From positions 11,762-75,761 of the forward strand of contig CAYVZI010000001.1 in NCBI GenBank assembly GCA_964456475.1: a stretch of 64,000 nucleotides of DNA, written 5' to 3'. A program made the translations under genes and the position numbers. The DNA comes from an uncultured Candidatus Saccharibacteria bacterium. GTDB taxonomy: Bacteria > Patescibacteriota > Minisyncoccia > Phycocordibacterales > UBA9973. Positions within the stretch are counted from its first letter, which is position 1. Every line of letters starts with the position of its first letter. Below the pieces are notes generated by a model. That model was given only the letters and a program-made list of their open reading frames with translations. It was not told where the DNA came from and made no database searches. Shown here piece by piece: positions 1 through 64,000 of this stretch.

Positions 1-124
1 CAGATTTACTTAGCCTAACTCCTCGACCAATATTTGTGCAGTACCAGTAGAGTTTCAATATCTAAATCCTAATTTCTAATGTCTAAAACTAGGTTCTTGA
101 AAAAGGAATCTGTATAATTATTAT

Positions 125-1345
125 ATGAAATTAAAAACAAAAATTGCATTTATCGGTGGTTCAATTGCACTACTGCTCGGTGTGTTGGTTTTGGGTATAG
201 CTATCGGTTATGCGCATCGACCATACGTTAGTAGAATCATGAGCGTTGTCGACAAAGAGGTACCTACTGATATCAAGGCTGATTTTGAACCGTTTTGGCA
301 GGTGTGGAGTATGATAGACCAAGAGCACCCTGGTGCAGAAAAAGTATCGTCAGAGGATCGTGTCTATGGTGCAATAAAAGGACTCGTAGATTCGTTGAAT
401 GATCCATATTCTGTTTATATGCCTCCTCAGGAATCAAAAGATTTCAACGATATTATCTCGGGAACATTTGGTGGTATTGGTTTGGAAATCGGAATAAAAG
501 ATAAGATTATTACGGTAATCGCTCCACTAAAGGATGCTCCAGCCGAAGAGGCAGGAATAAAGTCTGGTGATAAGATTCTCAAAATTGATTCACTTCCGAC
601 AAACGATATGTCTGTCGACAAGGCTGTACATATTATCCGCGGTGTTCCTGGTACTGTTGTAAAACTTACTATACTGCGAGGTGATGAAGGTCAACCACAA
701 GAGATCGCAATTACTCGTGCAGACATTTCTATTCCAACACTTGATGCAAAATTGAGAAGCGACGGAATTTTTACAATATCACTGTACAATTTCGGTGCAC
801 TATCTGCTTCATTATTGCGTGATGCATTGCATCAGTTCAATGATAGTGGTTCAACAAAGCTCATTATAGATCTCCGTGGTAATCCAGGTGGCTATCTTGA
901 TTCCGCTGTAGATATGGCAAGTTTCTTTCTTGCTGAAGGCGAAACGGTCGTAACCGAAGACTTTGGAACAAATGGATCTCCACGTGTGTATCGCAGTAAG
1001 GGATATCGATTGATAGATATGAAGAAGACAAAGGTTGTGGTCTTGGTGGACAAGGGTTCAGCTTCTGCTTCTGAAATTCTCGCTGGTGCACTTTTGGAAC
1101 ATGGTGTTGCTCCAATCATAGGCGAAACAACATATGGAAAAGGGTCAGTGCAGAAAGTCATCGAAGTAACGGATACAACATCTCTAAAGCTTACTGTTGC
1201 AAAATGGCTCACTCCAAATGGAGTCTCTATTTCCCAAAAAGGAATCGAACCAACAATCGAAGTGGTCACTACCGATGAGCATATAAAAAACAAGGTTGAT
1301 CCAGTCCTTGATCGCGCGGTAGAGTATCTTAAGACAGGGAAGTAG
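125..1345 (+). CDS. S41-family C-terminal processing peptidase (CtpA-like) with PDZ domain and N-terminal TM anchor
   Basis: 406-aa ORF. PDZ-like GIKSGDKILKID, S41 motifs GNPGGYL and DKGSASASEI, and an N-terminal hydrophobic helix. Confidence 0.85.
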   Translation: MKLKTKIAFIGGSIALLLGVLVLGIAIGYAHRPYVSRIMSVVDKEVPTDIKADFEPFWQVWSMIDQEHPGAEKVSSEDRVYGAIKGLVDSLNDPYSVYMPPQESKDFNDIISGTFGGIGLEIGIKDKIITVIAPLKDAPAEEAGIKSGDKILKIDSLPTNDMSVDKAVHIIRGVPGTVVKLTILRGDEGQPQEIAITRADISIPTLDAKLRSDGIFTISLYNFGALSASLLRDALHQFNDSGSTKLIIDLRGNPGGYLDSAVDMASFFLAEGETVVTEDFGTNGSPRVYRSKGYRLIDMKKTKVVVLVDKGSASASEILAGALLEHGVAPIIGETTYGKGSVQKVIEVTDTTSLKLTVAKWLTPNGVSISQKGIEPTIEVVTTDEHIKNKVDPVLDRAVEYLKTGK

Positions 1346-1346
1346 G

Positions 1347-1456
1347 AGGTGCTAGCTTCTAGGGTCTAGGTTCTGGAAACTAAATTTGAGCATCAAGAAA
1401 AACAGCACACTTGTGCTGTTTTTCTACTAAACCCTAATCCCTAGACCCTAACCCCT
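1347..1456. repeat. CTAGG/TTAGGG-type palindromic element wrapping an intrinsic terminator
   Basis: G-arm ggtgctagcttctagggtctaggttctgg at 1347-1375. Inverse C-arm aaaccctaatccctagaccctaacccc at 1430-1456. Hairpin aaaaacagcacacttgtgctgttttt lies between them. Confidence 0.7.
1397..1426 (+). terminator. Rho-independent terminator after the S41 peptidase gene
   Basis: Stem cagcacac/gtgtgctg followed by a T-run. Confidence 0.75.
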
Positions 1457-1477
1457 CTTTGATGTAATATAAAGCTC

Positions 1478-1921
1478 ATGAAAGTAGTATTCATCAAAGA
1501 TCTCAAAGGGGTAGGGCATAAGAACGATATCAAAGACCAGCCAGACGGCTATGCCCGAAATCACCTTATTCCAAAGGGTTATGCGATTCCAGCAACTGCG
1601 GAGGCAATCAAAAAAGTCGAGCGCGGAGCGAATGAAATCCGTGTCGAAAAAGAAATCCAATCTGACCTTTTTAAGCGCAACCTCGAGGCAATTAATGGTG
1701 CTGGAGTGACACTCAAAGTGGCTGCAAATGACAAAGGTCACCTTTTTAAGGCTGTTCACGCCAAGGATATTGCAGATGCTCTCAAAAAAGATTTGCGAAT
1801 CATTATCTCTGAGCAATATATAAAAATCCCTGAACCGATTAAGCAGACTGGCGAATTCAAGGTAGGAGTTGAAGCACTCGGGATGAAAGAATCTATTACA
1901 GTGAATATTGTAAAAGGGTAA
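1478..1921 (+). CDS. rplI: 50S ribosomal protein L9
   Basis: N-terminus MKVVFIKDLKGVGHKNDIKDQPDGYARNHLIPKGYA is typical of L9; 147 aa. Confidence 0.95.
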   Translation: MKVVFIKDLKGVGHKNDIKDQPDGYARNHLIPKGYAIPATAEAIKKVERGANEIRVEKEIQSDLFKRNLEAINGAGVTLKVAANDKGHLFKAVHAKDIADALKKDLRIIISEQYIKIPEPIKQTGEFKVGVEALGMKESITVNIVKG

Positions 1922-1922
1922 T

Positions 1923-2822
1923 ATGGAAGGATTCGAAAAAACACCGGTGTTTAATATTCAAACATCACTCGAAAAGATTCAAGGGGTTTCTGATATCAAA
2001 AAGTTGGAATTAAATGAGGAGTATTTTTCAAACTTTGGAAAAGAAATTGAAGTACGCGATGCAATAAAAAATAACTACGAATCGGTTGACGCATACAAAT
2101 TCAACTATGTGTCAGATGGACTTAATATCGTTGGTTATATATGGTCCCCGAAAGAAGTAGACCAGCAGTTGCCACTTGTTGTGTGGAATCGAGGTGGAAC
2201 AATGCATGTCGGTAACATTGGTGAATTGTCCGGCACTCCTTTTCTAGCCCCAGCTGAATTAGCAAAAATGGGACATCTTGTTGTCGCGTCTGAATACAGA
2301 GGTAGCACAGGCTCAGAAGGTCACGATGAATTCGGCGGAAAAGACCTGAACGATGTTGTGCAAATTAAAAGAATTGCAGACCAGCTTCCTATCACACTAC
2401 CCGGTAAAGCAATTGTTGCAGGTGCAAGTAGAGGTGGAATGATGAGTTATTTGCTTGCAGCAAAAGAACCGTGGGTAAAGAAGGTTGTATCGATCGCTGG
2501 ACTTACAGAGTTACAGGACCACCCTTATATGAAAGAAACATTTGACAGATGTTTTGGTGGTTCGGATGAGGAAATGAAAAAACGATCAGCTACCTATTTT
2601 TATGAGAGTATCCCGCATGATGTACCATTACTTATTTTACAAGGAGTAAAAGACGAGAGTGTTCCAGTTGAACAAGTTCGAAAATTAACTACACTTTTGG
2701 AATCAAGCGGTCATACTGTGAAGTATCAAGAATATCCTGAAGGTGATCATTTCCTTTTGTACCCATCTAACGCAGAATCAAAGGATGCTTTGAAAACGAT
2801 ACAAGATTTTATTGATAAGTAA
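1923..2822 (+). CDS. alpha/beta hydrolase (S9 peptidase / dienelactone-hydrolase-like)
   Basis: 299 aa with VVWNRGG, nucleophile elbow GASRGG, and a C-terminal DH motif. Start overlaps the rplI stop. Confidence 0.7.
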   Translation: MEGFEKTPVFNIQTSLEKIQGVSDIKKLELNEEYFSNFGKEIEVRDAIKNNYESVDAYKFNYVSDGLNIVGYIWSPKEVDQQLPLVVWNRGGTMHVGNIGELSGTPFLAPAELAKMGHLVVASEYRGSTGSEGHDEFGGKDLNDVVQIKRIADQLPITLPGKAIVAGASRGGMMSYLLAAKEPWVKKVVSIAGLTELQDHPYMKETFDRCFGGSDEEMKKRSATYFYESIPHDVPLLILQGVKDESVPVEQVRKLTTLLESSGHTVKYQEYPEGDHFLLYPSNAESKDALKTIQDFIDK

Positions 2823-2838
2823 TTGAACGATTATAAAC

Positions 2839-2874
2839 AAAACCCGCATCATCAGATGCGGGTTTTGTGTTTTA
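2839..2874. terminator. bidirectional intrinsic terminator between convergent genes
   Basis: aaaacccgcatcatcagatgcgggtttt flanked by A/T runs on both sides. Confidence 0.8.
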
Positions 2875-2882
2875 TGACTGAT

Positions 2883-3155
2883 TTAGTCAACGTGAACGAT
2901 TTTCTTTGTTGAGTGAGTTCCGTCGAAGTGTACTTTTCGCTTGTTAGCGAATGATACAGTTCCTTCCTTGAGAGCGAAGAGTGTGTGGTCTGTAGCAACT
3001 TTTACATTGCGTCCTGCCATAATCACTGTTCCGCGCTGACGAATGATGATTGATCCTGCTTTAGTTTTTTCCCCTGCGTAGAGCTTGGTTCCTAGATATT
3101 TAGGATTCGAGTCTCGCAGGTTATGGGCGGTTCCGCCCGCTTTACGATGTGCCAT
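2883..3155 (-). CDS. rpmA: 50S ribosomal protein L27
   Basis: [24 protein letters not shown] is the canonical L27 N-terminus. Confidence 0.95.
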
Positions 3156-3249
3156 ATAGGGTTAAAAATATTCGGGACGATTTCTATGCACGGGGACATC
3201 CAATGCCATATACAGTCAGTACCGATTTAGATATAATTAAAGTAACTTC

Positions 3250-3603
3250 ATGAGTATACATACTTTAGCCCAAAAAATCAAGGCCTGGACAGGGGAGAGG
3301 AGACGACCCCTTGTTCTTGTTGGAATCCTTATATTTACGGCTTTTTCCTCCTTTTACGTTGGATATATTGCTCAAATCGAGACAAGTCCAAATGACTATC
3401 AATTCGAACCTCGTAGTACACAATCAGACCCGAAGGCAATCATACAAGCTACTGATGGGGCATTTATCGCCTCCCAAAATGGCACAAAGTACTACCCAAA
3501 GGAATGCATTGGAGCCAAAAGGATTAAGGAGCCTAATCGCGTATATTTTGAAACAGCAGACGATGCAGAGTCGCAGGGTTATTCATTAGCCTCGGGGTGT
3601 TGA
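3250..3603 (+). CDS. small membrane-anchored protein with a C-terminal Ada-like metal-binding-type motif
   Basis: TM helix LVLVGILIFTAFSSFYVGY. The C-terminus KYYPKEC...EPNRVYFETADDAESQGYSLASGC resembles the Ada N-terminal Zn-binding fold pattern (FCRPSC...ENVSFY..EALAAGF.PC..C), but only 2 of 4 Cys are present. Confidence 0.55.
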   Translation: MSIHTLAQKIKAWTGERRRPLVLVGILIFTAFSSFYVGYIAQIETSPNDYQFEPRSTQSDPKAIIQATDGAFIASQNGTKYYPKECIGAKRIKEPNRVYFETADDAESQGYSLASGC

Positions 3604-3614
3604 AGTGATATACT

Positions 3615-4541
3615 TTGTCTGAGACAAAAACAATGGAAAGATCATCAATCATCAGTACAGTCACACTCGTGTTCGTAGTAATTACGATGGTTTTTCTTTT
3701 GAAAACGAACACAGTTCCAAGTATTCTTCTACCCGAGAAGACCACAGAGAATACAGTGCCTATATTGCAACTCCCTGTAGCTGTTAAAAAGATTGAATCA
3801 CCAATTGTACTACCGGGAGGACTCAAGAAGACAAGTGAATCTGATGCAAATAATACACAAGTGCTGCCAGCTGATTATGTTCTCACACGTGCAGGTGTAA
3901 TTTCCGAGACGAACCTGCATCGTGTTAAGTATGGAAAACAAACGTTAGTTGAGAACAAAAAACTTGATAGCTCTGCTCAAGCAAAGGCTGATGATTTACT
4001 CAAACGACAATACTTCGCACACGAAGCACCAGATGGAACAGCAATTGATGACCTGGTTCGTGAACAAGATTACAGCTATATCAAAATCGGAGAGAATCTT
4101 GCTCTCGGGAATTTTTTGAGCAACGCTGATGTAGTCACTGCATGGATGAATAGTCCAGGGCATCGAACAAATATTCTTGATGGTCAGTATACTGAAATTG
4201 GTATTGGGGTCGCTCGAGGTCTCTATGAAGGCCATATGGTATATTTTGCGGTTCAACACTTCGGACGACCAAGATCGTCATGTCCGAGCATAGAGTCAAA
4301 TTTAAAATCACAATTTACAATTGCACAAAAGTATTTGGATGAACTTATCATTTCGATCAATACCCTAAAAGGTGCGATCGACCAGGGGAGCGGGAACAAT
4401 GATGACCTAAATACCCTAATTGAAAAATACAACGCATCAGTGCTTCTTTATAAAGAAGCTTTTCAGAAAGCTGACTCACTCCGCACAAAATATAATGCTG
4501 AGGTTGCTGCATATAATGCTTGCTTAACTGGTGCTCAATAA
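3615..4541 (+). CDS. CAP/SCP (PR-1-like, YkwD-type) domain protein, membrane anchored
   Basis: Motifs HRVKYGKQTL, AQAKADDLL, ENLALG and NSPGHRTNILDGQYTEIGIGV are typical of the CAP domain. N-terminal TM helix. Confidence 0.8.
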   Translation: MSETKTMERSSIISTVTLVFVVITMVFLLKTNTVPSILLPEKTTENTVPILQLPVAVKKIESPIVLPGGLKKTSESDANNTQVLPADYVLTRAGVISETNLHRVKYGKQTLVENKKLDSSAQAKADDLLKRQYFAHEAPDGTAIDDLVREQDYSYIKIGENLALGNFLSNADVVTAWMNSPGHRTNILDGQYTEIGIGVARGLYEGHMVYFAVQHFGRPRSSCPSIESNLKSQFTIAQKYLDELIISINTLKGAIDQGSGNNDDLNTLIEKYNASVLLYKEAFQKADSLRTKYNAEVAAYNACLTGAQ

Positions 4542-4740
4542 TAAGGTAAATGATGAGGGGGGGGGCACCACTTGATGACAAAGTAGTGTCCTTATTTGTC
4601 TGTGTGGAAAACTATATGGTAATGTCGCACAATATATCTTTCACGACATTATATCCTAATATAATGTGCGTGAAAGATAGCGATTATTTTCCAACGTGAT
4701 TACACATCGGAAAATAATCTTTGGGCCGTAGACCCACACT

Positions 4741-4769
4741 GTCATTCCGGACTTGATACGGAATCCATG
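4741..4769 (+). repeat. hairpin element family GTCATyCCGGA-loop-TCCGGrATCCA, copy A
   Basis: gtcattccggacttgatacggaatccatg. The stem is attccg/cggaat. Confidence 0.7.
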
Positions 4770-4844
4770 AATGTATTCTCCCCTCGATGCCTGCCACAAA
4801 TTTTTTCAAAAAAGTTTTCAAAATTATTTTCTTACAAAAATTGT

Positions 4845-4875
4845 GTCATCCCGGACCCTGATCCGGGATCCATGG
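4845..4875 (+). repeat. hairpin element family, copy B
   Basis: gtcatcccggaccctgatccgggatccatgg. The stem atcccgga/tccgggat shows a compensatory change relative to copy A. Confidence 0.7.
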
Positions 4876-5130
4876 GTATCTGAGTTACATCTATGTGACT
4901 CCTTATATGCCTCTCATATATCAAATGGCCTTAAAACGCATTATACGAGATCAAAAATACGAGTTTAGCATCATTATCGACTTGATCCGATAATCCAGTA
5001 ATTTTCTAGTGTTAAAGCATTTTTTACTAATTAGGGTGAGTTGATGGTAGGTACCGTCAATGCAAGACCTTGAGTATTCTGTAATCAGAAAGCGAACGGT
5101 GTACAGTTCCTGTTAGGAAGTCGACTTCCC

Positions 5131-5175
5131 TTTTTAAAAAATAAAAAACGCCCCATACTTTCGGGGCGTTTTATG
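5131..5175 (-). terminator. intrinsic terminator of the 5193..6461 gene
   Basis: aaaacgccccatactttcggggcgtttt with a T-run on the minus strand. Confidence 0.8.
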
Positions 5176-5192
5176 TTTGATAGGTTTTTATC

Positions 5193-6461
5193 CTACGATT
5201 TCACTTGCTTCAACAAATCATCGATACTAACGGTTTCGATGGTGATTTTGCCGTTGTGACCGGTAAAAATTTTCCATACACCATCAGAAGGAACTATTGA
5301 ATACTTCCCTTTGAACTTTAAAACTAATAAATCCTTCATTTCATTAAAAGCCAATTTCTTGGCTGTATCTAAAACTTCAGGCCTTACAATATTTTTCAGT
5401 TTAGGCGTAAGCAATTCAGTAACTTCAGCTGTAACGTCGTCATGTATCTCATCTTTCATCGTGTTACGCAGGTTGTTTTCAAAGGTAAGTGCATAATCCT
5501 TTTCCCACTGTGGTTTACGACGGTTAACAATCTCTTCTTCATCAGGAATAAGAGACTTGCCGTATTCGTGCAAAAATGCAACTTTTTCGGCACCGCTTAG
5601 GTTTTCATAAGCAAGCCGAGCCATTTGCATAGCTGGTGAATTTGGCGTAGCAACAGGCTCGGATACGATTGATACAACAACAGGTTGCACTGCTGTCGGC
5701 TTTGGAGTCGAACTTTCAGGTGCGGGAGTGACTTTCTCTTCTGCTGTATTTTTATCTCCAGGTTTACCATTGGACGTATTGTCCTCAGTGCCACCTTTTG
5801 ATTTCTGTTCCTCCTCAATTTTGGCTTTTGGTGGAAAACAATCTGCACTTATGACATCATTGAAATAGACTGAGTAGTCTTCCTCATTTGGCAATTCGAC
5901 AAGAGTCACTGTTGCTTTACTACCCACGTACGCATTAAAACCGCATTCGAGTAAATAGAACAATGTGCGCTCTCCTTGAAGCTTGCTACAGTTGTAAACC
6001 GTGGCGATACACTTGGCCACAGACTCTTCGTTAGCAAATTTTACATCACTACAATGCAATCCACTTCTTAGGCCAGCCTTCCTCAATAGTGATTTGAGTG
6101 AATCAAGGCGTATTTTAGGATCGATTGTAATGGTTTCGCTTCCGTTTTCATGATCAGCAGACTTTTCTTCACCGTAAGTGGTTAAAAAAGTTTCTGTCTC
6201 GTCACTTACTTTGAATTTAAATACGAGAGTACCGCTTGTACGTTTATCTTCGCACGTCATATACTTATCGTACTTTAACATGTGATCCTTTATTCTATTA
6301 AATAAGCCATTGTCACTACCTTTGACTATTAGAATGGGATAAGCAACCGTGCTGTTGCCATTCTGTGTCTGTGAAGTAAACGATGTACTTATTTTTCGAA
6401 TCTCCTTTTTTACTGCGTCCAAAAAGAAGTGTGCTTTCGTTCTGCAAAGATCTGTTACCAT
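5193..6461 (-). CDS. hypothetical protein with central low-complexity K/E/T/P-rich linker
   Basis: 422-aa ORF bounded by a terminator. No recognisable motif. Confidence 0.6.
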   Translation of the reverse strand: MVTDLCRTKAHFFLDAVKKEIRKISTSFTSQTQNGNSTVAYPILIVKGSDNGLFNRIKDHMLKYDKYMTCEDKRTSGTLVFKFKVSDETETFLTTYGEEKSADHENGSETITIDPKIRLDSLKSLLRKAGLRSGLHCSDVKFANEESVAKCIATVYNCSKLQGERTLFYLLECGFNAYVGSKATVTLVELPNEEDYSVYFNDVISADCFPPKAKIEEEQKSKGGTEDNTSNGKPGDKNTAEEKVTPAPESSTPKPTAVQPVVVSIVSEPVATPNSPAMQMARLAYENLSGAEKVAFLHEYGKSLIPDEEEIVNRRKPQWEKDYALTFENNLRNTMKDEIHDDVTAEVTELLTPKLKNIVRPEVLDTAKKLAFNEMKDLLVLKFKGKYSIVPSDGVWKIFTGHNGKITIETVSIDDLLKQVKS

Positions 6462-6500
6462 AACCGTTGTTTTTTAATTGTGAAAGAATATAATATATAT

Positions 6501-6532
6501 AGCATATATTGAGTCATATGTCAATATATGCT
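6501..6532. promoter_or_regulatory. 12-bp perfect inverted repeat AGCATATATTGA-N8-TCAATATATGCT in 5' region of the 5193..6461 gene
   Basis: Seen directly. It shares an ATATGTCAATA core with 40843-40860. Confidence 0.4.
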
Positions 6533-6564
6533 GAAAAAGGATAATATCCCTAAAAACCAAGGCA

Positions 6565-7107
6565 TCAGTAGCGTGTAAGGCCTTTTCTGAGGGTCTTCCA
6601 GTCTGGACATTCTTTTGCCACCAAGGACCAGAAACGGTCGCTGTGATTGTGCTCTTTGAGGTGACAGACTTCGTGAATGATGATGTAGTCTTGAAGCTCT
6701 TTCGGTAGAAATACGATCTTGTAATTGAAATTGAGGTTGCCTCGCTTGGAACAACTCCCCCATCTTCCCTTCTGATTTCCGATGCGAATGGCGCCGAATG
6801 CGAATCCGTATTTCCTCGCATAGAACTGCGTGCGCTCGTAACCGAGCGCACGTGCTAGCTCTTTGTGAGCTTTATAGTCTTTGACGGTGAGTTTTCCGAG
6901 CAACGGAGCCGGATGATTTTTGATATATTCAAGTCGTTTTTCAATCCAATCAGTGTGTCTCTCAACGAATTTTGTAACAAATGAATTTGGGACCAGTTTT
7001 GGTTTTGAAACAATAATTGTTCCATCAGATTGCACTGAAAGACGCATGTTTTTTGCGCGTTTAGACACTCGGATTTGATATTCAAATACTGTTTTCATAA
7101 AGATCAT
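6565..7107 (-). CDS. DUF45/YgjP-like zinc metallopeptidase-fold protein (HEXXH)
   Basis: IIHEVCHLKEHNH near the C-terminus and the overall YgjP/SprT-like pattern; 180 aa. Confidence 0.7.
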   Translation of the reverse strand: MIFMKTVFEYQIRVSKRAKNMRLSVQSDGTIIVSKPKLVPNSFVTKFVERHTDWIEKRLEYIKNHPAPLLGKLTVKDYKAHKELARALGYERTQFYARKYGFAFGAIRIGNQKGRWGSCSKRGNLNFNYKIVFLPKELQDYIIIHEVCHLKEHNHSDRFWSLVAKECPDWKTLRKGLTRY

Positions 7108-7177
7108 TTAGGATACCATGATTTGACTAAATTTATATATTATGGTAATTTGCAAATGAACTTTTAAAACAAAAAAT

Positions 7178-7996
7178 ATGAAGAAAATATTCGCAATGAC
7201 CATACTGATGGTCGGTATTGTAATGATGTCTTGTCGTGCTCAAGCACAAAGTGAAAGGCATCGGATTGTAAACAGGCTCATTGCTGAGGCAGACTCGGTA
7301 TCGAGGGCTGCTGGTATCCCCTTCGTCGAAGATGTACTAACGTACATCAAAATAAAGAAGGTGCTCGCAGTACCGTTAGTAAGCAATGGTAAAAAAGTAC
7401 TATTGCGCGAACCGGGAGACCCACTCAACATAAATCCGGTTCTGCTAACTGTAATCCTTAAGAAGGATACTGCTACGAGCCCTGAGCTGGCTCGATTGAT
7501 TGAAAAAATGGGTACAACGTTCATCATCTCCAACATGCACAGTGTTGCATTTTACGAAGAAGACAGCCTGAGTGCTGTTTGGAGTGGTATTCGATTTATT
7601 CATTCCGCTTTCAATATGTATTTGCTTGGTACTAACAAGCAAAATACAGATATTGCGCAGACTTCGGCTCAGTATGCTGCGTACAATCTCGATTGCGATA
7701 TTCTCGATGCAATAGGCGGAGAACAGTTTAAAGTCAGCGTAGAAAAATGTTTCCATTATATGAAAAGTCACCATAAGAATAATGGTGATACATTAAAGCT
7801 TTTTACTGAGAGCCTGCAGTATGTCGATATAATAGACGCAGAACTCGGGCCATATATTGAGCCAGGAGACAAATTGTTTCGGCGTTCACTCCTTACGTTT
7901 TATCTTGGATCCCGCTTCATTGAACATTTTTTTCCGGAGCAGGATAATAGCAAGAGAACGGCCGATTTAATACTTGGTTTAAGCTCAGTACATTAG
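7178..7996 (+). CDS. hypothetical secreted/lipoprotein
   Basis: Signal peptide MKKIFAMTILMVGIVMMSC with a possible lipobox Cys. No known domain. Confidence 0.55.
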   Translation: MKKIFAMTILMVGIVMMSCRAQAQSERHRIVNRLIAEADSVSRAAGIPFVEDVLTYIKIKKVLAVPLVSNGKKVLLREPGDPLNINPVLLTVILKKDTATSPELARLIEKMGTTFIISNMHSVAFYEEDSLSAVWSGIRFIHSAFNMYLLGTNKQNTDIAQTSAQYAAYNLDCDILDAIGGEQFKVSVEKCFHYMKSHHKNNGDTLKLFTESLQYVDIIDAELGPYIEPGDKLFRRSLLTFYLGSRFIEHFFPEQDNSKRTADLILGLSSVH

Positions 7997-8016
7997 TCGT
8001 GAATATATGAATATGT

Positions 8017-8050
8017 AAAGCCGCAATTTTTAATTGCGGCTTTTATTTTG
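8017..8050. terminator. bidirectional intrinsic terminator
   Basis: aaagccgcaatttttaattgcggctttt. Confidence 0.8.
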
Positions 8051-8510
8051 TGAGAACGTCGACAATGTATTTGAAGTGCTTTTCTGATACCGGCATTACA
8101 GAGAGTCTTGAACCTGTCTTAGTCACCTCCATTCCATGCAATTCTCGACTACGTTTGAGGTCGCCGAGATTGACTGGAGTTTTGAACTTTTTTACGAAGG
8201 CCACGTCGACACAGGCCCAGATCGGCAGACCCTCTTTGGCTTTGGGTTCAAAATGCATATCCTTTGGATCAAATTGAGTTGCGTCGGGATGAGGTTTGCT
8301 TGCGACTTTGGCAATGCCGTAAATTCCAGATGGTGATTCAGTTGTGCCAAGTGAATGATAGAAAAGAATGAGATCACCAACGCGCATATTGTCACGCATA
8401 AAATTGCGTGCTTGATAATTGCGAATACCGGTCCAAGCAGTCTTCTTGTCGCGTTTCAAATCATCGATTGAATAGCATGTTCCTTCAGATTTTATAAGCC
8501 AGTAATTCAT
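8043..8510 (-). CDS. EVE (PUA-like) domain protein
   Basis: MNYWLIKSEG...GIRNYQARNFMRDNMRVGDLILFYHS...GIYGIAKV fits the EVE domain. Confidence 0.8.
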   Translation of the reverse strand: MNYWLIKSEGTCYSIDDLKRDKKTAWTGIRNYQARNFMRDNMRVGDLILFYHSLGTTESPSGIYGIAKVASKPHPDATQFDPKDMHFEPKAKEGLPIWACVDVAFVKKFKTPVNLGDLKRSRELHGMEVTKTGSRLSVMPVSEKHFKYIVDVLTK

Positions 8511-8606
8511 AAGCTCAGTATAACGTATTAGGTATCAGGTATAAAGTGCAGCAAATATTAAAATAAAAAGACACCAATTGGTGCCTTTTATAATTTATAA
8601 CTATTT

Positions 8607-9245
8607 TTAGTATCTATTCCAGTAATAATAAAATAAATATATTGTAATCCCTGTAAACAGATATGATAGAAATATATTTATATAATCTTTGATACTTCTT
8701 GTAATTTCTATTGGGATAGCACCTGGTATTGGTGGAACCCAAGTCATCGTTCTTAATTCAACCGGAAAATACAAAATAATCCATTCCGCTGAAAACAATA
8801 GCTCTTTTTTACCCCATCCCTCAACAAGCCAAACGCATTCGGCAAACTTATTCTCTCCTACGATCTTTTTTGAAGAAAGTTTGAAAGTATAGTGAATTAT
8901 TTCGCCTATACGAACAGGATTTTTGTATTCAATGCGATTATATCCTTTTGAAAGAACCTCCGTTGGTTCTTCAAATTCAAGTGCTTTAAATATATACGAC
9001 TCTGCTTGAGCAACGGAACTAATTCCGTGACGGACATGACCCTTAAATTTTGATTTATAGGCACCAGAAGTAAGAAAATTAATATGAACAGGATTAAGAT
9101 CTCCGGATACCAATCCAAAAATAAATGTCCATATATATCTTATTTTCCGACTCGGTGAATTATAAGTATATTCCTCGGAGAGAGTCATTATCTCTTTAAA
9201 ACTATTTAATTTCATACGAGTTATATTTTGATTATAAAATAACAT
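8607..9245 (-). CDS. MaoC-like hot-dog fold dehydratase with C-terminal TM helix
   Basis: GDLNPVHIN matches the MaoC GDxNPxHxD motif. Hydrophobic C-terminus. Confidence 0.65.
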   Translation of the reverse strand: MLFYNQNITRMKLNSFKEIMTLSEEYTYNSPSRKIRYIWTFIFGLVSGDLNPVHINFLTSGAYKSKFKGHVRHGISSVAQAESYIFKALEFEEPTEVLSKGYNRIEYKNPVRIGEIIHYTFKLSSKKIVGENKFAECVWLVEGWGKKELLFSAEWIILYFPVELRTMTWVPPIPGAIPIEITRSIKDYINIFLSYLFTGITIYLFYYYWNRY

Positions 9246-9449
9246 TATTTATAATTTATGTCAAATACTACAAAAGAATTTGATTTTTTGAGAAAAATAT
9301 GTTCTAATATAGGCATGTTTAAACGCGTTCCAAAAAAGGATTCAAAATTCTCAAAAACTCGTGTTAATTCTTTCCCCGTAACCGGGTTACGGGGGGCTAC
9401 TTCCCGTTCGAATTCCCTATCTAAGACGACTGTTCGAATCAACAAACAT

Positions 9450-10121
9450 ATGGCTGATATTGGCCTTTCTTCTCGTCGTGAAGCCGATGAGCTTATTGCC
9501 TCTGGCAAAGTCCTTGTAAACGGCGTTAAGGCCACTACAGGCATGCAAATTGATCCAAGTGTAGACAAGGTCAAACTGCTCGGCAACCGTCCGCAATCGT
9601 ACGTGTATTATGCCTACAATAAACCTCAGGGTATCGTTACCACTGGAGCTCAAGGTGACGAAGAAGATATTCTCTCCGATACCAATTTCAAGGTACCTGT
9701 GTTCCCTGTCGGACGACTCGACAAGGATTCGCACGGCCTCATCTTGATGACCAACGACCGTCGCATTACACACCGCTTGCTTGATCCCAAGTTTGAACAC
9801 GAAAAAGAATATCGCGTGACGCTCGCCAAGGGTGTGACTCAGTCATTCATCGACAAACTCGAACACGGTATGATCGTGGACAAAGTCCGTACTAAGAGCA
9901 CTCAAATCACTCGCGAAGGCAACAAAGTATTTCGCATTATTTTGAAGGAAGGACGCAATCGTCAGATTCGCAAAATGGTGGAAGCTGCGGGTGACCAAGT
10001 CATGGATCTCATGCGTCTCCGCATTGAACACATCAAACTCGACAATCTTGCGGAAGGTACCTATCGCAACCTCTCAAAAGAAGAACTCCAAAAACTCCTC
10101 AAAAAACTTGGGTTGAAATAA
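9450..10121 (+). CDS. RsuA/RluB-family pseudouridine synthase (S4 domain + catalytic domain)
   Basis: The S4-like start MADIGLSSRREADELIASGKVLVNG is followed by GRLDKDSHGLILMTND. The ORF-track N-terminal extension (9258-9449) contains a GC hairpin and looks non-coding. Confidence 0.8.
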   Translation: MADIGLSSRREADELIASGKVLVNGVKATTGMQIDPSVDKVKLLGNRPQSYVYYAYNKPQGIVTTGAQGDEEDILSDTNFKVPVFPVGRLDKDSHGLILMTNDRRITHRLLDPKFEHEKEYRVTLAKGVTQSFIDKLEHGMIVDKVRTKSTQITREGNKVFRIILKEGRNRQIRKMVEAAGDQVMDLMRLRIEHIKLDNLAEGTYRNLSKEELQKLLKKLGLK

Positions 10122-10133
10122 TTTAGATTATTC

Positions 10134-10162
10134 AAAAACCAACCATTCGGTTGGTTTTTGAA
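10134..10162 (+). terminator. intrinsic terminator
   Basis: aaaaaccaaccattcggttggtttttg. Confidence 0.8.
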
Positions 10163-10211
10163 TTCTGGACAAAATACGATAGTGGTGTAGTATGAAAAAA
10201 AACTGCACCAT

Positions 10212-10595
10212 ATGAAAAGTAACGTATTTAAAAATGGAAGCCTAAGTACACGACTTATGATTCTTGATCTTTGTCGCGAGCAAAAGTTGGCTGTATATCT
10301 GGAATTTACTGAAAATGCTCATGCGTATTTTAAACAAAAGTATCCTAATGAGTATGAGTATTTTCTTCTTGATGCTGATAAAAAGTTTTGTTTTGTTTCG
10401 AGGATTGATAGTGTACGTAAGCCTCAATCAAAATGCACGGTGACTCTTCTTGAATACTCCACGAGTGACGCAGAAACGTATGATGATTCGTGCTACATCG
10501 TAAAGACAACGCCGTCGAATAATAAAGGGTATGTATTAGAAATACCCATTACAATTATCAGCGGAGCAAATATTAGCACTCTGAAAATAAAATAA
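10212..10595 (+). CDS. hypothetical protein
   Basis: 127-aa ORF flanked by terminators. Confidence 0.5.
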   Translation: MKSNVFKNGSLSTRLMILDLCREQKLAVYLEFTENAHAYFKQKYPNEYEYFLLDADKKFCFVSRIDSVRKPQSKCTVTLLEYSTSDAETYDDSCYIVKTTPSNNKGYVLEIPITIISGANISTLKIK

Positions 10596-10605
10596 GTAAG
10601 AAGCA

Positions 10606-10638
10606 GTACGGCCGGTCATTTTTGACCGGCCGTTTTTC
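10606..10638. terminator. bidirectional intrinsic terminator
   Basis: cggccggtcatttttgaccggccg followed by a T-run. Confidence 0.8.
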
Positions 10639-10646
10639 AATAGTTA

Positions 10647-12389
10647 TTACACACGTTCGCCAATTTGTTGGCGCCACATTGCGGAGTAAAGACCTTTTTG
10701 TGCGAGTAAGTCGTCATGCGATCCAGACTCAACTATTTTACCTTTTTCAAGTACATGAATCACATCGGCGTGCATGATTGTAGAGAGTCGATGAGCGATA
10801 AGGATGGTGATATGAGCGCGTACTTTTGAAATATCTTTGATCGTCTTCCCTATCTCCTCTTCAGTGAGCGAATCGAGTGCGGACGTGGCTTCGTCGAAGA
10901 CAAGAATGTTCGGCTCACGAAGGAGCGCGCGTGCGATCGAGAGGCGCTGTTTTTCTCCTCCTGAAACTTTGACCCCGCCTTCGCCTATTACCGTATCGAG
11001 TCCACGACCGCCACGTTCGAGCAAGCCCTGACACTGAGCCTTGCCCAGTGCATCAAGACATTCTTCATCTGTTGCATTTGGATTTACGAAGAGTAGATTC
11101 TCGCGAATGGTGCCGGCAAAGAGTTGGGTATCTTGAGTCACGAATCCTATCTGCTTCCTGAGCTCGTCCTTGGTGATTTTGTCATGAGGGATGCCATTGT
11201 ATGCAACCACACCCGAACTCGGCGTGTAGAGCCCCACAAGCAGTTTTACAAGCGATGTTTTGCCCGAGCCTGATGGGCCAACGAAGACCACGGTTTGTCC
11301 GCGTGCGACTGTGTACGAAATCGAATCAAGTGCGAGATAGTTGGCTGTTTTGTATTGGAAGCAAACATCCTTGAATGCAAGATTTTGCACGGCACCGAGA
11401 GCTGTAGGGTTCTTTGCGACTGGCTCTTTTGGCATATTCATCAGCGTTTCGAAATTGACGAGGGATGCTTCTGCTTCGCGGTAGATTGAAATCACATTGC
11501 CCATTTCTTGCAACGGGTTGAAGATATAGAACGAATAAATATAGAGAGAGAAGAATTGGCCAAACGTGATCGTGCGAGCGTAGATGAGATACAAGAGGAA
11601 GAATAAGATGCCCACACGGATCGCATTGATGACCGTACCCTGGATGAATGAAAGACTGCGAAGATAGCGGAGCTTTTTGAGTTCGAGCTTCAGAATCTTG
11701 TCGGTCGTTGTATTGAGACGATTGATTTCCTGGTCAGCAAGTCCAAGACTTTTTACAAGCTCGATGTTGCGGAGTGATTCGGTAGTCGACCCAGCGAGTG
11801 CGGTCGTTTCGGCAACGATAATCTTCTGAATGTTTTTGATCTTCGTTGAAAGAAGAAGCGAAAGTCCACCGATCGTTGGGATAGTGAGAAGAAATACAAC
11901 TGCAATTCCCCAATAGATATGAATGGCATAGACGGCAACGAATATGAATCCAATCAATGAGACGAAGAGGACATTGATGAGTGAGGCAATCAATTTTTCG
12001 GCATCTGCGCGTGTTTTCTGAAGCTTACCTAGCGTTTCCCCACTACGTTCGTCTTCAAAATTTTCATATGGTAGCGAAAGTGAGTGCGCTACGCCGTCGC
12101 GATAAATGTCGGCACCGACTCGCTGAGATACGCCGTTTAAGAAATAATCCTGGAAGTTCTTGGCGATACGTGAGACAAGCGCCACACCCATACTCGCAAG
12201 AAGAAGTAGGACGACACCATGAAAAAACTCTGCACGTGAGTACAGATCAAACTTGGTAGCATATTCATCAATTACTCGACTAAAAATGTATGGGTCGAGC
12301 AAAGAAAATATTTGGTTTATGGTTGCCAGCACGAGTGTGAGAGTGCAGAGCTTCCAGTACTTTTTGAGATAGCGGTAAAAGATTTTCAT
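10647..12389 (-). CDS. ABC transporter, fused permease/ATPase (MsbA-like exporter)
   Basis: N-terminal 6-TM domain, Walker A GPSGSGKTS, signature LSGGEKQRLSIARAL, Walker B ILVFDEATSALD. Confidence 0.9.
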   Translation of the reverse strand: MKIFYRYLKKYWKLCTLTLVLATINQIFSLLDPYIFSRVIDEYATKFDLYSRAEFFHGVVLLLLASMGVALVSRIAKNFQDYFLNGVSQRVGADIYRDGVAHSLSLPYENFEDERSGETLGKLQKTRADAEKLIASLINVLFVSLIGFIFVAVYAIHIYWGIAVVFLLTIPTIGGLSLLLSTKIKNIQKIIVAETTALAGSTTESLRNIELVKSLGLADQEINRLNTTTDKILKLELKKLRYLRSLSFIQGTVINAIRVGILFFLLYLIYARTITFGQFFSLYIYSFYIFNPLQEMGNVISIYREAEASLVNFETLMNMPKEPVAKNPTALGAVQNLAFKDVCFQYKTANYLALDSISYTVARGQTVVFVGPSGSGKTSLVKLLVGLYTPSSGVVAYNGIPHDKITKDELRKQIGFVTQDTQLFAGTIRENLLFVNPNATDEECLDALGKAQCQGLLERGGRGLDTVIGEGGVKVSGGEKQRLSIARALLREPNILVFDEATSALDSLTEEEIGKTIKDISKVRAHITILIAHRLSTIMHADVIHVLEKGKIVESGSHDDLLAQKGLYSAMWRQQIGERV

Positions 12390-12500
12390 AATTTGAGCCT
12401 AGATTATAGCAGAAAAAATTAGGTAGTTGAAAAATTGACAAAATGCTATTTCAATGTAGTATGACTCATAAATATAGAGTCACATTCAAACATAAAAATT

Positions 12501-12887
12501 ATGGAAGAGATTACTTTTAACCAGATAGTGCAATTCCTAAAAGGTTCGGTTACGAAGAAGCCATATAAGACACCGATTCTTTTAACAAAAAGGATTCTTG
12601 AAGAAAATGAAAAAAGGGTCAAAGAAATTCGATCAACAACATTTTTTTCCTTGATGAAGAAGCATTTTTCCCTAAGTGAAGAAACCACTCCTGACCCAAG
12701 CAATTTAGAAGACACGGAAAGATTTCAGCTGTCCATTGCTGTCTTTTGTTTACACTACACTGAAATGCTGGGCATGAGAGGAAATAATATGCCTGATACA
12801 TACGACTATACATCATGGCGACATTGGTTTAGTACCAATATAGTGTTTCCTCCTCGTCACAAAAATTATTCAAAAAGGAGAGTTTGA
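12501..12887 (+). CDS. hypothetical protein
   Basis: 128-aa ORF followed by a terminator. Confidence 0.5.
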   Translation: MEEITFNQIVQFLKGSVTKKPYKTPILLTKRILEENEKRVKEIRSTTFFSLMKKHFSLSEETTPDPSNLEDTERFQLSIAVFCLHYTEMLGMRGNNMPDTYDYTSWRHWFSTNIVFPPRHKNYSKRRV

Positions 12888-12900
12888 ACATAAATAATAG

Positions 12901-12927
12901 TAATACCGCTCATCCAGCGGTATTTTT
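12901..12927. terminator. bidirectional intrinsic terminator
   Basis: aataccgctcatccagcggtatttttt. Confidence 0.75.
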
Positions 12928-12939
12928 TATAAACAAAAA

Positions 12940-13506
12940 CTAATACTTACGAATGACTCCGCGGACGATTGCGCGGATTTGCAAATCATTTTCGGGATAC
13001 ATCGGTTTGAAAAGTTTGTTGGCTGGTTCGAGCCAGACCTTGTCCCCTTTCTTTCGAAAATATTTCATAGTGAATTCTCCATCGATTTCGGCAATCACAA
13101 TTTCGCCATCTTTTGCATTGTCGGCACGTTCGGCAATGACCATGTCACCGTCGGCAATGTGTGCTTCAATCATGGATTCACCGTCCACCTCCATGATGAA
13201 AGTCTTGTCCTTTTTTTGTATCAAAAAATTGTCGATGTTTATCGTTGTCTCAAGCACGTCTTCACCTGGTGATGGAAAACCAGCTTTAACGAGACCAAGT
13301 ATTGGGGTTTCGTTAAATGCACTAGCAGGCAAAAGTCGCCCGAGGGAATCCTTGGTGACCATGCCTGCGTCTATGAGCTTATCTACAAGTCGAGCGACTG
13401 CATTCTTGGATTTGAATCCAAAAAGTTTGAGCATTTCCGAATACGTGGGCATTCGGCGTTCTCGGTCATAGAATTTGAGAAGTATGTTTTTGTAATCGTT
13501 TTGCAT
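12940..13506 (-). CDS. lexA: LexA repressor (S24 peptidase)
   Basis: N-terminal wHTH ...MPTYSEMLKLFGFKSKNAVARLVDKLIDAGMV and C-terminal S24 domain GESMIEAHIADGDMVIAE...KYFRKKG. The probable start is MQNDYK rather than the longest ORF. Confidence 0.85.
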   Translation of the reverse strand: MQNDYKNILLKFYDRERRMPTYSEMLKLFGFKSKNAVARLVDKLIDAGMVTKDSLGRLLPASAFNETPILGLVKAGFPSPGEDVLETTINIDNFLIQKKDKTFIMEVDGESMIEAHIADGDMVIAERADNAKDGEIVIAEIDGEFTMKYFRKKGDKVWLEPANKLFKPMYPENDLQIRAIVRGVIRKY

Positions 13507-13564
13507 TGGTTTAATAAATTTCAGAATCAAATGCAATTCGAGGCGCAATTGAGATTGTGACTAA

Positions 13565-13583
13565 AATGTACTACCTGTACATT
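13565..13583. promoter_or_regulatory. palindrome AATGTAC-N5-GTACATT upstream of lexA, a candidate operator
   Basis: Perfect 7-bp arms lying less than 60 bp upstream of the lexA start. Confidence 0.4.
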
Positions 13584-13637
13584 GCAGAAGCAAACGAATG
13601 CGGCAACAAAGAAGTGCGTTGATTGTGGAATTTATAA

Positions 13638-13907
13638 TTAGAATGAGAAAACTCGTGGCAATAATCTACTAAAAAATGTACTTGGAGTATTTTGTCGGAT
13701 TTTTTTCAAAAGAAGTTTGTGATCGTGAGCCTCCTTTGAATATTCCAAACCATGCACAATCTTGTAGTCGATAACTTTGTTGATTCTCTGCAATTCTTTC
13801 TCAATTAACTTGAGATATTCTTGATGCTTCATAAAACTTCTTTTGAACTTGCATAAATAGCACATTTCTTTGTTGCTTCGCTCGTTCCCTCCTGCAATGT
13901 ACGTCAC
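13638..13907 (-). CDS. hypothetical small basic protein upstream of lexA
   Basis: 89-aa ORF (GTG start, or a 75-aa ATG variant) co-directional with lexA and preceded by the GAAC-N4-GTTC palindrome. The gene call is uncertain. Confidence 0.35.
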   Translation of the reverse strand: MTYIAGGNERSNKEMCYLCKFKRSFMKHQEYLKLIEKELQRINKVIDYKIVHGLEYSKEAHDHKLLLKKIRQNTPSTFFSRLLPRVFSF

Positions 13908-14006
13908 AGTATATTTTAGTCGGAAGCCTCACTCGCGCCGCGAACTGTATCTATTTATGAAAGTTCAACTGTTATTTCTTATAATCCGACCGTGCCTATA
14001 TCATAT

Positions 14007-14022
14007 GTGAACGTTCGTTCAC
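14007..14022. promoter_or_regulatory. 16-bp perfect palindrome GTGAACGTTCGTTCAC, a Cheo-box-like candidate SOS operator
   Basis: Seen directly. It is the only 16-bp perfect GC-containing palindrome in this intergenic region. It lies about 100 bp upstream of the small ORF and lexA. Confidence 0.45.
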
Positions 14023-14093
14023 AAGCAAGTGTGGATAAGTAAAATGACACAGTATATTTGCAATGAAAAGCATCAATCGAAACAACACTGAAG

Positions 14094-15245
14094 TTACTTG
14101 GCTTTTTTGACAGCGTTTGCGATTGCTTTGACGACACGCTTATCAAAAGCATCGGGAATAATATATTTTTTGCTCAATTTGTTTTTTGGGACAAGATTTG
14201 CGAGTGCAAGTGCAGCTGCAACTTTCATTTTGTCAGTGATTTGTGAGACTTGTGCATCAAGCACTCCACGGAATAATCCAGGAAACACGAGTACGTTATT
14301 GATCTGATTTGGATAGTCAGAACGACCAGTGCCAAATACGGCAACTTTTGATTTTATAGCTTCTTCGTACGAAATTTCGGGTGTTGGATTGGCCATCGCA
14401 AAAATAATCGGATTGTCATTCATTGTTGCCACATCTTCCTTGGTGAGTAGATTGCCTGATGATACGCCAATAAACACATCGGCTTCAGCGATTGCGTCAG
14501 CGAGTGTGCCTATACGTTTGTTGCCGTTGGTCGTACGAGCGATAAGGAGTTTGTGTGCATCAAGATCGGTGCGATGTGTGCCAATAATCCCCTTTCGATC
14601 AAGTAGAATGATATTTTTCGGATCAAAACCAGCGACAGTGAGCAGATGAAATACTGCTTGGGCTGCTGCTCCTGCACCGCTTATAACAATAGATACATGC
14701 TTGGTCTTCTTTACGACCTTGAGCGCATTGGTGAGAGCAGAAAGAAGTACAATTGCAGTTCCATGCTGATCATCGTGAAAGACAGGAATAGATAATTCTT
14801 GTTTGAGTCGTTCTTCGATTTCAAAACAACGTGGAGCTGAAATATCTTCGAGATTTATTCCGCCGAAGACTGGAGCGATATTCTTGATTGTTTGAATAAT
14901 TTCCTCAACATCTTGCGTTGCAAGACAAATAGGAAAAGCATCAACATTTGCAAATTGCTTAAATAAAAGTGCTTTGCCTTCCATGACTGGAAGTGCAGCC
15001 TCGGGGCCGATGTTGCCAAGACCAAGCACTGCAGAGCCATCAGTAACGACAGCAATGGTATTGGCTTTGATTGTATGAGTGTAAGCTGCTTTTGGGTTCT
15101 CGTGAATGTAAGAAGAAACTGCTGCCACTCCCGGAGTATATGCGATGGCGAGATCTTGTTTATTGCGAACTGAAACCGTGCCTTTAAGGGCAATCTTACC
15201 TTTGTGTTTTTTGTGTAATGCGAGCGATGCTTTTCCGTAATTCAT
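14094..15245 (-). CDS. NAD(P)-dependent malic enzyme
   Basis: [14 protein letters not shown]...YTPGVAAV plus a Rossmann GAGAAA and other malic-enzyme motifs. The probable start is MNYGKAS, which has an AGGATAG SD. Confidence 0.85.
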
Positions 15246-15329
15246 AAAGACTATCCTAACATTTTGAATATAAAAAAACACCCCACTAATCTAAAAGAAT
15301 AGATGGGGCGTTGTATACAAACATATTTT

Positions 15330-15584
15330 TTAAATTGTTTCAGGATGGGCTCCTGAGAGTGTGTCTCTGTTTTTTGCTTCTCCGGCAGCTTTCATCAACC
15401 TAACAAACGGCATGACGATCATCACTATCCCAACAAAAATAGGAATAACAGCCATTGACTGTTGCAACTTAGGATAAGCTGCCCTAATCTGGCCGAAATT
15501 TGTGTAAAAAAGAAATCCGGCAGCAATAAACATAACACCGAATGCAATATAAACGATTTTCGAAAATAATCTTGACTTTTTCAT
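15330..15584 (-). CDS. small membrane protein (2 TM)
   Basis: 84 aa with two hydrophobic helices. Confidence 0.5.
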   Translation of the reverse strand: MKKSRLFSKIVYIAFGVMFIAAGFLFYTNFGQIRAAYPKLQQSMAVIPIFVGIVMIVMPFVRLMKAAGEAKNRDTLSGAHPETI

Positions 15585-15634
15585 AGTATGGACGTTTTTC
15601 TTGAGTGTACGCTTATCCTAAAATCTGTCAATAC

Positions 15635-16519
15635 CTATGGGAAGAACACCCGAAGCTCATCTGATTCATAAAATTTGGCACCGAGCTCTCCATATGTGAT
15701 ATTTTGTCCGCCTGTTGTAATGAGAGATCCACCAACCAGCGGGTTTGCTTTGGGTTTTGAAGATTGAAATCCGAGATTAAACAGCGTTACAATCACTCCA
15801 GGATTTGTGCTGATATCAAACCCAGTGTTTGCCCACTGTGTTTCGATTTCCTTTATATACAGAGCCGTGTAGAGGTATTGGTAGTAGTGATTTTTGTCAT
15901 CGGTAAGACGATTATACAATTCTGTACTATGATTCACGCCCGGTGCGTATATGATAAGAGTATTCATCCCGTCACCTGGATAAAAAGGAGAGGTTGGATC
16001 ACTTGCGTACTTCTCGATTTTTTCGGCAGTTTCTTGCTTGATACCTGAAACGCCCAATGAAAATTGTGATAGCGAACCAAGAATTTTAAGTGGTTCAAAG
16101 TATCGTTTAAATACTTCCCTATTTGCAGTGAAGAATCGAATCTGTTCCGGGACGACGACTGACGCAATCATGCGAGCCGAAACACCTGTCTCTACTGAAA
16201 CTCGCTGAATAATCCCCGCGTCTTTTTCAAGTCCACCTTTGACCACTTGCCATTCGGGTGTTCTGTTCCACTCACAGATTTTCTCATTATCAGTACAAGG
16301 TGGTGTGGCAATCGTAGCGGTATTTTTTGCTGGTTTTTGGAAAAATGAGTTGCGTGAAGATATTGATCCTTTTACATTAAATACGCCAAGTTGCATGCCG
16401 AAATAGACAGCAGTAAATACAACGCCGACAAGTGCAAATAGAGATACAATAATTTTAAAAAGAGATTTCCAAGCTGAATTCATGTAATCGGAGTATACCT
16501 GTGAAGAATTTTTTTGCAA
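15635..16519 (-). CDS. hypothetical membrane-anchored protein
   Basis: N-terminal TM helix followed by a ~250-aa extracytoplasmic domain. Confidence 0.55.
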   Translation of the reverse strand: MQKNSSQVYSDYMNSAWKSLFKIIVSLFALVGVVFTAVYFGMQLGVFNVKGSISSRNSFFQKPAKNTATIATPPCTDNEKICEWNRTPEWQVVKGGLEKDAGIIQRVSVETGVSARMIASVVVPEQIRFFTANREVFKRYFEPLKILGSLSQFSLGVSGIKQETAEKIEKYASDPTSPFYPGDGMNTLIIYAPGVNHSTELYNRLTDDKNHYYQYLYTALYIKEIETQWANTGFDISTNPGVIVTLFNLGFQSSKPKANPLVGGSLITTGGQNITYGELGAKFYESDELRVFFP

Positions 16520-16538
16520 AAAAATTCTAATTCAACGA

Positions 16539-17648
16539 TTATTTTATAGCAGTGTAAAGCGTTGGTACCGTGTCTTGCACTATCACTTCAAATCGAATAC
16601 GGCCAACAACTTGCCCATTTTGAGTTCGCACTGTTACTCGCCATTGTCCCGAATTAAGTCTGGTGATCATTGAATATGTACGATATCCATTGATTCTACC
16701 GCCAGAAACACCAAGAGCGATTTTTTCCTGCGTAGTCCATTTATTTGCACGTGTATCATACCACTGCCATTCATGAATAATTTTGGTGTTGAATGATATT
16801 GGTGAAAAAATTGCACTATATGCGTAGATTGGACTACTGGGAACAACATGAACCACCTCTTTCTTTTTGAAAAGTGACATGCTTGAATTGATATCCTGAT
16901 TTTCCTGCCTAACCACATAGCCACCTGAAGAATTTCGGGAAACTGCATGATAAATGCCCGAATCAAGGACGAGAAGCGGTAGTGGAGGAATACTATTGGT
17001 AAAATACAAAAGACCCACCACACATGAGATTCCGATCGTAACACCGGCAATAATTTTTCGGCTCTTTTTCAAGCGAGTTTTGTTTGCAAGCCAAAGAATA
17101 AAAAGAAAGAGGAATAACACGACACAACTAATGGCCCAACTTAGCACAAAAATCCATGGTCCGATTCTGTGTGTAATGACTGGTACAAAAAAGATGCTGA
17201 AGGTGAGGAGCGAAAGAAAGAAAATACCCATCTGAAATCCCATGCGGACATAATTCTTTTTCAATGCTTCACTTGCAAGGAGTGCAATTACAAGAACGAG
17301 AAGAAATGGCCACGCAACGCCGAAAACTGCACCTCGAAAATAGAAAATGAGATATGTTGAAAGTATGCCTCCAAAGAGAAATTGGAGAATTGTGGTCGCC
17401 CAAAAGTGCAATCGCGCCAAACCCTCGTCTGATTTTTCTGAAATCTCATGTTTGGCTTGTTGTCTATGCAAAATAACGATACAAATTGCAACTGCGACGA
17501 GCTGGATACCGATGAGTATATTCTCAAAGATCTTGTCGACACGAGTGAGCGTCAGTGACCCCACAAAAAATCCAACAATAAGGGAAATGGAAGATATTGG
17601 TTTCTCAAATCGAGAGTACCAGGAAATAATTTTCTTTATATGTCGCAT
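16539..17648 (-). CDS. hypothetical polytopic membrane protein with C-terminal soluble domain
   Basis: About 6-7 predicted TM helices over the first ~220 aa. Confidence 0.55.
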   Translation of the reverse strand: MRHIKKIISWYSRFEKPISSISLIVGFFVGSLTLTRVDKIFENILIGIQLVAVAICIVILHRQQAKHEISEKSDEGLARLHFWATTILQFLFGGILSTYLIFYFRGAVFGVAWPFLLVLVIALLASEALKKNYVRMGFQMGIFFLSLLTFSIFFVPVITHRIGPWIFVLSWAISCVVLFLFLFILWLANKTRLKKSRKIIAGVTIGISCVVGLLYFTNSIPPLPLLVLDSGIYHAVSRNSSGGYVVRQENQDINSSMSLFKKKEVVHVVPSSPIYAYSAIFSPISFNTKIIHEWQWYDTRANKWTTQEKIALGVSGGRINGYRTYSMITRLNSGQWRVTVRTQNGQVVGRIRFEVIVQDTVPTLYTAIK

Positions 17649-17667
17649 ATTGCTTATTCAACAAAGA

Positions 17668-19140
17668 TTACTTATCGAGATCTAATGTTTCGTCAATACG
17701 TATCTGCTCCACAAATTCTGGTACGTGAGAAACAAGAATCATCGTGCCTTGATATTGTTCAAGGGCTTTTGCGATGACTGGGAGATGGCGAAAGTTGATG
17801 TGGTTTGTCGGTTCATCGAGAATGAGGAGGCCTGGCTGTTCGAGCACGAGACTCGCGAATGCTACAAGTCCCTTTTGACCTTCAGAAAGTGCTCCTATTT
17901 TTGTATTCATAATCTCGCCAGTGATAAGAAATCCTGATGCCACCGCACGCATGCGTTCCTCTTCAAATCGTCCAGTTACCTTCATAACTACTGCCTTGAG
18001 TGCGTTGAACACGGTCGAATCAAAATCAAGTGTTGAAAAATCTTGCCGATAATATCCAATACGAATTCCTTTTTGAATCGTAACACCTTTTGCGGTGCCA
18101 CGAGCGAGTCCTTCGAGGAGTGTCGTCTTCCCTATCCCATTCGGACCTTTGAGAAGAAGATGCATGTTCTTTTTGAGAGACACCTTGAAATTACGTTCCA
18201 CAACTTTGTGGTTTTTCATCATTGTAAGCGAGTTGATGGCAATCACTTCGCCGATAATGTCGGGTTGAGTCGGAATCGTAAATGGACGTATTGTCTTGTC
18301 TTCTTTGCGCACGTCCACCATTTCCTCTTCGAGATCTTCGGCAAGCTCTTTCATGCGCTTTGCCACAAGACGCAAGCGTCCACCTTTGTGTGCAAATTCG
18401 TTTGATTTGTCTTTCTTAGCCTGGATCTGCTTGGCAAGCTGAGCGTTCTTCATGTTTTCCTTTTCCACGCGAGCAGTGATGTCTTTGAGCACGTTGTTGT
18501 AGTTGCCTTGGTAGAATTCGATTTTGCGTGTGTAAATATCGAGATACAAGACGCCGTCGGTAAAGGCATTCAAGAATGGCGCATCGTGGGAAATGACGAC
18601 TACTGTCTTTTTGTAATCAATAAGGAATTGTGTAAGGTGTTCGATACCGGCCTTGTCGAGGTTGTTGGTTGGCTCATCAAGAAGAAGCAGATCGGGATCT
18701 GTGATGAGTGCTGATGCAAGAAGCAAACGAGCTTGTTGCCCACCAGAAAATGTATTGATGATACGGTCGTGGACTTTTTCGTGACCCTTGAGATTCACGA
18801 CTTCAAGAACTTCGTCAATTTTTGGATCAATATCGTACACTTTCTTGTTGAAGCTCTTTTGGAAAAAGTCGCGTACAGTAAGACCCATTTGGTCACGTGG
18901 AATGACCTGGCGAGAAGTAGCAATTGTGACATCGGTGCCGATATTGATGATGCCATTTTCTGGAGTATGGAGTCCGTTGATAAGACCAAAGATAGTGCTC
19001 TTTCCAGCGCCATTTTGGCCCATGAGAGCGATCTTTGCCCCACGACGAATACCAAAGCTCACCGTATCAAGAATGGGCTTATTGTGACCATATTCAAATG
19101 ACACCTCTTCGAAACGAAGCAGTGTTTCTGCTTTTGACAT
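17668..19140 (-). CDS. ABC-F family ATPase (tandem ABC domains, no TMD)
   Basis: Two Walker A motifs (GQNGAGKST, GPNGIGKTT), two signature motifs (LSGGQQARL, LSEGQKGLV), and a charged linker. Confidence 0.9.
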   Translation of the reverse strand: MSKAETLLRFEEVSFEYGHNKPILDTVSFGIRRGAKIALMGQNGAGKSTIFGLINGLHTPENGIINIGTDVTIATSRQVIPRDQMGLTVRDFFQKSFNKKVYDIDPKIDEVLEVVNLKGHEKVHDRIINTFSGGQQARLLLASALITDPDLLLLDEPTNNLDKAGIEHLTQFLIDYKKTVVVISHDAPFLNAFTDGVLYLDIYTRKIEFYQGNYNNVLKDITARVEKENMKNAQLAKQIQAKKDKSNEFAHKGGRLRLVAKRMKELAEDLEEEMVDVRKEDKTIRPFTIPTQPDIIGEVIAINSLTMMKNHKVVERNFKVSLKKNMHLLLKGPNGIGKTTLLEGLARGTAKGVTIQKGIRIGYYRQDFSTLDFDSTVFNALKAVVMKVTGRFEEERMRAVASGFLITGEIMNTKIGALSEGQKGLVAFASLVLEQPGLLILDEPTNHINFRHLPVIAKALEQYQGTMILVSHVPEFVEQIRIDETLDLDK

Positions 19141-19192
19141 ACTGCTAGATTAACATAAAAATGAGAATTTACAAGGGTTTTCAAGTTAAACT

Positions 19193-19221
19193 ATTGACTT
19201 ATTTAATAAATTGGTGTATAA
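19193..19221 (+). promoter_or_regulatory. sigma-70-like promoter TTGACT-N17-TATAAT
   Basis: ttgacttatttaataaattggtgtataat lies 55 bp upstream of the 19276 ORF. Confidence 0.55.
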
Positions 19222-19275
19222 TTTAATTAAATCAGATGAGCTGACTGATGGACAAACAGCAAATAAATTCTTTTT

Positions 19276-19665
19276 ATGAAAAATGATGTTTTAGTTTTAC
19301 GATTTACAAAAACGAAAGCAGGTGGTCGCTTCAAACTGGTTATTGACACCAATACACCATCAATAAGTGGACATGCTGTACATCTGCCGTTCTCGACTAT
19401 TCCTGGCACGGTAGAATGGGATGGTTTACATGACCAAATATTTGCAACTCTTCAAATAGTTTTCGGGATAGCCAGCAGAAGTGAGAATTTTGCAAATAAA
19501 TCTGGTATTGAATATAAATGCGTTTTTAGCAATAAATGCATTGGAATCGGGAACATCTCATTGGATGATAATCGAATTGAAACTACAAAAGAATTAATAT
19601 TACCCATGAGTGAGGATGAATGCTCTTTTGTTTTTGATTGCATTCCAACACACCTATCGGAATAG
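19276..19665 (+). CDS. hypothetical protein
   Basis: 129-aa ORF with an upstream promoter and a downstream terminator. Confidence 0.55.
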   Translation: MKNDVLVLRFTKTKAGGRFKLVIDTNTPSISGHAVHLPFSTIPGTVEWDGLHDQIFATLQIVFGIASRSENFANKSGIEYKCVFSNKCIGIGNISLDDNRIETTKELILPMSEDECSFVFDCIPTHLSE

Positions 19666-19667
19666 TA

Positions 19668-19706
19668 AGGAACAGAAAGGAACATACCTATCTGTTCCTT
19701 TTTTAT
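19668..19706 (+). terminator. intrinsic terminator
   Basis: ggaacagaaaggaacatacctatctgttcc followed by a T-run. Confidence 0.75.
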
Positions 19707-19776
19707 TTACTCAAAATGCACCACCCCTCAATCCCCTCCTTGGTAAAGGAGGGGAAGATATTCGTTTTGTATTTTA

Positions 19777-19808
19777 CTAGCGCCTAAAGCCTAGAGCCTA
19801 ACGCCTAG
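19777..19808. repeat. CTAGG-type element, single C-arm
   Basis: ctagcgcctaaagcctagagcctaacgcctag, preceded by the hairpin cccctccttggtaaaggagggg. Confidence 0.6.
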
Positions 19809-21076
19809 TTCTTCGGCAAATACAACATCGGATCAAGATAAGCGTTCAGCGCTGCCACAGGTGCTGTATACATTTTTCCATTACAAGCTTTACTTGGGAA
19901 ACTCTGAATACTTCCCGCGTCAGCTGCGATGATTGTGAGATGCAAATGCGGGCCAGTAGCGTACCCGGTAGAACCTGAATATCCCACAAGATCACCAGTG
20001 GAAACGCGTGTTCCATCGCCGACTTTTATCAACGACATGTGACCATAAAGGCTCGAGAGACCATTGTCGTATTTTATATAGATCCATTTTCCATATGAGG
20101 CCTTCGGACATGTGAGGTCTGTGTTTCCTGAACCTACGACCACACCAGAAGCCATGGCTTTGAGTGGTGTACCAATAGAAATACCAAAATCGATTCCATT
20201 GTGTGTTCCACTCGAATAGAGGCGTTTTGCGTCAACAGTGCGTCCAAAATGTTGCGTAATTTTTACATTATTAACAGGCCAAATGAGTGGACTGGAACCA
20301 GCCGGAGGGAGTGATTTTGGATCAAGCACGTACCTAAGTTTGGATTCATAATCGCGCAAATCCCCTTCCATTTGATTCTTGAGTGCAATCTTATTGGCAA
20401 GAAGTTTCTGGTATGCTTTCTCGCTGCTTTTTGTTGAAGCAAGGAGTGAATTTTTTTGAGCTTGTGTCTGCACGGTAATCGCACGCTGGTCTTTGAGTTC
20501 TGAATTGAGAGAAATTAATGTTTTCTTTGTTGTTTCTACTTCCGCCTTTTTTGTTTTGAGCACCTGGCCAGTTGTTATGAGTTGATTTGTCCTCTCGCGA
20601 ACTCCTTCTCGAAATGATTCGAGTTCACTTGCATACCGCCACGCATCAGAAAAATTTCGCATTGATGCAAGAGCTCCTACGTCTGAATGATCCTGGGCGT
20701 TCATCTCGCGAATGCTTTTGCCAAGTGCTGTTTTGAGATCATCAATCGACTCGTTTGTATTGGCAATCGTATTTCCAAGCAGGTCGATTTTGGCACTTGT
20801 TGCAGAAATCTTTGCCTCAGAAGCTTTGATGCTTGTGCTGAGTTTTTGTGCTTCAACAGTAAGACGCTTAATCGCATTTGAAAGTGTGTTCTTGTCGTTG
20901 CCAATAACAGTCAACTGATTTTGATACTGAGCAATTTCGGCATTCAGTGCTTCAAGTGCTTTGTTTTGATTGTCGATCTTCGTCTGGAGTTCGGAAGCAG
21001 TATCAGCACGAAGTACTGATGGAATGGCGATCAAGAGAGACAAACAAAAAAGAGTGAGAAATATGTTTCTTCGCAT
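19805..21076 (-). CDS. M23 (LytM) family peptidoglycan endopeptidase with N-terminal coiled-coil (EnvC-like)
   Basis: Signal peptide, a long coiled-coil, and a C-terminal M23 domain ...HNGIDFG...GHMS...HLHL. Confidence 0.85.
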   Translation of the reverse strand: MRRNIFLTLFCLSLLIAIPSVLRADTASELQTKIDNQNKALEALNAEIAQYQNQLTVIGNDKNTLSNAIKRLTVEAQKLSTSIKASEAKISATSAKIDLLGNTIANTNESIDDLKTALGKSIREMNAQDHSDVGALASMRNFSDAWRYASELESFREGVRERTNQLITTGQVLKTKKAEVETTKKTLISLNSELKDQRAITVQTQAQKNSLLASTKSSEKAYQKLLANKIALKNQMEGDLRDYESKLRYVLDPKSLPPAGSSPLIWPVNNVKITQHFGRTVDAKRLYSSGTHNGIDFGISIGTPLKAMASGVVVGSGNTDLTCPKASYGKWIYIKYDNGLSSLYGHMSLIKVGDGTRVSTGDLVGYSGSTGYATGPHLHLTIIAADAGSIQSFPSKACNGKMYTAPVAALNAYLDPMLYLPKN

Positions 21077-21099
21077 ACTCCTATTATACTATGAATTTT

Positions 21100-21128
21100 G
21101 TCATCCCGGACTTGATCCGGGATCCACA
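21100..21128 (+). repeat. hairpin element family, copy C
   Basis: gtcatcccggacttgatccgggatccac. Confidence 0.7.
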
Positions 21129-21140
21129 TAAATTAATTCT

Positions 21141-21199
21141 TCATGGATTCCGGCTCTGACTCAGCAGAATCACTTCTTGGAAGAAAACACGGAATGACA
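21141..21199 (-). repeat. hairpin element family, inverted copy with a ~38-nt expanded loop
   Basis: catggattccg[gctctgactcagcagaatcacttcttggaagaaaacac]ggaatgac. The arms are the reverse complement of copy A. Confidence 0.55.
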
Positions 21200-21205
21200 C
21201 AAAAA

Positions 21206-22555
21206 CTAAAGCATTTTGAGAGCAGCCCCAATACGCTTGAGAGCTTCTTCTTTCCCTATAATACTCGCGATTGTAAATGGATCAGGTGATTTTTCTAGAC
21301 CAGAGAGTGAATAACGCAACGGATGTAAGAATGGTCCGCGTTTTGGGAGCGTGTCTGCATACTGCATAAGGTCAGCCTTAATTTGCTCGATGTTCCAAAC
21401 TGAAACCGATTCAAGAATTTCCTTTGCTTTTGTAAGCAAAACCACCATTTCCTCAGTATTCGAACCCTTGAAAATAATTTTCTCTTTTTCGATTCTTGGA
21501 GCGACGAAGAAGAAATCAAGTTCTCCTGTCTCAGCCATAGTTGTCACATCATTAAATTTTTCAATACGATCGATGATTACAGGTATGAGCATATCCAACT
21601 TGTCGACGTCAAAACCTGGTGATTTTTTGAATGAATCTGGAAGGTATTTTACAATCCATTCCTTCTGCAGTTCTGGAGAAAGTTTGCGAATATATTCTTT
21701 GTTGAGCCAGTTGAGCTTTTCTACATTGAATACTCCAGGACTCTTTTGTACACGCTCAATACTGAACGTACGAACGAGTTCGTCGAGTGAGAATATTTCT
21801 TGTTCTGTTCCAGGATTCCAACCGATGAGAGCCATGAAATTGATGAGTGCTTCTGGGAGATAGCCCTGCTCGCGATAATGACGCACAGAAACACTCTCAC
21901 CATGCTTTCGCTTGGAAAGTTTCTGTTTGTCAGGAGCAAGAATGAGAGGAATGTGTGCGAATTTTGGCTCAGGTTTGCCGAGTGCTCGGTACAGCAATAT
22001 CTGTCGCGGAGTGTTTGAAACATGATCTTGTCCACGAATCACATGAGTGATACCTGCCTCACAATCATCAACAACCACTGCAAAGTTGTAGAGTGGAGTA
22101 TCAAAGTCTTTTGCAATTACAAAGTCACCAAGGTCAGACGTGTCAACGGTAATGTCTCCAAGAATCAAATCATGAAAAGTAACTGTCTCATTGGTGTTCT
22201 TGTAACGAATCAGATTACGCATGACACCTGCTTCTTCTTTGGATTCTTCACTGGATATGTACGCCTTGCCGTCATCAATAAGTTGCTGAAGAAACACCTT
22301 GTGATTGTCGAGATGCTCGCTCTGACGAAAAAATGCATCGTAGGTAATACCGAGCCATTCAAGCATTGCAAGAATATCATCCTCGTACTCTTTCTTTGAG
22401 CGAATTTTGTCAGTATCCTCGATACGCAAAAGATACTTGCCATCGTTTTGACGAGCAAAAAGATAACAAAAGAGCGCCGTACGAAGCGTGCCCATATGAA
22501 AATATCCTGTCGGAGACGGTGCGATTCGAGTGATGACTAACCCTGCTGTATTCAT
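21206..22555 (-). CDS. gltX: glutamyl-tRNA synthetase
   Basis: HIGH-type APSPTGYFHMGTLRTALF and KLSKR (KMSKS). Confidence 0.9.
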   Translation of the reverse strand: MNTAGLVITRIAPSPTGYFHMGTLRTALFCYLFARQNDGKYLLRIEDTDKIRSKKEYEDDILAMLEWLGITYDAFFRQSEHLDNHKVFLQQLIDDGKAYISSEESKEEAGVMRNLIRYKNTNETVTFHDLILGDITVDTSDLGDFVIAKDFDTPLYNFAVVVDDCEAGITHVIRGQDHVSNTPRQILLYRALGKPEPKFAHIPLILAPDKQKLSKRKHGESVSVRHYREQGYLPEALINFMALIGWNPGTEQEIFSLDELVRTFSIERVQKSPGVFNVEKLNWLNKEYIRKLSPELQKEWIVKYLPDSFKKSPGFDVDKLDMLIPVIIDRIEKFNDVTTMAETGELDFFFVAPRIEKEKIIFKGSNTEEMVVLLTKAKEILESVSVWNIEQIKADLMQYADTLPKRGPFLHPLRYSLSGLEKSPDPFTIASIIGKEEALKRIGAALKML

Positions 22556-22605
22556 CCCAAAATACTACCAAATTAAGGGCTTTTTGGCGAGCAAAGTTTT
22601 ACATG

Positions 22606-22635
22606 AATTGACATAAACTACTTAGCATTCTATAC
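22606..22635 (+). promoter_or_regulatory. sigma-70-like promoter TTGACA-N17-TATACT
   Basis: ttgacataaactacttagcattctatact lies upstream of the small ORF. Confidence 0.5.
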
Positions 22636-22653
22636 TGATGAAAATTTCACAAT

Positions 22654-22830
22654 ATGAATTTTAGACAACTCCTCGCGTTCATGATTACAATGTTTGGTTT
22701 ACTCATTATTGCAGTTCAGAATCCCCCACGCAATTACAATACAGTAACTATTATAGGAATTTGTATCGGCTTATTGATGATTATCACTGGTGCGTTCATG
22801 TACTACAAAGCTAGAAAAGATTTAATATAA
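22654..22830 (+). CDS. small membrane protein (58 aa, 2 TM), below the ORF-track cutoff
   Basis: MNFRQLLAFMITMFGLLIIAV...IIGICIGLLMIITGAFMYYKARKDLI, with an upstream promoter and a downstream terminator. Confidence 0.45.
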   Translation: MNFRQLLAFMITMFGLLIIAVQNPPRNYNTVTIIGICIGLLMIITGAFMYYKARKDLI

Positions 22831-22837
22831 AATACAC

Positions 22838-22868
22838 AAGACCTCCTTACTGGGAGGTCTTATTTTTC
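22838..22868. terminator. bidirectional intrinsic terminator
   Basis: aagacctccttactgggaggtctt followed by a T-run. Confidence 0.75.
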
Positions 22869-23987
22869 ATGAGACAGTGCCATATCGACAAGTAGTCGTG
22901 CAATTTTGTGTGCCGCATCTGGTGTAGAAAAAGCCTTTGCAGAAAGTTCCATATTCTTGTGTTCGACTGGATTTGAAATGATACGTTTGACTTCGTTTAC
23001 CAAAATAGTCGGTGAAAGATTTCCCTCTTGAATCACTCGCGCACAGCCGTGTCTTGCGTAATTGAACGCATTCTTGCGTTGATGGTCTCCATTCGATTCT
23101 TCGATTGGAATCACAATCGCAGGGATTCCCCAAGAAGCAATTTCAAAAAGAGCAGAGCCTGCTCGCGTGATGACAAGATTTGCTACACCGGCAGACATTT
23201 TTTGTGCAAGCGGATTGAGATATGGAAATGGTCGATATCGAGCAGCAAATTCATTTTTCTTGAGCAAAAAATTTGTTTGCGTTTCAATCTCCTTAAAATT
23301 ATTGACTCCAGTCTGGTGAATAATTTGATAATACGGAAGCAGTTGCGGGAGCGAATCTATGATGATGTTGTTTATCGCTTCAGCACCAAGAGAGCCTCCA
23401 AGAATGAGAATTGTTGGAATTGTCGGATCAAGCTTCAAGTATTCGTATGCACCGTCGGTCTTTTTTTCTTTGAGTTCTTCGCGAATTGGCTGTCCCGTGA
23501 GAGCGACTTTGTCTTTTGGAAAATATTTACTCGCCTCGTCGTAAGATACTGCAATGTGTTTCGCAAACTTCCCTGCCCAGACATTGACGCGACCTGGTGC
23601 GCAGTCTGATTCGTGAATCACCACCGGAATGCCGAGAAATCGTGCAGCAAGTAGTGTTGGAAAGCTTGCATATCCGCCTTTTGCAAATATGACATCTGGA
23701 TAGAGAAAATAGAGTGAAAAAAGTGCGTTCAAGAAGCCCATACCAGTCTTCACCATATCGAAGTAATTTTGAATCGAAAAATATAGACGCTTCTTTCCGG
23801 CCGGGATATCTTTGAAAATGATTCCATTCTCAAAAAGTGATTGCTTGTCGTACGGAGAATCTGAATAATAGTAGAGCTTCAAATCAAGGATTTTTTCGTG
23901 ATCGACAATCTTATGAACCGATTCCGCCACGGCGATTATCGGATAAAAATGTCCTCCAGTTCCTCCACCAGTAAATACAATTTTCAT
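22860..23987 (-). CDS. murG: undecaprenyldiphospho-muramoylpentapeptide beta-N-acetylglucosaminyltransferase
   Basis: MKIVFTGGGTGGHFYPIIAV plus a C-terminal UDP-sugar-binding fold. Confidence 0.9.
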   Translation of the reverse strand: MKIVFTGGGTGGHFYPIIAVAESVHKIVDHEKILDLKLYYYSDSPYDKQSLFENGIIFKDIPAGKKRLYFSIQNYFDMVKTGMGFLNALFSLYFLYPDVIFAKGGYASFPTLLAARFLGIPVVIHESDCAPGRVNVWAGKFAKHIAVSYDEASKYFPKDKVALTGQPIREELKEKKTDGAYEYLKLDPTIPTILILGGSLGAEAINNIIIDSLPQLLPYYQIIHQTGVNNFKEIETQTNFLLKKNEFAARYRPFPYLNPLAQKMSAGVANLVITRAGSALFEIASWGIPAIVIPIEESNGDHQRKNAFNYARHGCARVIQEGNLSPTILVNEVKRIISNPVEHKNMELSAKAFSTPDAAHKIARLLVDMALSHEK

Positions 23988-24046
23988 TCTAGGAATTAGT
24001 GATTAGGGATAAGGGAGTAGTGCCACAAATCCGCAATAAAAAATAA

Positions 24047-25153
24047 TTAATTCGCTTTCCTTTCTTTTGATATTGATAAAATAATACCTACAACTGCCAT
24101 CGATATCAAAAGTGATGTTCCTCCCTGACTCATAAATACGAGCGGAACTCCCGTAAGTGGAAACAATCCGGTGATTGATGCAATATTCATAAACACTTGT
24201 AACGAAATAAGTATAACAAGTCCCGAGGCAAGCAGTCCACTAAATGAGTCCGGTGCACGGCGGGCGATCCAAAGTCCACGCATTGCAAACAAAACATAAA
24301 GAAGTACGATTGTAGTTGATCCAATAAAGCCGAACTCTTCTCCAATAACGGCAAAGATAGAATCCCCTTGTGGTTCTGGAAGATAGCTAAACTTCTGGAT
24401 ACTTTGTCCAAAACCGCGACCATTTACTTGCCCAGACCCAATAGCAATAAGTGATTGCTGAATTTGATACGAAGAGCCCGTCGGGTCGCTACTTGGATTC
24501 AGAAATGTATCAATACGTGAACGCAAATATGGAGTATTGAAAGCCAAAACGAGAAATACCACAATTGCTCCTCCTCCAAAAATAAGGAGATACTTGGCGG
24601 GAAAACCAGAAAGGAAGAGCAACCCGATTCCGGTCGCGCACATCAAAATCAGACTTTTTGTATCAGGTTGGAAGAGCAAAATACTTGCAACGATACACAA
24701 GAGAATTATAAATGGAAGGATGCCAAATAATGGATTGTTTGATTTCTTTTTGATCCACGAAAGCCAGGTGGCCAGATACATGACGAATGCTATTTTGAGA
24801 AACTCTACTGGCTGAAACGACACTCCAAACACTGAGACCCATCTACGTGCTCCGCCATGAGAAAAACCAAGATGGGGTACAAAAACAAGAAGTGTGAGTC
24901 CGATACCGCCGATGAGAATAAGACCAGAATAATTACGCCAGAAACGATATGGAATTCGTGAACAAAAATAGAGTGCAATCGTTCCGCCAACGAGCCCCAG
25001 CGCAAGCTGAGAAATAATAATTTGATAAAATTTTGCCTGATCACGAGCGAGTACACCGAGCGAAGCGGAAAAGAACGCAAAAATCCCCGCCACCACAAGA
25101 ATAATGGTGATTGTGAGGAAAATATAGTCAATCGATTTTTTTTCCGCTGCCAT
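24047..25153 (-). CDS. ftsW: SEDS-family peptidoglycan glycosyltransferase FtsW/RodA
   Basis: 10-TM SEDS pattern, and it sits in the dcw block next to murG and mraY. Confidence 0.85.
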   Translation of the reverse strand: MAAEKKSIDYIFLTITIILVVAGIFAFFSASLGVLARDQAKFYQIIISQLALGLVGGTIALYFCSRIPYRFWRNYSGLILIGGIGLTLLVFVPHLGFSHGGARRWVSVFGVSFQPVEFLKIAFVMYLATWLSWIKKKSNNPLFGILPFIILLCIVASILLFQPDTKSLILMCATGIGLLFLSGFPAKYLLIFGGGAIVVFLVLAFNTPYLRSRIDTFLNPSSDPTGSSYQIQQSLIAIGSGQVNGRGFGQSIQKFSYLPEPQGDSIFAVIGEEFGFIGSTTIVLLYVLFAMRGLWIARRAPDSFSGLLASGLVILISLQVFMNIASITGLFPLTGVPLVFMSQGGTSLLISMAVVGIILSISKERKAN

Positions 25154-25214
25154 TCGTTACTAGAGTGTAACAAAATGTCAGTGTTTAAGCCATTGAAAGT
25201 GAGTCAAATGAATT

Positions 25215-25565
25215 TCAAGTACAATATTTAAAATAAAAACTGATGAGAATAGAGAGGGTCAGGAACAACACCGCAGCCCATCGGTAGAAACTATCTCTAA
25301 TTCGCCCGTTTGTGAGTTTGTAAGTATAGTAACTTGCAAAGCTATAATTATAATTTACATCACGATTCCACTTTTTTCTTAGATCAAATTCCCATTTCGT
25401 CAGTAAACAATAGCCAAAAATCAAATCAGAAATCAGAGCTAAACTAAGCGACGCAATATACCAATACCAAAGCGACGGGAATAAATATCCTGTTAAGGCA
25501 AATGCGAATAAAACACAATGGACGAGAAAGAGAATCTGTGCAGCAATTTTATATAAAAATTTCAT
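25215..25565 (-). CDS. small membrane protein
   Basis: 116 aa with three hydrophobic helices. Confidence 0.5.
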   Translation of the reverse strand: MKFLYKIAAQILFLVHCVLFAFALTGYLFPSLWYWYIASLSLALISDLIFGYCLLTKWEFDLRKKWNRDVNYNYSFASYYTYKLTNGRIRDSFYRWAAVLFLTLSILISFYFKYCT

Positions 25566-26654
25566 TTATGAAATAAGGGCTAATACGATTCCAGTCACGG
25601 CGCAGATTACTGAAAACACCCAGTACCGCATGGTGACTTTGTATGTTGGCCAGCCGAGTGCGATGAAATGATTGTGTAATGGCGAAACAAGGAACACCTT
25701 TTTTCCATCTCGGAATTTTTTTGAAATAAGCTGAATAATGACAGAGGCTGTAGTAAGTACGAGCGGAAGCGCGATGATGAGAAGGAGTAAAACCTGTCCA
25801 GTGAGAAATGCAACCACTGTAAGTGTAGTCGTAAGACCCATTGTACCAGTCTCTGAAAGGAAGAATCGTGCAGGCGGAATATTGAACCACAAAAATACGA
25901 GCAGACTTCCCACGATTACCATACAGAATGTCGCGAGGTCGACCTGATTTTGAGCGTAAGCGATAACGCCGTACGCAGAAAACATAATCATAAATACCCC
26001 ACCTGCGAGTCCGTCCACTCCGTCAATAATTCCTCCCGAATATACTGCGAGCATGACCAGAATAAAGAATGGAATAAAGAAGTATCCGAGCACAAGTGTT
26101 CCATCGAATGGAATATGTATGCCGGTCGTTCCAAGTTTGAAATAAAACCAAAGTCCTCCAATAAGTGCAAGTAGAAAAACAACAGCAAGTCGTTTACGGA
26201 GTGAGAGTCCTCCGCCCACGAAGGTTCCCTTGCCTTTGACCACAAAAGCATCGTCAATCAAACCAACGAGGGATGCGGAAATGAGCGTAAAGAGTGGAAG
26301 CCAAGTCTGATTTCGAGAAAGAAACGAAAGTTTTTCTGATACGTTCCCTGGCATAAGAAGCGAAACGAGTGTTACCAAAATAGTCGTAAGAAGAACACTA
26401 CCCCAAACAATCACTCCGCCCATACGGGGCGTTTTTCGCACTTCATCACCATGAAGCTTGCTAGTAATCGTCGCTTCTCGCCCATCGGTTGTCTTTTGAA
26501 CACTCACCTTCTTCCAAAGTTCCCATTTGTACAAGTAATGAGTAATGAGTGGAGTGATTCCCATTCCAATAACAAAAGTAGCAATCGCCGGTACAAATAT
26601 TTTTACCGCGTCATGTATTGTTGAATAGGTTTGAGGGTTGATTGTGTAGTCCAT
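25566..26654 (-). CDS. mraY: phospho-N-acetylmuramoyl-pentapeptide transferase
   Basis: LVGLIDDAFVV and a polytopic membrane topology. In the dcw block. Confidence 0.9.
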   Translation of the reverse strand: MDYTINPQTYSTIHDAVKIFVPAIATFVIGMGITPLITHYLYKWELWKKVSVQKTTDGREATITSKLHGDEVRKTPRMGGVIVWGSVLLTTILVTLVSLLMPGNVSEKLSFLSRNQTWLPLFTLISASLVGLIDDAFVVKGKGTFVGGGLSLRKRLAVVFLLALIGGLWFYFKLGTTGIHIPFDGTLVLGYFFIPFFILVMLAVYSGGIIDGVDGLAGGVFMIMFSAYGVIAYAQNQVDLATFCMVIVGSLLVFLWFNIPPARFFLSETGTMGLTTTLTVVAFLTGQVLLLLIIALPLVLTTASVIIQLISKKFRDGKKVFLVSPLHNHFIALGWPTYKVTMRYWVFSVICAVTGIVLALIS

Positions 26655-26723
26655 AATAAGTTTATAAAGCTAAAAGTTTTTAAAGTTTATAAAGTAAATA
26701 CATTTGAGTTCGCTTTATGAACC

Positions 26724-28025
26724 TTATAAACTTGTTAGAGATTTTACCAAATCTCTAACAATCTCTCGTTCGTTCCAAGGAATCGCTCCTTCTTTTGTCA
26801 TCATAGTAGATTCGGCTCCTTTTCCAGAAATAAGAACGATATCACCCTCCATCGCAAGCGAGAGGGCTTTGGTGATCGCTTCACGTCTATCGAGTACAAG
26901 AAACAAATCTTCTTGCTCAACTTTCCCTGCCTCAATTGCAACAGCACCAAGGTCTGCAATCATTTTTACAGGATTAGAATCGTACGGATCTTCATTGGTA
27001 ATAATGAGATAATCTGACATTTTGGCGCCGATTTCTGCCATAGTTCCGCGAGGAGCACGCCCGCCGCCAATAACGCCCATAAGAAGAATTACTTTGTTTT
27101 CCTTTTCTATTAAATTTCTGGCTGTTGTAAGAAGCGCAGTGAGACTCGCTGGTTCATGCGCATAATCAACGTAGACAGAAAAATTTTGTCCTTCATCAAT
27201 GGATTCCATTCTGCCAGGAATCACCTTGAGTGACTCAAGCCCTCGTGCAATTTCTGGTGATGGAATATCGAGAAGATTTCCAATAACTATAGCTGGAAGC
27301 GCATTGTAAACATTGAACGTTCCAGGAATCGAAAGTGCATAGCGAACTCCGCCAGCAGTGAATGTGGTGCCGTTATTTTCCTGTGCAAGTCCGAGAGCTT
27401 GGACCATACCTTGTTCTAACCCGAAGGTTATCTTTTGATCAGCAGGAAATGACAAATAGTATTCCGAGTGCTCACTGTCGGCATTCGCAATTATTACTTT
27501 CGGTAATACTTTGCCATAAAAAGATCTCTTTGTTTTTTGTAACGCTGCAAACATCGGTCCTTTTGCCTTCTTGTATACTTCAAAATCATTCTTGTGACTT
27601 CCAAGGTGTTCAGGCGTCAAATTGGTGAACACTGCAATATCTACTGGAATGCCAAGATGGCGATACTGCTTCATACCTTCAGATGTCATTTCTACTACTA
27701 CGATTCCTACATTTTCGGCAAGCATCTCGCTCAGTTTTTTCTGAATAAAAGATGCAGACGGCATTGTCATGTGGTATGTGTTTGGTTCTTCTTTTTCTCC
27801 AATACGAAAATTCGCACTTGTAATGAGTCCAGCATGATATCCTCCCGCGTTTAAAACACTCCATATATAATTTGCTGTCGAAGTTTTGCCTTTTGTACCA
27901 GTCACGCCGATTACGATCATTTTGTGAGCTGGAAAGGAATGTTTGAACGCAGCATGAAAACCGCGCACTTTGTGGTACGCGTTCAATGCAAACTCTGGAA
28001 TAACTTTCTTAATTTTTTCTTTCAT
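26724..28025 (-). CDS. Mur ligase (UDP-N-acetylmuramoyl-tripeptide ligase, MurE/MurF-like)
   Basis: P-loop GVTGTKGKTSTA and DYAHEP. The position upstream of mraY would predict murF, but DYAH-PASL resembles murE, so the assignment is ambiguous. Confidence 0.8.
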   Translation of the reverse strand: MKEKIKKVIPEFALNAYHKVRGFHAAFKHSFPAHKMIVIGVTGTKGKTSTANYIWSVLNAGGYHAGLITSANFRIGEKEEPNTYHMTMPSASFIQKKLSEMLAENVGIVVVEMTSEGMKQYRHLGIPVDIAVFTNLTPEHLGSHKNDFEVYKKAKGPMFAALQKTKRSFYGKVLPKVIIANADSEHSEYYLSFPADQKITFGLEQGMVQALGLAQENNGTTFTAGGVRYALSIPGTFNVYNALPAIVIGNLLDIPSPEIARGLESLKVIPGRMESIDEGQNFSVYVDYAHEPASLTALLTTARNLIEKENKVILLMGVIGGGRAPRGTMAEIGAKMSDYLIITNEDPYDSNPVKMIADLGAVAIEAGKVEQEDLFLVLDRREAITKALSLAMEGDIVLISGKGAESTMMTKEGAIPWNEREIVRDLVKSLTSL

Positions 28026-28984
28026 TATTTAAAATTGCAATAAGATGGTAATGAACGTGCGGCGCTGACATAGGTGCTCGCACTATCATGAATCGCCTTC
28101 ACATCGTCAAATCGGCCAAGCTCGGAAGACCCAAGTACCACTGCACCGAGAATATTATTCCCAGGCTCACGCCATAATACGGCCAAATTCCCTCCCGCAG
28201 TGTCAGTATAGCCTGTTTTTGAGGCCAATAATAGTGGCAAAGTATCAACTATTGGGTTCGTATTTTTAAGCAAAATAGCACGACCAGAGGACGATTTTAT
28301 CGTGATATCAGTTTTTGTACTCACGGCACTATACTCAGGAAAATCAAGATAATTATTGTGTAGTAAAAAAAGAACATCATGTGCAGACCCAAATGCGGTA
28401 GCAACAGTATCATCGATATCAAGACCTGTTGGATTGCCAAAACGAAGAGTTTTCAGTCCAAGTTCCTGCGCTTCGGAATTCATTTTTTCAACAAACGAGC
28501 TTTCACTTACACCGGTACTGCGTGACAACATCACCGCTGCGTGATTTACAGATCCTACAAGTGCAGCGGTTGCAAGTTCAGAAATTCTATAACTATCACC
28601 AGGTACGAATCCAAAAAAACCATCGGAAAGAAGATCCTGTTTTTGTACCGTATAAAATTCGTGTGGTACTGCATTTTTGAGCGCGGTACGAATGGTCATG
28701 ATTTTTGTGAGTGACGCCAAGGGTGATGGCAAATCATCATTCTTTCCTGCAATCTTCACTCCTTTTGTAAAATCATAGGCATAAAAAGCTTTTGCTTGTA
28801 CCTTCTGCAGGGCAGGAGTGAGCGTATTTTGCACCAAAAGATCTCGCATGCTGGTACATACGCGTTGTTGCTCTTTCAATTTTTCTTGTTGCACATGGAC
28901 GTAGAGATTTATCCCAGCGACAGGTACGAGTATCAAGAAAATAATGAGAAGACTATACAGCTGTGTTTTCTTGATTTTCTCCAT
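28025..28984 (-). CDS. D-alanyl-D-alanine carboxypeptidase (S11, PBP5-like)
   Basis: N-terminal TM, SxxK motif ASLTKIMT, and SVNHAA and KTGYT motifs. Confidence 0.8.
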   Translation of the reverse strand: MEKIKKTQLYSLLIIFLILVPVAGINLYVHVQQEKLKEQQRVCTSMRDLLVQNTLTPALQKVQAKAFYAYDFTKGVKIAGKNDDLPSPLASLTKIMTIRTALKNAVPHEFYTVQKQDLLSDGFFGFVPGDSYRISELATAALVGSVNHAAVMLSRSTGVSESSFVEKMNSEAQELGLKTLRFGNPTGLDIDDTVATAFGSAHDVLFLLHNNYLDFPEYSAVSTKTDITIKSSSGRAILLKNTNPIVDTLPLLLASKTGYTDTAGGNLAVLWREPGNNILGAVVLGSSELGRFDDVKAIHDSASTYVSAARSLPSYCNFK

Positions 28985-29155
28985 TTGGTGTTTCTTCTAA
29001 GAGTCTGTTCATAATGTAATGGCTAAGTAAAATTCTCAAATTTCGAGCGAAAATTGTACAGTTCGAGGAGGCATATACCTATATGTCGACGAGAGATGGG
29101 CAATTTGCAGCCGAAATTTGGGAATTTTAATAGACAAGCTTATTTGTTTTAGTAA

Positions 29156-29719
29156 TTATTCTGCGGTTACATTAGGAATAGACTCTTCTGCTTCTGCACC
29201 CTGCCCAGCTTTTTCGAGTTCGGCATGAATCCGTTCGTAATCCGGTAACTGTTGCACATTTTCTGCACCAAGGGTCGCGAGAAGTTCGATGGTCGGAGTG
29301 TACATAAATCGCTTGCGGTCATGCGGATACTGCTTGCGCTCAATCAGACCTCGCACAAGGAGTGAACGAAGGATAAATCCGGAATTCACACCGCGAATAT
29401 AGTCGATTTTTCCACGAGTGACATCCCTGCCGTACATTATGATCGAGAGTGTTTCGACCGATGCCTTTGAGAGCCCCTTACTTAATTCCTCTTTGAATAT
29501 TTTTTCCAACACAGCATGAGCCTCCGGATGAGTTCCGAGCGTCACAGTGTCTCCTGTCTTAAGTAAGTGAATACCGCGATTTTCAAGCGTTAGCTCGAGC
29601 TCAGATAATCCCGTGTGCATTTCCTCAGATGATGTTCCGAGTGCCTTACGCAATTCTTCGAGTGTCCATGGCTCAGCGCGAGAAAAAAGAAGTGCTTCAA
29701 TAAGTGATTGTAATTGCAT
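29156..29719 (-). CDS. scpB: segregation and condensation protein B
   Basis: IEALLFSRAEPWTLEELRK with a tandem wHTH. Adjacent to scpA. Confidence 0.85.
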   Translation of the reverse strand: MQLQSLIEALLFSRAEPWTLEELRKALGTSSEEMHTGLSELELTLENRGIHLLKTGDTVTLGTHPEAHAVLEKIFKEELSKGLSKASVETLSIIMYGRDVTRGKIDYIRGVNSGFILRSLLVRGLIERKQYPHDRKRFMYTPTIELLATLGAENVQQLPDYERIHAELEKAGQGAEAEESIPNVTAE

Positions 29720-29746
29720 ATAGTTAGATAATTAGTTGATTAGGTA

Positions 29747-30562
29747 CTAGGAAGCCTCAGTTGTTTCTTCGGTAACGTTTCCATTTTCGACATGATTTTT
29801 TCTTACTTCATCGCTGATACCAGAAAGTTCAATATCAGAAAATTCCATTCCTTGGAATGCATCCATCATACCAGAACGAACGAGTTCAAGCATGGCGAGG
29901 AACGATACAATGTAATTCTTGCGTGTCGCTTCCTCATCATCGCCGACAGAGACGGTCTTCTGCCATTCTCGAAAAGACACGCTGACCGCTGTCGCAATAC
30001 GCTCCGAGAGACTCGTAAGCATCTCATCAATGGTGATAATCTTTCGAATCTTTACTTGAGGCAATACCTCAACTTTCGGAACGCGATTCAAAGTATCAGT
30101 TACAGCCTGCAATAGCACTTGCTGTGTGAGTTTCGGGTCTGGCGCAAAAACACTGGTGAACAATTCTCGCTCTGGCGGCAAATGAATAATGACTTTACCG
30201 TAACGCTCACCAAGTTCTTCACTGATTCCACGAATCATACTGTAGAGTGCAAGGCGTGTTTCAAGATCGACGATATCTTTCTCTTCTTCTTTGGTCACAA
30301 TAAATCCCGGCAAGAGTGAGCGAGATTTTACGAGAATAAGGGTTGCCGCAATCGAGAGAAATGATGTGAGTTCTGAAAGGTCGTTTTTCGGCAAATTACG
30401 CGCATACGCCAAAAAGTCGTCCGTAACCGAAGCCAAAGAAATCTCATTGATAAAGAGCTTTCGGCTCTCCACAAGATTAAGCAACAGCTCCAGCGGCCCT
30501 TCAAATGAGGTCGTTTTGACAGTATATAAGCTCTTCACTTCAACTTCGTCCATATCCAACAT
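29747..30562 (-). CDS. scpA: segregation and condensation protein A
   Basis: GPLELLLNLVESRKLFINEISLASVTDDFLAY. Confidence 0.85.
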   Translation of the reverse strand: MLDMDEVEVKSLYTVKTTSFEGPLELLLNLVESRKLFINEISLASVTDDFLAYARNLPKNDLSELTSFLSIAATLILVKSRSLLPGFIVTKEEEKDIVDLETRLALYSMIRGISEELGERYGKVIIHLPPERELFTSVFAPDPKLTQQVLLQAVTDTLNRVPKVEVLPQVKIRKIITIDEMLTSLSERIATAVSVSFREWQKTVSVGDDEEATRKNYIVSFLAMLELVRSGMMDAFQGMEFSDIELSGISDEVRKNHVENGNVTEETTEAS

Positions 30563-30613
30563 TCTATCCTAATCGACCATTTACACAAGGTTAGAATCTG
30601 ATACAGTGTCTAT

Positions 30614-31930
30614 ATGTTTGATACATATATAAAATTACTCAAAGAATACGTTTCGTTTAAAAGTATTTCGACTGACTTGGCTTTTAAGGGAGATATGCAA
30701 AAGACTGTTGACTGGCTCACCTTTGTTTTAAAGCAATACGGATTCACTATTGAAATTTGGGAAACCAAACTTGCCAATCCTGTTGTATACGCAAAATATA
30801 TTGTTGACCCAAAAACTGAAACAGTACTTGTGTATGGCCACTACGACGTACAACCAGCAGAAAAAGCTGATGGTTGGACAGATGAACCATTTGATCTTTC
30901 TGTTCGAAAGGGCAAGCTTTTTGCACGCGGAGTTGTCGACAACAAGGGACAAAATCTCATTCACATTGTGACTGTTGGTGAACTTATCAAACAAGGCAAG
31001 CTCAAATACAATGTCATCTTCATGATCGAGGGCAACGAAGAGACTTCAAATCCAGAAATGACCAAGCTTGTGCTGCAGAAAAAGGCCAAACTCAAAACCG
31101 ACCACATTATCATTTCTGACGGAGAGATTATCGGCAACACTCCTACGATCGAAGCTTCACTTCGTGGAGGATTTAATATGACCGTTACTGTTCAAACCGC
31201 GCCTTCAAATTTACACTCAGGAATTTTTGGAGGAACAATTCCAAACTCAGCAAACGAGCTTTCAAAAGTCCTTGCCGGGTTGTTTGATAAAAATAATAAA
31301 GTCACGGTTCCTGGATTCTACGAAGGTGTTCCCGCTATTTCCCCTGCTACAAAAAAAGTTCTTCGTTCAATAAAAACCGATAAAGAAATAATGAAACTGG
31401 CAGGTGTAAAAGCACTTACTCCGGAAAAGGGTCTTGATCACTTCACACAAACAGGCCTTCGACCAACACTTCAAGTAACGGGAATCAAAACAGGATACAT
31501 CGGTGAAGGCTACGCAAATATCGTACCAGCTAACGCTGAAGCACGCATTAATGTGCGTTGTGTCGGCAAGCAAAATCCTGAGAAGGTATTTACTATGATC
31601 GCTGCGCATATCAAAAAACAGCTGCCGGCGTATGTAAAAACTACGATAACTCGAACAGACTGCAGTGATCCCGTCGTTGTTGACGTTGATTCAAAAAGCG
31701 CAAAGGAAGTTCGAAGTCTACTCAAAAAAGCATACGGCAAAGAGCCAATCGTTCACTATGTTGGCGGAGGAATCCCAATTGTCTCAGATTACAAAAATAC
31801 ACTAGGCAAAGATACACTACTCATCTCGCTCGGAAACGACGACTGCAATATGCACGGAATCGACGAGAATTTTACCGTTGACTTGGTAAAAAAAGGACTC
31901 AAATTCAGCGAACTATTTTTCTCGAAGTAG
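30614..31930 (+). CDS. M20-family peptidase (dipeptidase/ArgE-DapE-like)
   Basis: VYGHYDVQPA and GVVDNKGQ plus the metal-ligand pattern; 438 aa. Confidence 0.8.
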   Translation: MFDTYIKLLKEYVSFKSISTDLAFKGDMQKTVDWLTFVLKQYGFTIEIWETKLANPVVYAKYIVDPKTETVLVYGHYDVQPAEKADGWTDEPFDLSVRKGKLFARGVVDNKGQNLIHIVTVGELIKQGKLKYNVIFMIEGNEETSNPEMTKLVLQKKAKLKTDHIIISDGEIIGNTPTIEASLRGGFNMTVTVQTAPSNLHSGIFGGTIPNSANELSKVLAGLFDKNNKVTVPGFYEGVPAISPATKKVLRSIKTDKEIMKLAGVKALTPEKGLDHFTQTGLRPTLQVTGIKTGYIGEGYANIVPANAEARINVRCVGKQNPEKVFTMIAAHIKKQLPAYVKTTITRTDCSDPVVVDVDSKSAKEVRSLLKKAYGKEPIVHYVGGGIPIVSDYKNTLGKDTLLISLGNDDCNMHGIDENFTVDLVKKGLKFSELFFSK

Positions 31931-31943
31931 AACAAGCAAAAAA

Positions 31944-31975
31944 GAAAGCCTTGCGTAGCCGCAAGGCTTTTGTGT
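31944..31975 (+). terminator. intrinsic terminator
   Basis: aaagccttgcgtagccgcaaggctttt. Confidence 0.8.
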
Positions 31976-31997
31976 TATTAACTACAACTTCAATGCA

Positions 31998-32291
31998 TTA
32001 AATTTGATGCATTGAATTATGACAGTCTCCAGGTCCTCCCCAAACAATTTTTTTATCTTTGTCGACATGTTTTGCACTACGGTGAGTAAATAATTTTATT
32101 TTGTCATCCTCTTCTTTTTGCAATTGTTTGTTTTTGTATTCTTGCACATCATGTTCTTGCTTGGCATGGTAACCACCAAAAATTGAGTACTGGTCTTTTT
32201 CAGGCATTTCTGAAAAAGAAAGGTTGGAACAGTGGTCAACAAATAAAGCATTGTTTTGCTCGTTTGGATTAGTAACGTCGTTCTGTAACAT
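31998..32291 (-). CDS. hypothetical acidic protein
   Basis: 97-aa ORF with no SD. The gene call is uncertain. Confidence 0.35.
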   Translation of the reverse strand: MLQNDVTNPNEQNNALFVDHCSNLSFSEMPEKDQYSIFGGYHAKQEHDVQEYKNKQLQKEEDDKIKLFTHRSAKHVDKDKKIVWGGPGDCHNSMHQI

Positions 32292-32427
32292 AGTATGAAG
32301 TTTTTAAAGTACATGAATGTAAGGGGAATATGGTGGCCTATTCCTCTCGATATTTTTCGTACCACCGCGGTTAGGAGTTCTAGACATCCTAACCGCACTA
32401 GCACGAATCATGTTTTGTATTAAAAAA

Positions 32428-32460
32428 TAAACCCCGGATTCTGATCCGGGGTTTATTTTT
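32428..32460. terminator. bidirectional intrinsic terminator
   Basis: aaaccccggattctgatccggggttt flanked by A/T runs on both sides. Confidence 0.7.
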
Positions 32461-32683
32461 GAGTTGATTATATTATTTTCCAGTTCTGTCAATTATTTCT
32501 GAATGGAATTCAACGCAAAGATAAGCCCCCGATCGTGTGGTAGACGGGTGACTGAGTAAATCTTTGACCATTGACAGGTATTTGTGTTCGCGGCTGGATT
32601 CATAGAGTTGTAATTTGAGTGTAGCACCTTCAGGAACCTTGTCAATACTTCTGGGGAAAAACCTTGGTACCTAAAGATACCTA

Positions 32684-33694
32684 TTAGAACAAGAGAGCTG
32701 CGGGCTTTTTTTCACCAAAAACCGAAGGTCCAAAAAGTTTAACTCCTTCTGCTGACCTCCATAAAGCACCGGCTTTTCTTGCATAGATAATGAGATTTAC
32801 CCCTTTACTGATTTCAGTATTGTATAAAGGTCGGCCTTTAGTATTAAAACAAATAAGTAAATCGGGGCAAGATACAACGAGAGCATTGTTTACGTACAAA
32901 CCAAGATATTCGTTTTTTACTACCAGCTTAGCAATACCAAGTTTATTGTTTTTGATTGTAATTTCCTTGATTGAAAAGCCATTTTTTGTTTCTTTGTGTA
33001 CACGAACAACTTTCCCTATAAATATTTCTTGTGTACCCTTTGGCAATTTTCCATTTGTAATAATTTTTCCTGTTTGTATTGTTTCCGACACAGTATTTTT
33101 TTCAATTTTTCCAATTAGTTCTTTTACTTGCAATGGGTAACCTGCTACATATACTGCACATTGTTCTTGATCACTAAATTTGCGCAATTCTGACTCAATT
33201 GTATTAAATGACATTCTTCTTTTAAGAATTAAAGTATTATTTTTTTCAGACACAGCCACGAGCGGTGTCCTCCTCAAATTGAATAATGTGATTGTTTCAA
33301 GATAAACCTCAGGAGCAGACCTCCCCCCAACGAAATCAGCGTCAATTAATGGTATTTCCAGAATTGAGGAAAAATATGCAGAACATGCAAGCGCTGCAGG
33401 TCCAATTTCCACCGGGATGATGCCAGAGATTTTAGTACTAAGTAACGCTGAAAGCATTTGAACGGCTTTTTTTGCATATGGAAGAGGGTTTTTCTTTCCA
33501 GCATCCGACGGTCCAACACCGAATATAGTGATGCATAGATCATTCTTGTCTAAGTCGGTTAATTTGAGCAAATCAAATGCTTCCATCTTCCTATAAAATT
33601 TCTTTGCCAATTGTGGACTTCCTCCTCCACCAGTACCAAAAAAAGTACTGCCGAGCAACAATTCCTTTTCATATTTTTGTATTTTTATTTTCAT
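32684..33694 (-). CDS. DUF917-like protein (N-terminal GTGGGGSP glycine-rich motif)
   Basis: The N-terminal STFFGTGGGGSP pattern is as in hydantoinase-associated DUF917 proteins. The family assignment is from memory. Confidence 0.55.
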   Translation of the reverse strand: MKIKIQKYEKELLLGSTFFGTGGGGSPQLAKKFYRKMEAFDLLKLTDLDKNDLCITIFGVGPSDAGKKNPLPYAKKAVQMLSALLSTKISGIIPVEIGPAALACSAYFSSILEIPLIDADFVGGRSAPEVYLETITLFNLRRTPLVAVSEKNNTLILKRRMSFNTIESELRKFSDQEQCAVYVAGYPLQVKELIGKIEKNTVSETIQTGKIITNGKLPKGTQEIFIGKVVRVHKETKNGFSIKEITIKNNKLGIAKLVVKNEYLGLYVNNALVVSCPDLLICFNTKGRPLYNTEISKGVNLIIYARKAGALWRSAEGVKLFGPSVFGEKKPAALLF

Positions 33695-33748
33695 GTTTGT
33701 ATAAATGAAATGGGTACATTACTTGTGCAATGTACCCATATTGTAAAA

Positions 33749-34570
33749 TTATAATTCGTCATAACGCAACCTTCGGGTCGGTTCACCATTTTTGGCATAC
33801 CCGCGATAACCTATGATGCCAACATTCTTATTAATCCCCTCTTCGCCATAGGTATTTTTCTGAAACCACGCCTGAATATACCCAGGAACGTTTTCAGTAA
33901 AAGACATGTGATCTTCAGGTTCATAAATCACTGATTGATTGCTCAGACCCAATACATCTGCCCATAGACCTGTATACATAAGGGCAATAAGTGCAATGTC
34001 GCGATCGTTTGGTTGGCATTTCTTACCCATCATTCTTTCCCAAATTTTTAAAGCAACACTATGTTCTTTTTCAATTTCTGAAGTGTAGATGGGAGTGACT
34101 TCTCCCTTCCAACCGAACGACTGTAGGTGTTTTTTAACCAGTTCTACACCTTTTTCTTTATGTACTTCGTGAAAAATACATTTGAGTTCCTCCGCGGGCA
34201 ATGATGTCCACTTTGAAACCCTTCTTGCGAAGATAGAGTCTTCTACGACATATGTGATCTTTCGAACTGCTTTTGGAGGAACGCCAACCGTGTTAAAGAT
34301 TTGATCAATTCTTGGATACCAAGAATATATCCAGGTTCTAAAATCCTCGCAAGACCCAAATGTTATTTCGCGTTTGCGTATTGACTCTGACTCGCCCGTG
34401 AACAAGGAGCAGATTCCTCCGACCACGGTAGTGCAATTAGGATCAAATCCTTCCTTTCGAAATTGATGTCCTATGATGTGACTCTTTCCAAAGGCGTTGT
34501 TCCAAGACTCGGGAATTGCTTTTAATGCCTTGTGTGCCAATGTCCAAGGCAGTGTTTCGTTCGCATACAT
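33749..34570 (-). CDS. hypothetical protein
   Basis: 273-aa ORF with no recognised motif. Confidence 0.55.
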   Translation of the reverse strand: MYANETLPWTLAHKALKAIPESWNNAFGKSHIIGHQFRKEGFDPNCTTVVGGICSLFTGESESIRKREITFGSCEDFRTWIYSWYPRIDQIFNTVGVPPKAVRKITYVVEDSIFARRVSKWTSLPAEELKCIFHEVHKEKGVELVKKHLQSFGWKGEVTPIYTSEIEKEHSVALKIWERMMGKKCQPNDRDIALIALMYTGLWADVLGLSNQSVIYEPEDHMSFTENVPGYIQAWFQKNTYGEEGINKNVGIIGYRGYAKNGEPTRRLRYDEL

Positions 34571-34679
34571 ACGATATGAAGTTTTAAATGAACAATATGG
34601 TGACTTTTCGAGCCACCATCCTCAGGGGTTCATGACACCCCGAGGACACTGACGCGAAATTCTTCACAACAAACAAAAG

Positions 34680-34712
34680 AAAAGCCCCTGAGAGGGCTTT
34701 TCTTTTGTTTGT
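34680..34712 (+). terminator. intrinsic terminator-like hairpin with no annotated upstream plus-strand gene
   Basis: aaaagcccctgagagggcttttctttt. It is preceded by a second hairpin, cctcagggg...ccccgagg. Confidence 0.5.
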
Positions 34713-34866
34713 TGATTATGTATATAGTCCTAATCTTGTACAACAAAAAGATGCCCGCTCGCTGGGGTAAAATGTGTAAACCAAACAAAATTTGCGACAC
34801 TCTTTTTGAACATATTTAGATAGTAAACCTGGCCAACAATATTGTCAATAGCCGTGTGGAAAACAA

Positions 34867-34901
34867 AAATCCGCCGTAACCAGGTTACGGCGGATTTTTT
34901 G
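34867..34901. terminator. hairpin CCGTAACC-N-GGTTACGG with T-run
   Basis: aaatccgccgtaaccaggttacggcggatttttt. The same core appears at 9383-9405. Confidence 0.55.
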
Positions 34902-35086
34902 TTAGAGCGTAGTATTACGCAGCTGTTTCTTCAGTAGTTTCAGGAGTTGTTGTTTCTTCAGCTGGAGTAGCTTCTACAACTTCTTCGTCAACTACTGGTG
35001 TGTTGTTCTCATCCATGATGTAATTTTCGTTTAACTAGTAAGGCCCATACAGTAACATACTTATTCTTGATATCCTAACTTTTTGA

Positions 35087-36475
35087 TTACTTCTTAAGCT
35101 GAATTCCAAGCTCCTTGAGTTGCTTGTCAGAAATTGTACTTGGGGCACCCATCATAAGATCCTTACCTTCACCCGTTTTTGGAAATGCAATCACCTCGCG
35201 GATGTTTGGTTCATTTTGCAAAAGCATCACAATACGATCAATACCTTGCGCACATCCTCCGTGTGGTGGCGCACCATATTCAAACGCAGTAAGCATGTGC
35301 CCAAAGCGCGCTTCGATTGTTTCTTGAGAGAGACCAAGGAGAGTAAAAATTTTGTTTTGCATCTCGCGACTATGAATACGAATTGATCCTCCACCGAGTT
35401 CATAGCCATTAAGTACTATGTCGTATGCATTTGCACGGGCTTTGAGCGGTTCAGAATCGAGAAGATGAGCGTCCTCGGTTTTTACAGAGGTAAATGGATG
35501 ATGTACGGCTTGTACTCCCCCTTCAGAATCTTTTTCAAACATTGGGAAATCCACCACCCAACAAAAAGCGAGAAGATTTGGATCATTTTTGTCTTCGCGA
35601 AGGTCGGGCTTGTCGTTACCATACTTTTCCATTGACTCAGCGTATGTAAGACGTGGAAATGGAATCTGTTGAATACGTTTTTCGGGATATAAAGTTTGCA
35701 CCATTTCGATAAACATTGCTTCGGTATACGAAATCACATCCTCTTGCTCAACAAAAGACATCTCATAATCGAGTTGAGTAAATTCTGGTTGACGATCACC
35801 GCGTGTGTCTTCATCACGCATACAACGTGCGATCTGAAAGTATTTTTCAAAGCCAGCAACCATCGCAAGTTGTTTGAACTGCTGTGGTGATTGTGGAAGT
35901 ACATAAAAATTGCCAGGTTCGAGACGACTTGGAACGACATATTCACGAGAACCTTCTGGTGTACCCTTCATCAAAATAGGTGTTTCGATTTCGATGAAAT
36001 CACTCTTGTGCATGTATTCACGGAAAAATGATACGATTTTATCGCGCATTAAAATGTTTTTGTGGACACGCTCACTTCGAAGGTCGAGGTAACGATACTT
36101 CAAGCGAACCTCCTCACCTACAGGCATTGTGTCTGTATTGATTTCAAATGGTGGAGTTTCGGCCTTGTTTAATACCTCAATCGCTGTGACTTCGAGCTCT
36201 ACATCTCCCGCAACAACGTTTGGATTGATATTCTTTTCCGGACGCTTGTTGACGATTCCAGTGAGTTTGAGTACCCACTCAGGACGGATCTCTTTTGCTG
36301 CCTCAATGGCCTCTGTGTGATTTGGGAGGACAATACACTGGACCTTTCCCGCCATGTCGCGTAAGTCAAAAAAGACCATTTTCCCTTGGTCTCGACGCAC
36401 GTCAACCCAGCCTGCCATAGTGACGGTTTCGCCAATATGCCCTGAAATGTCCTTTGTGTATGTTCGGTTTATCAT
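35087..36475 (-). CDS. aspS: aspartyl-tRNA synthetase (short form, probably non-discriminating)
   Basis: OB-fold N-terminus and class II motifs (FRDE-like CMRDED, QSPQ, C-terminal GGGS.RIHS...GAPPHGG). 462 aa, lacking the bacterial insertion domain. Confidence 0.9.
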
Positions 36476-36543
36476 TTGTTTAATTTACCACAACTCGAGA
36501 ATTTGTGGAATTTTTTAGGATTTAGAGTTTAAGATTTAGAATT

Positions 36544-36584
36544 TCCACCTTTGGATAATTTATTTAAATTTATCCAAAGGTGGA
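36544..36584. terminator. 15-bp perfect palindrome hairpin
   Basis: tccacctttggataa-tttatttaaat-ttatccaaaggtgga. Confidence 0.6.
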
Positions 36585-36805
36585 TGCATTCCTTCCCCAA
36601 GCTTTTCAAATGGAATTGAAAGTCCGGCCGTGATTAGAAAAAGTAAATAATAGAGCGGTGTTGCAAGATAAAAAGAAACAATATCATTTCGTCTCCAATC
36701 TCTGTATCGTGACTGAAACCAAACAAAAAGAGTGTTGAGTGGGTAATAAAAGAGAGAAAGTATCGAGATGATTACTATTTTGATTGCAAAAATAATTGTT
36801 TTCAT
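36560..36805 (-). CDS. small membrane protein
   Basis: 81 aa with two hydrophobic helices. The C-terminus is read through the palindrome. Confidence 0.45.
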   Translation of the reverse strand: MKTIIFAIKIVIISILSLFYYPLNTLFVWFQSRYRDWRRNDIVSFYLATPLYYLLFLITAGLSIPFEKLGEGMHPPLDKFK

Positions 36806-36859
36806 TTTAGAGATAAGGGGGGCAATGATAAGGAAGAAGTAAACTCAACCAAAATCAAA

Positions 36860-37804
36860 TTACAGAAGTCCAACTGCATTTTTTACCGCAGACATTTTTG
36901 CTTTTGCACGAGCGATCACAATCTCACCACCACGACGAAGTACCTCCTCGACTATTTCGGGATGAGACTGTATTTCATTGTACTTTTCACGAAGAGGTCG
37001 GATGAACACTTTCACGTCTTCAGCAAGTGCCTCCTTGAGAATTTTGTACTTACCCTTATTTGCTTCATACAACGGAACGAGTTCAGCTTCGGTTTTGAAA
37101 AGCTTGTGAATCGCATACACATTGGTCGGTACATCACCTGATGAATCGGTGACAATACTCATCACCGCCTTGTCGATTTCTTCGTCGGTAGCAAAAAGTG
37201 GAATAGTATTCCCATAACTCTTACTCATTTTGCGTCCATCGATTCCAGGAACGATTCCCGTTGAATCCAAAATGAGCGATTCTGGCATTTTGAAATTTTC
37301 ACCCCAAAGATTGTTAAATTTTTGCGCCGTATCACGTGCTATTTCCACATGTTGCTTTTGGTCATTACCCACGGGCACCACATCCGGATCCTGCATCAAA
37401 ATGTCAGCGGCCATAAGTATTGGATAGTCGAAGAGGCCAACAGTCGCCTCCTTTCCATTGGCGATTGCATCCTTATATGCATGAGCACGTTCCAAATACG
37501 GCATTGTGGTCAAACAATTGAACATCCAAGTCAATTCACACAACTCTCCTCCGATAGTTGATTGCTTGAACAACACGACTTTTTCCGGATCGAGTCCGCA
37601 AGCCAGATATGTTGCCGTGATATTAAAAATTTGTTTTCGCAATTCCGCACTTTCTTTGACAGTTGTCAGTGCGTGTAGATCTGCTACAAAGACGTATGAT
37701 TCAAACGAATCCTGCATATCAACAAACTGCTTGATTGCGCCAAAGTAGTTGCCGATGTGTATATCGCCAGTCGGTTTGATTCCGGAAAGTAAGACTTTTT
37801 TCAT
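36860..37804 (-). CDS. trpS: tryptophanyl-tRNA synthetase
   Basis: HIGH-type KPTGDIHIGNYFG and KMSKS. Confidence 0.9.
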   Translation of the reverse strand: MKKVLLSGIKPTGDIHIGNYFGAIKQFVDMQDSFESYVFVADLHALTTVKESAELRKQIFNITATYLACGLDPEKVVLFKQSTIGGELCELTWMFNCLTTMPYLERAHAYKDAIANGKEATVGLFDYPILMAADILMQDPDVVPVGNDQKQHVEIARDTAQKFNNLWGENFKMPESLILDSTGIVPGIDGRKMSKSYGNTIPLFATDEEIDKAVMSIVTDSSGDVPTNVYAIHKLFKTEAELVPLYEANKGKYKILKEALAEDVKVFIRPLREKYNEIQSHPEIVEEVLRRGGEIVIARAKAKMSAVKNAVGLL

Positions 37805-38126
37805 ATAATATGAAGTATATCAAATTTCGGTAAATTAAAAAGAAGGGATCAAAATCCCCTCTTTTGTTAAAACTATCTATTTTAAAAATTAAGATCATGA
37901 TATGGAGTAAAATTTGCATAAAAACTCCACAGGTTATGACTACGTTTGGCTGGCTGGCAGGGCTCTTTTTTGTGCGTGGGCGTACCATGCACTAATCATT
38001 TGCCAAGTCTGTTTTTCTTAAGCATAGTCTTATCAAAACTATACGTCAAATCCAAATACACAGGCTATACACATACTTTGCATAAAACTAACTTTCCTCA
38101 AAAATCGCATGTGTTAGAATCGACTC

Positions 38127-39524
38127 ATGTCCAAAGAAAAAGCACTTCGTGTTCCTCCTCAAAGTCTCGACTCCGAAAAAGCCGTTCTCGGCTCTATCAT
38201 GCTCCGACCCGGATCCCTCATCGAACTTGCGGACAAGATTTCTCCCGACGCGTTCTACGCCGACAAACACAAGAAAATTTACGAGGTCATGCTCGATCTA
38301 TCGATACACAACGAACCGATCGACCTCATTTCCCTTTCGCACAAACTGAAAGAAAAGAAACTCCTTGATGCAATCGGTGGCTCACGATATCTCACCGAAC
38401 TCACCCATTCCGTTCCCTCATCTACGAACGCTGAATATTACGCCGACATTGTCGAACAAAAGTACATCTATCGTCGACTCATCGAAGCAGCCAACAAACT
38501 CTCCGATCTTGGTTACGATTCTGGCGAAACAACACTCGAAGACGTACTCGATACAGCAGAAAAAGAAATTTTTGCGATTTCAGACAGCCCTAAGCGTGGA
38601 AAATATCTGACACTCGGCAATCAACTTGAAGAGGCTTGGACACGTCTTGAGCGGCTTCACGAAAACAAAGGTGAACTTCGCGGTGTGCCAACAGGATACA
38701 AAGAGCTCGACAATCTTCTTTCCGGATTCCAAAATTCCGACCTCATCATTCTTGCCGCTCGTCCATCCGTCGGTAAAACTACACTTGCACTTGATTTTGC
38801 ACGTCTTGCTGCAACAAAGCACAACATCGGCGTTGGTATCTTCTCGCTCGAAATGAGTTCACAGCAGCTCGTCGACCGTATGCTTGCGGCCGAATCTCGC
38901 GTTTCCGCATGGCAACTCCGCACCGGTGGACTTTCGACCGGCGGTCAGGATTTTATGCATCTTCGCGATGCGCTTGATCGTCTTTCAAAAGCTCCAATAT
39001 ACATCGATGACCAACCATCAAGTAGCATCGTCCACATTCGCTCTGTCGCACGTCGCATGAAAGCAGAACACGGTATCGGCATGATTATGATTGACTACCT
39101 CCAACTCATGTCAACATCAAAAAACTATGATTCCATGGTCAACCAAGTCACCGAAATCTCTCGTTCCCTCAAAGCTCTCGCTCGTGAGCTCGATGTGCCT
39201 GTTATAGCGCTCTCACAGCTCTCTCGTGCCGTTGAACAGCGTGGAGGTGAACCTCGCCTCTCCGACCTTCGTGACTCTGGATCCATCGAACAGGATGCCG
39301 ACGTGGTAATGTTCATTCACCGCGAAGATAGATTCAACAAGGATTCCGACCGCACCAATATTGCCAAGATTTTGATTGAAAAACACCGTAACGGTCCGAC
39401 AGGTCATGTAGAGCTATTCATGGACGAAAAGACCACAAGCTTCCTCTCTATCGAAAAAGGCAACATGGATGCATTTACCGCCGCCTCTTCGGGCGGCGGA
39501 GGAATGACCGACGTCGACTTTTAA
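38127..39524 (+). CDS. dnaB: replicative DNA helicase
   Basis: DnaB N-terminal domain, Walker A ARPSVGKTTLALD, and IALSQLSRAVEQR. Confidence 0.95.
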   Translation: MSKEKALRVPPQSLDSEKAVLGSIMLRPGSLIELADKISPDAFYADKHKKIYEVMLDLSIHNEPIDLISLSHKLKEKKLLDAIGGSRYLTELTHSVPSSTNAEYYADIVEQKYIYRRLIEAANKLSDLGYDSGETTLEDVLDTAEKEIFAISDSPKRGKYLTLGNQLEEAWTRLERLHENKGELRGVPTGYKELDNLLSGFQNSDLIILAARPSVGKTTLALDFARLAATKHNIGVGIFSLEMSSQQLVDRMLAAESRVSAWQLRTGGLSTGGQDFMHLRDALDRLSKAPIYIDDQPSSSIVHIRSVARRMKAEHGIGMIMIDYLQLMSTSKNYDSMVNQVTEISRSLKALARELDVPVIALSQLSRAVEQRGGEPRLSDLRDSGSIEQDADVVMFIHREDRFNKDSDRTNIAKILIEKHRNGPTGHVELFMDEKTTSFLSIEKGNMDAFTAASSGGGGMTDVDF

Positions 39525-39530
39525 ATTTCA

Positions 39531-39606
39531 GGGTTTAGGTGCTAGGGTTTAGGGGTTAGCAATTCGCACTCACTATACCCTAAACGCTATACCCTATACC
39601 CTAGCT
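39531..39606. repeat. CTAGG/TTAGGG-type palindromic element (G-arm, 16-nt spacer, C-arm)
   Basis: gggtttaggtgctagggtttaggggttagc ... ccctaaacgctataccctataccctagc. Confidence 0.7.
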
Positions 39607-40227
39607 ATGGATTTACTCAAACGCCTTCAACAATCATTCAAACGATTTCCCGGAATTGGTGAACGCCAAGCGATGCGCTTTGCCTATTTCTTGGCGACTG
39701 CCGACGATGCCTATGTACGCAATCTGACGGAAGAAATTCTAGCGCTCCGTAAAAACGTCCGTCGTTGCGCGAGATGCTTCGCCTTGTCCGAAAAAATACT
39801 TGAAGGGCTCTGTCCAGTCTGTGCCGATCCGGCAAAAGACAAATCAATGATTCTCATTGTTGAAAAAGACGCTGACCGAGATCGCTTCATTCAATCTCGC
39901 ACATATTCCGGAACATATTTTGTGCTTGGTGGACTTGCACCTGCAATTGAAAAAGACGCGAATCAGCACATTCGCCTCGACGAACTCGCAAAACTTGTCG
40001 AAAAAGAGTCTGCCGTGAATCTTAAAGAAGTAATCCTCGCTCTTTCTGCAACGCCCGATGGAGATCGCACCGAAGCGCTCATCCTCGCTCGACTTGAAAC
40101 CGTCGCAAAAGACAAAAACATTTCTCTCTCCATGCTCGGCAAAGGACTCTCAACCGGAACAGAAATTGAATACTCTGATGCAGAAACACTATCTTCGGCC
40201 CTAAAATCGAGAACTCATACAAATTAA
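39607..40227 (+). CDS. recR: recombination protein RecR
   Basis: HhH PGIGERQAMRFAYF, a C4 zinc finger CARC...CPVC, and a Toprim domain. Confidence 0.9.
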   Translation: MDLLKRLQQSFKRFPGIGERQAMRFAYFLATADDAYVRNLTEEILALRKNVRRCARCFALSEKILEGLCPVCADPAKDKSMILIVEKDADRDRFIQSRTYSGTYFVLGGLAPAIEKDANQHIRLDELAKLVEKESAVNLKEVILALSATPDGDRTEALILARLETVAKDKNISLSMLGKGLSTGTEIEYSDAETLSSALKSRTHTN

Positions 40228-40260
40228 AAAGAGGATATCCATAATGGATATCCTCTTTGA
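40226..40260. terminator. bidirectional intrinsic terminator (14-bp perfect palindrome)
   Basis: aagaggatatccat-aa-tggatatcctctt. Confidence 0.8.
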
Positions 40261-40264
40261 ACTA

Positions 40265-40789
40265 CTATTTCATGTACATTGCAAAAATTGTTCGCCATAC
40301 GTTTTTGTCATTTGCCCTTTCTGCAATATTCTTAGCTTGCAGGCTAGTAAAATTACATTTTGCAAAAATCATTTTTGTAATCTCTTCTACATCAACGGCA
40401 AACATTTCTTTAATAAAATCACTGCTTAAAAGTTGGGCAACAAGGGTTTCAATCGTTGTGCTTCGTAATGATGACGAGTCATCATGTATTTTTCCATCAA
40501 AAGTTTCAATCTCCCGGTAGTAAGTTGCGTTGTCGCCACTTTTACTAAATGGCTTGCCCAACCTTTTTACTTTTTGCCTGTTGTAGTCATAAGTCAGCTT
40601 GTCTGGTTCAATCAAAGTAATAAGGTAAAAAATCGCTTCCTTATCCTCATTGTCTAATTTAACCAAAGGCAAGTTGTTTTTCTTTGAGTACAAAGTATCG
40701 TACTCCATAATGCTTCTAACGGCATTTATTATATCGTTGTTGTTTTGCTCTTCCTTATTTGCAAGGATAGCAAATAATCCTGTATTCAT
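40265..40789 (-). CDS. hypothetical protein
   Basis: 174-aa ORF with no recognised motif. Confidence 0.5.
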   Translation of the reverse strand: MNTGLFAILANKEEQNNNDIINAVRSIMEYDTLYSKKNNLPLVKLDNEDKEAIFYLITLIEPDKLTYDYNRQKVKRLGKPFSKSGDNATYYREIETFDGKIHDDSSSLRSTTIETLVAQLLSSDFIKEMFAVDVEEITKMIFAKCNFTSLQAKNIAERANDKNVWRTIFAMYMK

Positions 40790-40862
40790 TGGCTATTTTT
40801 TTATGTTTTAAATGAAGTTTTACATTATATATACTATCATAGATTGATATATATGTCAATAG

Positions 40863-40888
40863 CCCTGGATCCTGGATCGAGTCCGGGG
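40863..40888 (-). repeat. hairpin element family, degenerate copy
   Basis: The reverse strand reads ccccggactcgatccaggatccaggg. Confidence 0.5.
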
Positions 40889-40898
40889 CTTGTGCATA

Positions 40899-40928
40899 AA
40901 ATAAAACATCCCCAAAGGGGATGTTTTA
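40899..40928 (-). terminator. intrinsic terminator of rplU
   Basis: aaaacatccccaaaggggatgtttt. Confidence 0.8.
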
Positions 40929-41246
40929 TTTTATAGCCGAGATTTTGACTTCTGAGTAACCTTGGCGGTGGCCGTTCCGCTTGATGTATTTACTCTTAGC
41001 CTTGTATTTCATGACGAGGAGCTTCTTTGCGCGTCCTGCAGTCTGGAATATTGCCTCTACTGTCGCGCCTTTGATTGTCGGAGTTCCGATAGTTGTGTCT
41101 TTGCCGTTATCAACAAGCAAGACCTGGTCAAACACGACCTTGTCCCCTTTTGTAAGTTCACCTGGAAGAGTCTCAACGCGAATCACGTCACCAACGGTAA
41201 CGGGATACTGTTTGCCCCCTGTTGCGATAATTGCGAATTCAGTCAT
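40926..41246 (-). CDS. rplU: 50S ribosomal protein L21
   Basis: MTEFAIIATGGKQYPVTVGDVIRVE. Confidence 0.95.
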   Translation of the reverse strand: MTEFAIIATGGKQYPVTVGDVIRVETLPGELTKGDKVVFDQVLLVDNGKDTTIGTPTIKGATVEAIFQTAGRAKKLLVMKYKAKSKYIKRNGHRQGYSEVKISAIK

Positions 41247-41317
41247 ATGTAGAACTATACTAGCCTATAATTGGCGTATAGTCAAATCCCAATGTCCAAA
41301 TCTCAATTACCAAATAA

Positions 41318-42670
41318 TTACCCTATAAACGAGTACAAAAGTGCCAAGGCAAATACCGCCATAACCCCAAAAGCTGTCCAGAGGCCCAGTTTTGAGGCAA
41401 TACCACTCTTGTGTTCACCCAAGACACCCTCTTGGCTCGAGATACGCGCAATCAGAAAAATAAGAGGTACGGCAGCAATACCGTTGAATACAGCAGTAAA
41501 CACAAGTGCTTTGATTGGATCAAAACCTACAAAGTTGAAAATGAGTCCAACGAGCGTTCCAAAAATAATGACGAAATAAAAGTTCTTTGACTGCTTGAAT
41601 TTGTTATACAAACCTTCCTTCCAACTGAATGTCTCCGCCACTGCATATCCAGAGCTTCCCGCAAGAACAGGAATACTTTGCAAGCCGATGCCAATAATAC
41701 CGATTGAAAAAATTATTTTTGCGATAAGCCCAGAATTCGGAAAAGTCTGCACAAGCGGTTCGAGAGCATGCGCCGCATCCGCAGCTGAATTGATATTTGT
41801 AATACCTGCCCTGTTCAATACCACAGCTCCAACCACAATCATGAACCACGCCATAAAGTTTGAAAAAAACATACCAAGTGCATTGTCAGTGCGAAGTCGT
41901 CGCAAGTATGATTTTGTAACTTTTGGAGTTCCGCCATTCTCACCGAGTCGCCCCTCGGCAATCTCATCTTCGACAACATTACTCGTCTGCCAGAAAAAAA
42001 GATACGGAGAAATCGTCGTACCAAAAATTGCAACGATAATGTATAAATATTCTCTACTCCAGACAATATGTGGTGAAAATGTGGCTTGAAGAACCTCACG
42101 CCATGGTACGTCCACAAGAAAAGCTGTGGCCATATAAGCAAACAACGAAACGGCAAGCCATTTCAAAATGCGAATATAATTGCGATACGGTACAAAAACC
42201 TGGAGTACGATAATGATGATTGCATAGAAAATAGCAAGTAATTCAAACGGAATATTTGGAAATAGAAGCTGAGTACTTGCAGACATAGCCCCAAGATTGG
42301 AGCCAATATTGAGCGTGTTTGCACATACAACAAGAAGTACAACTGCATACAAAATCTTTCTTGAGTACTGTTCACGGATAACCTGCGCCAAGCCTTTGCC
42401 GGTCACCGCCCCGATACGCATACATGCTTCTTGTACTGCAGTCATTAGTGGCAGAGTAAAAACCATCGTCCATGGCATCTGAAAACCGAATTGTGCGCCT
42501 GCTTGGGAATAGGTTGCGATTCCTGATGGATCGTCATCAGCAGCACCAGTAACGATTCCCGGACCAAAAATTTTTAAAAAACGTCCAATTTTTTTGAGAG
42601 GCTTACTTTTCGTTATATCACCCTGTTGTTCCCTTTTTTGCTCTAACACTTTATTAGTATCGTTCTGCAT
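41318..42670 (-). CDS. mntH: Nramp-family divalent metal (Mn2+/Fe2+) transporter
   Basis: GPGIVTGAADDDPSGIATYSQAGAQFGF plus an 11-TM pattern. The probable start is MQNDTN, since the ORF-track extension runs into the palindrome array. Confidence 0.85.
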   Translation of the reverse strand: MQNDTNKVLEQKREQQGDITKSKPLKKIGRFLKIFGPGIVTGAADDDPSGIATYSQAGAQFGFQMPWTMVFTLPLMTAVQEACMRIGAVTGKGLAQVIREQYSRKILYAVVLLVVCANTLNIGSNLGAMSASTQLLFPNIPFELLAIFYAIIIIVLQVFVPYRNYIRILKWLAVSLFAYMATAFLVDVPWREVLQATFSPHIVWSREYLYIIVAIFGTTISPYLFFWQTSNVVEDEIAEGRLGENGGTPKVTKSYLRRLRTDNALGMFFSNFMAWFMIVVGAVVLNRAGITNINSAADAAHALEPLVQTFPNSGLIAKIIFSIGIIGIGLQSIPVLAGSSGYAVAETFSWKEGLYNKFKQSKNFYFVIIFGTLVGLIFNFVGFDPIKALVFTAVFNGIAAVPLIFLIARISSQEGVLGEHKSGIASKLGLWTAFGVMAVFALALLYSFIG

Positions 42671-42763
42671 ATATGAAGATAGTATACAGTATTTAGTATA
42701 CGGTATACAGTATTTCACAGTTTTATACTGTATACAAAATACAACATACTGTATACTGTATCC
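42671..42763. promoter_or_regulatory. divergent mntH/corA control region with five or six iterated ATAC-N-GTAT palindromes
   Basis: gtatacagtat at about 42682 and 42703, the variant gtatacggtat at 42696, and atactgtatac at 42725 and 42747-42757. Confidence 0.55.
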
Positions 42764-43675
42764 ATGATTTCACGTTACGCACATCAAGGGCTTACTTGGA
42801 TCGACCTCGAATCACCAACCCGTGATGAGGTTTCCGTTCTTTCAGAAGAATTTGAACTGCATCCGATCATTTCGAGTGAATTACTTGAAACATCTGAACG
42901 CGCAAAAGTGGATTTGTATGAGAATGCAATATATCTCATTCTGCATTTTCCAATTCGCAACCGCACTACAGGACATATCCAGGAGACAGAGATCGACTTT
43001 GTGCTTCTCAAAAATACTCTTATTACCACACACTACGAGCTTGTTGACCCACTTCACGATTTCGCCCGATTATTTGAAGTAGACAGCTTCTTGAGTAGCT
43101 CAAAACTCACTGAACACACCGGGTTCCTATTCTTTACTCAAATCCGCGAATTATATAAGCACACACTCTTTCTAGTTGAAGGATTGACTCACGATATTCG
43201 CGAGATTGAAAAGCAAATCTTCGCAGGTAAAGAAAGCGAGATGGTGATGGAAATATCAAAAGCCAATCGAGAAATAATAGATATCAAACAAGCACTTCGC
43301 GCTCACAAAGAAACGCTAAAATCCTTTGCAGACACATGCATCAAGATATATGGCCAAGATTTTTCTTACTATATCAATATGATTGAAGGTGAATATGCTC
43401 GTATCGAACAGATACTTTCGGAAAATCGCGATATGATTCACGATCTTCGTCGCACAAACGACTCCTTGCTTTCAGTCAAGACAAACAATACCCTTCGCTG
43501 GCTTGCGGCTGTCAACGTAGTACTTATGCCAATCGGTATTATTGCTTGGATTTTTGCTATGCAATCTCGATTCCTCTATCTAGATGAACCACATCAGCTT
43601 CTAACCGCTTTTGGTATAATGATTGCAATACCAGTCATTTTGATTATCTATTTCCGCCGAAAAAAGTGGCTCTAG
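42764..43675 (+). CDS. CorA-like divalent cation transporter (divergent, with FAMQ in place of the canonical YGMN)
   Basis: CorA-like length, a cytoplasmic domain followed by 2 C-terminal TM helices, and a KKW tail. Confidence 0.65.
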   Translation: MISRYAHQGLTWIDLESPTRDEVSVLSEEFELHPIISSELLETSERAKVDLYENAIYLILHFPIRNRTTGHIQETEIDFVLLKNTLITTHYELVDPLHDFARLFEVDSFLSSSKLTEHTGFLFFTQIRELYKHTLFLVEGLTHDIREIEKQIFAGKESEMVMEISKANREIIDIKQALRAHKETLKSFADTCIKIYGQDFSYYINMIEGEYARIEQILSENRDMIHDLRRTNDSLLSVKTNNTLRWLAAVNVVLMPIGIIAWIFAMQSRFLYLDEPHQLLTAFGIMIAIPVILIIYFRRKKWL

Positions 43676-43682
43676 TGAGCCT

Positions 43683-43710
43683 GGTCATCCTGAACTTGTT
43701 TCAGAATCCA
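43683..43710 (+). repeat. hairpin element family, copy F
   Basis: ggtcatcctgaacttgtttcagaatcca, which closely resembles the GIY-YIG cassette ends. Confidence 0.65.
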
Positions 43711-43730
43711 AATTCCTGTAATTTACAGTT

Positions 43731-45089
43731 ATGTCATTGCAATTCCACAACACCCTCACCAAGAAAGTTGAACCCTTTGTTCCACTAAACCCTGACAGTA
43801 CAAGTGTCAGTCTCTATACCTGTGGGCCGACCGTCTACAACTACGCACACATCGGCAATTTCCGTGCGTATCTTTTTGGCGATGTGCTAAAACGCGCCCT
43901 TCGGTATTGCGGGTATGATGTGCACCATGTGATGAATATCACCGATATCGACGACAAAACAATTCGCGATTCTCAAATAGAAAAGAAATCCCTCAAGGAA
44001 TTCACTGAATTCTATACAGAGGCGTTTTTTGCAGACCGCGACGCGCTCAATATCATTCCAGCCAGAGAATATCCGCGTGCAACAGAGTACGTAGCCGAAA
44101 TGATAGCAATGATAGAGAAGCTTATCGCAACTGGTCATGCATACAAAGAAGAAGACGGTAGTGTGTATTTCAAAATTGATTCATTCCCAAATTACGGAAC
44201 ACTTTCACACATTGATCTATCGTCTCTCAAAGAGAACGCAAGCGGACGAATCAAAAAAGATGAGTACGAAAAGGATAACTTGCAGGATTTCGCACTCTGG
44301 AAAGCTTGGGACAGTGCCGACGGCGAAGTATTTTGGGATTCACCATTTGGCAAAGGACGTCCTGGTTGGCACCTAGAATGTTCGGCAATGAGCACGAATC
44401 TGCTTGGTGCCAGTATCGATATTCATACCGGAGGAGTAGACAACATTTTTCCCCATCACGAGAATGAAATTGCCCAATCAGAATGCGCGACCGGTGCCCA
44501 CTTTGTGAACTATTGGATGCATAACGAATGGGTCATGGTGGAAGGCAAAAAGATGTCCAAATCTGCCGGCAATTTTACAACACTTCGCACAATCACTGAG
44601 CGAAGCATCAATCCCCTTGCCTTTCGTCTACTCACGCTCATGACTCATTATCGAAGCCCGCTCAATTTCACTTGGGAGGCTCTAGGAGGCGCCGAGACAG
44701 CATTAAAAAGGCTCTACAGCCAGTTTCTCGCATTCGAGCATGGTGGTATTGTAAACGACCAATATAAAGCTAAATTCACTAGCTGTATTGAAGACGACCT
44801 CAATACACCGCTTGCAGTTGCAACGATGTGGGACTTGCTAAAGGATGAAGATATTCCATCAGTAGACAAACGAAAAACACTTTTAGATTTTGATCAAATA
44901 CTTGGCCTTGGATTATCTACCGTAAAGCAAGAGCATATTCCAGAAGAAATTCGTGCATTAGCGAATGCCCGAGAACAAGCGCGTCAAGAAAAAGATTGGT
45001 CTCGCTCCGACGAACTCCGTATAGAAATCGAATCTCAGGGTTATTATGTAAAAGATACAGACAAAGGGCCTGTAGTTGTGAAAAAATAA
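43731..45089 (+). CDS. cysS: cysteinyl-tRNA synthetase
   Basis: CGPTVYNYAHIGNFR and KMSKS. Confidence 0.95.
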   Translation: MSLQFHNTLTKKVEPFVPLNPDSTSVSLYTCGPTVYNYAHIGNFRAYLFGDVLKRALRYCGYDVHHVMNITDIDDKTIRDSQIEKKSLKEFTEFYTEAFFADRDALNIIPAREYPRATEYVAEMIAMIEKLIATGHAYKEEDGSVYFKIDSFPNYGTLSHIDLSSLKENASGRIKKDEYEKDNLQDFALWKAWDSADGEVFWDSPFGKGRPGWHLECSAMSTNLLGASIDIHTGGVDNIFPHHENEIAQSECATGAHFVNYWMHNEWVMVEGKKMSKSAGNFTTLRTITERSINPLAFRLLTLMTHYRSPLNFTWEALGGAETALKRLYSQFLAFEHGGIVNDQYKAKFTSCIEDDLNTPLAVATMWDLLKDEDIPSVDKRKTLLDFDQILGLGLSTVKQEHIPEEIRALANAREQARQEKDWSRSDELRIEIESQGYYVKDTDKGPVVVKK

Positions 45090-45113
45090 CGTGTATATCA
45101 CTTAAGTCTACGC

Positions 45114-45153
45114 AAAAATCGTTTACTACAAATTTGTAGTAAACGATTTTTAA
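45114..45153. terminator. bidirectional intrinsic terminator (16-bp arms)
   Basis: aaaaatcgtttactacaaatttgtagtaaacgattttt. Confidence 0.8.
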
Positions 45154-45164
45154 TAGACTATCAC

Positions 45165-46868
45165 CTATACTGCTTTGAGTTCGATAGAGAAAGTTGAGCC
45201 CAACCCCACCCCAGGTGAGTCGATCATAATATGACCGCCATGAGCTTCAGCGATTTGTTTTGCAAGATAGAGTCCAAGACCAGAACCTCCGGTGTTTGTC
45301 TTCCCTCCTGCTCCACGAGAAAACTTTTGGAATAATTTTTCTTTTTCTTCAGCAGAAATTCCCATTCCAGTGTCAGTGACTGCAAGTCGAATCATTCCAG
45401 TATCAGGAATCTTCGAAAGCGAGACGGTAATTGATCCTTTTTCTGTGTACTTGATCGCATTGTCGATAATGTTGAGCATTACCTGGCGAAGTTTTTCCAT
45501 GTCACCATGTATCGTATATGGAGCTTTATTGTCTGTAGTAAATGCAAGTTTCAACCCTTTCTTTTCTGCGGTAATGGAGAGATCTGTTGCGAGGTCTTTT
45601 GCAGCTTTTTCCATATCAAACGGTGCCATCTCGTATTTCATTCCTCCAGCCTCAATCTTAGAAACGTTCAACAAATCCTCGACAACCTTAGAAAGATGAG
45701 TACTTGACTCAAACACACGATTGATAGCATCTTTTTGTTTGTCTTCGAACGTTCCATACGAACCGTCAAGAAGCATTGAAGTGTATCCACGAATTGCAGT
45801 AAGCGGACTGCGAAGCTGATGAGCTGCCAGAGAAAGGAATTCCGTTTTGAGTTTATCCAAATCCTTGAGCTTGTCGTTAGCAACTTCGAGTTTAAGATTT
45901 GATTCTTCGAGTTTGAGTCGGAGCTGTTCTAGTCGCTGTCTTTGTTCAACCTCTTTTTTAACACTTTTAATGAGAAAAACACCTGCAATAATTGCACCTA
46001 TGAAAGTAACTGAATTTAAAAAGTAATTAAAAGAATTTCGAATGAAAAAATATTGTGCTCCAACCAATACGACTATTGACCAAACCAAGGCCTGACTTGC
46101 TAGTAGCTTGATATCGAAAGCTTTGAATTTAACAATCACGTACGCCAGAAAGGCAACAAAGATTGGCATACTAAACAGTCCATATTGCTCAAGGCTATAG
46201 TTACCATTTGTAATATATCCATTGTCTAGAAGATACGACACTCCTACAACAGCGACGAAAAATATTATCAAGAAGAATTCAATCCCCAACGTAAGTAACA
46301 CAAGAGGTTTCCTTGCCTCGCTAGATATAGATTTGTACTTGAATGCTACGTATATAATAGTGAGTACTACAGTAATCAGACTAAATAAATAATAATAAGT
46401 TGTATATAAATTATTTTCGAGAGCTGCGCAATCAGGGGCACTAAAACCTGATAGATTGAAAATTGTTGGTGTCAGGATAAGAATCGGCAAGACAGCCAAC
46501 AGGCCTATCACTTTTCTTCTTACGTGAATATCCTTACCATTATTAATAAAAACGGCGATAAAATAGAAAGAAAATAGATAAATGCAGGTTTGAACAATAC
46601 CAAAGAAAGACCAAGCAAACATGACGATAGTACTGTTGTCATAACGAATCCAAGCGACAAGATCCAACGCTGACCAGACAGCAAAAGATAGTGTAATAAT
46701 GAACAAAATTCTACTCAATAGACTACCTCGATTTTCATATAAAACAAAAAAACCGATCAATAGGGCTACCACCGCCGTTGGAATATGTGAATAATAAAGC
46801 AATTGTGATGCCTGATCTACAATCTCCTTACAAAGGGCTAAATTGGAAGCTGTGTTATAAGTAAACAT
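45165..46868 (-). CDS. sensor histidine kinase with N-terminal multi-TM sensor domain
   Basis: About 7 TM helices, HisKA LAAHQLRSPLTAIRGY, and HATPase_c (GSGLGL). No response regulator is adjacent. Confidence 0.85.
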   Translation of the reverse strand: MFTYNTASNLALCKEIVDQASQLLYYSHIPTAVVALLIGFFVLYENRGSLLSRILFIITLSFAVWSALDLVAWIRYDNSTIVMFAWSFFGIVQTCIYLFSFYFIAVFINNGKDIHVRRKVIGLLAVLPILILTPTIFNLSGFSAPDCAALENNLYTTYYYLFSLITVVLTIIYVAFKYKSISSEARKPLVLLTLGIEFFLIIFFVAVVGVSYLLDNGYITNGNYSLEQYGLFSMPIFVAFLAYVIVKFKAFDIKLLASQALVWSIVVLVGAQYFFIRNSFNYFLNSVTFIGAIIAGVFLIKSVKKEVEQRQRLEQLRLKLEESNLKLEVANDKLKDLDKLKTEFLSLAAHQLRSPLTAIRGYTSMLLDGSYGTFEDKQKDAINRVFESSTHLSKVVEDLLNVSKIEAGGMKYEMAPFDMEKAAKDLATDLSITAEKKGLKLAFTTDNKAPYTIHGDMEKLRQVMLNIIDNAIKYTEKGSITVSLSKIPDTGMIRLAVTDTGMGISAEEKEKLFQKFSRGAGGKTNTGGSGLGLYLAKQIAEAHGGHIMIDSPGVGLGSTFSIELKAV

Positions 46869-46873
46869 ATAAT

Positions 46874-47272
46874 TTATTCAGCACACTGTTCATTATTTAA
46901 AATCGTCCCTGAATCACAATCTCGGTATGAACACTTTTCCTCACCTGGAATACAACTTAATTCAGGAAAGCATCCTAGCTTCTCTGTAGATTCCTGGCAA
47001 AAAGCGATCGAGGACGCCATTTTTGAAATCTCTTTATAAAAAACTATCTGCTCATCAGGATTAGTTGAACATGTTGGATCTGATACTGGATCACATGAGT
47101 AGACAAAACATTTTTCATTCGCTGGATCACAGGTTACGTAATCTGTAATAAGATAATTTTTCAGTACCACAATCTGATAGTACGTAAAAAAAACAACTCC
47201 TAATACGAGAAGAATGACGAAAGCAAAAAATATTTTATTCTTCATGTCTGGCTTTGTCTCCGTGGTTTCCAT
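46874..47272 (-). CDS. membrane-anchored Cys-rich (12 Cys) protein
   Basis: TM helix followed by repeated C..C spacing, typical of a disulfide-rich extracytoplasmic domain. Confidence 0.5.
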   Translation of the reverse strand: METTETKPDMKNKIFFAFVILLVLGVVFFTYYQIVVLKNYLITDYVTCDPANEKCFVYSCDPVSDPTCSTNPDEQIVFYKEISKMASSIAFCQESTEKLGCFPELSCIPGEEKCSYRDCDSGTILNNEQCAE

Positions 47273-47279
47273 AATGTGA

Positions 47280-48062
47280 TTATATCATCTTTTTTCTAAT
47301 ATCATGCTGTTGATTATGATCGTGGCTATACCAAAATGGATCTTTTTCGTGTTCAATTGGCAAGAGTGGAAAAATAAGTGGCTTTACTCCAAAAATTTCG
47401 GTTGCTTTTCTAAAACTTGGGAGAATTTTTTCAAAAAAAAATCCTCTCTCAGATTCATCATTGAGCATAAAATTTTCAAAAAGCACTCCGTCACAAATAA
47501 AAAGAGACATGAAATAGAGATAGTAATATTCCGTGATATCACGAGTTGTATTAAACCAATCAGTAATATCAACAATATTTTTACTTGCACCCGGATAGAC
47601 AGATGCAAGAAGCTCTCTATGAGTCTCAATAAGGGAATCGCCCCAAATAGTTTTTATGTCGGATAAAGGTTTACCTTCCCAAATGTTGAAATCAACCACT
47701 CGGCAAGTGTCTTTGGTATCGTCAAACATAGTTGCTTTTTCTTTTGAAAATAACAATTTGCAAAGGAAGTATTTATTTTTATTTTTATTTACAAATTTTC
47801 CGGCAGGATATTCAAGGAGTAAGGGTTCCATATTTAGAGAAGAAACTAAGTCCATAAAATATTGCATTTCACGATTTGGAGTTATAATTTCTCTATTAAA
47901 GATTGCTCTTGGTCTTTCAAATGAATGAGGGAACGGATGTTCCTTCCAAAACAACCTAACGCGTTCAACCAGAGCGTGGTCATTCGACCTTCGCTCTATT
48001 TCTTTTTCTAGCTGGGAAAACGGTGTGTAAATTTCCTCAAGGATATCTTGATCTTCACTCAT
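47280..48062 (-). CDS. hypothetical protein
   Basis: 260-aa ORF, the first gene of a co-directional three-gene unit with the kinase. Confidence 0.5.
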   Translation of the reverse strand: MSEDQDILEEIYTPFSQLEKEIERRSNDHALVERVRLFWKEHPFPHSFERPRAIFNREIITPNREMQYFMDLVSSLNMEPLLLEYPAGKFVNKNKNKYFLCKLLFSKEKATMFDDTKDTCRVVDFNIWEGKPLSDIKTIWGDSLIETHRELLASVYPGASKNIVDITDWFNTTRDITEYYYLYFMSLFICDGVLFENFMLNDESERGFFFEKILPSFRKATEIFGVKPLIFPLLPIEHEKDPFWYSHDHNQQHDIRKKMI

Positions 48063-48267
48063 ATTCTGTCTTCTGAATTATAGGTATGTTACGACAAGAC
48101 TACTCTTACTAGTATATTCCTTTTTTTTCAATAAACCACTAGTTTTGGCAATTTATTGATAATATTGACATTATATATTATTTATGCTATTATTTCAAGT
48201 AAATCCCGGTTTAGTGAGATGAGCGTCCAGTCCACCTGGAAATTGATCTCACTAAATCCATTAAAAA

Positions 48268-48762
48268 TTGAAAACAGGTTCGCGACTCGGAAGAATTCTC
48301 TTAGGGATAGGAGCTTTTCTTGCAACGAGTGGTTTCAGCTACTCGTTTGATTATTTTGTTTACCCGATTGTTACCTATTATTTCGGGTTCTCAAAAAGTT
48401 TAATTATTTTATTTCTCGCTGCGCTTATCATGAATTATTTCGTTGTACTTTTGTACGATCTGTTCAAAAAAGATTTTTTTGGATTTGAGGCACTTAAGGA
48501 AATGAAGGAGTCAGGTAACGGCAGAGGTATGATGTACAGAATAATGAAATGGGGCGATATTCCCTTCTTTATCTTTCTTTCATGGTACGACCCAATATTT
48601 GCGGTTTTATACAAAAGGAGGAGTAAAAGCTTTAACGGCTTTAGAAGGAGAGATTATTTTATTCTTGTGCTTAGTACATTAATTGGGTGTATTATCTGGT
48701 CAGGATTTTGGTCAGCAGGTATTGAATTTGTTAAATACATATTTCCACAATGGTTCTCCTAG
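48268..48762 (+). CDS. hypothetical membrane protein (TTG start)
   Basis: 4 predicted TM helices. Its 3' end is duplicated at 50530-50660. Confidence 0.5.
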   Translation: MKTGSRLGRILLGIGAFLATSGFSYSFDYFVYPIVTYYFGFSKSLIILFLAALIMNYFVVLLYDLFKKDFFGFEALKEMKESGNGRGMMYRIMKWGDIPFFIFLSWYDPIFAVLYKRRSKSFNGFRRRDYFILVLSTLIGCIIWSGFWSAGIEFVKYIFPQWFS

Positions 48763-48822
48763 CAATAGCGAGAGCCATTTTTTTATCCTATTTTTAAACA
48801 ATAATGAGAGTCCCTCGTTTCG
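48693..48822 (+). repeat. direct repeat copy 1 (~130 bp; 3' end of the 48268 gene plus 60 bp downstream)
   Basis: About 97% identical to 50530-50660. Confidence 0.85.
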
Positions 48823-49015
48823 ATATAATCTGATTTTATTATAAGTACCCCCCCTTTTTTTGCGTATTAAAAAACAAAACTGCAGTCCCCGCTTGTTTTT
48901 TTTGGCAACTGCCTATGATATTCTTCGTCAGTTAATTTTTTGGACATGAAAATTGTCTTTCTAATTTGACATAGAAATAATACTACTGTAGTTTAATATA
49001 TAAAAATATCTTTAT

Positions 49016-49579
49016 ATGGGACTTATTGAAATAAAGGGAAAGAGGCTAACCTTGAGAGAAATTTCAAAAGATGATCTGCCCCAATTACTCCTTTGGAGAA
49101 ATTCGGAAATCTTTCAAAAATCATGTCTTTCCTACTCGAAAGACTGCACAATTGAAGAACTTGACAGAGAAATTGACATTTCATATCGTCAAGATAAATA
49201 TGCTCAATTTATTGCTTGGACATCAGACGACAAGCCAGTAGGTACGAACTGGATATATCGATACCACAAAACAAATGGCATAGGATTTACCACAACATTT
49301 GTTGATGAGCAATACAGACAAAGTCATTATTATGCGATTGAAATGTTCGCACTCATTTGCAAATATATGTTTAACGAACTTGCTTGTCGAAAGATTTACT
49401 CAGAAGTTCACGCTGGGAATACTCCTTCAATGAATATCTTCAACAAACTTAATCTTCCTCTTGAAGCGACATTTAAGAATCACTCAAAAGTGGGTTTGAA
49501 CGATTTCGAGGATCTGTTGGTTTACGCCTTGTACAAAGAAGCCTTTGAATCCATGAATATTCCAAAAAAACTTTTGTGA
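49016..49579 (+). CDS. GNAT family N-acetyltransferase (RimJ/RimL-like)
   Basis: GNAT fold pattern including the motif A region. Confidence 0.7.
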   Translation: MGLIEIKGKRLTLREISKDDLPQLLLWRNSEIFQKSCLSYSKDCTIEELDREIDISYRQDKYAQFIAWTSDDKPVGTNWIYRYHKTNGIGFTTTFVDEQYRQSHYYAIEMFALICKYMFNELACRKIYSEVHAGNTPSMNIFNKLNLPLEATFKNHSKVGLNDFEDLLVYALYKEAFESMNIPKKLL

Positions 49580-49580
49580 C

Positions 49581-49612
49581 CGCACCAGCATTGGTGTGGT
49601 TTTTTAATATTC
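49581..49612. terminator. bidirectional intrinsic terminator
   Basis: accgcaccagcattggtgtggtttttt. Confidence 0.7.
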
Positions 49613-49846
49613 CATTTTGAGAATTAAACCTTTCGGGATTGAAAAATATTTCGGTTGAGCTTCTGGGTGTTTTTTGTTTGTATGAATATTTAGTGTCTCC
49701 TCGTTTTCTACTATAATATAATCGGCACTTTCTTTGACGAGAGTGCCAATAGTTTTCATCTGACTTGGAGTGCTAATTTCCTCATTCGAGGAATACATGA
49801 ATATATCGTTCCAATATATTGTTACTTGCTGATTATTCTTTATCAT
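49604..49846 (-). CDS. small protein, paralog B of a tandem pair
   Basis: 80 aa. It shares the pattern TIyW.D...P...G.li.E.......KK......IP...ii..K with the upstream ORF. Confidence 0.5.
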   Translation of the reverse strand: MIKNNQQVTIYWNDIFMYSSNEEISTPSQMKTIGTLVKESADYIIVENEETLNIHTNKKHPEAQPKYFSIPKGLILKMEY

Positions 49847-50110
49847 AAAAATCTATCTTTTTAAACTCAATAATTGCATTTTCAGGAATGATAAAGCCAT
49901 TAGTGGGAACCATACTTTTCTTTTCTTTGTCATAGTGAACACTGCATGCAATATTCGTCCATTGTTCGTTTGTCTCTATAATGAAGCCACAGGTCAAATT
50001 AATCTTTGGAGTTTCATTCTCGAGTGCCTGTATATCATCAGTATATGCAGCATCCCGCCAGAGAATAGTACAAATAGGATTTTTATAATTTATGTTTTTT
50101 GTAGCCATGT
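49833..50110 (-). CDS. small protein, paralog A of the tandem pair (trimmed to MATKNINYK)
   Basis: About 92 aa. The ORF-track N-terminal His-rich extension overlaps another frame and was rejected. Confidence 0.45.
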
Positions 50111-50172
50111 AAATAAAATGTAAAAAGTGCAGTAATATTATACCACACTTTTTATTTTTGTAGTGACACGGA

Positions 50173-50382
50173 TTATTTTCCGCTACTACTGCCACCACTA
50201 CTGCTATGTGATGATGACGAATTACTGGATGAATTATTACTCGACGATGCCTTGTGGGCAGCTCTTTCTGGTAATTCACCAGATTTTTGTGCATGATCAC
50301 GTGCATCATGCCAAGCAGACGATACTTCCCTTGTTGAGGAATTGGTATCTCGTGCTGCATCAGATTTAGTATATTCTGACAA
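50173..50382 (-). CDS. small hydrophilic protein with Ser-rich C-terminal tail
   Basis: TTG start preceded by AAGGAGGA at 7 nt, and a TTGACA-N16-TAAAAT promoter about 60 bp upstream. Confidence 0.5.
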   Translation of the reverse strand: MSEYTKSDAARDTNSSTREVSSAWHDARDHAQKSGELPERAAHKASSSNNSSSNSSSSHSSSGGSSSGK

Positions 50383-50529
50383 GTCTATATCCTCCTTTTC
50401 AAGCCTAGTTTTATTCCTGAAAACCTTCCGGAACCTTGCTTAATTATATTTTACTATAATAGGAAAGGTTGTCAATGAAAATACTCATATTCAGTGACTT
50501 AAATAAATAAGTACTGCCACAGGCTGTCT

Positions 50530-50660
50530 TATCTGGTCAGGATTTTGGTCAGCAGGTATTGAATTTGTTAAATACATATTTCCACAATGGTTCTCCTAGC
50601 AATAGCGAGAGCCATTTTTTTATCCTATTTTTTAAACAATAATGAGAATCCCTCGTTTCG
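50530..50660 (+). repeat. direct repeat copy 2 (non-coding remnant of the 48268 gene 3' end)
   Basis: Same as copy 1 apart from 3 differences. It has no start codon. Confidence 0.85.
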
Positions 50661-50710
50661 GTTCTTCATCACTTTGGTTCCACAGACTACGATCTATAAT
50701 ACCGAACTCA

Positions 50711-52042
50711 TTAGTCTAAAAGAAAATGCATAATGGCTGGTGCTTGAATCAATGCATGCGTTTTACCGTATAGCACAAACTGAGAAATCCCGGCCAGATG
50801 ATTCTTTATAATCTGGCCCGCAATGTGTGCGTCTCGATACCCAGCGATGAATGAGGCTATTTCGCGAATAGGATTTTCTTCATTAGTAGGATCAGAGAAA
50901 CGATAAAAAAGATCTGAATCCTCCTGGTTCAATTGGTGACCTGAAATTCTTTGATGAATTTCGGAAAATATTTCAAGCGAATAAGTCGCTTTTGTTAAAT
51001 CATTGAATTCGTCGATAAAATATTGAATGTATGATACAAAGTCAGGTTTATCAGTCTCTTGCGAATACTGATATGCTCGGTCGCACATAAGCGAATAAAA
51101 AACCAGATTAAGTCCATATTTCTCTGATGCATCATCAATTATCTTCTTTTGATCAGGTTCGTAACAAACGGATCGAATCCCTGCTCCTGAAGCGAGAAAC
51201 ATTAGATATCCTCCTTCACCTCCCTGATTGATTATTGATGAGTGTTTGTCAGAAGCCACGTCACGTAAAGCTCCTTCTATCACTACACATCTGTTTTTTC
51301 CTTCGGTATTTGTCAAAAAAACGTCGAATTTTGATTCAATTTCCGTAAACACTGGATCGTTAGGTTCGTATGAATGACGAACCCCTAGATAATAAAGTGT
51401 GGCTTTAGCCGAATCGTATATTTTAAAATAAACATCTTGGTCAGTCTCAAGTTCTTGGACATTAGCATACGAAACAAGTTTGTCCCGAATGGAATCTATG
51501 GAAGTAATTTGATTCATACTTATACTTCTTTGTATAAATTCATAATCCCTCATAATATTGTACGCTGTTTGATAAAAATCTACGTCTGTTGTTTTAAGAA
51601 GCTCAACTTGTTGTCTGAGAATTTTAAGTGTTTCGTTCGGTGACTTCCAAACAACAAAGTGCCCCACTTCAATTTCATCGGCGGTGAGCTGTAGCTCACC
51701 CTTTCCTCCTACGACATCGACAACATAGCAATGAGTAATTACATGCCTATTCCGTGCCGGACGATAATCATCAATCTCTCCAATATATCCTTGAATTGAG
51801 ACATCACAACCAATCTCTTCCTTGCACTCGCGTAAAATTCCCTCTTCGATCGATTCTCCTTCCTCAATTCCACCGCCGGGCAAAAGAAAAAATCCATGGC
51901 GATTCGTGCCAACAAGCGCAATATTTCCTTCCTGATCAAGGGCAACTACACGTCCGGTTAGTCGGTCAATATACTCAACACCATCAAGTGGCGTGTTGCG
52001 ATTCGGTAATACATCTTTTTCATAATAAGTTTTTAGATGCAT
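50711..52042 (-). CDS. NUDIX hydrolase fused to an uncharacterised ~290-aa C-terminal domain
   Basis: Nudix box LPGGGIEEGESIEEGILRECKEEIG at residues 55-80. The C-terminal domain has no recognised motif. Confidence 0.7.
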   Translation of the reverse strand: MHLKTYYEKDVLPNRNTPLDGVEYIDRLTGRVVALDQEGNIALVGTNRHGFFLLPGGGIEEGESIEEGILRECKEEIGCDVSIQGYIGEIDDYRPARNRHVITHCYVVDVVGGKGELQLTADEIEVGHFVVWKSPNETLKILRQQVELLKTTDVDFYQTAYNIMRDYEFIQRSISMNQITSIDSIRDKLVSYANVQELETDQDVYFKIYDSAKATLYYLGVRHSYEPNDPVFTEIESKFDVFLTNTEGKNRCVVIEGALRDVASDKHSSIINQGGEGGYLMFLASGAGIRSVCYEPDQKKIIDDASEKYGLNLVFYSLMCDRAYQYSQETDKPDFVSYIQYFIDEFNDLTKATYSLEIFSEIHQRISGHQLNQEDSDLFYRFSDPTNEENPIREIASFIAGYRDAHIAGQIIKNHLAGISQFVLYGKTHALIQAPAIMHFLLD

Positions 52043-52563
52043 AGTGATTTTAAAAATTCATCTATTTCTTCATTATCTTTAAAGATATAGACTTTTTTGT
52101 TATGAGAATGACTTAAAACTTTCTCCCGCATCATTTTTGTAGGATATTGCAAAATATATTTTACAAGATTCCAACTAATTCTTTCTCGTGTGCCATCAGT
52201 CTTATCAAAAGGTTGCTCTGTATTAAAAATTCGTTTGAAAGCACGCCAGAGACACAGCCATTTTGGAAAATCCAAAAAAATAATCATTGTGGCTTTTTCA
52301 AACCTATCGTCAATTGTCTTACGGTAATTACCGTCAATAATCCACTCTTCTTGATCTTGTAAATCAGTCACCACTCGCAAAAATCCCAGTTTTGAGTACC
52401 GCTCTTTCCATTTATTGGTCCAGTAATACATATCAAGATGATCCACCTTGCGCCCAAGTTTCTGTCCAATCTTGTTTGCCAAGGTTGATTTTCCCGCACC
52501 CGAAACACCAATTATCGCGATTCGACTGAGATTAGACCTCTCCATAACAGAATAATAACACAT
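52033..52563 (-). CDS. P-loop NTPase/kinase (adenylate-kinase-like, topology-modulation FlaR-type)
   Basis: Walker A IIGVSGAGKSTLA and a small kinase-like size. It overlaps the downstream NUDIX gene by 10 nt. Confidence 0.65.
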   Translation of the reverse strand: MCYYSVMERSNLSRIAIIGVSGAGKSTLANKIGQKLGRKVDHLDMYYWTNKWKERYSKLGFLRVVTDLQDQEEWIIDGNYRKTIDDRFEKATMIIFLDFPKWLCLWRAFKRIFNTEQPFDKTDGTRERISWNLVKYILQYPTKMMREKVLSHSHNKKVYIFKDNEEIDEFLKSLCI

Positions 52564-52643
52564 TATTATAAAATAGTTGCATTATTTTTCAAATATGGTT
52601 TAATATATTCAAATTTCATTGTTAACCCACACAATTTTTTACG

Positions 52644-52886
52644 ATGAGTAGAATTGTAACAAAGAGTGCAACTATGGGTTGCCAGGATAGCAAGTGCAAA
52701 GGAAAAGAGAAATCAGGTATTTTGACCACCAATGGTCAAACTGCAACCTTTGTTTGTGAGGATGGGCACACAACTCATCTCGAAAAAAAGTCAGGAGAAT
52801 ATATTCCTGTTGATCCATATATAAAACCAAAAAAAAGGCCGGTTTTAGAAGGGGTTTTTAAATGGAGAGGTTATTTTTTCAAGTAA
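52644..52886 (+). CDS. small Cys/His-containing protein
   Basis: 80 aa with Cys/His spacing C-x5-C...C-x3-H, followed by a strong terminator. Confidence 0.5.
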   Translation: MSRIVTKSATMGCQDSKCKGKEKSGILTTNGQTATFVCEDGHTTHLEKKSGEYIPVDPYIKPKKRPVLEGVFKWRGYFFK

Positions 52887-52891
52887 CATGC

Positions 52892-52931
52892 AAAATGGGT
52901 TTGCGACAATTGTCGCAAACCCATTTTTTAA
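52892..52931. terminator. bidirectional intrinsic terminator (15-bp stem)
   Basis: aaatgggtttgcgacaattgtcgcaaacccatttttt. Confidence 0.8.
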
Positions 52932-52965
52932 TTAGACATTAAATATTAGTCATTAAAAATTGACT

Positions 52966-54057
52966 TTACAATCCTTCAGCCTTGAGCGTCTCTATCGCCT
53001 CTTTGGCTTTCTTTGAAAGTTTGTTTGGGATTTTGACTGTCACTTTGACCATCAAGTCTCCTCTTTTTCCGCGTGGATTGGGTACTCCTTTTTCTTTCAC
53101 GCGAAGGATTGTGCCGGATGCGATTCCTTCCGGAATTTCAATCGTGACCGCACCATCCAATGTTTCAATTTTACGATCGGCACCGAGAAGTGCTTCGGAA
53201 AGTTTCACTTCCATATCCATGGTGAGATTTTGTCGATCACGGCGGAATATCGGATGCGATTGTACATTTATTTTTATATACAAATCTCCAGATGTTCCTT
53301 TTCGCACTGCTTCACCGAGTCCAGTCATACGGATCATCTCGCCTGCTTCGATTCCAGCCGGAACACGAATTTCAATTTCTTCTTCCTTGCGTTTTACACC
53401 TGCTCCGTGACAAGAACCACAGAGTTCTGATGGAATTGTTCCCGAGCCATGACATGCGTCACATTCACGCGTTGTAACAAACGATCCAAGCATTGAGCGA
53501 CGAGTCTCTCGAATTTGTCCCTTTCCATTACATTGACTACAGGTGATTTGTTTTGCTCCGGCTTTTGCGCCTGAACCAGTACAGGTATCACAGGTAGAAA
53601 CTTTTGTTATCAAAATTTTACGAACCGTTCCAAAGATACTATCAGCAAAAGGGATCGTAATTTCAGTAGAAATATCACGCCCACGACGTGTTTGTGAGCC
53701 CCCACGAGCCCCACCACCAAAGAAATCAGAGAAGATATCTCCTAGGTCGCCCATGTCAAAACCCTGGCCGTTTTGGAAGCCTGAGAAGTCAAAACCACCC
53801 ATATTGGATGGGTCAAAGCCTTGCCCACCTCCGAATCCACCTTGTGGTCCAGCAGAGCCAAATCGGTCGTATTGAGCGCGTTTAGAGTCGTCAGAAAGCG
53901 TCTGATAAGCCTCGTTTACCTCCTTGAATTTCGCATCATCACCCTTGTTCTTGTCAGGGTGGTATTTATGAGCCATCTTATGAAAGGCCTTTTTAATCTC
54001 CTCTTTTGAGGAAGTTTTTGAAACGCCTAAAATTTCGTAATAGTCTTTATTCGCCAT
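52966..54057 (-). CDS. dnaJ: chaperone DnaJ
   Basis: J domain with HPD, a G/F-rich region, and four CxxCxGxG zinc-finger repeats. Confidence 0.95.
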   Translation of the reverse strand: MANKDYYEILGVSKTSSKEEIKKAFHKMAHKYHPDKNKGDDAKFKEVNEAYQTLSDDSKRAQYDRFGSAGPQGGFGGGQGFDPSNMGGFDFSGFQNGQGFDMGDLGDIFSDFFGGGARGGSQTRRGRDISTEITIPFADSIFGTVRKILITKVSTCDTCTGSGAKAGAKQITCSQCNGKGQIRETRRSMLGSFVTTRECDACHGSGTIPSELCGSCHGAGVKRKEEEIEIRVPAGIEAGEMIRMTGLGEAVRKGTSGDLYIKINVQSHPIFRRDRQNLTMDMEVKLSEALLGADRKIETLDGAVTIEIPEGIASGTILRVKEKGVPNPRGKRGDLMVKVTVKIPNKLSKKAKEAIETLKAEGL

Positions 54058-54124
54058 ACGCCGTGCATAATACTATGAATAATAAAATGCGACAAGAAAT
54101 TGGATGATTCCCCTCACTCGTATT

Positions 54125-54475
54125 GGGTCATCCTGAATTTATTTCAGGATCCAGGGCTATAGACAAATCTTTCCATTCTGGATTATGCTCTTGTATCAAA
54201 TTAATCTTCCAATTTCTATGCCATGCTTTTAATTGTTTTTCGCGTTCAATCGCAGAAATTGGATTTTCAGACTCTTCATAATAAACCAGAGTATTAATTT
54301 TATATTGCTTTGTAAATCCGCCTGCAAGACTATGTTTGTGCTCATATATGCGACGGATTAAATCATTTGTAACACCTATGTATAAAGTGCCGTTCTTTTT
54401 GTTTGCCAAAATATAAACATAATAATGTTTATCGTACATACAAATACTGGATCCTGAAATAAATTCAGGATGACC
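54125..54475. mobile_element. 351-bp cassette with perfect 30-bp terminal inverted repeats enclosing a GIY-YIG nuclease gene
   Basis: Left end gggtcatcctgaatttatttcaggatccag (54125-54154). Right end is its exact reverse complement (54446-54475). Each end is itself an 8-bp-stem hairpin. Confidence 0.6.
54128..54439 (-). CDS. small GIY-YIG nuclease superfamily protein (COG2827-like)
   Basis: MYDKHYYVYILANKKNGTLYIGVTNDLIRRIYEHK...REKQLKAWHRNWKINLI. The ORF-track N- and C-terminal residues are translated from the inverted repeats, so the start was trimmed to MYDK. Confidence 0.75.
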   Translation of the reverse strand: MYDKHYYVYILANKKNGTLYIGVTNDLIRRIYEHKHSLAGGFTKQYKINTLVYYEESENPISAIEREKQLKAWHRNWKINLIQEHNPEWKDLSIALDPEINSG

Positions 54476-54488
54476 CAAACACACATAT

Positions 54489-55916
54489 TTACCCCAATAA
54501 TTCTTTCAAAATTTTTGTAGCGAGAGCTGGGTTTGCAGAACCTTTTGTCTCTTTCATCATCTGACCCACGAGGCTCATGAGTGCATTTTCTTTTCCACCT
54601 TTATATGACTCTGCCGCCTGTGCATTTGTATCGATTATCTTCTGTGCGATTTCTTTGAGTGCACCTTCGTCATTTTTCTGAAGCAAATCTTTTTCGGTAG
54701 CAATTACAATTGGCGAACCATCTTCGACAACAATCATCGCAAGAATATCTTTTGCTGCGCGTGAAGAAATCTTGTTGTCAGCAAAAAGGGTTACCAATTC
54801 GGCAAAGTTTTCTGGGCTCGGCAATCGTATGTCAGAATTCGTCTTTTTCAAACCCACATAATCGGATGTAATATAGTTTGATGCAACTTTTATTTTTTCA
54901 GCATCCTTCAACACACCTGCAACTTTTTCAAACCAAAGCGCAAGTTCATAATCATTGATATACGTTTCGATATCCTCCGCCTTAATGCCATATTCATTCG
55001 CATATCGAGCACGCTTAGCCACAGGAAGCTCTGGCAATTCCTTGCGTAAGGCATTGGTATCAAACATTTCCGAAAGCATAAATTTCGGAATATCTGGATC
55101 AGGGAAATAGCGGTATTCCTGGGCAGATTCTTTTGCACGCTGAGAAAATGTACTCTGTTTGCTGTCATCCCAACCTCGCGTTTCTTTGACAATCTCTCCT
55201 TCTCGTCCAGCTTCGTAAAGCTCAATCATACGAGCGACTTCATAGCGAATCGCCTTCTCCGCGCTCTTAAATGAGTTGATGTTCTTTACTTCGACATAGG
55301 TAGTGAGCTTGCCTTTCTCTGTTGAGACAGACACGTTCACCTCCACACGAAATTCTCCTTTTTCCATGTTTGCATCTCCTGCACCAAGGTACTGAAGAAG
55401 AAGTTGATATTCTTTGGCAAAATTTGCGCCAACATTCGCTGCTTCATCTACAGAATCAAATGTGTGTGGCTCAGTGACAAGCTCCATGAGCGGTACACCA
55501 GCACGGTTGAAGTCAACGAGTGAGTAATCGCCTCGGTCATGCTTACTCGTTGCAGTATCTTCTTCAAGATGAATGCGATGAATCTTCATTCCAGCAAGCT
55601 CTCCACCTGAAACGATAGGATATTTGAATTGGGAAATCTGATACCCCTTTGGAATGTCTGGATAGAAATAACTTTTGCGATCAAATTCGGTAAAATTTGC
55701 AATTGTACCCCCTACAGCAAGCCCCACTCGGATGACTTGCTCCATGGCGCGTTTGTTTGGCACAGGAATAGTGCCTGGATGTGCCATACACACAGGACAG
55801 ATGTTCACATTCGGATTTTTCTCATCCGGGTCGTTCTTACAGCCACAAAACATCTTTGAGTTTGTTTTGAGTTCGGCGTGGATTTCAAGACCGAGAGTTG
55901 GATAATATGTGTTCAT
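54489..55916 (-). CDS. gatB: aspartyl/glutamyl-tRNA(Asn/Gln) amidotransferase subunit B
   Basis: MNTYYPTLGLEIHAEL..CGC plus a GatB/YqeY C-terminus. Confidence 0.95.
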   Translation of the reverse strand: MNTYYPTLGLEIHAELKTNSKMFCGCKNDPDEKNPNVNICPVCMAHPGTIPVPNKRAMEQVIRVGLAVGGTIANFTEFDRKSYFYPDIPKGYQISQFKYPIVSGGELAGMKIHRIHLEEDTATSKHDRGDYSLVDFNRAGVPLMELVTEPHTFDSVDEAANVGANFAKEYQLLLQYLGAGDANMEKGEFRVEVNVSVSTEKGKLTTYVEVKNINSFKSAEKAIRYEVARMIELYEAGREGEIVKETRGWDDSKQSTFSQRAKESAQEYRYFPDPDIPKFMLSEMFDTNALRKELPELPVAKRARYANEYGIKAEDIETYINDYELALWFEKVAGVLKDAEKIKVASNYITSDYVGLKKTNSDIRLPSPENFAELVTLFADNKISSRAAKDILAMIVVEDGSPIVIATEKDLLQKNDEGALKEIAQKIIDTNAQAAESYKGGKENALMSLVGQMMKETKGSANPALATKILKELLG

Positions 55917-55920
55917 AGTA

Positions 55921-55988
55921 GGGTTTAGGTTTTAGGTGTTAGGGTTTAGTAATTCGAATTGTATTTCTAAATCCTAGACCCTAACCCC
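55921..55988. repeat. CTAGG/TTAGGG-type palindromic element
   Basis: gggtttaggttttaggtgttagggtttag-N17-ctaaatcctagaccctaacccc. Confidence 0.7.
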
Positions 55989-55990
55989 TG

Positions 55991-56995
55991 TTATTTTAGG
56001 TATTTCTTAATATTTGCGAGGTGTTCGGCGTAGGTTTTCGCGTAATGGATAGTACCATTTTTGTCATGAAGATAATAGAGGTACGGTGTTGTGCTGTAAT
56101 TCACTGCAGCAGTCAATGCATCAAGGCCTGGATTGGATATCGGAGCCGGTGGAAGCCCCTTGTGGAGATAGGTATTAAAGGGCGAAACTACAGAAAAATC
56201 AGCTTTCTTGAGTGGTCCATTTGGCTTATTCACTGCATAAGCCACAGTAGCATCTACCTGCAGTCTCATACCTTTTGCAAGACGACTCCACAAAATACTC
56301 GAGATAATTGTTCGGTCTCCGACTCCTCGAGCCTCTTTCTCGATGATTGAAGCCATGATAACAATTTCTTGTTTTGTATGATTTCCCATTGAATCAGCTG
56401 AAAATAGATTCTTTGTCTTTAAATCAAACATTGCTCTCATTTCATCAACGATGTCAGATGGTTTTGTTTTTGAATAAATAAAATAAGTTTCTGGAAAAAG
56501 ATATCCTTCATGTGCTTTTGCTGAAAGCAAAAAATCTTCGGTGGCAAAATCAGAAATTTTTTCGGAAAGAATCTCGCTCATTTCCAAAACCGAAGTACCT
56601 TCCGGAATTGTAATCTTTATCGGTTTCAAATTGTGCACGCCAAAGGCGATTTGGCGTGCGACTGCAAATACTGAAATCGGTCGGTCGAAGAAATAATCGC
56701 CCGGAGGAACCTTCATATCCTTACCATAAAAAGTTACGAGCGTAGAAAAGAGTGCACGTGACCGAATATACTGTTTGTTCGACAATTCTGTGCCAACACT
56801 CTTCAGGCTCTGTCCGGGTGTTATCGTAAAGACTGTCTCACCTTCTGGAAAATCTGACGGGGCCGACAACGCAAAAACAAAAACGGCAATTACCGCAATA
56901 ACACCAAACACTCGACCGAGCCGATTCCGCTTTTGCGGAATCGGCTCGAGAGCTGTATTTTCTTCTGTATTCAGAACTGAATTATCTGACTCCAT
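55991..56995 (-). CDS. mltG: endolytic murein transglycosylase MltG (YceG-like)
   Basis: N-terminal TM helix and a YceG domain pattern. Confidence 0.8.
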   Translation of the reverse strand: MESDNSVLNTEENTALEPIPQKRNRLGRVFGVIAVIAVFVFALSAPSDFPEGETVFTITPGQSLKSVGTELSNKQYIRSRALFSTLVTFYGKDMKVPPGDYFFDRPISVFAVARQIAFGVHNLKPIKITIPEGTSVLEMSEILSEKISDFATEDFLLSAKAHEGYLFPETYFIYSKTKPSDIVDEMRAMFDLKTKNLFSADSMGNHTKQEIVIMASIIEKEARGVGDRTIISSILWSRLAKGMRLQVDATVAYAVNKPNGPLKKADFSVVSPFNTYLHKGLPPAPISNPGLDALTAAVNYSTTPYLYYLHDKNGTIHYAKTYAEHLANIKKYLK

Positions 56996-57057
56996 GCATT
57001 TGATCTGACTTTATAAACTTTACAAACTTCACAACTTTTAACTTACTAATTTGCCAA

Positions 57058-58365
57058 CTAAATTGGCAAATTAGAAGGTGGCTTCGCAACTTTAGACTCA
57101 ATTCGCTTAAACGAAGGCGCCTGCGAAACCTGACCAGGGAAATGGAACAGTGTGGCCAATTCTTCGACATTCACTACACCAATAACAGGTCGTTTTGATG
57201 GAAAAAATGTGTTGACTAGACTTGGATAATCAATCGAGTACCAAAACGGCGGATGATAGAAAATACGATGTCGATACCAGTTGAGCATGCGATTCGTAAT
57301 CTTATGCAAAAGAAGTCCTGTTGGATCAGCGTATGGGCCATCTACTCCAGTCGAATTCAATTTTACAAAACTATTCCCATCAGGATTCGCGTACTGTCGA
57401 AAGAGAAGTCCGCTCGCCATGGTTATTTTATTGAATTGATCAAACGAGACATACTTTTTTTCTGCAACAACAACGACTCGAATTCCAATATCAAACCCAA
57501 GTTTTTGAATTTTCTCTTGAATTTTTTTGACCCGACTTGCCACCATATCTGGCGGACGTACTTGCACGCCGACATCTCCTGCAATTGCTCCAGCTTTTGT
57601 AAAAAATTCTTGTGTATAAGGAGCAAGAATACGATCGACTTCCTCATTTGCTTCATCTATCCAGCCGATATGTTTTCCTGTCTTGTGTGAATGATATGCC
57701 TTGCATGATGGGCGCACGACGTGTTGAATCCAAATCTGTTCACCACGCTTGAGCGAGCCAAGCAATTCTATTGTCGGTGTAAGTGGGTCAATCTTGAGAT
57801 TTTCCTTGTCGCTCGGTTTGTCGAGACCATAATCAACATAGGTTCGAATCGGCTTGGAATCGTGTTCCACGAGCTTGAATTCTGCTCCCCAAACATGCCA
57901 GTCATCATTCGGAGCATCAAATGGTATCTTCATTGAATAATCCTTCGCATCGCGAACTTTTGCTTGAGGATACTGTGCGTACACTTGCGTTTCGATAAGA
58001 TCGCGAACACGCGAAGGTGTACGGATATAGAATTTTACAAAGCCCTCAATTCCAACGATTTCGAGCGAAAACCAAAAATGGGGTGATCCTTCAAACCAGA
58101 TATCCCACAACCCTTTTGTACCAGCATGATAGAGTGCATTACTGAAAATAAGTTCCATGGCCATTGGACTCTTTTCAATTTCACGAGGAATCTCAATTTC
58201 AAGAAGAGACCATTTCATGCCAATGATATATCGCTCTGTGACAAAATGGTGCCACAATTCAAATCCGATATACATCAGTAGTATCGGAGCCCATATGAAT
58301 GCAAGTTTTCCAATAATAAAAAATATGAATGAAAAAATTGCACCAAGAATGCCAAGTACTTCCAT
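57058..58365 (-). CDS. hypothetical membrane protein (N-terminal 2 TM, large soluble domain)
   Basis: 435 aa with no NTPase or other recognised motif. Confidence 0.55.
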   Translation of the reverse strand: MEVLGILGAIFSFIFFIIGKLAFIWAPILLMYIGFELWHHFVTERYIIGMKWSLLEIEIPREIEKSPMAMELIFSNALYHAGTKGLWDIWFEGSPHFWFSLEIVGIEGFVKFYIRTPSRVRDLIETQVYAQYPQAKVRDAKDYSMKIPFDAPNDDWHVWGAEFKLVEHDSKPIRTYVDYGLDKPSDKENLKIDPLTPTIELLGSLKRGEQIWIQHVVRPSCKAYHSHKTGKHIGWIDEANEEVDRILAPYTQEFFTKAGAIAGDVGVQVRPPDMVASRVKKIQEKIQKLGFDIGIRVVVVAEKKYVSFDQFNKITMASGLLFRQYANPDGNSFVKLNSTGVDGPYADPTGLLLHKITNRMLNWYRHRIFYHPPFWYSIDYPSLVNTFFPSKRPVIGVVNVEELATLFHFPGQVSQAPSFKRIESKVAKPPSNLPI

Positions 58366-58412
58366 ATATACAAGTATACTCTAGTAAAACTCTAAATCCA
58401 AAACTCTAAATA

Positions 58413-58904
58413 CTAAAATTGGACTGGCACTGCATAGACGAGCCCTGTTGTACTCACAAACACGATTTTTCCCATATCAGTTGAAGGTGGAGTCAATAGC
58501 ATGAGATCATTTCCGAAATACATTGGATATCCATCTGTGGTATTCGGTACAACAAGGTCAGATGGTTTTGTTATCGGCATTCCCATGTCATCGAATACTT
58601 GTGCTGTTCCAGCAATAGCATATCCACCTGGAGTACCTCCGTACATCCAACCACACTGATTGATATATCCCGACACTTTCACGGGAAAAACTATTTTCGT
58701 ATTCGAATCAGGTTTTTGCACAGTGAGACCACACGGCAAACGAAGTAATGACTTTATGTTGAATGAATCCCAAAGAACTCTTTCATCCTTGAAGAACCCA
58801 GAGAAAATGAATGCCAAAAAAATAAGTATTGCAATAACTGCAATAAAGTTTACTCCGCCCTCGCCACGTTCGTGTATCATTAAAACATTATAGCAATAAA
58901 TCAT
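58413..58904 (-). CDS. hypothetical membrane-anchored protein
   Basis: TM helix IAVIAILIFLAFIF followed by a ~120-aa beta-rich domain. Confidence 0.5.
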   Translation of the reverse strand: MIYCYNVLMIHERGEGGVNFIAVIAILIFLAFIFSGFFKDERVLWDSFNIKSLLRLPCGLTVQKPDSNTKIVFPVKVSGYINQCGWMYGGTPGGYAIAGTAQVFDDMGMPITKPSDLVVPNTTDGYPMYFGNDLMLLTPPSTDMGKIVFVSTTGLVYAVPVQF

Positions 58905-58966
58905 AAAATCACGAGAAAAAAGCCCCCTGTTTTACAGAAGGCCTTAATAAAAAGCAAAATAGATAG

Positions 58967-59614
58967 TTACAGATACTGCAAGATAATAAAAGACAACATT
59001 AGAAGTAAAGATATAACACTCAAAATAGCGGTGAGATTTTTGTTATCAGTAGTAAAGGCAAAAATCATAAAACTCATAACACCAGCACCTATACTCAATA
59101 ACGGAAAATCAGCGATAAAGCCGATACTACTAAAAAATGTCACTAATGCAATAGCTGTAGCAAATAATGCATACATTATACAAAATATTCTCGACGAAAA
59201 ATTGCATAATATCATACAAAGAATAGATAGTGCCGCCAAAAACAAATGCCACGCGAAGAGTACTGAGGCAGAGCTTCCGTTATTACCCACAGCAACAATA
59301 GTGCTACCAGTAAGTAAAATGCCTTGCGTATATTCTTCGCAAACATATATCTCAACCAAGTTTTTCATTTTACTAGAGCGGATTTTCCGCTCTCCAACAG
59401 CAATTGTATCACCAGGATGGTCGATAGCTTGCTGAAAGAACGCATTATATTGCTCCGCATCCTTTGCGACAAAAATACCAGTGTTTTCATATGTCACCAG
59501 AGTATCAGGTGCGATGCGATAGTTTCCGTCTGAAGACTTCTGCAATTGCCGTTGAGCAAAAAGAGATGTTGCGGTTATCAATGCAACAACGCAGAACAAT
59601 ACTATTCTTTTCAT
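58967..59614 (-). CDS. hypothetical protein with signal peptide, ~100-aa ectodomain and 3 C-terminal TM helices
   Basis: Hydropathy pattern only. Confidence 0.5.
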   Translation of the reverse strand: MKRIVLFCVVALITATSLFAQRQLQKSSDGNYRIAPDTLVTYENTGIFVAKDAEQYNAFFQQAIDHPGDTIAVGERKIRSSKMKNLVEIYVCEEYTQGILLTGSTIVAVGNNGSSASVLFAWHLFLAALSILCMILCNFSSRIFCIMYALFATAIALVTFFSSIGFIADFPLLSIGAGVMSFMIFAFTTDNKNLTAILSVISLLLMLSFIILQYL

Positions 59615-59734
59615 ATTTTTAAGTTTTTAAAGTTTACATGTATTATATCACTTAAATTGTATATAGTCAAATCCCCCGCGAGCTAAGCTCTTGGGGGATT
59701 TGACTTGTTTTAATGCTTTTGTGTTTTCTTGTGG

Positions 59735-60766
59735 TTAGATAGGTGAGTATTTCTTGTCTTTGTTTTTCTTGAAATACTTTGGGTTCTGAAGATTCACAAG
59801 GATTGTGTTCTTTTTGAGGTAGCGTTCCTTGAGAACTTTGTCTACCACTTCTTCCTTGGTGAGCGGTCCTTCACGTTTCAAGATTTCCTTGATGACGTCA
59901 CGGACGACTCCCGGCTTGTATCCCCATTCTTGAAGAGCATACATTCCGCGTCCAACAAGTACGAAGCGTTTGTCTTTGATGAGTTCGTTGTGGCAAGTAG
60001 CTGTGTGACACTTCTTCACAAATGTATCGGAGATCGCTTCTGCAACTTCACGGAAGTGCATCGGTGATCCGTGCTTACGCATCATAAGATATGCAAAATC
60101 CTTGATACCACGAGCCTTCACACCGCTTGCTGTAGCGCGTCCCATTTCGCCGAGTGGATTCTTACAGATTCCTTTTGAGAGACAGAGCCATCGCTTTGCA
60201 ATTTCTTCATCAACAGTAGCAACGTTAATCTTTTTCAATTCATCAAGGAAACGATTTACCATTTCACTTTCAGTAATGAGTTCGTCATCATCAAGCTTTT
60301 CGTACAATGACTGAAGTGTAGTGTGTACTTTGTCAGAAAGGTCTGTATCAATACTCCAGCGAGATACAAAATTGTCGTCTTCGCGGTGTTTGATGAATTC
60401 ATCTCCAAGAACAAGGTAGAAGTGGATGTGATTCTGAGTTTCCTCATCCTTTGCAATACTTGAGAGAAGGTCGTCTTCTGCTACGAGCCCGCCGAGTTCA
60501 GTAATGAGTGATTTAAGTTCACTCCAAGTAGACTTTTCACTCTTGTAGTCGTCTGATTTTTTGATGAGGGCGAGTGCAGCCTGTTCAATCTGACGAACAC
60601 GCTCACGGGTAATGCCGTATTTGTCTCCGATTGCCTCCAATGTCTGTCGTTCAGCAAGGGTTCCAAGTCCAAAACGGCTCTTGATAATATCAAGAGAACG
60701 GTCCTGAAGCGGGGAAAGTATTTTTTTTGTGACAGCCTTTGGCTTAAATGATATTTTCTTTGACAT
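59735..60766 (-). CDS. DNA-binding protein with N-terminal sigma-70 region-4 HTH and C-terminal HARE-HTH domain (not a sigma factor)
   Basis: N-terminus LDIIKSRFGLGTLAERQTLEAIGDKYGITRERVRQIEQAALALIKK is a region 4.2 consensus. C-terminus MHFREVAEAI...FVLVGRGMYALQEWGY is a HARE-HTH/RpoE-delta-like pattern. No region 2 or 3 motifs. Confidence 0.65.
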   Translation of the reverse strand: MSKKISFKPKAVTKKILSPLQDRSLDIIKSRFGLGTLAERQTLEAIGDKYGITRERVRQIEQAALALIKKSDDYKSEKSTWSELKSLITELGGLVAEDDLLSSIAKDEETQNHIHFYLVLGDEFIKHREDDNFVSRWSIDTDLSDKVHTTLQSLYEKLDDDELITESEMVNRFLDELKKINVATVDEEIAKRWLCLSKGICKNPLGEMGRATASGVKARGIKDFAYLMMRKHGSPMHFREVAEAISDTFVKKCHTATCHNELIKDKRFVLVGRGMYALQEWGYKPGVVRDVIKEILKREGPLTKEEVVDKVLKERYLKKNTILVNLQNPKYFKKNKDKKYSPI

Positions 60767-60922
60767 AAATAAATTTTGTTAGATTATTACAATTCGATTC
60801 TATCATTATTGCCTGAAAAGTCAAACAATCGCTCTGGAATCTTCACTCCCCTTTTAATTTCGATTTGAGTACTATAGCACATATGTACCAATTTAGTCAA
60901 ATTCGGCTCAAAATAGCCATTT

Positions 60923-62023
60923 TTAGCTGACAAGTCGAACGATGTCATGGAATGTCACGTAGAGCATCAGTAGAATAAGCAAAAGAAAACTAACCTTATT
61001 CAGACCGACAATTACTTTGGTTGGAATGCGAGAACGTCCGTTTTTTGCAAAAAATTCCATAATACAACGCCCTCCATCAAGAGCCGGGATTGGCAACAAA
61101 TTGATGACAGCCAAATTGATCGAGATAAGTGCAACAAACGAAAGGAATGATCCAAATCCAAGTGAATATGCCTGACCTGCAATTTGAGCGATCCCGATAG
61201 GACCAGACACCTGTCCGACCATACTATCCCCACCACCAAACGAACTTGAAATAAGGAGACCGAGTGATTCAATAATGTGCACAAACTGATTTCCAGTGTA
61301 AGTAATTGCAACTTTCATTGATTGCCAGAATGGAAGGCGGACGTGAGTAACTTCGGCGAGACTAATACCCACTGTTGGCGTATCACCTACTTTTTCTGCT
61401 TTTGGAACAACAACAAATGACTCACTGTTCCCGCTTCTATCTACAGTAAAAACAATCGAGCCAGTCGAATGTGCTTTGATAAAATGAACGACATCGGAAA
61501 CAGTTTTTGGTGTCGATGTATCTTTTGCACTAGCGAGCGCTACAACAGAATCACCGGTACGCAGTCCAGCAATCTCTGCCGGGCTGTTCTTTGCAACCGA
61601 TGAGATGATAGTTGTATCTCCCCCAATAGTAACCGCATCTGGAAATTCGCCAGACTGCGCGAGAAATCCAATTGAAAATGAGCCAATATATAAAACGACT
61701 GCAATCACAAGATTGGCGACAACTCCAGCAAGCACAACGGCGATACGTTTCCACAATTTCTGATACGAAAAAAGAGTCGAGGTGTCTGACTGCCCTACTT
61801 CGGTCAGTTCTTCTCCGTAAATCTTTACAAAACCACCGAATGGAAGCCAGTTGAGCGAAAAAAGTGTTCCCTTCCAGGTGAAGAGTTTTTTTGCACGTGG
61901 CGGATACCCTATTCCAAATTCGTCTACACGGATACCAAAAGCTTTGGCAACAAAAAAATGCCCGAGCTCATGCCCGACAACGAGCACTACTATTACGATA
62001 AGGAAAATGAGGATGGTTTGCAT
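60923..62023 (-). CDS. rseP: RIP metalloprotease RseP (M50 site-2 protease with PDZ)
   Basis: HELGHFFVAKAFG (HExxH), an internal PDZ, and an LDG motif near the C-terminus. Confidence 0.9.
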   Translation of the reverse strand: MQTILIFLIVIVVLVVGHELGHFFVAKAFGIRVDEFGIGYPPRAKKLFTWKGTLFSLNWLPFGGFVKIYGEELTEVGQSDTSTLFSYQKLWKRIAVVLAGVVANLVIAVVLYIGSFSIGFLAQSGEFPDAVTIGGDTTIISSVAKNSPAEIAGLRTGDSVVALASAKDTSTPKTVSDVVHFIKAHSTGSIVFTVDRSGNSESFVVVPKAEKVGDTPTVGISLAEVTHVRLPFWQSMKVAITYTGNQFVHIIESLGLLISSSFGGGDSMVGQVSGPIGIAQIAGQAYSLGFGSFLSFVALISINLAVINLLPIPALDGGRCIMEFFAKNGRSRIPTKVIVGLNKVSFLLLILLMLYVTFHDIVRLVS

Positions 62024-62029
62024 AAGAAG

Positions 62030-62058
62030 GTTCTAGGATCTAGCTTCTAGGTTCTAGT
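62030..62058. repeat. CTAGG-type element arm overlapping the 3' end of the four-helix-bundle gene
   Basis: ggttctaggatctagcttctaggttctag. Confidence 0.65.
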
Positions 62059-62390
62059 TTAATAATCATAACTCGCAACATTTTGCTTACTTCTTCGAGT
62101 AATTCAAGGTGTGACTGAATACTTAATGAATACAAATCTCGACAAAGAAATAATTGAGTCTCAAGCTCTGAAGCGGAGCCATATGATAAGCACAAAAAAT
62201 GTGCGTAATCTTTTCGAGTCTTACGACTTGAACCTTCTGCAATATTCGAGATGATTGAAACACTGGCTCTCCTCATCTGAGACTGAAGAGCATATATTTC
62301 CATTTGAGGAAGTTGAATTTGATAGACAAGCTTAGTAAGATCATAAGCCTTTTTCCAAACTGTCAGATCTTTATACGAATTAAGTGACAT
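62040..62390 (-). CDS. four-helix-bundle protein (23S rRNA intervening-sequence protein family, TIGR02436-like)
   Basis: YKDLTVWKKAYDLTKLVY...LQSQMRRASVSIISNIAEGSSRKTRKDYAHFL..GSASELETQL matches the family consensus. Confidence 0.8.
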   Translation of the reverse strand: MSLNSYKDLTVWKKAYDLTKLVYQIQLPQMEIYALQSQMRRASVSIISNIAEGSSRKTRKDYAHFLCLSYGSASELETQLFLCRDLYSLSIQSHLELLEEVSKMLRVMIIKLEPRS

Positions 62391-62398
62391 TTTGTATT

Positions 62399-62433
62399 CT
62401 CTAGAACCTAGACCCTAGAAACTAGCACCTAGT
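62399..62433. repeat. CTAGG-type element arm just upstream of the four-helix-bundle gene
   Basis: tctagaacctagaccctagaaactagcacctag, inverse to 62030-62058. Confidence 0.65.
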
Positions 62434-62968
62434 TCATTACTTCTTGTTCCTTTGTTTCAAATACACTTTCGAGTTTTGCGTTCGCGTCAGTTACGCGTTT
62501 TTGAATTTCATCTTTCGTACGACGGTCATCATCTTCTGGAAGTTCCTCTGATTTCAATTCACTCATTGCAGTCTCGCGTTCTTTACGAACACTCACACGA
62601 GCATCTTCGAGCTTTTCCTTGAGTACTTTTACAAGTCTTGAACGATTTTCTGTGGTGAGTGTTGGGAAAATCACACGCATGCCATCACCGTCTACAGCAA
62701 GTGACACACCGAGGTTAGCAGCGGCAATTGCACGCTCAACATCCTTGATCACGCTCTTATCCCAACACATAACGCGAAGCGTTTTTGCGTCTTCAATATT
62801 GACCGAGCCCACGTTCTTGATTGGCTGAAACGATCCATAGGCTTCCACCATTACGCCATCAAGGTACGCCGGCGATACACGACCGGTATGCAAGCGCGAA
62901 TACTCGCGTGCGAGCCATTCGACTGATTCTTTTAATCCATTGTCTAAAGTTGTGTAATTGAATGCCAT
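62429..62968 (-). CDS. frr: ribosome recycling factor
   Basis: RRF-typical length and pattern ...LHTGRVSPAYLDGVMVEAYGS... Confidence 0.9.
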   Translation of the reverse strand: MAFNYTTLDNGLKESVEWLAREYSRLHTGRVSPAYLDGVMVEAYGSFQPIKNVGSVNIEDAKTLRVMCWDKSVIKDVERAIAAANLGVSLAVDGDGMRVIFPTLTTENRSRLVKVLKEKLEDARVSVRKERETAMSELKSEELPEDDDRRTKDEIQKRVTDANAKLESVFETKEQEVMN

Positions 62969-63077
62969 ATAGAGCTAGTATATTAGTATTTTAAAAAATA
63001 GTAAATCGGGCAATAATCTTGAACACCTATTGACCTTGCGATTTAGTAGAGTATGATACTTTTCAAATCTCATTTGT

Positions 63078-63272
63078 ATGACAACAGCACAAATTAAGAA
63101 TGAGGCCAAACGAACATTTGGCCCAATCAATGGCTACAGCGGAATCGGATTCGAAAACGGCAAAGTTATTGTCTATGTTACAGACCCAAACTCGGTCTGT
63201 GGAAAATCAAAAATTCCGCCCTATCTCTCAGGTATGGTTCAAATTAAAACTGCAAAAAAGAGATCTAAATAA
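63078..63272 (+). CDS. small hypothetical protein
   Basis: 64 aa, followed by a terminator. Confidence 0.4.
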   Translation: MTTAQIKNEAKRTFGPINGYSGIGFENGKVIVYVTDPNSVCGKSKIPPYLSGMVQIKTAKKRSK

Positions 63273-63309
63273 CGATGGGTATTAATCACGTCCCTCACAA
63301 AATTATCTA

Positions 63310-63345
63310 AAAAGCCCCGAATCATTGGGGCTTTTCTATTTTACA
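63310..63345. terminator. bidirectional intrinsic terminator
   Basis: aaagccccgaatcattggggcttt followed by a T-run. Confidence 0.75.
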
Positions 63346-63369
63346 AAGTGAGTGCAATGGTTTCCAAAA

Positions 63370-63987
63370 TCATCTTACCGATGAGCCAGACATATAGAGA
63401 TACTTCTTGAATTTGAGGATTTGCTCGAGAGATTTTTGGTTTTTTTGAGGGTCCTTGGCGAGGATTTGCTCGAGGCCGTCGAGGAACGAGACGGCCTTCT
63501 CGCGGACTTGAGCCGAGGCATCATCATCTTCAGACTTTTCGGCAAGCTTCGCAATGAATTGCATTCTTTCAGAGATTTTCATTTTGAGAAATTCAGAGGC
63601 ATCAATGCTTGTTTCGTTTTGCGATATCGGCATGAGCACCCGCACACGAGAAAGAAGCGTCGGCAAAAGTAGTTCCGGTTTTGGCACTGCCAAAAATATA
63701 TGGGTATTCGCAATTGGTTCTTCGAATGTTTTGAGAAGTGCATTTTGCGCTTCATTATTGATGAAGTCGGTATAGATAACAGAAACTTTTCGTTCCCCCA
63801 CCGGCATGAGTTCTTGCCAGCCACGAATCGCACGTGCATCATCCACCGAAAAAGCTACAAATTCTTGTACAAAAAAATCCGGATTGCCTTGCACGACAAT
63901 TGATTGGTCTTTCAGGAGTGCTTCAATATGAGCGCGCGCATCAGCGCGCGCTCCCCCAACAACATAACTATGAAATAAAGTTTCCAT
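63370..63987 (-). CDS. holB: DNA polymerase III delta-prime subunit (minimal form)
   Basis: NALLKTFEEP and the sensor motif LLSRVRV; 205 aa. Confidence 0.75.
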   Translation of the reverse strand: METLFHSYVVGGARADARAHIEALLKDQSIVVQGNPDFFVQEFVAFSVDDARAIRGWQELMPVGERKVSVIYTDFINNEAQNALLKTFEEPIANTHIFLAVPKPELLLPTLLSRVRVLMPISQNETSIDASEFLKMKISERMQFIAKLAEKSEDDDASAQVREKAVSFLDGLEQILAKDPQKNQKSLEQILKFKKYLYMSGSSVR

Positions 63988-64000
63988 AAATAGTATTTAG

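What the first reader, a model, noticed from the sequence alone, without database searches (positions are those of the whole stretch)
1347..1456. Second intergenic repeat family: G-arm/C-arm palindromic elements built of CTAGG/TTAGGG-like units
The units are GGGTTTAGG, GCTAGGG, TTAGGGG and TCTAGG; the C-arm carries the complements. Paired arms occur at 1347-1456, 39531-39606, 55921-55988 and 62030/62399. Single or degenerate arms occur at 61-93, 19777-19808, 36519-36545 and 58383-58420. At 1347-1456 the arms wrap a canonical terminator hairpin, extending its stem by about 28 bp. The units resemble telomeric TTAGGG/CCCTAA, and the G-arms carry three or four G-tracts, so they may form G-quadruplexes. 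This is a lineage-specific family of transcript-end, processing or insulator elements, and its function is unknown.
Basis: seen in the sequence. Interest (0 to 1): 0.6.

Follow-up and report, generated by a model that had tools for sequence, protein, structure and literature searches.

The report
Heptamer-repeat hairpin arms bracketing IVP genes
The "G-arm/C-arm" elements are real inverted pairs of about 31-nt arrays of a 7-nt unit (GKTYTAG); this kind of intergenic repeat is already described in Xanthomonas and cyanobacteria, and here and in many other bacteria it brackets small "23S rRNA intervening-sequence protein" genes, which gives a testable lead to the unknown function of both.

Summary
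Each arm is a tandem array of 4-5 heptamers, consensus G-K-T-Y-T-A-G. There are 11 in-phase arrays against 0.05 expected. All are intergenic and abut stop or start codons. They are identical in independent Logan contigs.

The host is a Patescibacteria (Paceibacteria/Nomurabacteria-like) genome that uses essentially no Shine-Dalgarno motifs.

The architecture matches the published GGGAATC/GGGGAYT heptamer repeats of Xanthomonas and Nostoc: a G-rich array after a stop codon, a C-rich array before the next start, about 4 units, 20-70 nt apart, between co-oriented housekeeping genes. It is therefore a new member of a known kind, not a lineage-specific invention. G-quadruplex potential is weak, and the telomere likeness is coincidental.

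The new point concerns the pair at 62024-62434. It encloses a PF05635 "23S rRNA IVP" four-helix-bundle gene. The closest relative lacks the whole 405-bp cassette, and a distant relative has it at the same site.

Of 71 metagenomic IVP genes, 80% have a period-7 array on a flank, against 24% of control genes. The same holds in 8 of 8 plasmid records from cultured strains, and for XCC0516/XAC0531 and Nostoc alr0549.

Most likely mechanism (inferred): the arms pair in the transcript into an RNase III-cleavable stem, as shown for the Coxiella IVS.

The parts
1346..1380 (+). G-arm of pair 1 (GTGCTAG CTTCTAG GGTCTAG GTTCTGG). It starts 1 nt after the TAG stop of the S41 peptidase gene (125-1345).
1396..1425 (+). 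Cargo in the loop of pair 1: a 13-bp hairpin with an A-tract on one side and a T-tract on the other, i.e. an intrinsic-terminator-like structure that could act in both directions.
   Evidence: (fold) and direct reading; not called by the simple scan
1427..1458 (+). C-arm of pair 1 (CTAAACC CTAATCC CTAGACC CTAACCC CT), 20 nt upstream of the rplI ATG at 1478.
39528..39561 (+). G-arm of pair 2 (GGTTTAG GTGCTAG GGTTTAG GGGTTAG), 4 nt after the dnaB stop. It is followed by a loop that starts AATTCG.
39573..39606 (+). C-arm of pair 2 (CTATACC CTAAACG CTATACC CTATACC CTAG), ending at the recR ATG (39607).
55917..55951 (+). Arm of pair 3, G-type on the + strand. On the transcribed (-) strand it is the C-rich leader that ends 2 nt before the gatB ATG (55916). 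Over G-arm plus loop start (AATTCG) it matches pair 2 at about 31 of 37 positions.
55967..55990 (+). Arm of pair 3, C-type on the + strand. On the - strand it is the G-rich array directly after the mltG stop (55991).
62024..62059 (-). 3' arm of the IVP cassette. On the - strand it reads CTAGAAC CTAGAAG CTAGATC CTAGAAC C. It contains the IVP stop codon, encodes the last residues (KLEPRS*), and ends 5 nt before the rseP ATG (62023).
62040..62390 (-). 116-aa ORF in the loop of pair 4. It matches PF05635 23S_rRNA_IVP (E 4e-31), TIGR02436 four helix bundle protein, and PDB 2GSC/XCC0516 (E 2e-16).
62398..62434 (-). 5' arm of the IVP cassette. On the - strand it reads GTGCTAG TTTCTAG GGTCTAG GTTCTAG. 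It starts at the frr stop codon TAG (62429-62431).
62..93 (+). Solo AT-rich C-type arm (CTAAATC CTAATTT CTAATGT CTAAAAC TAG), upstream of a promoter-like site (97-124) and of the S41 peptidase ATG.
19777..19808 (-). Solo arm at a convergent junction. On the - strand it is a G-type array (CTAGGCG TTAGGCT CTAGGCT TTAGGCG CTAG) that begins with the stop codon of the M23 peptidase gene (19805-21076).
23988..24024 (-). On the - strand it is a C-type leader (CACTACT CCCTTAT CCCTAAT CACTAAT TCCTAGA) running into the murG ATG (23987).
36514..36544 (-). Degenerate AT-rich arm between a small ORF (36560-36805) and the aspS/asnS-like gene.
58383..58412 (-). Degenerate arm (TTTAGAG TTTTGGA TTTAGAG TTTTA on the - strand) after the stop of 58413-58904. 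It is conserved with changes in L002.

Best explanation
What it is: the elements are inverted pairs of about 31-nt heptamer arrays (4-5 GKTYTAG units). This is the structure that brackets PF05635 (IVP / 'S23p' / four-helix-bundle) genes.

The window holds:
- one complete cassette, arm-IVP-arm, at 62024-62434;
- three ORF-less pairs, whose loops carry nothing or a terminator;
- at least five solo arms.

How it most likely works: when the surrounding operon is transcribed, the G-rich 5' arm and the C-rich 3' arm pair into an imperfect 21-30-bp stem. That stem is cut by RNase III, as happens to IVP-carrying intervening sequences in 23S rRNA. The cut releases the loop. It leaves the upstream mRNA ending in a G-arm stub just after its stop codon. 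It leaves the downstream mRNA starting with an unstructured, G-poor C-arm leader just before its start codon, in an organism that has no Shine-Dalgarno sites. This would let the cassette sit inside essential operons (frr-rseP, dnaB-recR, mltG-gatB) without polar damage.

Shown here: the anatomy, the predicted pairing, the IVP cargo, presence/absence between relatives, and the general IVP-heptamer association.

Inferred: cleavage by RNase III in this organism, the leader function, and descent of the ORF-less pairs from IVP cassettes.
For: Anatomy in the window:
- Period-7 arrays occur far above chance, all at gene boundaries.
- The arms are predicted to pair. Energies are -20 to -48 kcal/mol, z -3.0 to -5.1. 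In the full 426-nt cassette a 25-bp closing stem appears in both the MFE and the centroid structure.
- The loop cargo of pair 4 is a PF05635 gene.
- Only 1 of 68 genes has a Shine-Dalgarno core upstream.

Comparison with relatives:
- L002 (86-90% nucleotide identity) has frr and rseP 4 nt apart. The whole 405-bp cassette is missing.
- L020 (MltG 48% identical) has G-arm-IVP-C-arm at the same junction.
- L073 has a solo G-arm at that junction.
- IVPs 60-70% identical to the window's sit upstream of rseP, trxB-like or other genes, always with a CTAGAAC array running to the next ATG.
- Two ORF-less pairs match at about 31 of 37 positions over G-arm plus loop start, so they are dispersed copies of one element.

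Generality of the IVP-heptamer link:
- 57 of 71 IVP genes have a period-7/14/21/28 array on a flank, and 30 of 71 on both flanks. Genes more than 250 nt from the IVP in the same loci score 25 of 103 and 5 of 103 (Fisher p 2e-13 and 2e-9).
- The two flanks are inverted-complementary in 46 of 71 loci, against direct similarity in 11 of 71.
- The upstream array has G>C in 28 of 35 cases, and the downstream array has C>G in 41 of 52. The modal array length is 30-31 nt.
- 8 of 8 inspected plasmid records from cultured strains show the arrays.
- XCC0516/XAC0531 and Nostoc alr0549 lie next to published heptamer arrays.

Experimental precedent (PMC4990558): the Coxiella IVS with an S23p ORF has a 28-bp terminal stem that RNase III cuts in vitro, with the ends mapped inside the stem. 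It also has a variable number of heptameric repeats upstream of the ORF.
Against: - The stems are imperfect, with a mismatch or small internal loop about every 5-7 bp.
- Cognate arms are no more complementary to each other than arms taken from different loci (16.5 against 15.9 of 21). There is no pair-specific covariation, so pairing could be a by-product of inverting one repeat unit.
- Many arms are solo.
- Many close IVP relatives keep only the downstream C-arm.
- No transcript data exist for this organism.
- An RNase III gene was not looked for.
- No target-site duplication or mobility enzyme was found.
Confidence: 0.4

Rival explanations
1. Protein-binding arrays. The heptamer arrays are the cognate nucleic-acid sites of the IVP protein itself, a positively charged homopentameric toroid. 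Five in-phase cores would match five protomers. IVP would then act as an autoregulator, a global post-transcriptional regulator, or a mobility factor, and the ORF-less arrays would be its sites in trans. This can coexist with the RNase III model.
For: - IVP genes and heptamer arrays are tightly linked.
- Arrays are typically 30-31 nt, i.e. five cores at period 7.
- What is conserved is a 5-nt core, YTAGG, not the pairing.
- 2GSC (XCC0516) has 5 chains and is described as a homopentameric toroid.
- The related Avd is a pentameric, positively charged barrel that binds a defined RNA element (10.1101/2023.10.23.563531).
- Nostoc workers postulate a binding partner of heptamer repeats that is still unidentified (10.1101/2022.06.06.494920).
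- HutP recognises UAG-N4-UAG-N4-UAG, the same spacing (own knowledge).
Against: - No binding data exist.
- The unit type does not track IVP similarity. L116 paralog 2 has TAGAACC-type arms but is only 31% identical to the window IVP, whereas paralog 1 with different arms is 40% identical.
- The window's other pairs use GGTTTAG-type units rather than the CTAGAAC units around its only IVP.
- The Coxiella S23p appears not to be translated.
- The arrays can equally be read as 4 units (Rehm et al.).
Confidence: 0.25
2. Neutral or selfish simple-sequence repeats. Heptamer arrays arise by polymerase slippage, which is proposed to favour 7-nt units, and persist where they are tolerated, namely in short spacers between co-oriented genes. 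IVP genes and hairpins merely accumulate in the same permissive sites. There is no host function.
For: - Heptamers are the most abundant long simple-sequence repeats in many bacteria (Mrazek 2007, as cited).
- Turnover between close relatives is rapid. At the mltG-gatB junction the window has a full pair and L002 only a degenerate C-arm.
- Units differ by lineage at the same junction: rpsM-rpsK carries CTAGAAC in L011 and AATTACG in L017 and L025.
- There is no covariation between arms.
Against: - Polarity is strict: G-rich after the stop, C-rich before the start.
- Array length peaks narrowly at 30-31 nt.
- The frr-IVP-rseP cassette is conserved between relatives only 48% identical in MltG.
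- Two ORF-less pairs are near-identical copies including non-repeat loop sequence.
- The arrays are 4-fold enriched next to IVP genes relative to other genes in the same contigs.
Confidence: 0.2
3. G-quadruplex / i-motif DNA or RNA structures. Four G-tracts per arm fold into a G4 that modulates transcription or translation.
For: - There are four G-tracts per G-arm.
- Arms 39530-39559 and 1428-1463 reach G4Hunter 1.52 and -1.68.
- GGGAATC oligonucleotides form G4 in vitro (PMC4692102).
Against: - Most tracts are GG. 7 of 9 arms score below 1.2, and the IVP-cassette arms score 0.36 and -0.64.
- Homologous positions in related lineages carry G-poor units (AATTACG, AATTAAG, CTAGAAC) that cannot form G4.
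Confidence: 0.05
4. Transcription terminators or insulators. The long hairpins stop RNA polymerase between genes.
For: - They lie at gene ends.
- One pair encloses a terminator-like hairpin.
Against: - The arm hairpins have no U-tract. Only the inner hairpin at 1396-1425 does.
- They lie inside conserved operons such as frr-rseP, where relatives have gaps of 3-5 nt, and dnaB-recR. Termination there would silence essential downstream genes, because the C-arm runs into the ATG and leaves no room for a promoter.
Confidence: 0.07

Closest known systems
GGGAATC / GGGGA(C/T)T heptameric repeats of Xanthomonas and Nostoc (Rehm et al. 2015, PMC4692102)
   Same: - 7-nt unit with about 4 units (28-31 nt).
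- Inverted pairs 21-67 nt apart between co-oriented housekeeping genes (groES/EL, atpA/G, atpD/C).
- The G-rich strand lies within 50 nt after a stop, and the C-rich strand before the next start.
- Function unknown.

   Different: - The unit here is GKTYTAG, with weak G4 potential.
- The host is a small-genome Patescibacterium.
- Rehm et al. did not note that one array abuts the IVP gene XCC0516/XAC0531, or that alr0549 is an IVP.
23S rRNA intervening sequences carrying an S23p/IVP ORF (Coxiella, Leptospira; Warrier et al. 2016, PMC4990558)
   Same: - A PF05635 ORF sits in the loop of a 25-28-bp terminal inverted-repeat stem.
- Heptameric direct repeats lie upstream of the ORF.
- The element is regarded as selfish.

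   Different: - The window's element lies between protein-coding genes (frr/rseP), not in helix 9, 25 or 45 of 23S rRNA.
- Its arms are made entirely of heptamers.
- ORF-less copies are dispersed in other operons.
- RNase III cleavage is untested here.
TAACTGA heptamer direct repeats of Beggiatoaceae, cyanobacteria and Bacteroidetes (MacGregor 2015, PMC4679880)
   Same: - 2-6 heptamers ending a few nt before start codons, including in ribosomal-protein operons.
- The genes lack Shine-Dalgarno sites.
- A translational role and an unknown binding protein are proposed.

   Different: - TAACTGA sets are almost all direct and solo, with one inverted case.
- They resemble the solo C-arms and the AATTACG arrays of other Paceibacteria more than the paired elements here.
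STRR (short tandemly repeated repetitive) heptamers of heterocystous cyanobacteria (Mazel et al. 1990; cited; own knowledge)
   Same: - Tandem heptamers in intergenic DNA with lineage-specific units.
- The same taxa dominate the IVP-bearing plasmids (25 of 29 records), and there the arrays flank IVP genes.
   Different: - Cyanobacterial arrays can be much longer (129 nt at alr0549).
- No published link to IVP was found in the searched library.
REP/BIME elements and MITEs
   Same: - Short intergenic palindromic repeats dispersed between co-transcribed genes.
- Presence/absence differences between relatives.
- ORF-less derivatives alongside an ORF-carrying copy.
   Different: - The arms are internally tandem-repetitive.
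- No target-site duplication is visible at the frr/rseP site.
- There is no RAYT or transposase. A RAYT-like ORF with different REP hairpins occupies the same junction in L047.
DGR accessory protein Avd and its RNA site
   Same: Same protein superfamily: a pentameric, basic four-helix-bundle barrel that binds a specific RNA element.
   Different: - No reverse transcriptase, template repeat or variable repeat was found in the window.
- The Avd-binding element is a stem-loop, not a heptamer array.

Membership tests
Heptameric SSR inverted pairs (Rehm-type) | Tandem repeats with a 7-nt unit | tested here: met
   TRF reports period 7 for all main arms. In-phase TAG/CTA arrays number 11 against 0.05 expected.
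Heptameric SSR inverted pairs (Rehm-type) | Preference for about 4 units | tested here: met
   4.3-4.6 copies in the window. Median 4.3 and mode 30-31 nt in IVP flanks.
Heptameric SSR inverted pairs (Rehm-type) | Intergenic, between co-oriented ORFs; G-rich strand after the stop, C-rich strand before the start | tested here: met
   All four pairs lie at tandem junctions. Across relatives, arrays near a start have C>G in 8 of 9 cases, and arrays near a stop have G>C in 10 of 17.
Heptameric SSR inverted pairs (Rehm-type) | G-quadruplex-forming (four tracts of at least GGG) | tested here: not met
   G4Hunter reaches 1.2 in 2 of 9 arms. Most tracts are GG.
IVS-type IVP cassette | ORF of Pfam PF05635 / TIGR02436 | tested here: met
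   E 4e-31 and 2e-27; PDB 2GSC E 2e-16. This applies to pair 4 only.
IVS-type IVP cassette | Terminal inverted repeats forming a stem of about 25-28 bp that encloses the ORF | tested here: met
   A 25-bp closing stem appears in both the MFE and the centroid structure of 62015-62440(-).
IVS-type IVP cassette | Located within a 23S (or 16S) rRNA gene | tested here: not met
   It lies between frr and rseP. The window contains no Rfam rRNA hit.
IVS-type IVP cassette | Excised from the transcript by RNase III | not testable with these tools
   Only the Coxiella precedent is available.
REP / MITE | Target-site duplication and an associated transposase (RAYT or IS) | tested here: not met
   The empty site in L002 (TAA-ccga-ATG) shows no duplication. 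Pfam scans of 60 of the 69 called window genes found no transposase. Most of the remaining genes carry precomputed Pfam annotations in L001, none of them a transposase.
Intrinsic terminator | GC-containing hairpin followed by a U-tract | tested here: not met
   Not met by the arms themselves. Only the inner hairpin 1396-1425 has a T-run.
HutP/TRAP-type multimer RNA site | At least 3 UAG triplets separated by 4-nt spacers | tested here: met
   The spacing is met. The HutP comparison rests on own knowledge.
HutP/TRAP-type multimer RNA site | A HutP or TRAP homologue encoded in the genome | not tested
   None appeared among the Pfam-scanned window genes. The rest of the genome is unavailable.
Telomeric repeats | Terminal position on a linear replicon, with long arrays | tested here: not met
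   The arrays are internal, have 4-5 units, and lie between housekeeping genes.

The most novel reading that the evidence does not exclude
Intergenic heptamer arrays across bacteria, and the equally unexplained PF05635 'IVP' proteins, may be two halves of one widespread system. The arrays in question include cyanobacterial STRR, Xanthomonas GGGAATC and these Patescibacteria GKTYTAG arrays. In this reading the pentameric IVP toroid recognises arrays of five heptamer-spaced cores, on RNA or single-stranded DNA. The arm-IVP-arm unit would be a mobile cassette that excises itself at the RNA level and seeds ORF-less arrays throughout operons and rRNA genes.
Probability: 0.22. Interest if true: 0.85.

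Novelty: new member of a known kind. Interest (0 to 1): 0.6.

Why it matters
On their own, the window's elements are a Patescibacteria instance of a repeat class described but never explained: STRR since 1990, and the Xanthomonas/Nostoc and Beggiatoa heptamers since 2015.

What adds value is the strong and phylogenetically broad association between these arrays and IVP genes. IVP function has been unknown since the protein was found in rRNA intervening sequences in the 1990s. I did not find the association stated as a generality in the searchable literature.

The association names a concrete candidate partner for the repeats, a crystallised pentamer from a culturable organism (XCC0516). It also names a concrete processing enzyme, RNase III. 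Both old questions therefore become directly testable in Xanthomonas or Nostoc.

It also shows how a selfish gene can live inside essential operons of a minimal genome.

Tried and rejected
- Three-frame stop insulator. Because 7 mod 3 = 1, three TAG-bearing units give stops in all frames. Rejected as general: AATTACG, GGGAATC and CCCTACT units give no such stops.
- Shine-Dalgarno mimic. Rejected: the organism has essentially no SD motifs (1 of 68 genes) and the C-arms are G-poor.
- Known structured RNA. No Rfam family reached its gathering score and no tRNA or tmRNA was found.
- Anti-phage defence annotation for the IVP. No PADLOC hit.
- Pair-specific covariation as evidence for a selected stem. 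None found.
- Co-variation of IVP sequence with unit type, using two paralogs in one contig. Not supported.
- More divergent IVP genes in the 80 related genome loci, using a custom HMM. Only the window and L020 carry one within the roughly 20 kb held per genome.
- Junction-type bias. Arrays are 87% at tandem junctions, but so are 87% of all junctions in these genomes, so the test is uninformative here.
- Extending the source genome. Logan contigs added only about 4 kb and no new arrays.
- Shared loop motif TTAGYAATTCG as a family marker. There are only the two exact hits, and the 1-mismatch count is at chance level.
Full report
**1. The observation**

Every arm is a tandem array of 3-5 heptamers with an invariant TAG, which reads CTA on the complementary "C-arm".

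- Requiring three in-phase TAG or CTA triplets at period 7 finds 11 distinct arrays in 64 kb. Order-2 Markov simulations give about 0.05.
- Tandem Repeats Finder independently reports period 7 and 4.3-4.6 copies for the main arms.
- Over 38 units the consensus is G-K-T-Y-T-A-G, that is, a conserved YTAGG core plus two variable positions.
- All arms are intergenic. G-type arrays start 0-5 nt after a stop codon, and C-type arrays end 0-22 nt before a start codon, read on the transcribed strand.
- The elements are reproduced base for base in independently assembled Logan contigs, so they are not assembly artefacts.

**2. Context**

The window is from a Patescibacteria (CPR) genome of the Paceibacteria/Nomurabacteria type. 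The nearest genome, L002, has MltG 87% identical; the others are about 45% identical.

The flanking genes are ordinary housekeeping genes:
- S41 peptidase / rplI
- dnaB / recR
- mltG / gatB
- frr / rseP
- ftsW / murG

Only 1 of 68 genes has a 4-nt Shine-Dalgarno core upstream, against 8.8% of random 17-mers. Translation initiation here does not rely on SD pairing.

**3. Structure**

Each pair is predicted to fold, with z-scores of -3.0 to -5.1 against dinucleotide shuffles. The helices are interrupted every 5-7 bp, where the variable unit positions face each other.

At 1347-1456 the arms enclose a 13-bp hairpin at 1396-1425 with a T-run, which is terminator-like. The arms add about 21 pairs, not 28.

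Cognate arms are no more complementary to each other than arms taken from different loci (16.5 against 15.9 matches of 21). There is therefore no pair-specific covariation. The pairing follows from inverting one unit.

G-quadruplex potential is modest. G4Hunter reaches 1.2 for 2 of 9 arms.

**4. The pair at 62030/62399 is a gene cassette**

The 116-aa ORF between the arms (62040-62390, minus strand) matches:
- Pfam PF05635 "23S rRNA intervening sequence protein" (E 4e-31);
- TIGR02436 "four helix bundle protein";
- PDB 2GSC, which is Xanthomonas XCC0516, deposited with five chains.

Its stop codon and last five codons lie inside the 3' arm. In a fold of the whole 426-nt unit the two arms form a 25-bp closing stem in both the MFE and the centroid structure.

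Comparison with relatives:
- In L002 (86-90% nucleotide identity in the flanking genes) frr and rseP are 4 nt apart. The entire 405-bp arm-IVP-arm unit is absent, and no target duplication is visible.
- In L020, a distant relative (MltG 48% identical, GC 50%), the same junction reads frr-[AGGTTCTAGGTTCTAG]-IVP (66% identical)-[CTAGAACCTAGCAACTAGAACCTAGAACC]-rseP.
- In about 20 other relatives the gap is 3-5 nt.
- L073 has a solo G-arm at that junction. L047 has a RAYT-like ORF with unrelated REP hairpins there.
- Metagenomic IVPs 60-70% identical to the window's sit upstream of rseP, of a trxB-like gene, or of other genes. In each case a CTAGAAC array runs from the IVP stop to the next ATG.

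Two of the ORF-less pairs (39528 and 55917) match at about 31 of 37 positions over the G-arm and the first loop bases (AATTCG). They are dispersed copies of one element rather than independent slippage products.

**5. The association is general**

I fetched 80 metagenomic loci encoding IVP homologues that are 33-70% identical, from contigs of GC 29-61%.

- Of 71 loci with enough flank, 57 (80%) have a period-7/14/21/28 array within 100 nt upstream or 90 nt downstream, and 30 (42%) have one on both sides.
- Other genes in the same contigs, more than 250 nt from the IVP, score 24% and 5% (Fisher p 2e-13 and 2e-9).
- 71% of all flanking arrays have a period that is a multiple of 7.
- The two flanks are reverse-complementary beyond 20 shuffles in 46 of 71 loci. 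Direct similarity reaches that level in only 11 of 71.
- The upstream array is G-rich in 28 of 35 cases and the downstream array is C-rich in 41 of 52. The modal length is 30-31 nt.
- Units differ by lineage: CTAGAAC, CTCGTAT, CCAACTG, CTGTGTC, TACTCAC, AACTTTA and others.
- L097, whose IVP is 48% identical to the window's, carries TAGGGTT-type arms like the window's ORF-less pairs.

In complete plasmid records, 25 of 29 IVP hits are in cyanobacteria, mostly the heterocystous genera known for STRR heptamers. All eight regions I read show the arrays:
- Nostoc punctiforme, CAGGAGT;
- Calothrix, GGGTGTA;
- Anabaena sp. 90, GGTGACA, between cas6 and cas4;
- Picosynechococcus, between cmr2 and cmr3;
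- Nostoc edaphicum, GGGAGTA;
- Nostoc PCC 7120 plasmid pCC7120gamma, CTCTGCC;
- Azospirillum;
- Gemmatirosa.

**6. Literature**

- Heptamers are the most abundant long simple-sequence repeats in many bacteria (Mrazek 2007, as cited).
- Rehm et al. 2015 (PMC4692102) described GGGAATC/GGGGAYT repeats in Xanthomonas and Nostoc. These show a preference for four units and occur as inverted pairs 21-67 nt apart between co-oriented genes such as groES/groEL and atpA/atpG. The G-rich strand lies within 50 nt after a stop, or on the non-coding strand before a start. Their function is unknown. This is the architecture seen in the window.
- Their supplementary tables list a 4-unit array 6 nt from bccP that overlaps the annotated start of XCC0516, and likewise for XAC0531. 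They also list a 129-nt array 55 nt upstream of Nostoc alr0549. XCC0516 is the crystallised IVP. alr0549 is annotated as a four helix bundle protein elsewhere. Those authors listed XCC0516 only as "conserved" and did not comment on its family.
- MacGregor 2015 (PMC4679880) described TAACTGA x2-6 directly upstream of SD-less start codons and proposed an unknown binding protein.
- A Nostoc preprint likewise invokes an unidentified heptamer-binding partner.
- Warrier et al. 2016 (PMC4990558) showed that the Coxiella 23S IVS has an S23p ORF inside a 28-bp terminal stem and is excised by RNase III in vitro. They noted a variable number of heptameric repeats upstream of the ORF, and cited XCC0516 as a homopentameric toroid.
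- Avd of diversity-generating retroelements, of the same superfamily, is a basic pentameric barrel that binds a defined RNA element.
- Four further full-text searches found no paper that states the IVP-heptamer link as a general rule. The library is incomplete, so earlier work may exist outside it.

**7. Wider clade**

In 1.37 Mb from 80 related genomes, period 7 is the period most enriched in non-coding DNA. There are 73 intergenic arrays at period 7, against 17-33 for periods 6, 8, 9 and 10. Of period-7 arrays, 47% are intergenic although only 10% of the sequence is non-coding.

Some lineages use G-poor units such as AATTACG, which form the whole spacer between rpsM and rpsK. At that same junction L011 and L024 carry CTAGAAC-type G+C arms. 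Junction type is uninformative, because 87% of all junctions are tandem.

**8. Interpretation**

The anatomy is secure. How it works is inferred.

I favour an RNA-level model (confidence 0.4). The arms pair in the operon transcript, RNase III cuts the stem as in rRNA IVSs, the loop is released, and the downstream gene is left with a short, G-poor, unstructured C-arm leader suited to SD-less initiation. Two observations fit this: the fixed G-then-C polarity, and the fact that the C-arm next to the downstream ATG is the best conserved part.

Against it stand the imperfect stems, the lack of covariation, and the many solo arms.

The main rival (0.25) is not exclusive of the first. It holds that the arrays are binding sites of the pentameric IVP itself. 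Five in-phase cores per 31-nt array, and a conserved core rather than conserved pairing, fit this. However, unit type does not track IVP similarity in the one within-contig test available.

The remaining rivals are neutral slippage products (0.2), G-quadruplexes (0.05) and terminators/insulators (0.07).

**9. Verdict**

The finding is real. As an element class it is a new member of a known, functionally unexplained kind: heptameric inverted repeats, and IVS-type IVP cassettes.

Its interest comes from tying these two old puzzles together with quantitative support, and from pointing to tractable experiments: XCC0516 or alr0549 protein against cognate arrays, and rnc mutants.

Noticed in passing
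window 54127-54474: A 118-aa GIY-YIG ORF (54128-54484, minus strand) is bounded by inverted copies of GTCATCCTGAATTTATTTCAGGATCCAG, at 54127(+) and 54474(-). The roughly 400-bp unit between gatB and dnaJ is absent from L002, the closest relative.
   Followed up: partly
window 4741, 4845, 21100, 43684 (plus 54127 and 54474): REP-like hairpin family GTCATYCYGRAY...RTCCRGGATCC, scattered in intergenic DNA. Two copies lie in the 650-bp non-coding stretch 4542-5192.
   Followed up: partly
window 48692-48795 and 50529-50632: A perfect direct repeat of at least 104 bp flanks a 1.8-kb segment that holds a GNAT acetyltransferase gene and two small ORFs. It could mark a duplication or the ends of an inserted island.
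   Followed up: no
window 26658-26695, 57008-57038, 59616-59635: Tandem 9-mers (AAGTTTATA, ACTTTACAA, TTTTAAAGT) lie directly upstream of start codons. The array at 57008 is absent from the orthologous spacer in L002.
   Followed up: partly
window 42679-42761: Inverted heptamer arrays ATAGTAT / ATACTGT fill the 45-nt divergent spacer between an Nramp gene and a CorA gene and extend into the Nramp start. They could be an operator for metal-transport regulation.
   Followed up: no
whole window: Shine-Dalgarno motifs are essentially absent, and in fact depleted: 1 of 68 genes against 8.8% of random 17-mers.
   Followed up: yes
L047 3403-4286: At the same frr/rseP junction, another Paceibacterium carries a RAYT-like (HUH, 'NHFH') ORF flanked by REP hairpins CCTAAGCATTGCTTAGG. 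This junction seems to be a hot spot for small selfish cassettes.
   Followed up: no
L017 18273-18303, L025 18256-18286, L043, L047, L063 and others: Other Paceibacteria use AATTACG/AATTAAG heptamer arrays as the entire spacer between genes such as rpsM and rpsK, ending in the ATG. The position and period are the same as in L011 and L024, but the unit is unrelated.
   Followed up: partly
L165 (Anabaena sp. 90 pANA02), L166 (Picosynechococcus PCC 7003 plasmid): IVP genes with heptamer arms are inserted inside CRISPR-cas operons, between cas6 and cas4 and between cmr2 and cmr3.
   Followed up: no
L020 2521-2884: The IVP ORF of this relative has an apparent 1-nt deletion near codon 18. It is either a pseudogene or a MAG sequencing error.
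   Followed up: no

What the first reader, a model, noticed from the sequence alone, without database searches (positions are those of the whole stretch)
4741..4875. Dispersed ~30-nt hairpin element family with compensatory stem changes (two copies here)
Two copies lie in a 650-bp ORF-free region: gtcattccggacttgatacggaatccatg at 4741 and gtcatcccggaccctgatccgggatccatgg at 4845. Further copies are at 21100, 21141 (inverted, with a 38-nt loop insertion), 40863, 43683, and both ends of the GIY-YIG cassette. The conserved tips are GTCATCC and GGATCCA. The stems differ between copies (attccg/cggaat versus atcccgga/tccgggat versus atcctgaa/ttcaggat), but every copy still pairs. That pattern points to selection on structure, which suggests a REP/MITE-like element or a structured RNA motif rather than chance terminators.
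Basis: seen in the sequence. Interest (0 to 1): 0.7.

Follow-up and report, generated by a model that had tools for sequence, protein, structure and literature searches.

The report
Ssn nuclease hairpin repeats (SRM)
The dispersed ~28-nt hairpins are real; they are the DNA recognition motifs (SRM/NTS-type repeats) of the small GIY-YIG single-strand DNA nuclease Ssn encoded in the same window, a system first described in 2025, so this is a new instance of a known kind and not a new element or RNA.

Summary
Six oriented hairpins (GTCAT-stem-loop-stem-ATCCA) lie at 4741, 4845, 21100, 43684, 54127 and 54448(-), against 0.01 expected by chance. There are also three degenerate or derived copies (4968, 21142-21200, 40853-40892). 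All solo copies are intergenic.

Two identical inverted copies flank a 103-aa single-domain GIY-YIG gene (54128-54439, minus strand). That protein is 56.5% identical (E 1e-24) to the Neisseria gonorrhoeae ssnA locus and keeps the catalytic Tyr/Tyr/Glu.

In 80 homologous loci from many phyla, the gene is flanked by the same kind of hairpin: 63/81 have at least one and 50/81 at least two. The tips are conserved and the stems are compensated. A covariance model built only from those foreign hairpins recovers exactly the six window copies.

This is the Ssn/SRM system of Chenal et al. 2025 (Nat Commun 16:2388). Ssn binds the hairpin as single-stranded DNA, not as dsDNA or RNA, and cuts a few nucleotides upstream.

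Points beyond that paper:
- The host is Patescibacteria-like.
- Four of the six copies escape the published SRM search string.
- The SRM-ssn-SRM cassette is present or absent at the gatB-dnaJ site among close relatives.
- Gene-less doublets share the cassette's tips-out geometry.

Verdict: real, and a new member of a known kind. Its role in this organism is untested.

The parts
4741..4767 (+). Solo SRM hairpin. GTC + stem ATTCCGGA/TACGGAAT (1 mismatch) + loop CTTGA + CCA.
   Evidence: Covariance model R1 scores 30.5 bits, E 5.5e-6. Intergenic.
4845..4872 (+). Solo SRM hairpin with perfect 8-bp stem ATCCCGGA. One of only two window copies that match the published SRM search string.
   Evidence: R1 scores 29.2 bits, E 1.3e-5.
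4968..4998 (+). Decayed SRM (ATCATTATCGACTTGATCCGATAATCCAG). The GTC tip is mutated to ATC and the stem is bulged. A probable positional orthologue exists in a distant relative (L086 9202-9227).
   Evidence: R1 scores only 9.3 bits, E 3.3.
21100..21126 (+). SRM hairpin, the best-scoring copy. It is the left half of a gene-less 'tips-out' doublet between the M23 peptidase gene and gltX.
   Evidence: R1 scores 39.6 bits, E 1.9e-8.
21142..21200 (-). Long-loop SRM (GTCATTCCG - ~37-nt loop - CGGAATCCATG). It is the right half of the doublet. The same architecture occurs at a different site in relative L084 (4735-4790).
   Evidence: The L084 counterpart scores 27.7 bits with R1. The window copy itself is not recovered by R1.
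40853..40892 (-). Relic of a second ssn cassette. The + strand carries the last codons of an ssn gene (…SIALDP…), and a degenerate SRM follows whose motif reads on the - strand.
   Evidence: I7 (84% match to 54145-54176). Also.
43684..43710 (+). Solo SRM hairpin (stem ATCCTGAA, 1 mismatch) in the 55-bp corA-cysS spacer.
   Evidence: R1 scores 25.3 bits, E 1.4e-4.
54123..54154 (+). SRM and terminal inverted repeat at the 3' end of ssn. The hairpin encodes the protein's tail DPEINSG and its TGA stop codon. The GTC tip points away from the gene.
   Evidence: I4 (32-nt arms, 100% complementary). R1 scores 27.3 bits.
54128..54439 (-). ssn gene: a 103-aa single-domain GIY-YIG nuclease of the Ssn family, inserted between gatB and dnaJ.
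   Evidence: Pfam PF01541, E 1.3e-16, residues 6-80. 56.5% identity, E 1e-24 to the N. gonorrhoeae ssnA locus. Y9, Y20 and E67 are invariant.
54447..54478 (-). SRM and terminal inverted repeat upstream of ssn, identical to the downstream copy. The GTC tip points away from the gene.
   Evidence: I4. R1 scores 27.3 bits. Logan contig L001 ends 39 bp past the gatB stop, which by my coordinate arithmetic falls inside this repeat.

Best explanation
The hairpins are Ssn-related motifs (SRM, the general form of the Neisseria NTS/dRS3-type repeat). The 103-aa GIY-YIG protein at 54128-54439 is their cognate Ssn nuclease.

Mechanism, taken from characterised homologues and inferred here: when DNA is single-stranded (incoming transforming DNA, replication or repair intermediates), the motif folds into a hairpin. 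Ssn binds it in one orientation, reading the stem sequence and the C just 3' of the palindrome, and cuts the strand a few nucleotides 5' of the GTC tip. It does not act on duplex DNA, on RNA, or on the complementary strand.

In the window's cassette both GTC tips point outward. The predicted cuts therefore fall just outside each end, on opposite strands. This step is inferred.

The SRM-ssn-SRM unit behaves as a discrete, gain/loss-prone cassette. The solo hairpins and the gene-less doublet are its dispersed binding sites, by analogy with REP/REPIN and RAYT.

Shown here: family membership, motif-gene association, orientation, intergenic location and cassette polymorphism. Not shown: any biochemical activity, or the biological role in this organism.
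For: 1. The motif family is real and oriented: 6 hits versus 0.01 expected.
2. A covariance model built only from hairpins next to ssn homologues in other genomes finds exactly these six, at E 2e-8 to 1e-4. The reverse strand scores only 11-12 bits.
3. The flanked gene is a single-domain GIY-YIG. It is 56.5% identical, E 1e-24, to the N. gonorrhoeae ssnA locus, which sits among 11 NTS copies in 3.2 kb. Window Y9/Y20/E67 correspond to Nm SsnA Y6/Y17/E64.
4. The association is general. Across 80 loci from many phyla plus the window itself (81 sequences), 63 have at least one strict hairpin within 150 bp of the gene and 50 have at least two. The orientation is predominantly tips-out: 55 vs 20 upstream and 62 vs 21 downstream.
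5. A test that does not presuppose pairing: of 121 distinct tip-only matches near ssn genes, 84 have at least 5 of 6 unconstrained inner positions paired, against a chance expectation of about 0.5%. Stem positions 3 and 5-8 each show 3-4 Watson-Crick pair types.
6. Many homologues end in hairpin-encoded tails such as DPEINSG, DPETSSG and GDAETSSA.
7. Published biochemistry and genetics for four homologues: PMC11893778.
8. The cassette is a unit. It is filled at gatB-dnaJ in the window, L091 and L083, and empty in L092, L082 and L084/85. In L020, homology between paralogous cassettes ends within ~7 bp of the TIR boundaries. In L053 it ends at the boundary on one side and inside the TIR on the other.
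Against: - Only 2 of the 6 window copies match the published degenerate SRM string, because its V position excludes the T of the ATCCTGAA stems. That includes neither of the copies flanking the window's own ssn.
- The window holds one ssn gene but at least three stem classes (ATCCTGAA, ATCCCGGA, ATTCCGGA). Nm SsnA, by contrast, is reported to be sequence-specific for its stem. One enzyme may not serve all copies.
- The Neisseria ssnA locus has the nearest NTS copies in tips-in orientation, opposite to the window. The geometry is therefore not a fixed property of the system.
- No biochemical or expression evidence exists for this organism.
- The cd10448 assignment used by the paper could not be checked.
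Confidence: 0.88

Rival explanations
1. The SRM-ssn-SRM cassette is an autonomous mobile element, with a GIY-YIG ssDNA nuclease acting as its 'transposase' or homing enzyme. The solo hairpins and gene-less doublets are its non-autonomous derivatives or footprints (a REPIN/RAYT or IS200/IS605 analogue), not host-serving sites. This extends the best explanation and does not exclude it.
For: - Perfect 32-nt TIRs in the window (I4).
- Presence/absence of the cassette at one site among relatives with 82-98% identical GatB.
- A relic of a second cassette at 40853-40892.
- In L020, paralogous cassettes share homology only TIR-to-TIR, within ~7 bp of the TIR boundaries. In L053 it stops at the boundary on one side and inside the TIR on the other. 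L054 is similar.
- Tight gene-less doublets prefer the cassette's tips-out geometry: 41 vs 12 tips-in vs 8 direct.
- The same long-loop doublet architecture occurs at unrelated sites in the window and in L084.
- Ssn is 55-67% identical across phyla. GatB is only about 70% identical to the named Patescibacteria hits.
- The paper raises this idea as a hypothesis only.
Against: - On any one strand the cassette carries only one forward (cleavable) motif. The two same-strand cuts that IS200/IS605-type excision needs are not available.
- GIY-YIG enzymes hydrolyse DNA and are not known to form the covalent intermediates needed for strand transfer (established knowledge).
- The filled-versus-empty comparison shows no clean boundaries or target-site duplication. 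About 20-25 nt on each side also differ, which fits deletion as well as insertion.
- There are no matches in 50,697 phage records, and the plasmid hits are mostly chromids or mis-filed chromosomes.
Confidence: 0.3
2. The hairpins act at the RNA level, as a structured cis-regulatory or mRNA-stabilising motif or as weak terminators.
For: - Compensated stems and intergenic location.
- The copy at 43684 lies within a 55-bp spacer between co-directional genes, so it is almost certainly transcribed.
- REP elements in E. coli are known to stabilise upstream mRNA (established knowledge).
Against: - No Rfam family matches at gathering score, or at E<=10 over 4500-5250.
- No T-tails, and none of the copies is flagged as a terminator.
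- Orientation relative to neighbouring genes is mixed. 21100 is antisense to both flanking genes, and the two cassette copies are opposite to each other.
- The motif co-occurs with a DNA nuclease gene across phyla.
- SsnA does not bind the motif as RNA.
Confidence: 0.05
3. Classical REP elements mobilised by a RAYT (HUH-Y1 transposase), or MITEs derived from an IS element.
For: They are short, dispersed, intergenic palindromes, some in inverted doublets.
Against: - The gene flanked by the repeats is a GIY-YIG, not a Y1 transposase.
- The conserved tip is GTC, not the REP GTAG.
- Solo copies share no sequence beyond the hairpin and show no TIR or TSD.
- None of the 20 window ORFs scanned against Pfam matched a transposase. 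Most ORFs were not scanned.
Confidence: 0.03

Closest known systems
Ssn nucleases and Ssn-related motifs (SRM); Neisseria SsnA/NTS (Chenal et al. 2025, Nat Commun 16:2388, PMC11893778)
   Same: - The protein is a small single-domain GIY-YIG with the same catalytic Tyr/Tyr/Glu, 56.5% identical to the gonococcal ssnA locus.
- The hairpin is oriented and has the same anatomy: GTC 5' of the palindrome, stem starting AT and ending AT, then C.
- The motif flanks the gene on both sides.
- Copies are intergenic and dispersed.
   Different: - The host is a Patescibacteria-like uncultured bacterium. That phylum is not named in the paper's main text.
- The stems are AT-richer (ATCCTGAA, ATCCCGGA, ATTCCGGA), and 4 of 6 copies escape the published search string.
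- The flanking copies are tips-out, whereas the nearest NTS at gonococcal ssnA are tips-in.
- The downstream hairpin supplies the last 7 codons and the stop codon of the gene.
- Activity and role are untested here.
Neisseria dRS3 repeats and NIMEs (ATTCCC-N8-GGGAAT)
   Same: They belong to the same hairpin superfamily. Foreign loci in my set carry the exact NTS core (for example L054 and L068, TGTCATTCCCGCGCAGGCGGGAATC). The same covariance model scores both the gonococcal NTS and the window copies.
   Different: No window copy has the ATTCCC…GGGAAT core. The window shows no NIME-like repeated spacers between copies.
REP/REPIN elements and RAYT transposases; IS200/IS605
   Same: Short ssDNA-hairpin repeats are recognised by a nuclease whose gene is flanked by inverted copies. 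There are gene-less inverted doublets and intergenic accumulation.
   Different: - The enzyme fold and chemistry differ: a GIY-YIG hydrolase versus an HUH-Y1 enzyme with a covalent intermediate.
- The tip is GTC, not GTAG.
- The cassette ends are inverted, so only one cleavable motif lies on each strand, unlike the same-strand LE/RE of IS200/IS605.
- Mobility is not demonstrated.

Membership tests
Ssn/SRM system (Chenal et al. 2025) | Single-domain GIY-YIG protein of about 94-105 aa with no DNA-binding extension | tested here: met
   103 aa. PF01541 covers residues 6-80 and no other Pfam or NCBIfam domain passes its cut-off.
Ssn/SRM system (Chenal et al. 2025) | Homology to Neisseria SsnA (the paper's criterion is E < 1e-10) | tested here: met
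   tblastn against the N. gonorrhoeae chromosome (filed in PLSDB as NZ_CP119142.1): 56.5% identity over residues 8-92, E 1e-24. The locus was read.
Ssn/SRM system (Chenal et al. 2025) | Catalytic residues equivalent to Nm SsnA Y6, Y17 and E64 | tested here: met
   Y9, Y20 and E67 are invariant in a 22-sequence alignment. Their spacing (11 and 47) is identical to that in the gonococcal translation and in the paper.
Ssn/SRM system (Chenal et al. 2025) | [quoted passage not shown] | not testable with these tools
   No CDD library is available. Membership is inferred from the homology above.
Ssn/SRM system (Chenal et al. 2025) | Oriented hairpin motif: conserved GTC 5' of the palindrome and C immediately 3' of it | tested here: met
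   Six copies have GTC + 8-bp stem + C. R1 scores the forward strand at 25-40 bits and the reverse strand at 11-12 bits.
Ssn/SRM system (Chenal et al. 2025) | Match to the published degenerate SRM string HGTCWYN(0-2)YYVSBRHN(0-5)WNVSBRGN(0-2)RNCYNB | tested here: inconclusive
   Only 4844-4873 and 21099-21127 match (shuffles average 0.19). The ATCCTGAA and ATTCCGGA stems fail at single positions of a manually derived string. A model trained on gene-adjacent hairpins accepts all six.
Ssn/SRM system (Chenal et al. 2025) | Motif copies flank the ssn gene on both sides | tested here: met
   Identical 32-nt inverted arms at 54123-54154 and 54447-54478 (I4). The same holds in 50 of 81 loci.
Ssn/SRM system (Chenal et al. 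2025) | Binding and cleavage of the motif as ssDNA only, a few nucleotides upstream; no activity on dsDNA, RNA or the reverse strand | not testable with these tools
   This needs purified protein and oligonucleotides. It is known for four homologues.
Neisseria dRS3 / NTS in the strict sense | Core ATTCCC-N8-GGGAAT (NTS: CGTCATTCCCGCGMAVGCGGGAATCYRG) | tested here: not met
   The window stems are ATTCCGGA, ATCCCGGA and ATCCTGAA. The copies are SRMs, not NTS or dRS3.
REP/REPIN-RAYT | Repeats flank a RAYT (IS200/IS605-like HUH-Y1 transposase) gene; REP has a conserved GTAG 5' tetranucleotide | tested here: not met
   The flanked gene is a GIY-YIG and the tip is GTC. The rest of the window was not scanned exhaustively for Y1 transposases.
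MITE | An element of about 100-500 bp with terminal inverted repeats and target-site duplication, homologous along its length between copies | tested here: not met
   In the alignment of nine copies with 40-nt flanks, the invariant columns all fall within the 3' half of the ~28-nt hairpin and none in the flanks.
Any Rfam RNA family | Match to a curated covariance model | tested here: not met
   0 matches at gathering score over the whole window. Nothing overlaps the hairpins at E<=10 over 4500-5250.

The most novel reading that the evidence does not exclude
SRM-ssn-SRM is an autonomous mobile cassette that spreads by a mechanism not yet described for any transposon: a hydrolytic GIY-YIG nuclease nicks folded ssDNA hairpins at the outer edge of each end. 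Gene-less tips-out SRM doublets, including the recurrent long-loop form at 21100-21200, would be its non-autonomous derivatives. This would be a GIY-YIG counterpart of the REPIN/RAYT relationship, active in reduced Patescibacteria genomes.
Probability: 0.3. Interest if true: 0.75.

Novelty: new member of a known kind. Interest (0 to 1): 0.3.

Why it matters
As a discovery it adds little. The hairpin/GIY-YIG partnership, its breadth across bacteria and its ssDNA-specific biochemistry were published in 2025.

It matters in three modest ways.
- The system sits in a small Patescibacteria-like genome, carried as a compact 352-bp cassette between housekeeping genes.
- The published search string misses the AT-richer stem classes, including those flanking this ssn gene. 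Census figures based on that string probably under-count SRMs in low-GC lineages.
- Three observations bear on the question the paper left open, namely whether SRM-ssn-SRM is or was a mobile element and how the repeats multiply: the filled/empty gatB-dnaJ comparison, the cassette relic, and the excess of gene-less tips-out doublets.

Each distinct stem class is also a candidate new specificity for programmable ssDNA cleavage tools.

Tried and rejected
- **Rfam.** Gathering-score search of the whole window and E<=10 search over 4500-5250 found nothing relevant.
- **First literature search** (GIY-YIG + hairpin + repeats) returned only organelle and generic papers. The decisive paper came from pairing 'GIY-YIG' with 'dRS3', a lead recalled from memory of Neisseria repeats.
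- **Solved structures.** No close relative exists. There is only a weak hit to UPF0213 protein BH0048 (1ZG2, E 0.008) and spurious WD-repeat designs.
- **The paper's supplements** are not held, so the Nm SsnA sequence could not be taken from them. It was replaced by the gonococcal locus found by chance in PLSDB.
- **Phage collection.** No Ssn homologue was found.
- **Decayed ssn gene inside 4540-5200 or 21070-21210.** Low-stringency tblastn gave only hairpin-encoded peptide noise. The three-copy array is not a dead cassette.
- **Target-site duplication or clean insertion boundaries** at gatB-dnaJ. The flanks are too diverged and the indel is not clean.
- **Relatives of the 422-aa neighbour gene.** Only two distant homologues exist. 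They show one probably orthologous decayed SRM but no informative empty site for 4741 or 4845.
- **Terminator reading.** Rejected by the scan.
- **Stability of individual hairpins.** DNA folding z-scores are unremarkable for several copies (-0.5 to -1.7). The argument rests on family and covariation, not on thermodynamics.
- **P0003 locus.** Its DNA could not be retrieved.

Full report
**Observation.** The region 4542-5192 is a 651-bp gap between two convergent genes: a CAP-domain gene (3615-4541, +) and an unannotated 422-aa gene (5193-6461, -). Dinucleotide-preserving shuffles give 0.01. The pattern does not demand pairing, yet all six have an 8-bp stem with at most one mismatch, directly preceded by GTC and followed by C. 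Three stem classes occur: ATTCCGGA, ATCCCGGA and ATCCTGAA.

The reported inverted copy with a large loop is at 21142-20200 region, precisely 21142-21200. The '40863' copy is a degenerate remnant. When nine copies are aligned with 40-nt flanks, the invariant columns lie only within the ~28-nt hairpin (its 3' half) and none in the flanks. The elements therefore resemble REP repeats, not MITEs. In a crude gene model with 87% coding sequence, all seven solo copies lie in non-coding DNA. None has a T-tail or is flagged by the terminator scan. Rfam has no match.

**The partner gene.** Two identical copies form perfect 32-nt inverted arms (54123-54154 and 54447-54478; I4). They surround a 103-aa ORF on the minus strand (54128-54439), which lies between gatB and dnaJ. 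The ORF is a single-domain GIY-YIG protein (PF01541, E 1.3e-16). Its last seven codons (DPEINSG) and its TGA stop are encoded by the downstream hairpin.

The family is very large. All 8000 scored candidates pass E<=0.001, and identity is typically around 65-72%. Many members end in similar hairpin-encoded tails, such as DPETSSG, GDAETSSA and LDSSLRWNDD.

A scan of one genome per species returned more than 600 matches. The 80 best loci come from Cloacimonadota, Latescibacterota, Saccharibacteria and other Patescibacteria, Alpha-, Beta- and Gammaproteobacteria, Bacteroidota, Omnitrophota, Cyanobacteria, Planctomycetia and others, at 52-67% identity. In most of them the gene is bracketed by inverted hairpins with the same tips, (T)GTCAT(T/C)C … G(A/G)ATCC(A), and with different, self-complementary stems.

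With a strict definition (GTC, a stem of at least 8 bp starting with A, at most 1 mismatch, then C), I counted hairpins in these 80 loci plus the window itself, 81 sequences in all. Sixty-three have at least one hairpin within 150 bp of the gene and 50 have at least two. The upstream copy is usually forward on the coding strand (55 vs 20). The downstream copy is usually forward on the opposite strand (62 vs 21). The GTC tips therefore point away from the gene, as in the window. The two flanking stems differ in 32 of 44 cassettes.

**Covariation.** Among 194 distinct strict hairpins, stem positions 3, 5, 6, 7 and 8 each show three or four Watson-Crick pair types. On an 83-sequence alignment, 6 of 7 pairs have double-sided changes. 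Those sets were selected for pairing, so I ran a test that does not presuppose it. It used tip-only matches, which constrain stem pairs 1-2 only. Of 121 distinct matches lying within 150 bp of an ssn gene, 84 have at least 5 of the 6 unconstrained inner positions paired, and the distribution is bimodal. Chance expectation is about 0.5%.

A covariance model built solely from hairpins of the other genomes (A4 and R1) was run over the window without filters. It returns exactly the six copies, at 25-40 bits (E 2e-8 to 1e-4). Their reverse strands score only 11-12 bits, and the decayed 4968 copy scores 9.3 bits.

**Identification.** A literature search pairing GIY-YIG with dRS3 found Chenal et al. 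2025 (Nat Commun 16:2388, PMC11893778). They report the following:
- About half of the Neisseria dRS3 repeats are a longer oriented hairpin, NTS (CGTCATTCCCGCGMAVGCGGGAATCYRG).
- The only gene family associated with it across bacteria is a 94-aa single-domain GIY-YIG, SsnA (cd10448).
- 71% of homologues have an 'Ssn-related motif' (SRM) nearby, and 42% have one on both sides.
- SsnA binds the motif only as ssDNA, not as dsDNA, RNA or the reverse strand, and cuts a few nucleotides upstream.
- The three nucleotides 5' of the palindrome govern cutting, and the C 3' of it governs binding.
- The loop is dispensable and can carry extensions.
- Changing the stem sequence while keeping the structure abolishes activity.
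- In N. meningitidis the enzyme lowers transformation by NTS-bearing DNA.

The window's anatomy matches this point for point.

Direct homology was tested through a gonococcal chromosome that happens to be filed in the plasmid collection. The result is 56.5% identity, E 1e-24. The gonococcal locus translates to a protein in which Y6, Y17 and E64 align with window Y9, Y20 and E67. R1 finds 11 NTS copies in 3.2 kb around it. I therefore file the finding under Ssn/SRM.

**Differences from the published description.**
1. GatB is about 70-73% identical to proteins named Pacebacteria, Paceibacterota, Nomurabacteria or Patescibacteria. The host is therefore a Patescibacteria-like uncultured bacterium, a group not named in the paper's main text.
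2. The paper's degenerate SRM string matches only two of the six copies, and neither of the two that flank the window's own ssn. The ATCCTGAA stem has T where the string requires V.
3. At the gonococcal ssnA the nearest NTS copies are tips-in. In the window and in most of my loci they are tips-out.
4. One ssn gene coexists with three stem classes in 64 kb. Given the reported stem specificity, this implies either relaxed specificity or further paralogues elsewhere in the genome. It remains unexplained.

**Evidence on cassette dynamics.** This goes beyond the paper's Discussion, which offers mobility only as a hypothesis.
- The gatB-dnaJ spacer is filled by the cassette in the window, in L091 (Ssn 98% identical, same flanks) and in L083 (GatB 88%, Ssn 73%).
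- The spacer is an uninterrupted 47 bp in L092 (GatB 96%) and L082 (95%). In L084/L085 (82%) it holds only a terminator-like hairpin.
- The alignment (A3) shows the whole cassette plus about 20-25 nt on each side as the indel. There is no clean junction or target duplication, so an old insertion followed by losses is as likely as repeated insertion.
- A fragment at 40853-40892 retains '…SIALDP' plus a degenerate hairpin. It is a relic of a second cassette.
- Where a locus carries two or three ssn paralogues (L020, L053, L054), homology between them is confined to the cassette. In L020 it stops within ~7 bp of the TIR boundaries. In L053 it stops at the boundary on one side and inside the TIR on the other.
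- Among adjacent hairpins with no gene between them and a gap of at most 60 bp, tips-out pairs outnumber tips-in and direct pairs: 41, 12 and 8.
- The window's doublet (21100-21200) is a forward SRM, then 15 nt, then a reverse SRM of the ATTCCG class with a ~37-nt loop. It has an architectural twin at an unrelated site, between RRF and the M50 peptidase gene, in L084. The loop sequence there is unrelated.
- Against a transposon of the IS200/IS605 type: each strand of the cassette carries only one forward motif, and GIY-YIG enzymes are hydrolases.

**Mechanism and confidence.** The hairpins are most likely cognate ssDNA recognition sites of the window's Ssn nuclease (confidence 0.88). Cleavage would fall a few nucleotides 5' of GTC on the motif strand, which for the cassette means just outside each end on opposite strands. 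That placement is inferred from homologues and is not shown here. The biological role in this organism is open. It could be restriction or modulation of recombination with incoming ssDNA, as in Neisseria, or selfish maintenance and spread. RNA-level function, REP/RAYT membership and MITE status are each unlikely, for the reasons given above.

**Verdict.** It is a new member of a known kind, with some useful detail on stem diversity and cassette turnover. Interest 0.3.

Noticed in passing
window 62024-62430 (ORF 62040-62390, minus strand): A second small-gene cassette lies here: a 116-aa 23S_rRNA_IVP / four-helix-bundle protein (PF05635, E 4e-31) flanked by 30-nt CTAG-rich inverted repeats (62028-62057 and 62401-62430). 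It sits between the RRF and M50 peptidase genes. At the same site, relative L082 has only 4 nt and relative L084 has an SRM doublet. The intergenic slot is therefore occupied by different selfish-looking elements in different relatives.
   Followed up: partly
window 1347-1456, 19784-19809, 36510-36546, 39530-39566, 55920-55992, 58387-58418, 62028-62057, 62395-62430: A second dispersed intergenic repeat family is made of TAGGGTTTAGG / CTAGAACCTAGA-like units (families D5 and D8, pairs I3, I5, I6, I12 and I13). It is the same kind of sequence that flanks the 23S_rRNA_IVP gene. This may be a repeat/gene partnership parallel to SRM/ssn.
   Followed up: no
window 48685-48798 and 50522-50635: A 114-nt direct repeat at 97% identity brackets about 1.8 kb. 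That segment holds a GNAT acetyltransferase gene (49016-49579) and an unannotated 175-aa ORF (49833-50360). GC content is lower here (0.37-0.38). It may be a recently acquired or duplicated segment.
   Followed up: no
window 42673-42765: A 41-nt imperfect palindrome, rich in GTATAC/ATACTGTATAC units, abuts the corA start codon (42764). It looks like an operator or another repeat.
   Followed up: no
window 4555-4566 and 4682-4736: A G9 homopolymer run lies just after the CAP-domain gene stop. A 17-bp-stem hairpin (4682-4719) and a second hairpin (4722-4736) lie immediately 5' of the first SRM. In L084 the SRM doublet also abuts a hairpin (cgtgtgcactcgacacg). SRMs may tend to sit beside pre-existing hairpins.
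   Followed up: no
L019 (20 kb, 38 strict hairpins), L016 (14), L044 (12): Some genomes carry very dense SRM arrays around ssn, up to about 2 per kb. Others (for example the Bradyrhizobium loci L036, L041 and L066) show none under the strict definition, although they have TIR-like flanks of a different shape. SRM diversity is wider than either my definition or the published string captures.
   Followed up: no
L090 (N. gonorrhoeae NZ_CP119142.1, 1880219-1883473): A 2.17-Mb gonococcal chromosome is filed as a 'plasmid' in PLSDB. In the reading frame of the ssnA homologue I could not see an ATG start immediately upstream (…ATA TGC ACG GTT TAT…). The gonococcal copy may use another start codon or be a pseudogene.
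   Followed up: no
window 24000 (approx.): GC skew changes sign from positive to negative around 20-28 kb. This may reflect the gene-strand switch or a replication landmark. It was not examined.
   Followed up: no

What the first reader, a model, noticed from the sequence alone, without database searches (positions are those of the whole stretch)
13565..14022. lexA locus with two distinct palindromes and an upstream small ORF, a candidate minimal SOS unit
A 16-bp perfect palindrome GTGAACGTTCGTTCAC (14007-14022) fits the GAAC-N4-GTTC (Cheo) LexA-box architecture of Gram-positive-type LexA. It lies about 100 bp upstream of an 89-aa ORF that precedes lexA on the same strand. A different palindrome, AATGTAC-N5-GTACATT (13565-13583), sits directly upstream of lexA. 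The small ORF could be an SOS-induced factor, for example a division inhibitor analogous to YneA/SulA. Either palindrome could be the operator, and LexA motifs in this lineage are not established as far as I know.
Basis: partly seen in the sequence, partly recalled or inferred. Interest (0 to 1): 0.55.

Follow-up and report, generated by a model that had tools for sequence, protein, structure and literature searches.

The report
Self-repressed lexA operon with small partner gene
This is the DNA-damage (SOS) repressor gene lexA of an uncultured Patescibacteria bacterium, switched off by its own product at one of the two palindromes; the other palindrome is only the tip of a recently inserted repeat. 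The unusual parts are an unstudied 64-residue protein gene always attached to lexA and a replication-initiator (DnaA) site at the same promoter.

Summary
Both palindromes are at the stated coordinates. Only one is an operator.

**Operator (14007-14022).** GTGAAC-N4-GTTCAC is not a perfect 16-mer; its symmetry is 7+2+7. It fills the 17-bp spacer between the -35 and -10 boxes of the promoter that drives a small ORF and then lexA. The same promoter-operator is present in nearly every relative examined. It also precedes four Y-family polymerase genes in other Patescibacteria. This is a Gram-positive-type LexA box.

**Second palindrome (13565-13583).** AATGTAC-N5-GTACATT is the apex of a ~130-bp palindromic insertion. 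The insertion is absent from relatives whose LexA is 94-97% identical. A second, inverted copy sits in the operon leader.

**Small ORF.** The conserved gene encodes 64 aa (13638-13832), not 89. It is under strong purifying selection and was linked to lexA in every locus where this could be judged. The model is a helical hairpin with a Phe-rich tail. It matches no known family.

**New observation.** A consensus DnaA box (14030-14038) lies next to the -35. It is conserved and its spacing is helically phased.

**Limits.** No other SOS gene lies in the 64 kb, so "minimal SOS unit" is untested. The small protein's function is inferred only. A 2017 paper on the Patescibacteria SOS network could not be read.

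The parts
12940..13506 (-). lexA (188 aa), SOS repressor
   Evidence: TIGR00498 lexA equivalog at 131 bits against a cut-off of 111, plus Pfam Peptidase_S24. The alignment to E. coli LexA keeps the Ala-Gly cleavage site (A75-G76) and the Ser/Lys dyad (S111, K148). The best solved relative is Thermotoga LexA 3k2z, aligned over residues 11-187.
13638..13832 (-). Conserved 64-aa ORF of unknown function, first gene of the operon
   Evidence: Homology in relatives starts at M26 of the 89-aa ORF. dN/dS is 0.03-0.08. It is linked to lexA in all determinable loci. A profile search found 300 cluster representatives, mostly 60-75 aa. AlphaFold2 gives pLDDT 80.6: a helical hairpin plus a short C-terminal helix. 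There was no Pfam, NCBIfam, PHROG or PDB match.
14007..14022 (-). LexA operator, GTGAACGAACGTTCAC on the minus strand (GTGAACG-N2-CGTTCAC)
   Evidence: GTGAAC-N4-GTTCAC is perfect in 62 of 65 genome relatives, always between -35 and -10. It is the only high-scoring site in the window. The same operator sits in the promoters of four Y-family polymerase genes.
14023..14028 (-). -35 hexamer TTGCTT (TTGACT or TTGCAT in relatives)
   Evidence: Position-specific conservation, anchored on the operator, in 187 distinct promoters. In this genome it matches only 3 of 6 consensus bases, so the simple promoter scan did not list it.
14000..14005 (-). -10 hexamer TATGAT (TATACT or TATAAT in relatives); the operator plus 1 nt forms the 17-bp spacer
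   Evidence: TATACT in 56 and TATAAT in 16 of 77 relatives' promoters.
14030..14038 (-). Consensus DnaA box TTATCCACA, 1 nt upstream of the -35
   Evidence: It is the only copy in 64 kb. An exact box is present in 66 of 77 genome-derived promoters. Those 66 account for most of the 78 exact boxes in 652 kb of sequence. The gap to the -35 clusters at 1, 8-10 and 18-20 bp. A box is present in 74 of 80 small-ORF-first promoters but only 5 of 23 lexA-first promoters. Binding by DnaA is inferred.
13507..13637 (-). Copy B of a ~130-bp palindromic insertion between the small ORF and lexA; its apex is the finding's second palindrome (13565-13583)
   Evidence: It is present only in the window and in L082/L083 (LexA 98% identical). 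It is absent from L081, L084, L085 and L086 (94-97% identical); where both gene ends are on the contig (L081, L085) the stop and the lexA ATG are 2-3 bp apart. It folds end to end as a hairpin with the palindrome at the tip.
13836..13969 (-). Copy A of the same element, inverted, inserted in the operon leader (apex 13896-13915; terminal inverted repeats 13843-13860 and 13951-13968)
   Evidence: It is 73% identical to copy B over 105 bp in inverted orientation, E = 1.5e-9 (pairs I1, I2, I4). It is present only in the window. It folds as a long hairpin, z = -2.6. It supplies the 25 spurious N-terminal codons of the 89-aa ORF.
12902..12924 (.). Two-way terminator hairpin that ends the operon
   Evidence: Terminator scan: 9-bp stem with 4 G-C pairs. 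The T-run follows the stem only on the + strand, the side of the convergent 128-aa ORF (12501-12887); on the lexA strand the tail is ACTATTATTT.

Best explanation
The locus is a two-gene SOS operon of a Parcubacteria-group (Patescibacteria) bacterium.

Operon and operator. One sigma-70-type promoter at about 14000-14028 transcribes a 64-aa protein gene and then lexA. A Gram-positive-type LexA box, GTGAACG-N2-CGTTCAC (14007-14022), occupies the whole 17-bp spacer between the -35 and -10 boxes. A bound LexA dimer should therefore exclude RNA polymerase. After DNA damage, RecA-stimulated self-cleavage of LexA would release the promoter, raising both the small protein and new LexA.

DnaA box. A consensus DnaA box abuts the -35 at a helically phased distance. 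Replication-initiator status probably also feeds into this promoter.

Second palindrome. AATGTAC-N5-GTACATT has no operator role. It is the centre of symmetry of a ~130-bp palindromic, MITE-like repeat. The repeat was inserted recently, once between the small ORF and lexA and once, inverted, in the leader.

Small protein. It is a cytoplasmic helical hairpin with a Phe-rich amphipathic tail. Most likely it is the SOS effector or partner of this lineage: a cell-cycle checkpoint factor, or otherwise a LexA accessory protein.

Shown: positions, conservation, gene linkage, purifying selection, and presence or absence of the insertions.
Inferred: LexA binding, DnaA binding, the transcription start, and any function of the small protein.
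For: Operator:
- 62 of 65 genome relatives carry a perfect GTGAAC-N4-GTTCAC flanked by TTGACN/TTGCAT and TATACT/TATAAT.
- It is the only strong site in the window.
- In a metagenome scan with the promoter-operator pattern, 84 matches precede the small-ORF gene and 25 precede a leaderless lexA.
- The same operator lies in the promoters of four Y-family polymerase genes: L048, L108, L113 and L181.

LexA:
- It matches the TIGR00498 equivalog and keeps the cleavage site and catalytic dyad.

Second palindrome:
- It lies within an insertion that is polymorphic among relatives 94-98% identical in LexA.
- An inverted 73%-identical copy sits in the leader.
- Both copies fold as hairpins with the palindrome at the apex.

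Small ORF:
- dN/dS is 0.03-0.08.
- 142 loci have the order small ORF then lexA. A further 17 are cut by the contig end; 15 of them still show the start of lexA and two have too little sequence left. Two loci have the reverse order. No locus with enough room downstream lacks lexA.
- Stop and start are usually 1-12 bp apart or overlap.
- The model is a helical hairpin. There is no transmembrane segment, and the tail is 21% Phe.

DnaA box.
Against: - No binding or expression data exist for this uncultured lineage.
- The window's own -35 (TTGCTT) is weak, and the generic promoter scan did not list this promoter.
- Within the 64 kb no other gene carries the operator. recA, uvr and dinB are absent from the window, so regulon membership could be shown only in relatives.
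- The repeat shows no clean target-site duplication and no further copies in 64 kb or in 1.3 Mb of relatives' loci. 'Mobile element' is therefore not proven.
- The link between the DnaA box and the small ORF could reflect shared ancestry rather than function.
- The small protein matches no characterised family, so its role rests on gene context alone.
Confidence: 0.8

Rival explanations
1. The AATGTAC-N5-GTACATT palindrome is a second operator, for LexA or another regulator, that gives lexA its own control separate from the small ORF.
For: It is a perfect 7+5+7 palindrome 58 bp upstream of the lexA ATG. AATGTAC occurs 4 times within 340 bp here, against 12 occurrences in 64 kb counting both strands.
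Against: The whole 131-bp spacer is missing from relatives with 94-97% identical LexA, where lexA abuts the small ORF. The nearest genome relatives, L001 and L007, have unrelated spacers. The extra AATGTAC copies belong to the second copy of the repeat and to codons of the small ORF. No related site precedes any repair gene. The only other paired occurrence, at 33714-33735, is a terminator-like hairpin. The generic scan found no promoter inside the spacer.
Confidence: 0.04
2. The 64-aa protein is a LexA accessory factor rather than a downstream effector. It would bind LexA and tune its DNA binding or self-cleavage, as phage GIL01 gp7 does for LexA and DdrR does for UmuDAb.
For: It is invariably linked to lexA in either gene order. 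Stop and start codons are tightly coupled or overlap, which suggests roughly equal production of the two proteins. It is a small, all-helical, soluble protein. There is precedent for small co-repressors encoded next to S24-family repressors (PMC11332147).
Against: It has no sequence similarity to any solved chain or phage family. A Phe-rich amphipathic tail and a DnaA box are not explained by a co-repressor role. About 19 lexA loci from more distant Patescibacteria use the same operator without it.
Confidence: 0.25
3. TTATCCACA here is not a DnaA site. It would be a lineage-specific upstream promoter element or the site of another factor.
For: Only one box is present, whereas DnaA-regulated promoters often have several. 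No DnaA data exist for this group. The association with the small ORF may be phylogenetic.
Against: It matches the 9-mer DnaA box consensus exactly (established knowledge). It occurs once in 64 kb, and 66 of the 78 exact copies in 652 kb lie at this promoter. It occurs in both orientations, with gaps about one helical turn apart.
Confidence: 0.25
4. The two ~130-bp insertions are not mobile DNA. They would be selected RNA structures, or template-switch products, that uncouple or attenuate expression of the small ORF and lexA in this strain.
For: In the transcript the two copies are predicted to pair with each other at -101.9 kcal/mol, against -41.5 +/- 5.5 for shuffles, enclosing the small ORF. 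Both copies sit at this one locus and nowhere else in the sequence examined. A 14-nt perfect complement links the leader's end to codons inside the ORF. No target-site duplication was found.
Against: The copies are only 73% identical, although copy A arose after the split from L083, which is 98% identical in LexA. That implies copy A came from a diverged copy elsewhere. Terminal inverted repeats and presence/absence polymorphism are typical of MITEs. The insertions are absent from almost all relatives, so they are not needed for the operon to work.
Confidence: 0.2

Closest known systems
Autoregulated lexA with a Gram-positive-type LexA box (Cheo/DinR box, CGAAC-N4-GTTCG; Bacillus subtilis and Actinobacteria)
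   Same: Inverted GAAC/GTTC arms with a rigid 4-bp spacer. The operator overlaps the core promoter of lexA's own transcription unit. Translesion polymerase genes carry the same box in relatives.
   Different: The arms are extended to GTGAACG/CGTTCAC. A single box fills the -35/-10 spacer exactly. lexA is the second gene, behind a small ORF, and a DnaA box adjoins the promoter.
SOS cell-division inhibitor genes next to lexA (YneA, SosA, ChiZ, DivS; PMC6851548)
   Same: A small, lineage-specific, poorly conserved protein gene sits next to lexA under LexA control. The hydrophobic C-terminal tail could serve for membrane contact or as a degradation signal.
   Different: It is co-directional and translationally coupled to lexA rather than divergent. 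It has no transmembrane segment and no LysM domain. No functional evidence exists.
Small co-regulators of S24-family repressors (GIL01 gp7 with LexA; DdrR with UmuDAb; PMC11332147)
   Same: A small protein encoded with or beside the repressor gene, likely produced in step with the repressor.
   Different: No detectable sequence similarity to any solved chain. It is chromosomal and conserved across a whole bacterial class, not phage- or genus-specific. Interaction with LexA was not tested.
Sda of Bacillus subtilis (46-aa helical-hairpin checkpoint protein whose promoter carries DnaA boxes; my own knowledge)
   Same: A small helical hairpin gene with DnaA box(es) at its promoter, induced on replication or DNA damage stress.
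   Different: Sda targets sporulation kinases, which these bacteria are not expected to have.
Bacterial MITEs and palindromic repeats (for example Correia, RUP and ERIC elements; my own knowledge)
   Same: About 130 bp, no ORF, terminal inverted repeats, folds as a long hairpin, intergenic, and polymorphic among close strains.
   Different: Only two copies were seen, both at one locus. No target-site duplication could be resolved, and no parent transposase is known.

Membership tests
LexA repressor (TIGR00498) | N-terminal winged-helix DNA-binding domain joined to a C-terminal S24 peptidase domain, scoring above the curated model cut-off | tested here: met
   TIGR00498 at 131.3 bits against 110.95, covering residues 7-187. 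Pfam Peptidase_S24 E = 2.7e-26. Pfam LexA_DNA_bind itself was not hit. PDB LexA chains align over the full length.
LexA repressor (TIGR00498) | Ala-Gly cleavage site and Ser/Lys catalytic dyad | tested here: met
LexA repressor (TIGR00498) | RecA-stimulated self-cleavage | not testable with these tools
   Needs biochemistry.
Gram-positive-type LexA box (GAAC-N4-GTTC) | Inverted GAAC/GTTC arms with a fixed 4-bp spacer | tested here: met
   GTGAAC-GTTC-GTTCAC at 14007-14022. The spacing is invariant in the 187 distinct promoters collected.
Gram-positive-type LexA box (GAAC-N4-GTTC) | Present in the promoter of lexA's own transcription unit | tested here: met
   It lies between the -35 and -10 boxes upstream of small ORF-lexA or of lexA in the relatives examined.
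Gram-positive-type LexA box (GAAC-N4-GTTC) | Recurs upstream of other SOS genes | tested here: inconclusive
   Met in relatives: four Y-family polymerase genes. In this genome only 64 kb could be searched. That stretch holds no recA, uvr or dinB gene and no second box.
Gram-positive-type LexA box (GAAC-N4-GTTC) | Bound by the cognate LexA | not testable with these tools
   Needs EMSA or footprinting.
YneA/SosA/ChiZ-type SOS division inhibitors | Single membrane-spanning segment | tested here: not met
   The highest 19-residue Kyte-Doolittle mean is 0.94 across 143 family members; none exceeds 1.6.
YneA/SosA/ChiZ-type SOS division inhibitors | LysM domain (YneA, ChiZ) | tested here: not met
   No Pfam domain in any of the 93 members scanned.
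YneA/SosA/ChiZ-type SOS division inhibitors | Adjacent to lexA and LexA-controlled | tested here: met
   It is always next to lexA, with the operator in its promoter. It is co-directional, not divergent.
YneA/SosA/ChiZ-type SOS division inhibitors | Blocks cell division when expressed | not testable with these tools
   Needs expression experiments.
SulA | SulA domain | tested here: not met
   No Pfam or NCBIfam hit.
gp7/DdrR-type repressor co-factors | Direct binding to the S24 repressor | not testable with these tools
   No multimer prediction or contact output was available.
gp7/DdrR-type repressor co-factors | Sequence relationship to gp7 or DdrR | tested here: inconclusive
   A profile search against all PDB chains found nothing below E = 1, and there was no PHROG family. 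I did not hold the gp7 or DdrR sequences for a direct comparison.
DnaA box | Match to the 9-mer TTATCCACA | tested here: met
   Exact match at 14030-14038, unique in the window. Conserved in most relatives.
DnaA box | Bound by DnaA, with an effect on transcription | not testable with these tools
   Inferred only.
MITE | Short, non-coding, with terminal inverted repeats | tested here: met
   Copy A has 18-nt terminal repeats that are 94% complementary (I2). Both copies fold end to end.
MITE | Target-site duplication | tested here: inconclusive
   The junctions, compared with empty sites in L081, L083 and L085, show no clean duplication. The flanking bases also differ.
MITE | Multiple dispersed copies in the genome | tested here: inconclusive
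   Two copies, both at this locus. None elsewhere in 64 kb or in 1.3 Mb of relatives' loci. The rest of the genome was not available.
Sda / YnzC (small SOS- or DnaA-linked helical proteins of Bacillus) | Sequence homology | tested here: not met

The most novel reading that the evidence does not exclude
Parcubacteria-group Patescibacteria have a promoter about 60 bp long with two inputs. A DnaA box reads replication-initiator status and a LexA box reads DNA damage. The promoter drives a lineage-specific 64-aa helical-hairpin protein that is translationally coupled to LexA. This protein would be a new kind of cell-cycle checkpoint effector, or LexA partner, in bacteria that lack the known SOS division inhibitors.
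Probability: 0.3. Interest if true: 0.65.

Novelty: new variant of a known kind. Interest (0 to 1): 0.4.

Why it matters
The operator is ordinary. It extends the Gram-positive-type LexA box to this Patescibacteria genome and settles which palindrome matters.

The surrounding features are of more interest. Patescibacteria are uncultured, have tiny genomes, and their cell-cycle control is almost unknown. A protein gene that never separates from lexA across a whole class is a concrete candidate for their damage or replication checkpoint. It sits behind a promoter that combines a LexA box with a phased DnaA box. It is small enough to test in a surrogate host.

The case is also a caution for motif hunting. 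A perfect palindrome directly upstream of a regulator gene turned out to be the tip of a strain-specific repeat insertion.

Tried and rejected
- The second palindrome as operator was rejected. It lies in a strain-polymorphic insertion.
- The candidate second LexA box at 59859-59874 was rejected. It scores 12.2 bits with 3 mismatches, lies inside a sigma-like ORF, and is within shuffle range.
- The 89-aa reading of the small ORF was rejected. Homology starts at M26, and the extension lies in the repeat.
- Searches for a known family for the 64-aa protein found nothing: Pfam, NCBIfam, PHROGs, PDB sequence profile and Foldseek against PDB. Foldseek returned only generic coiled-coil hairpins at E > 1.
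- Homology to Sda and YnzC: none.
- Rfam families across 12850-14150: nothing near threshold.
- recA was sought in all fetched loci, to test its promoter: none present.
- The repeat element was sought in 1.3 Mb of relatives' loci: only the orthologous copy in L082/L083 was found.
- The 2017 Patescibacteria SOS paper is not held in the library. Citing papers give no detail of its motif or regulon.
- A full-text search for 'DnaA box' together with 'lexA promoter' found no paper.
- A fused small-protein/LexA structure prediction was considered and dropped. The tool returns no contacts or error map, and it would probably refuse a chimeric sequence.
Full report
**Origin and gene content**

The window comes from an uncultured Patescibacteria bacterium of the Parcubacteria group. 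The closest genome records are labelled Candidatus Nomurabacteria or Paceibacterota. The G+C content is 40.6%.

On the minus strand, 12940-13506 encodes a 188-aa LexA.
- It matches NCBIfam TIGR00498 (lexA equivalog) at 131 bits against a cut-off of 111, over residues 7-187.
- It matches Pfam Peptidase_S24.
- It aligns over its full length with solved LexA structures.
- It keeps the Ala-Gly cleavage site and the Ser/Lys dyad when aligned to E. coli LexA.

The rest of the window holds housekeeping genes, including dnaB, recR, a mur/ftsW cluster and scpAB. It holds no recA, uvr or translesion polymerase gene.

**Checking the observation**

Both palindromes are at the stated coordinates.
- The first is not a perfect 16-mer. 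It reads GTGAAC-GTTC-GTTCAC, or GTGAACG-NN-CGTTCAC.
- The second is a perfect 7+5+7 palindrome.
- Palindromes of these shapes are common here. The window has 18 perfect 7+5+7 and 10 perfect 7+2+7 palindromes. Shape alone therefore proves nothing.

**The first palindrome is the operator**

I fetched 80 genome loci encoding relatives of this LexA (62-86% identity).
- 62 of 65 loci where the region could be read carry a perfect GTGAAC-N4-GTTCAC.
- The box is always flanked directly by TTGACN or TTGCAT on one side. On the other side, after one base, comes TATACT or TATAAT.
- The operator is therefore the 17-bp spacer of a sigma-70-type promoter.

In the window the minus strand reads TTATCCACA-c-TTGCTT-GTGAACGAACGTTCAC-a-TATGAT (14038 down to 14000).

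A position matrix built from the relatives' sites finds only this site in 64 kb. It scores 28.3 bits. The next hit scores 12.2 bits, lies inside an ORF, and is within the range of shuffles.

I then scanned metagenome contigs for TTGNNNGTGAACNNNNGTTCACNTATANT. The 121 matches divide as follows:

| What follows the promoter-operator | Matches |
|---|---|
| Small-ORF family gene | 84 |
| lexA directly, usually with the ATG 6 nt after the -10 (leaderless) | 25 |
| Too close to a contig end | 8 |
| Other genes | 4 |

Four independent Y-family polymerase genes (Pfam IMS) carry the operator in their promoters:
- L048
- L108, behind a UmuD-like S24 gene
- L113
- L181

It identifies the site as a LexA box of the Gram-positive GAAC-N4-GTTC class. 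Binding itself is inferred.

**The second palindrome is not an operator**

Contigs encoding LexA proteins 94-98% identical to the window's were compared.

| Loci | LexA identity | Spacer between small ORF and lexA |
|---|---|---|
| L081, L085 (also L084, L086, where only one gene end is on the contig) | 94-97% | Stop and lexA ATG are 2-3 bp apart; no 131-bp stretch |
| Window, L082, L083 | 98-100% | 131-bp stretch 13507-13637 present |

- A second copy of the stretch lies in the operon leader at about 13836-13969, and only in the window. It is inverted and 73% identical over 105 bp, E = 1.5e-9.
- Each copy folds end to end as an imperfect hairpin with the AATGTAC/GTACATT motif at the tip.
- Copy A has 18-nt terminal inverted repeats.
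- The nearest genome relatives, L001 and L007, have unrelated spacers.

The palindrome is therefore the centre of symmetry of a small palindromic repeat, probably a MITE-like element. I could not find a target-site duplication or further copies. A mobile origin is likely but not proven.

The insertions have three consequences in this strain:
- The leader is about 160 nt long, against 40-60 nt in relatives.
- The small ORF and lexA are no longer translationally coupled.
- The two copies are predicted to pair in the transcript at -101.9 kcal/mol, against -41.5 +/- 5.5 for shuffles, enclosing the small ORF.

**The small ORF**

Homology in relatives begins at Met26 of the 89-aa ORF. The 25 extra codons lie inside repeat copy A. 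The gene is therefore 13638-13832 and encodes 64 aa.

Evidence that it is a real protein gene:
- dN/dS against close relatives is 0.03-0.08.
- A profile search of 1.84 billion representatives found 300 family members, mostly stand-alone proteins of 60-75 aa.

Linkage to lexA:
- 142 loci have the order small ORF then lexA.
- 17 more are cut by the contig end; 15 of them still show the start of lexA and two have too little sequence left.
- 2 loci have the reverse order.
- No locus with enough room downstream lacks lexA.
- Nineteen more distant lexA loci lack the small ORF.

Stop and start codons are typically 1-12 bp apart or overlap.

Structure and family:
- AlphaFold2 (pLDDT 80.6) gives a helical hairpin, H3-26 and H32-48, plus a short C-terminal helix.
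- There is no transmembrane segment. The last 16 residues are 21% Phe. Their hydrophobic moment (median 0.55) is similar to that of the MinD membrane-targeting helix (0.45).
- N18, I21, D22 and H38 are invariant in 93 diverse members.
- No Pfam, NCBIfam, PHROG or PDB relative was found.
- There is no homology to Sda or YnzC.

**A DnaA box at the promoter**

TTATCCACA is the consensus DnaA box (established knowledge). It occurs once in the window, one base upstream of the -35.
- An exact box is present in 66 of 77 genome-derived promoters.
- Those 66 account for most of the 78 exact boxes in 652 kb of sequence.
- The gap to the -35 falls into classes of 1, 8-10 and 18-20 bp, about one helical turn apart.
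- In the metagenome set, 74 of 80 small-ORF-first promoters have the box (52 exact, 22 with one mismatch). Only 5 of 23 lexA-first promoters have it.

This suggests that DnaA acts on this promoter and that the input relates to the small protein. Shared ancestry could also produce the association.

**Mechanism**

Shown:
- The architecture of the promoter, operator and DnaA box.
- The two-gene operon, which ends at a terminator hairpin at 12902-12924.
- Conservation and linkage of the small ORF.
- The recent origin of the repeat insertions.

Inferred:
- A LexA dimer on the spacer blocks RNA polymerase.
- DNA damage relieves the block through RecA-stimulated LexA cleavage, raising the small protein and LexA together.
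- DnaA modulates the same promoter.

For the small protein I favour a checkpoint effector, at about 35%. It would act on cell division or replication initiation, with the Phe-rich tail serving for membrane contact or as a degradation signal. The reasons are that lexA-adjacent genes in Gram-positive bacteria encode the SOS division inhibitor (PMC6851548) and that the DnaA box points to the cell cycle.

A LexA accessory factor, like gp7 or DdrR (PMC11332147), is the main alternative, at about 25%. The tight coupling to lexA favours it.

**Comparison with what is known, and novelty**

The operator and the autoregulation are a known kind. The SOS network of Patescibacteria was analysed by Sanchez-Osuna, Barbe and Erill in 2017. 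I could not read that paper, so I cannot say whether the small ORF or the DnaA box were noted there.

A full-text search for 'DnaA box' together with 'lexA promoter' found nothing. The small protein has no curated family.

I therefore rate the locus a new variant of a known kind, of moderate interest. 'Minimal SOS unit' remains untested, because only 64 kb of the genome could be searched.

Noticed in passing
window 14030-14038 (minus strand): A consensus DnaA box, TTATCCACA, lies one base upstream of the -35 of the lexA operon promoter. It is the only copy in 64 kb. It is conserved in most relatives, with gaps to the -35 of 1, 8-10 or 18-20 bp.
   Followed up: yes
window 13507-13637 and 13836-13969: Two inverted copies of a ~130-bp palindromic repeat, 73% identical, flank the 64-aa ORF. 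They are absent from close relatives. They are predicted to pair with each other in the transcript at -101.9 kcal/mol.
   Followed up: yes
window 13834-13847 and 13705-13718: A 14-nt perfect inverted repeat links the last bases of the leader, just 5' of ATG 13832, to codons inside the small ORF. It could mask the start region in this strain, or it could be chance.
   Followed up: no
window 13905-13916 and 14048-14059: A 12-nt exact direct repeat, CACAGTATATTT. One copy is inside the leader repeat and the other is just upstream of the DnaA box. It is unexplained.
   Followed up: no
L089, L090, L100, L133, L134 and about 20 other metagenome loci: In more distant Patescibacteria the same promoter-operator drives lexA directly. 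The ATG is usually 6 nt after the -10, so the mRNA is leaderless. These promoters mostly lack a DnaA box.
   Followed up: partly
L116 (minus strand; match at 3282-3310), L091:9717-9745, L048:203: The operator-promoter also precedes an N6 DNA methylase gene (L116, with a DnaA box), a second methylase-like ORF (L091), and a 369-aa ORF with a hydrophobic N-terminus and no Pfam match (L048).
   Followed up: partly
L074, L058, L056, L057, L067, L079, L060, L053, L071, L075, L035, L064 (between small ORF and lexA): A second conserved small ORF of 56-75 aa lies between the 64-aa gene and lexA in this subclade. It has the motif TPFKtLv..E..Rl and a hydrophobic tail. The profile of the 64-aa family does not detect it.
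   Followed up: partly
L087:227-1744: The gene order is reversed in a distant relative: lexA, then the small ORF, then an ORF6N-domain protein. The operator lies upstream of lexA.
   Followed up: no
window 12902-12924: A terminator hairpin lies between lexA and a convergent 128-aa ORF (12501-12887). That ORF has no family match and is conserved at this position in close relatives.
   Followed up: no
window 33712-33739 (minus strand): A terminator-like hairpin, TGGGTACATT-N8-AATGTACCCA followed by a T-rich tail, lies after the ORF 33749-34570. It shares GTACATT with the finding's palindrome, apparently by chance.
   Followed up: partly
relatives' promoters, 6-16 nt downstream of the -10: GGTCG or AGTCG recurs in the early leader of about a third of the promoters. 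In the window it is GGTCGG at about 13984-13989. Its role is unknown.
   Followed up: partly
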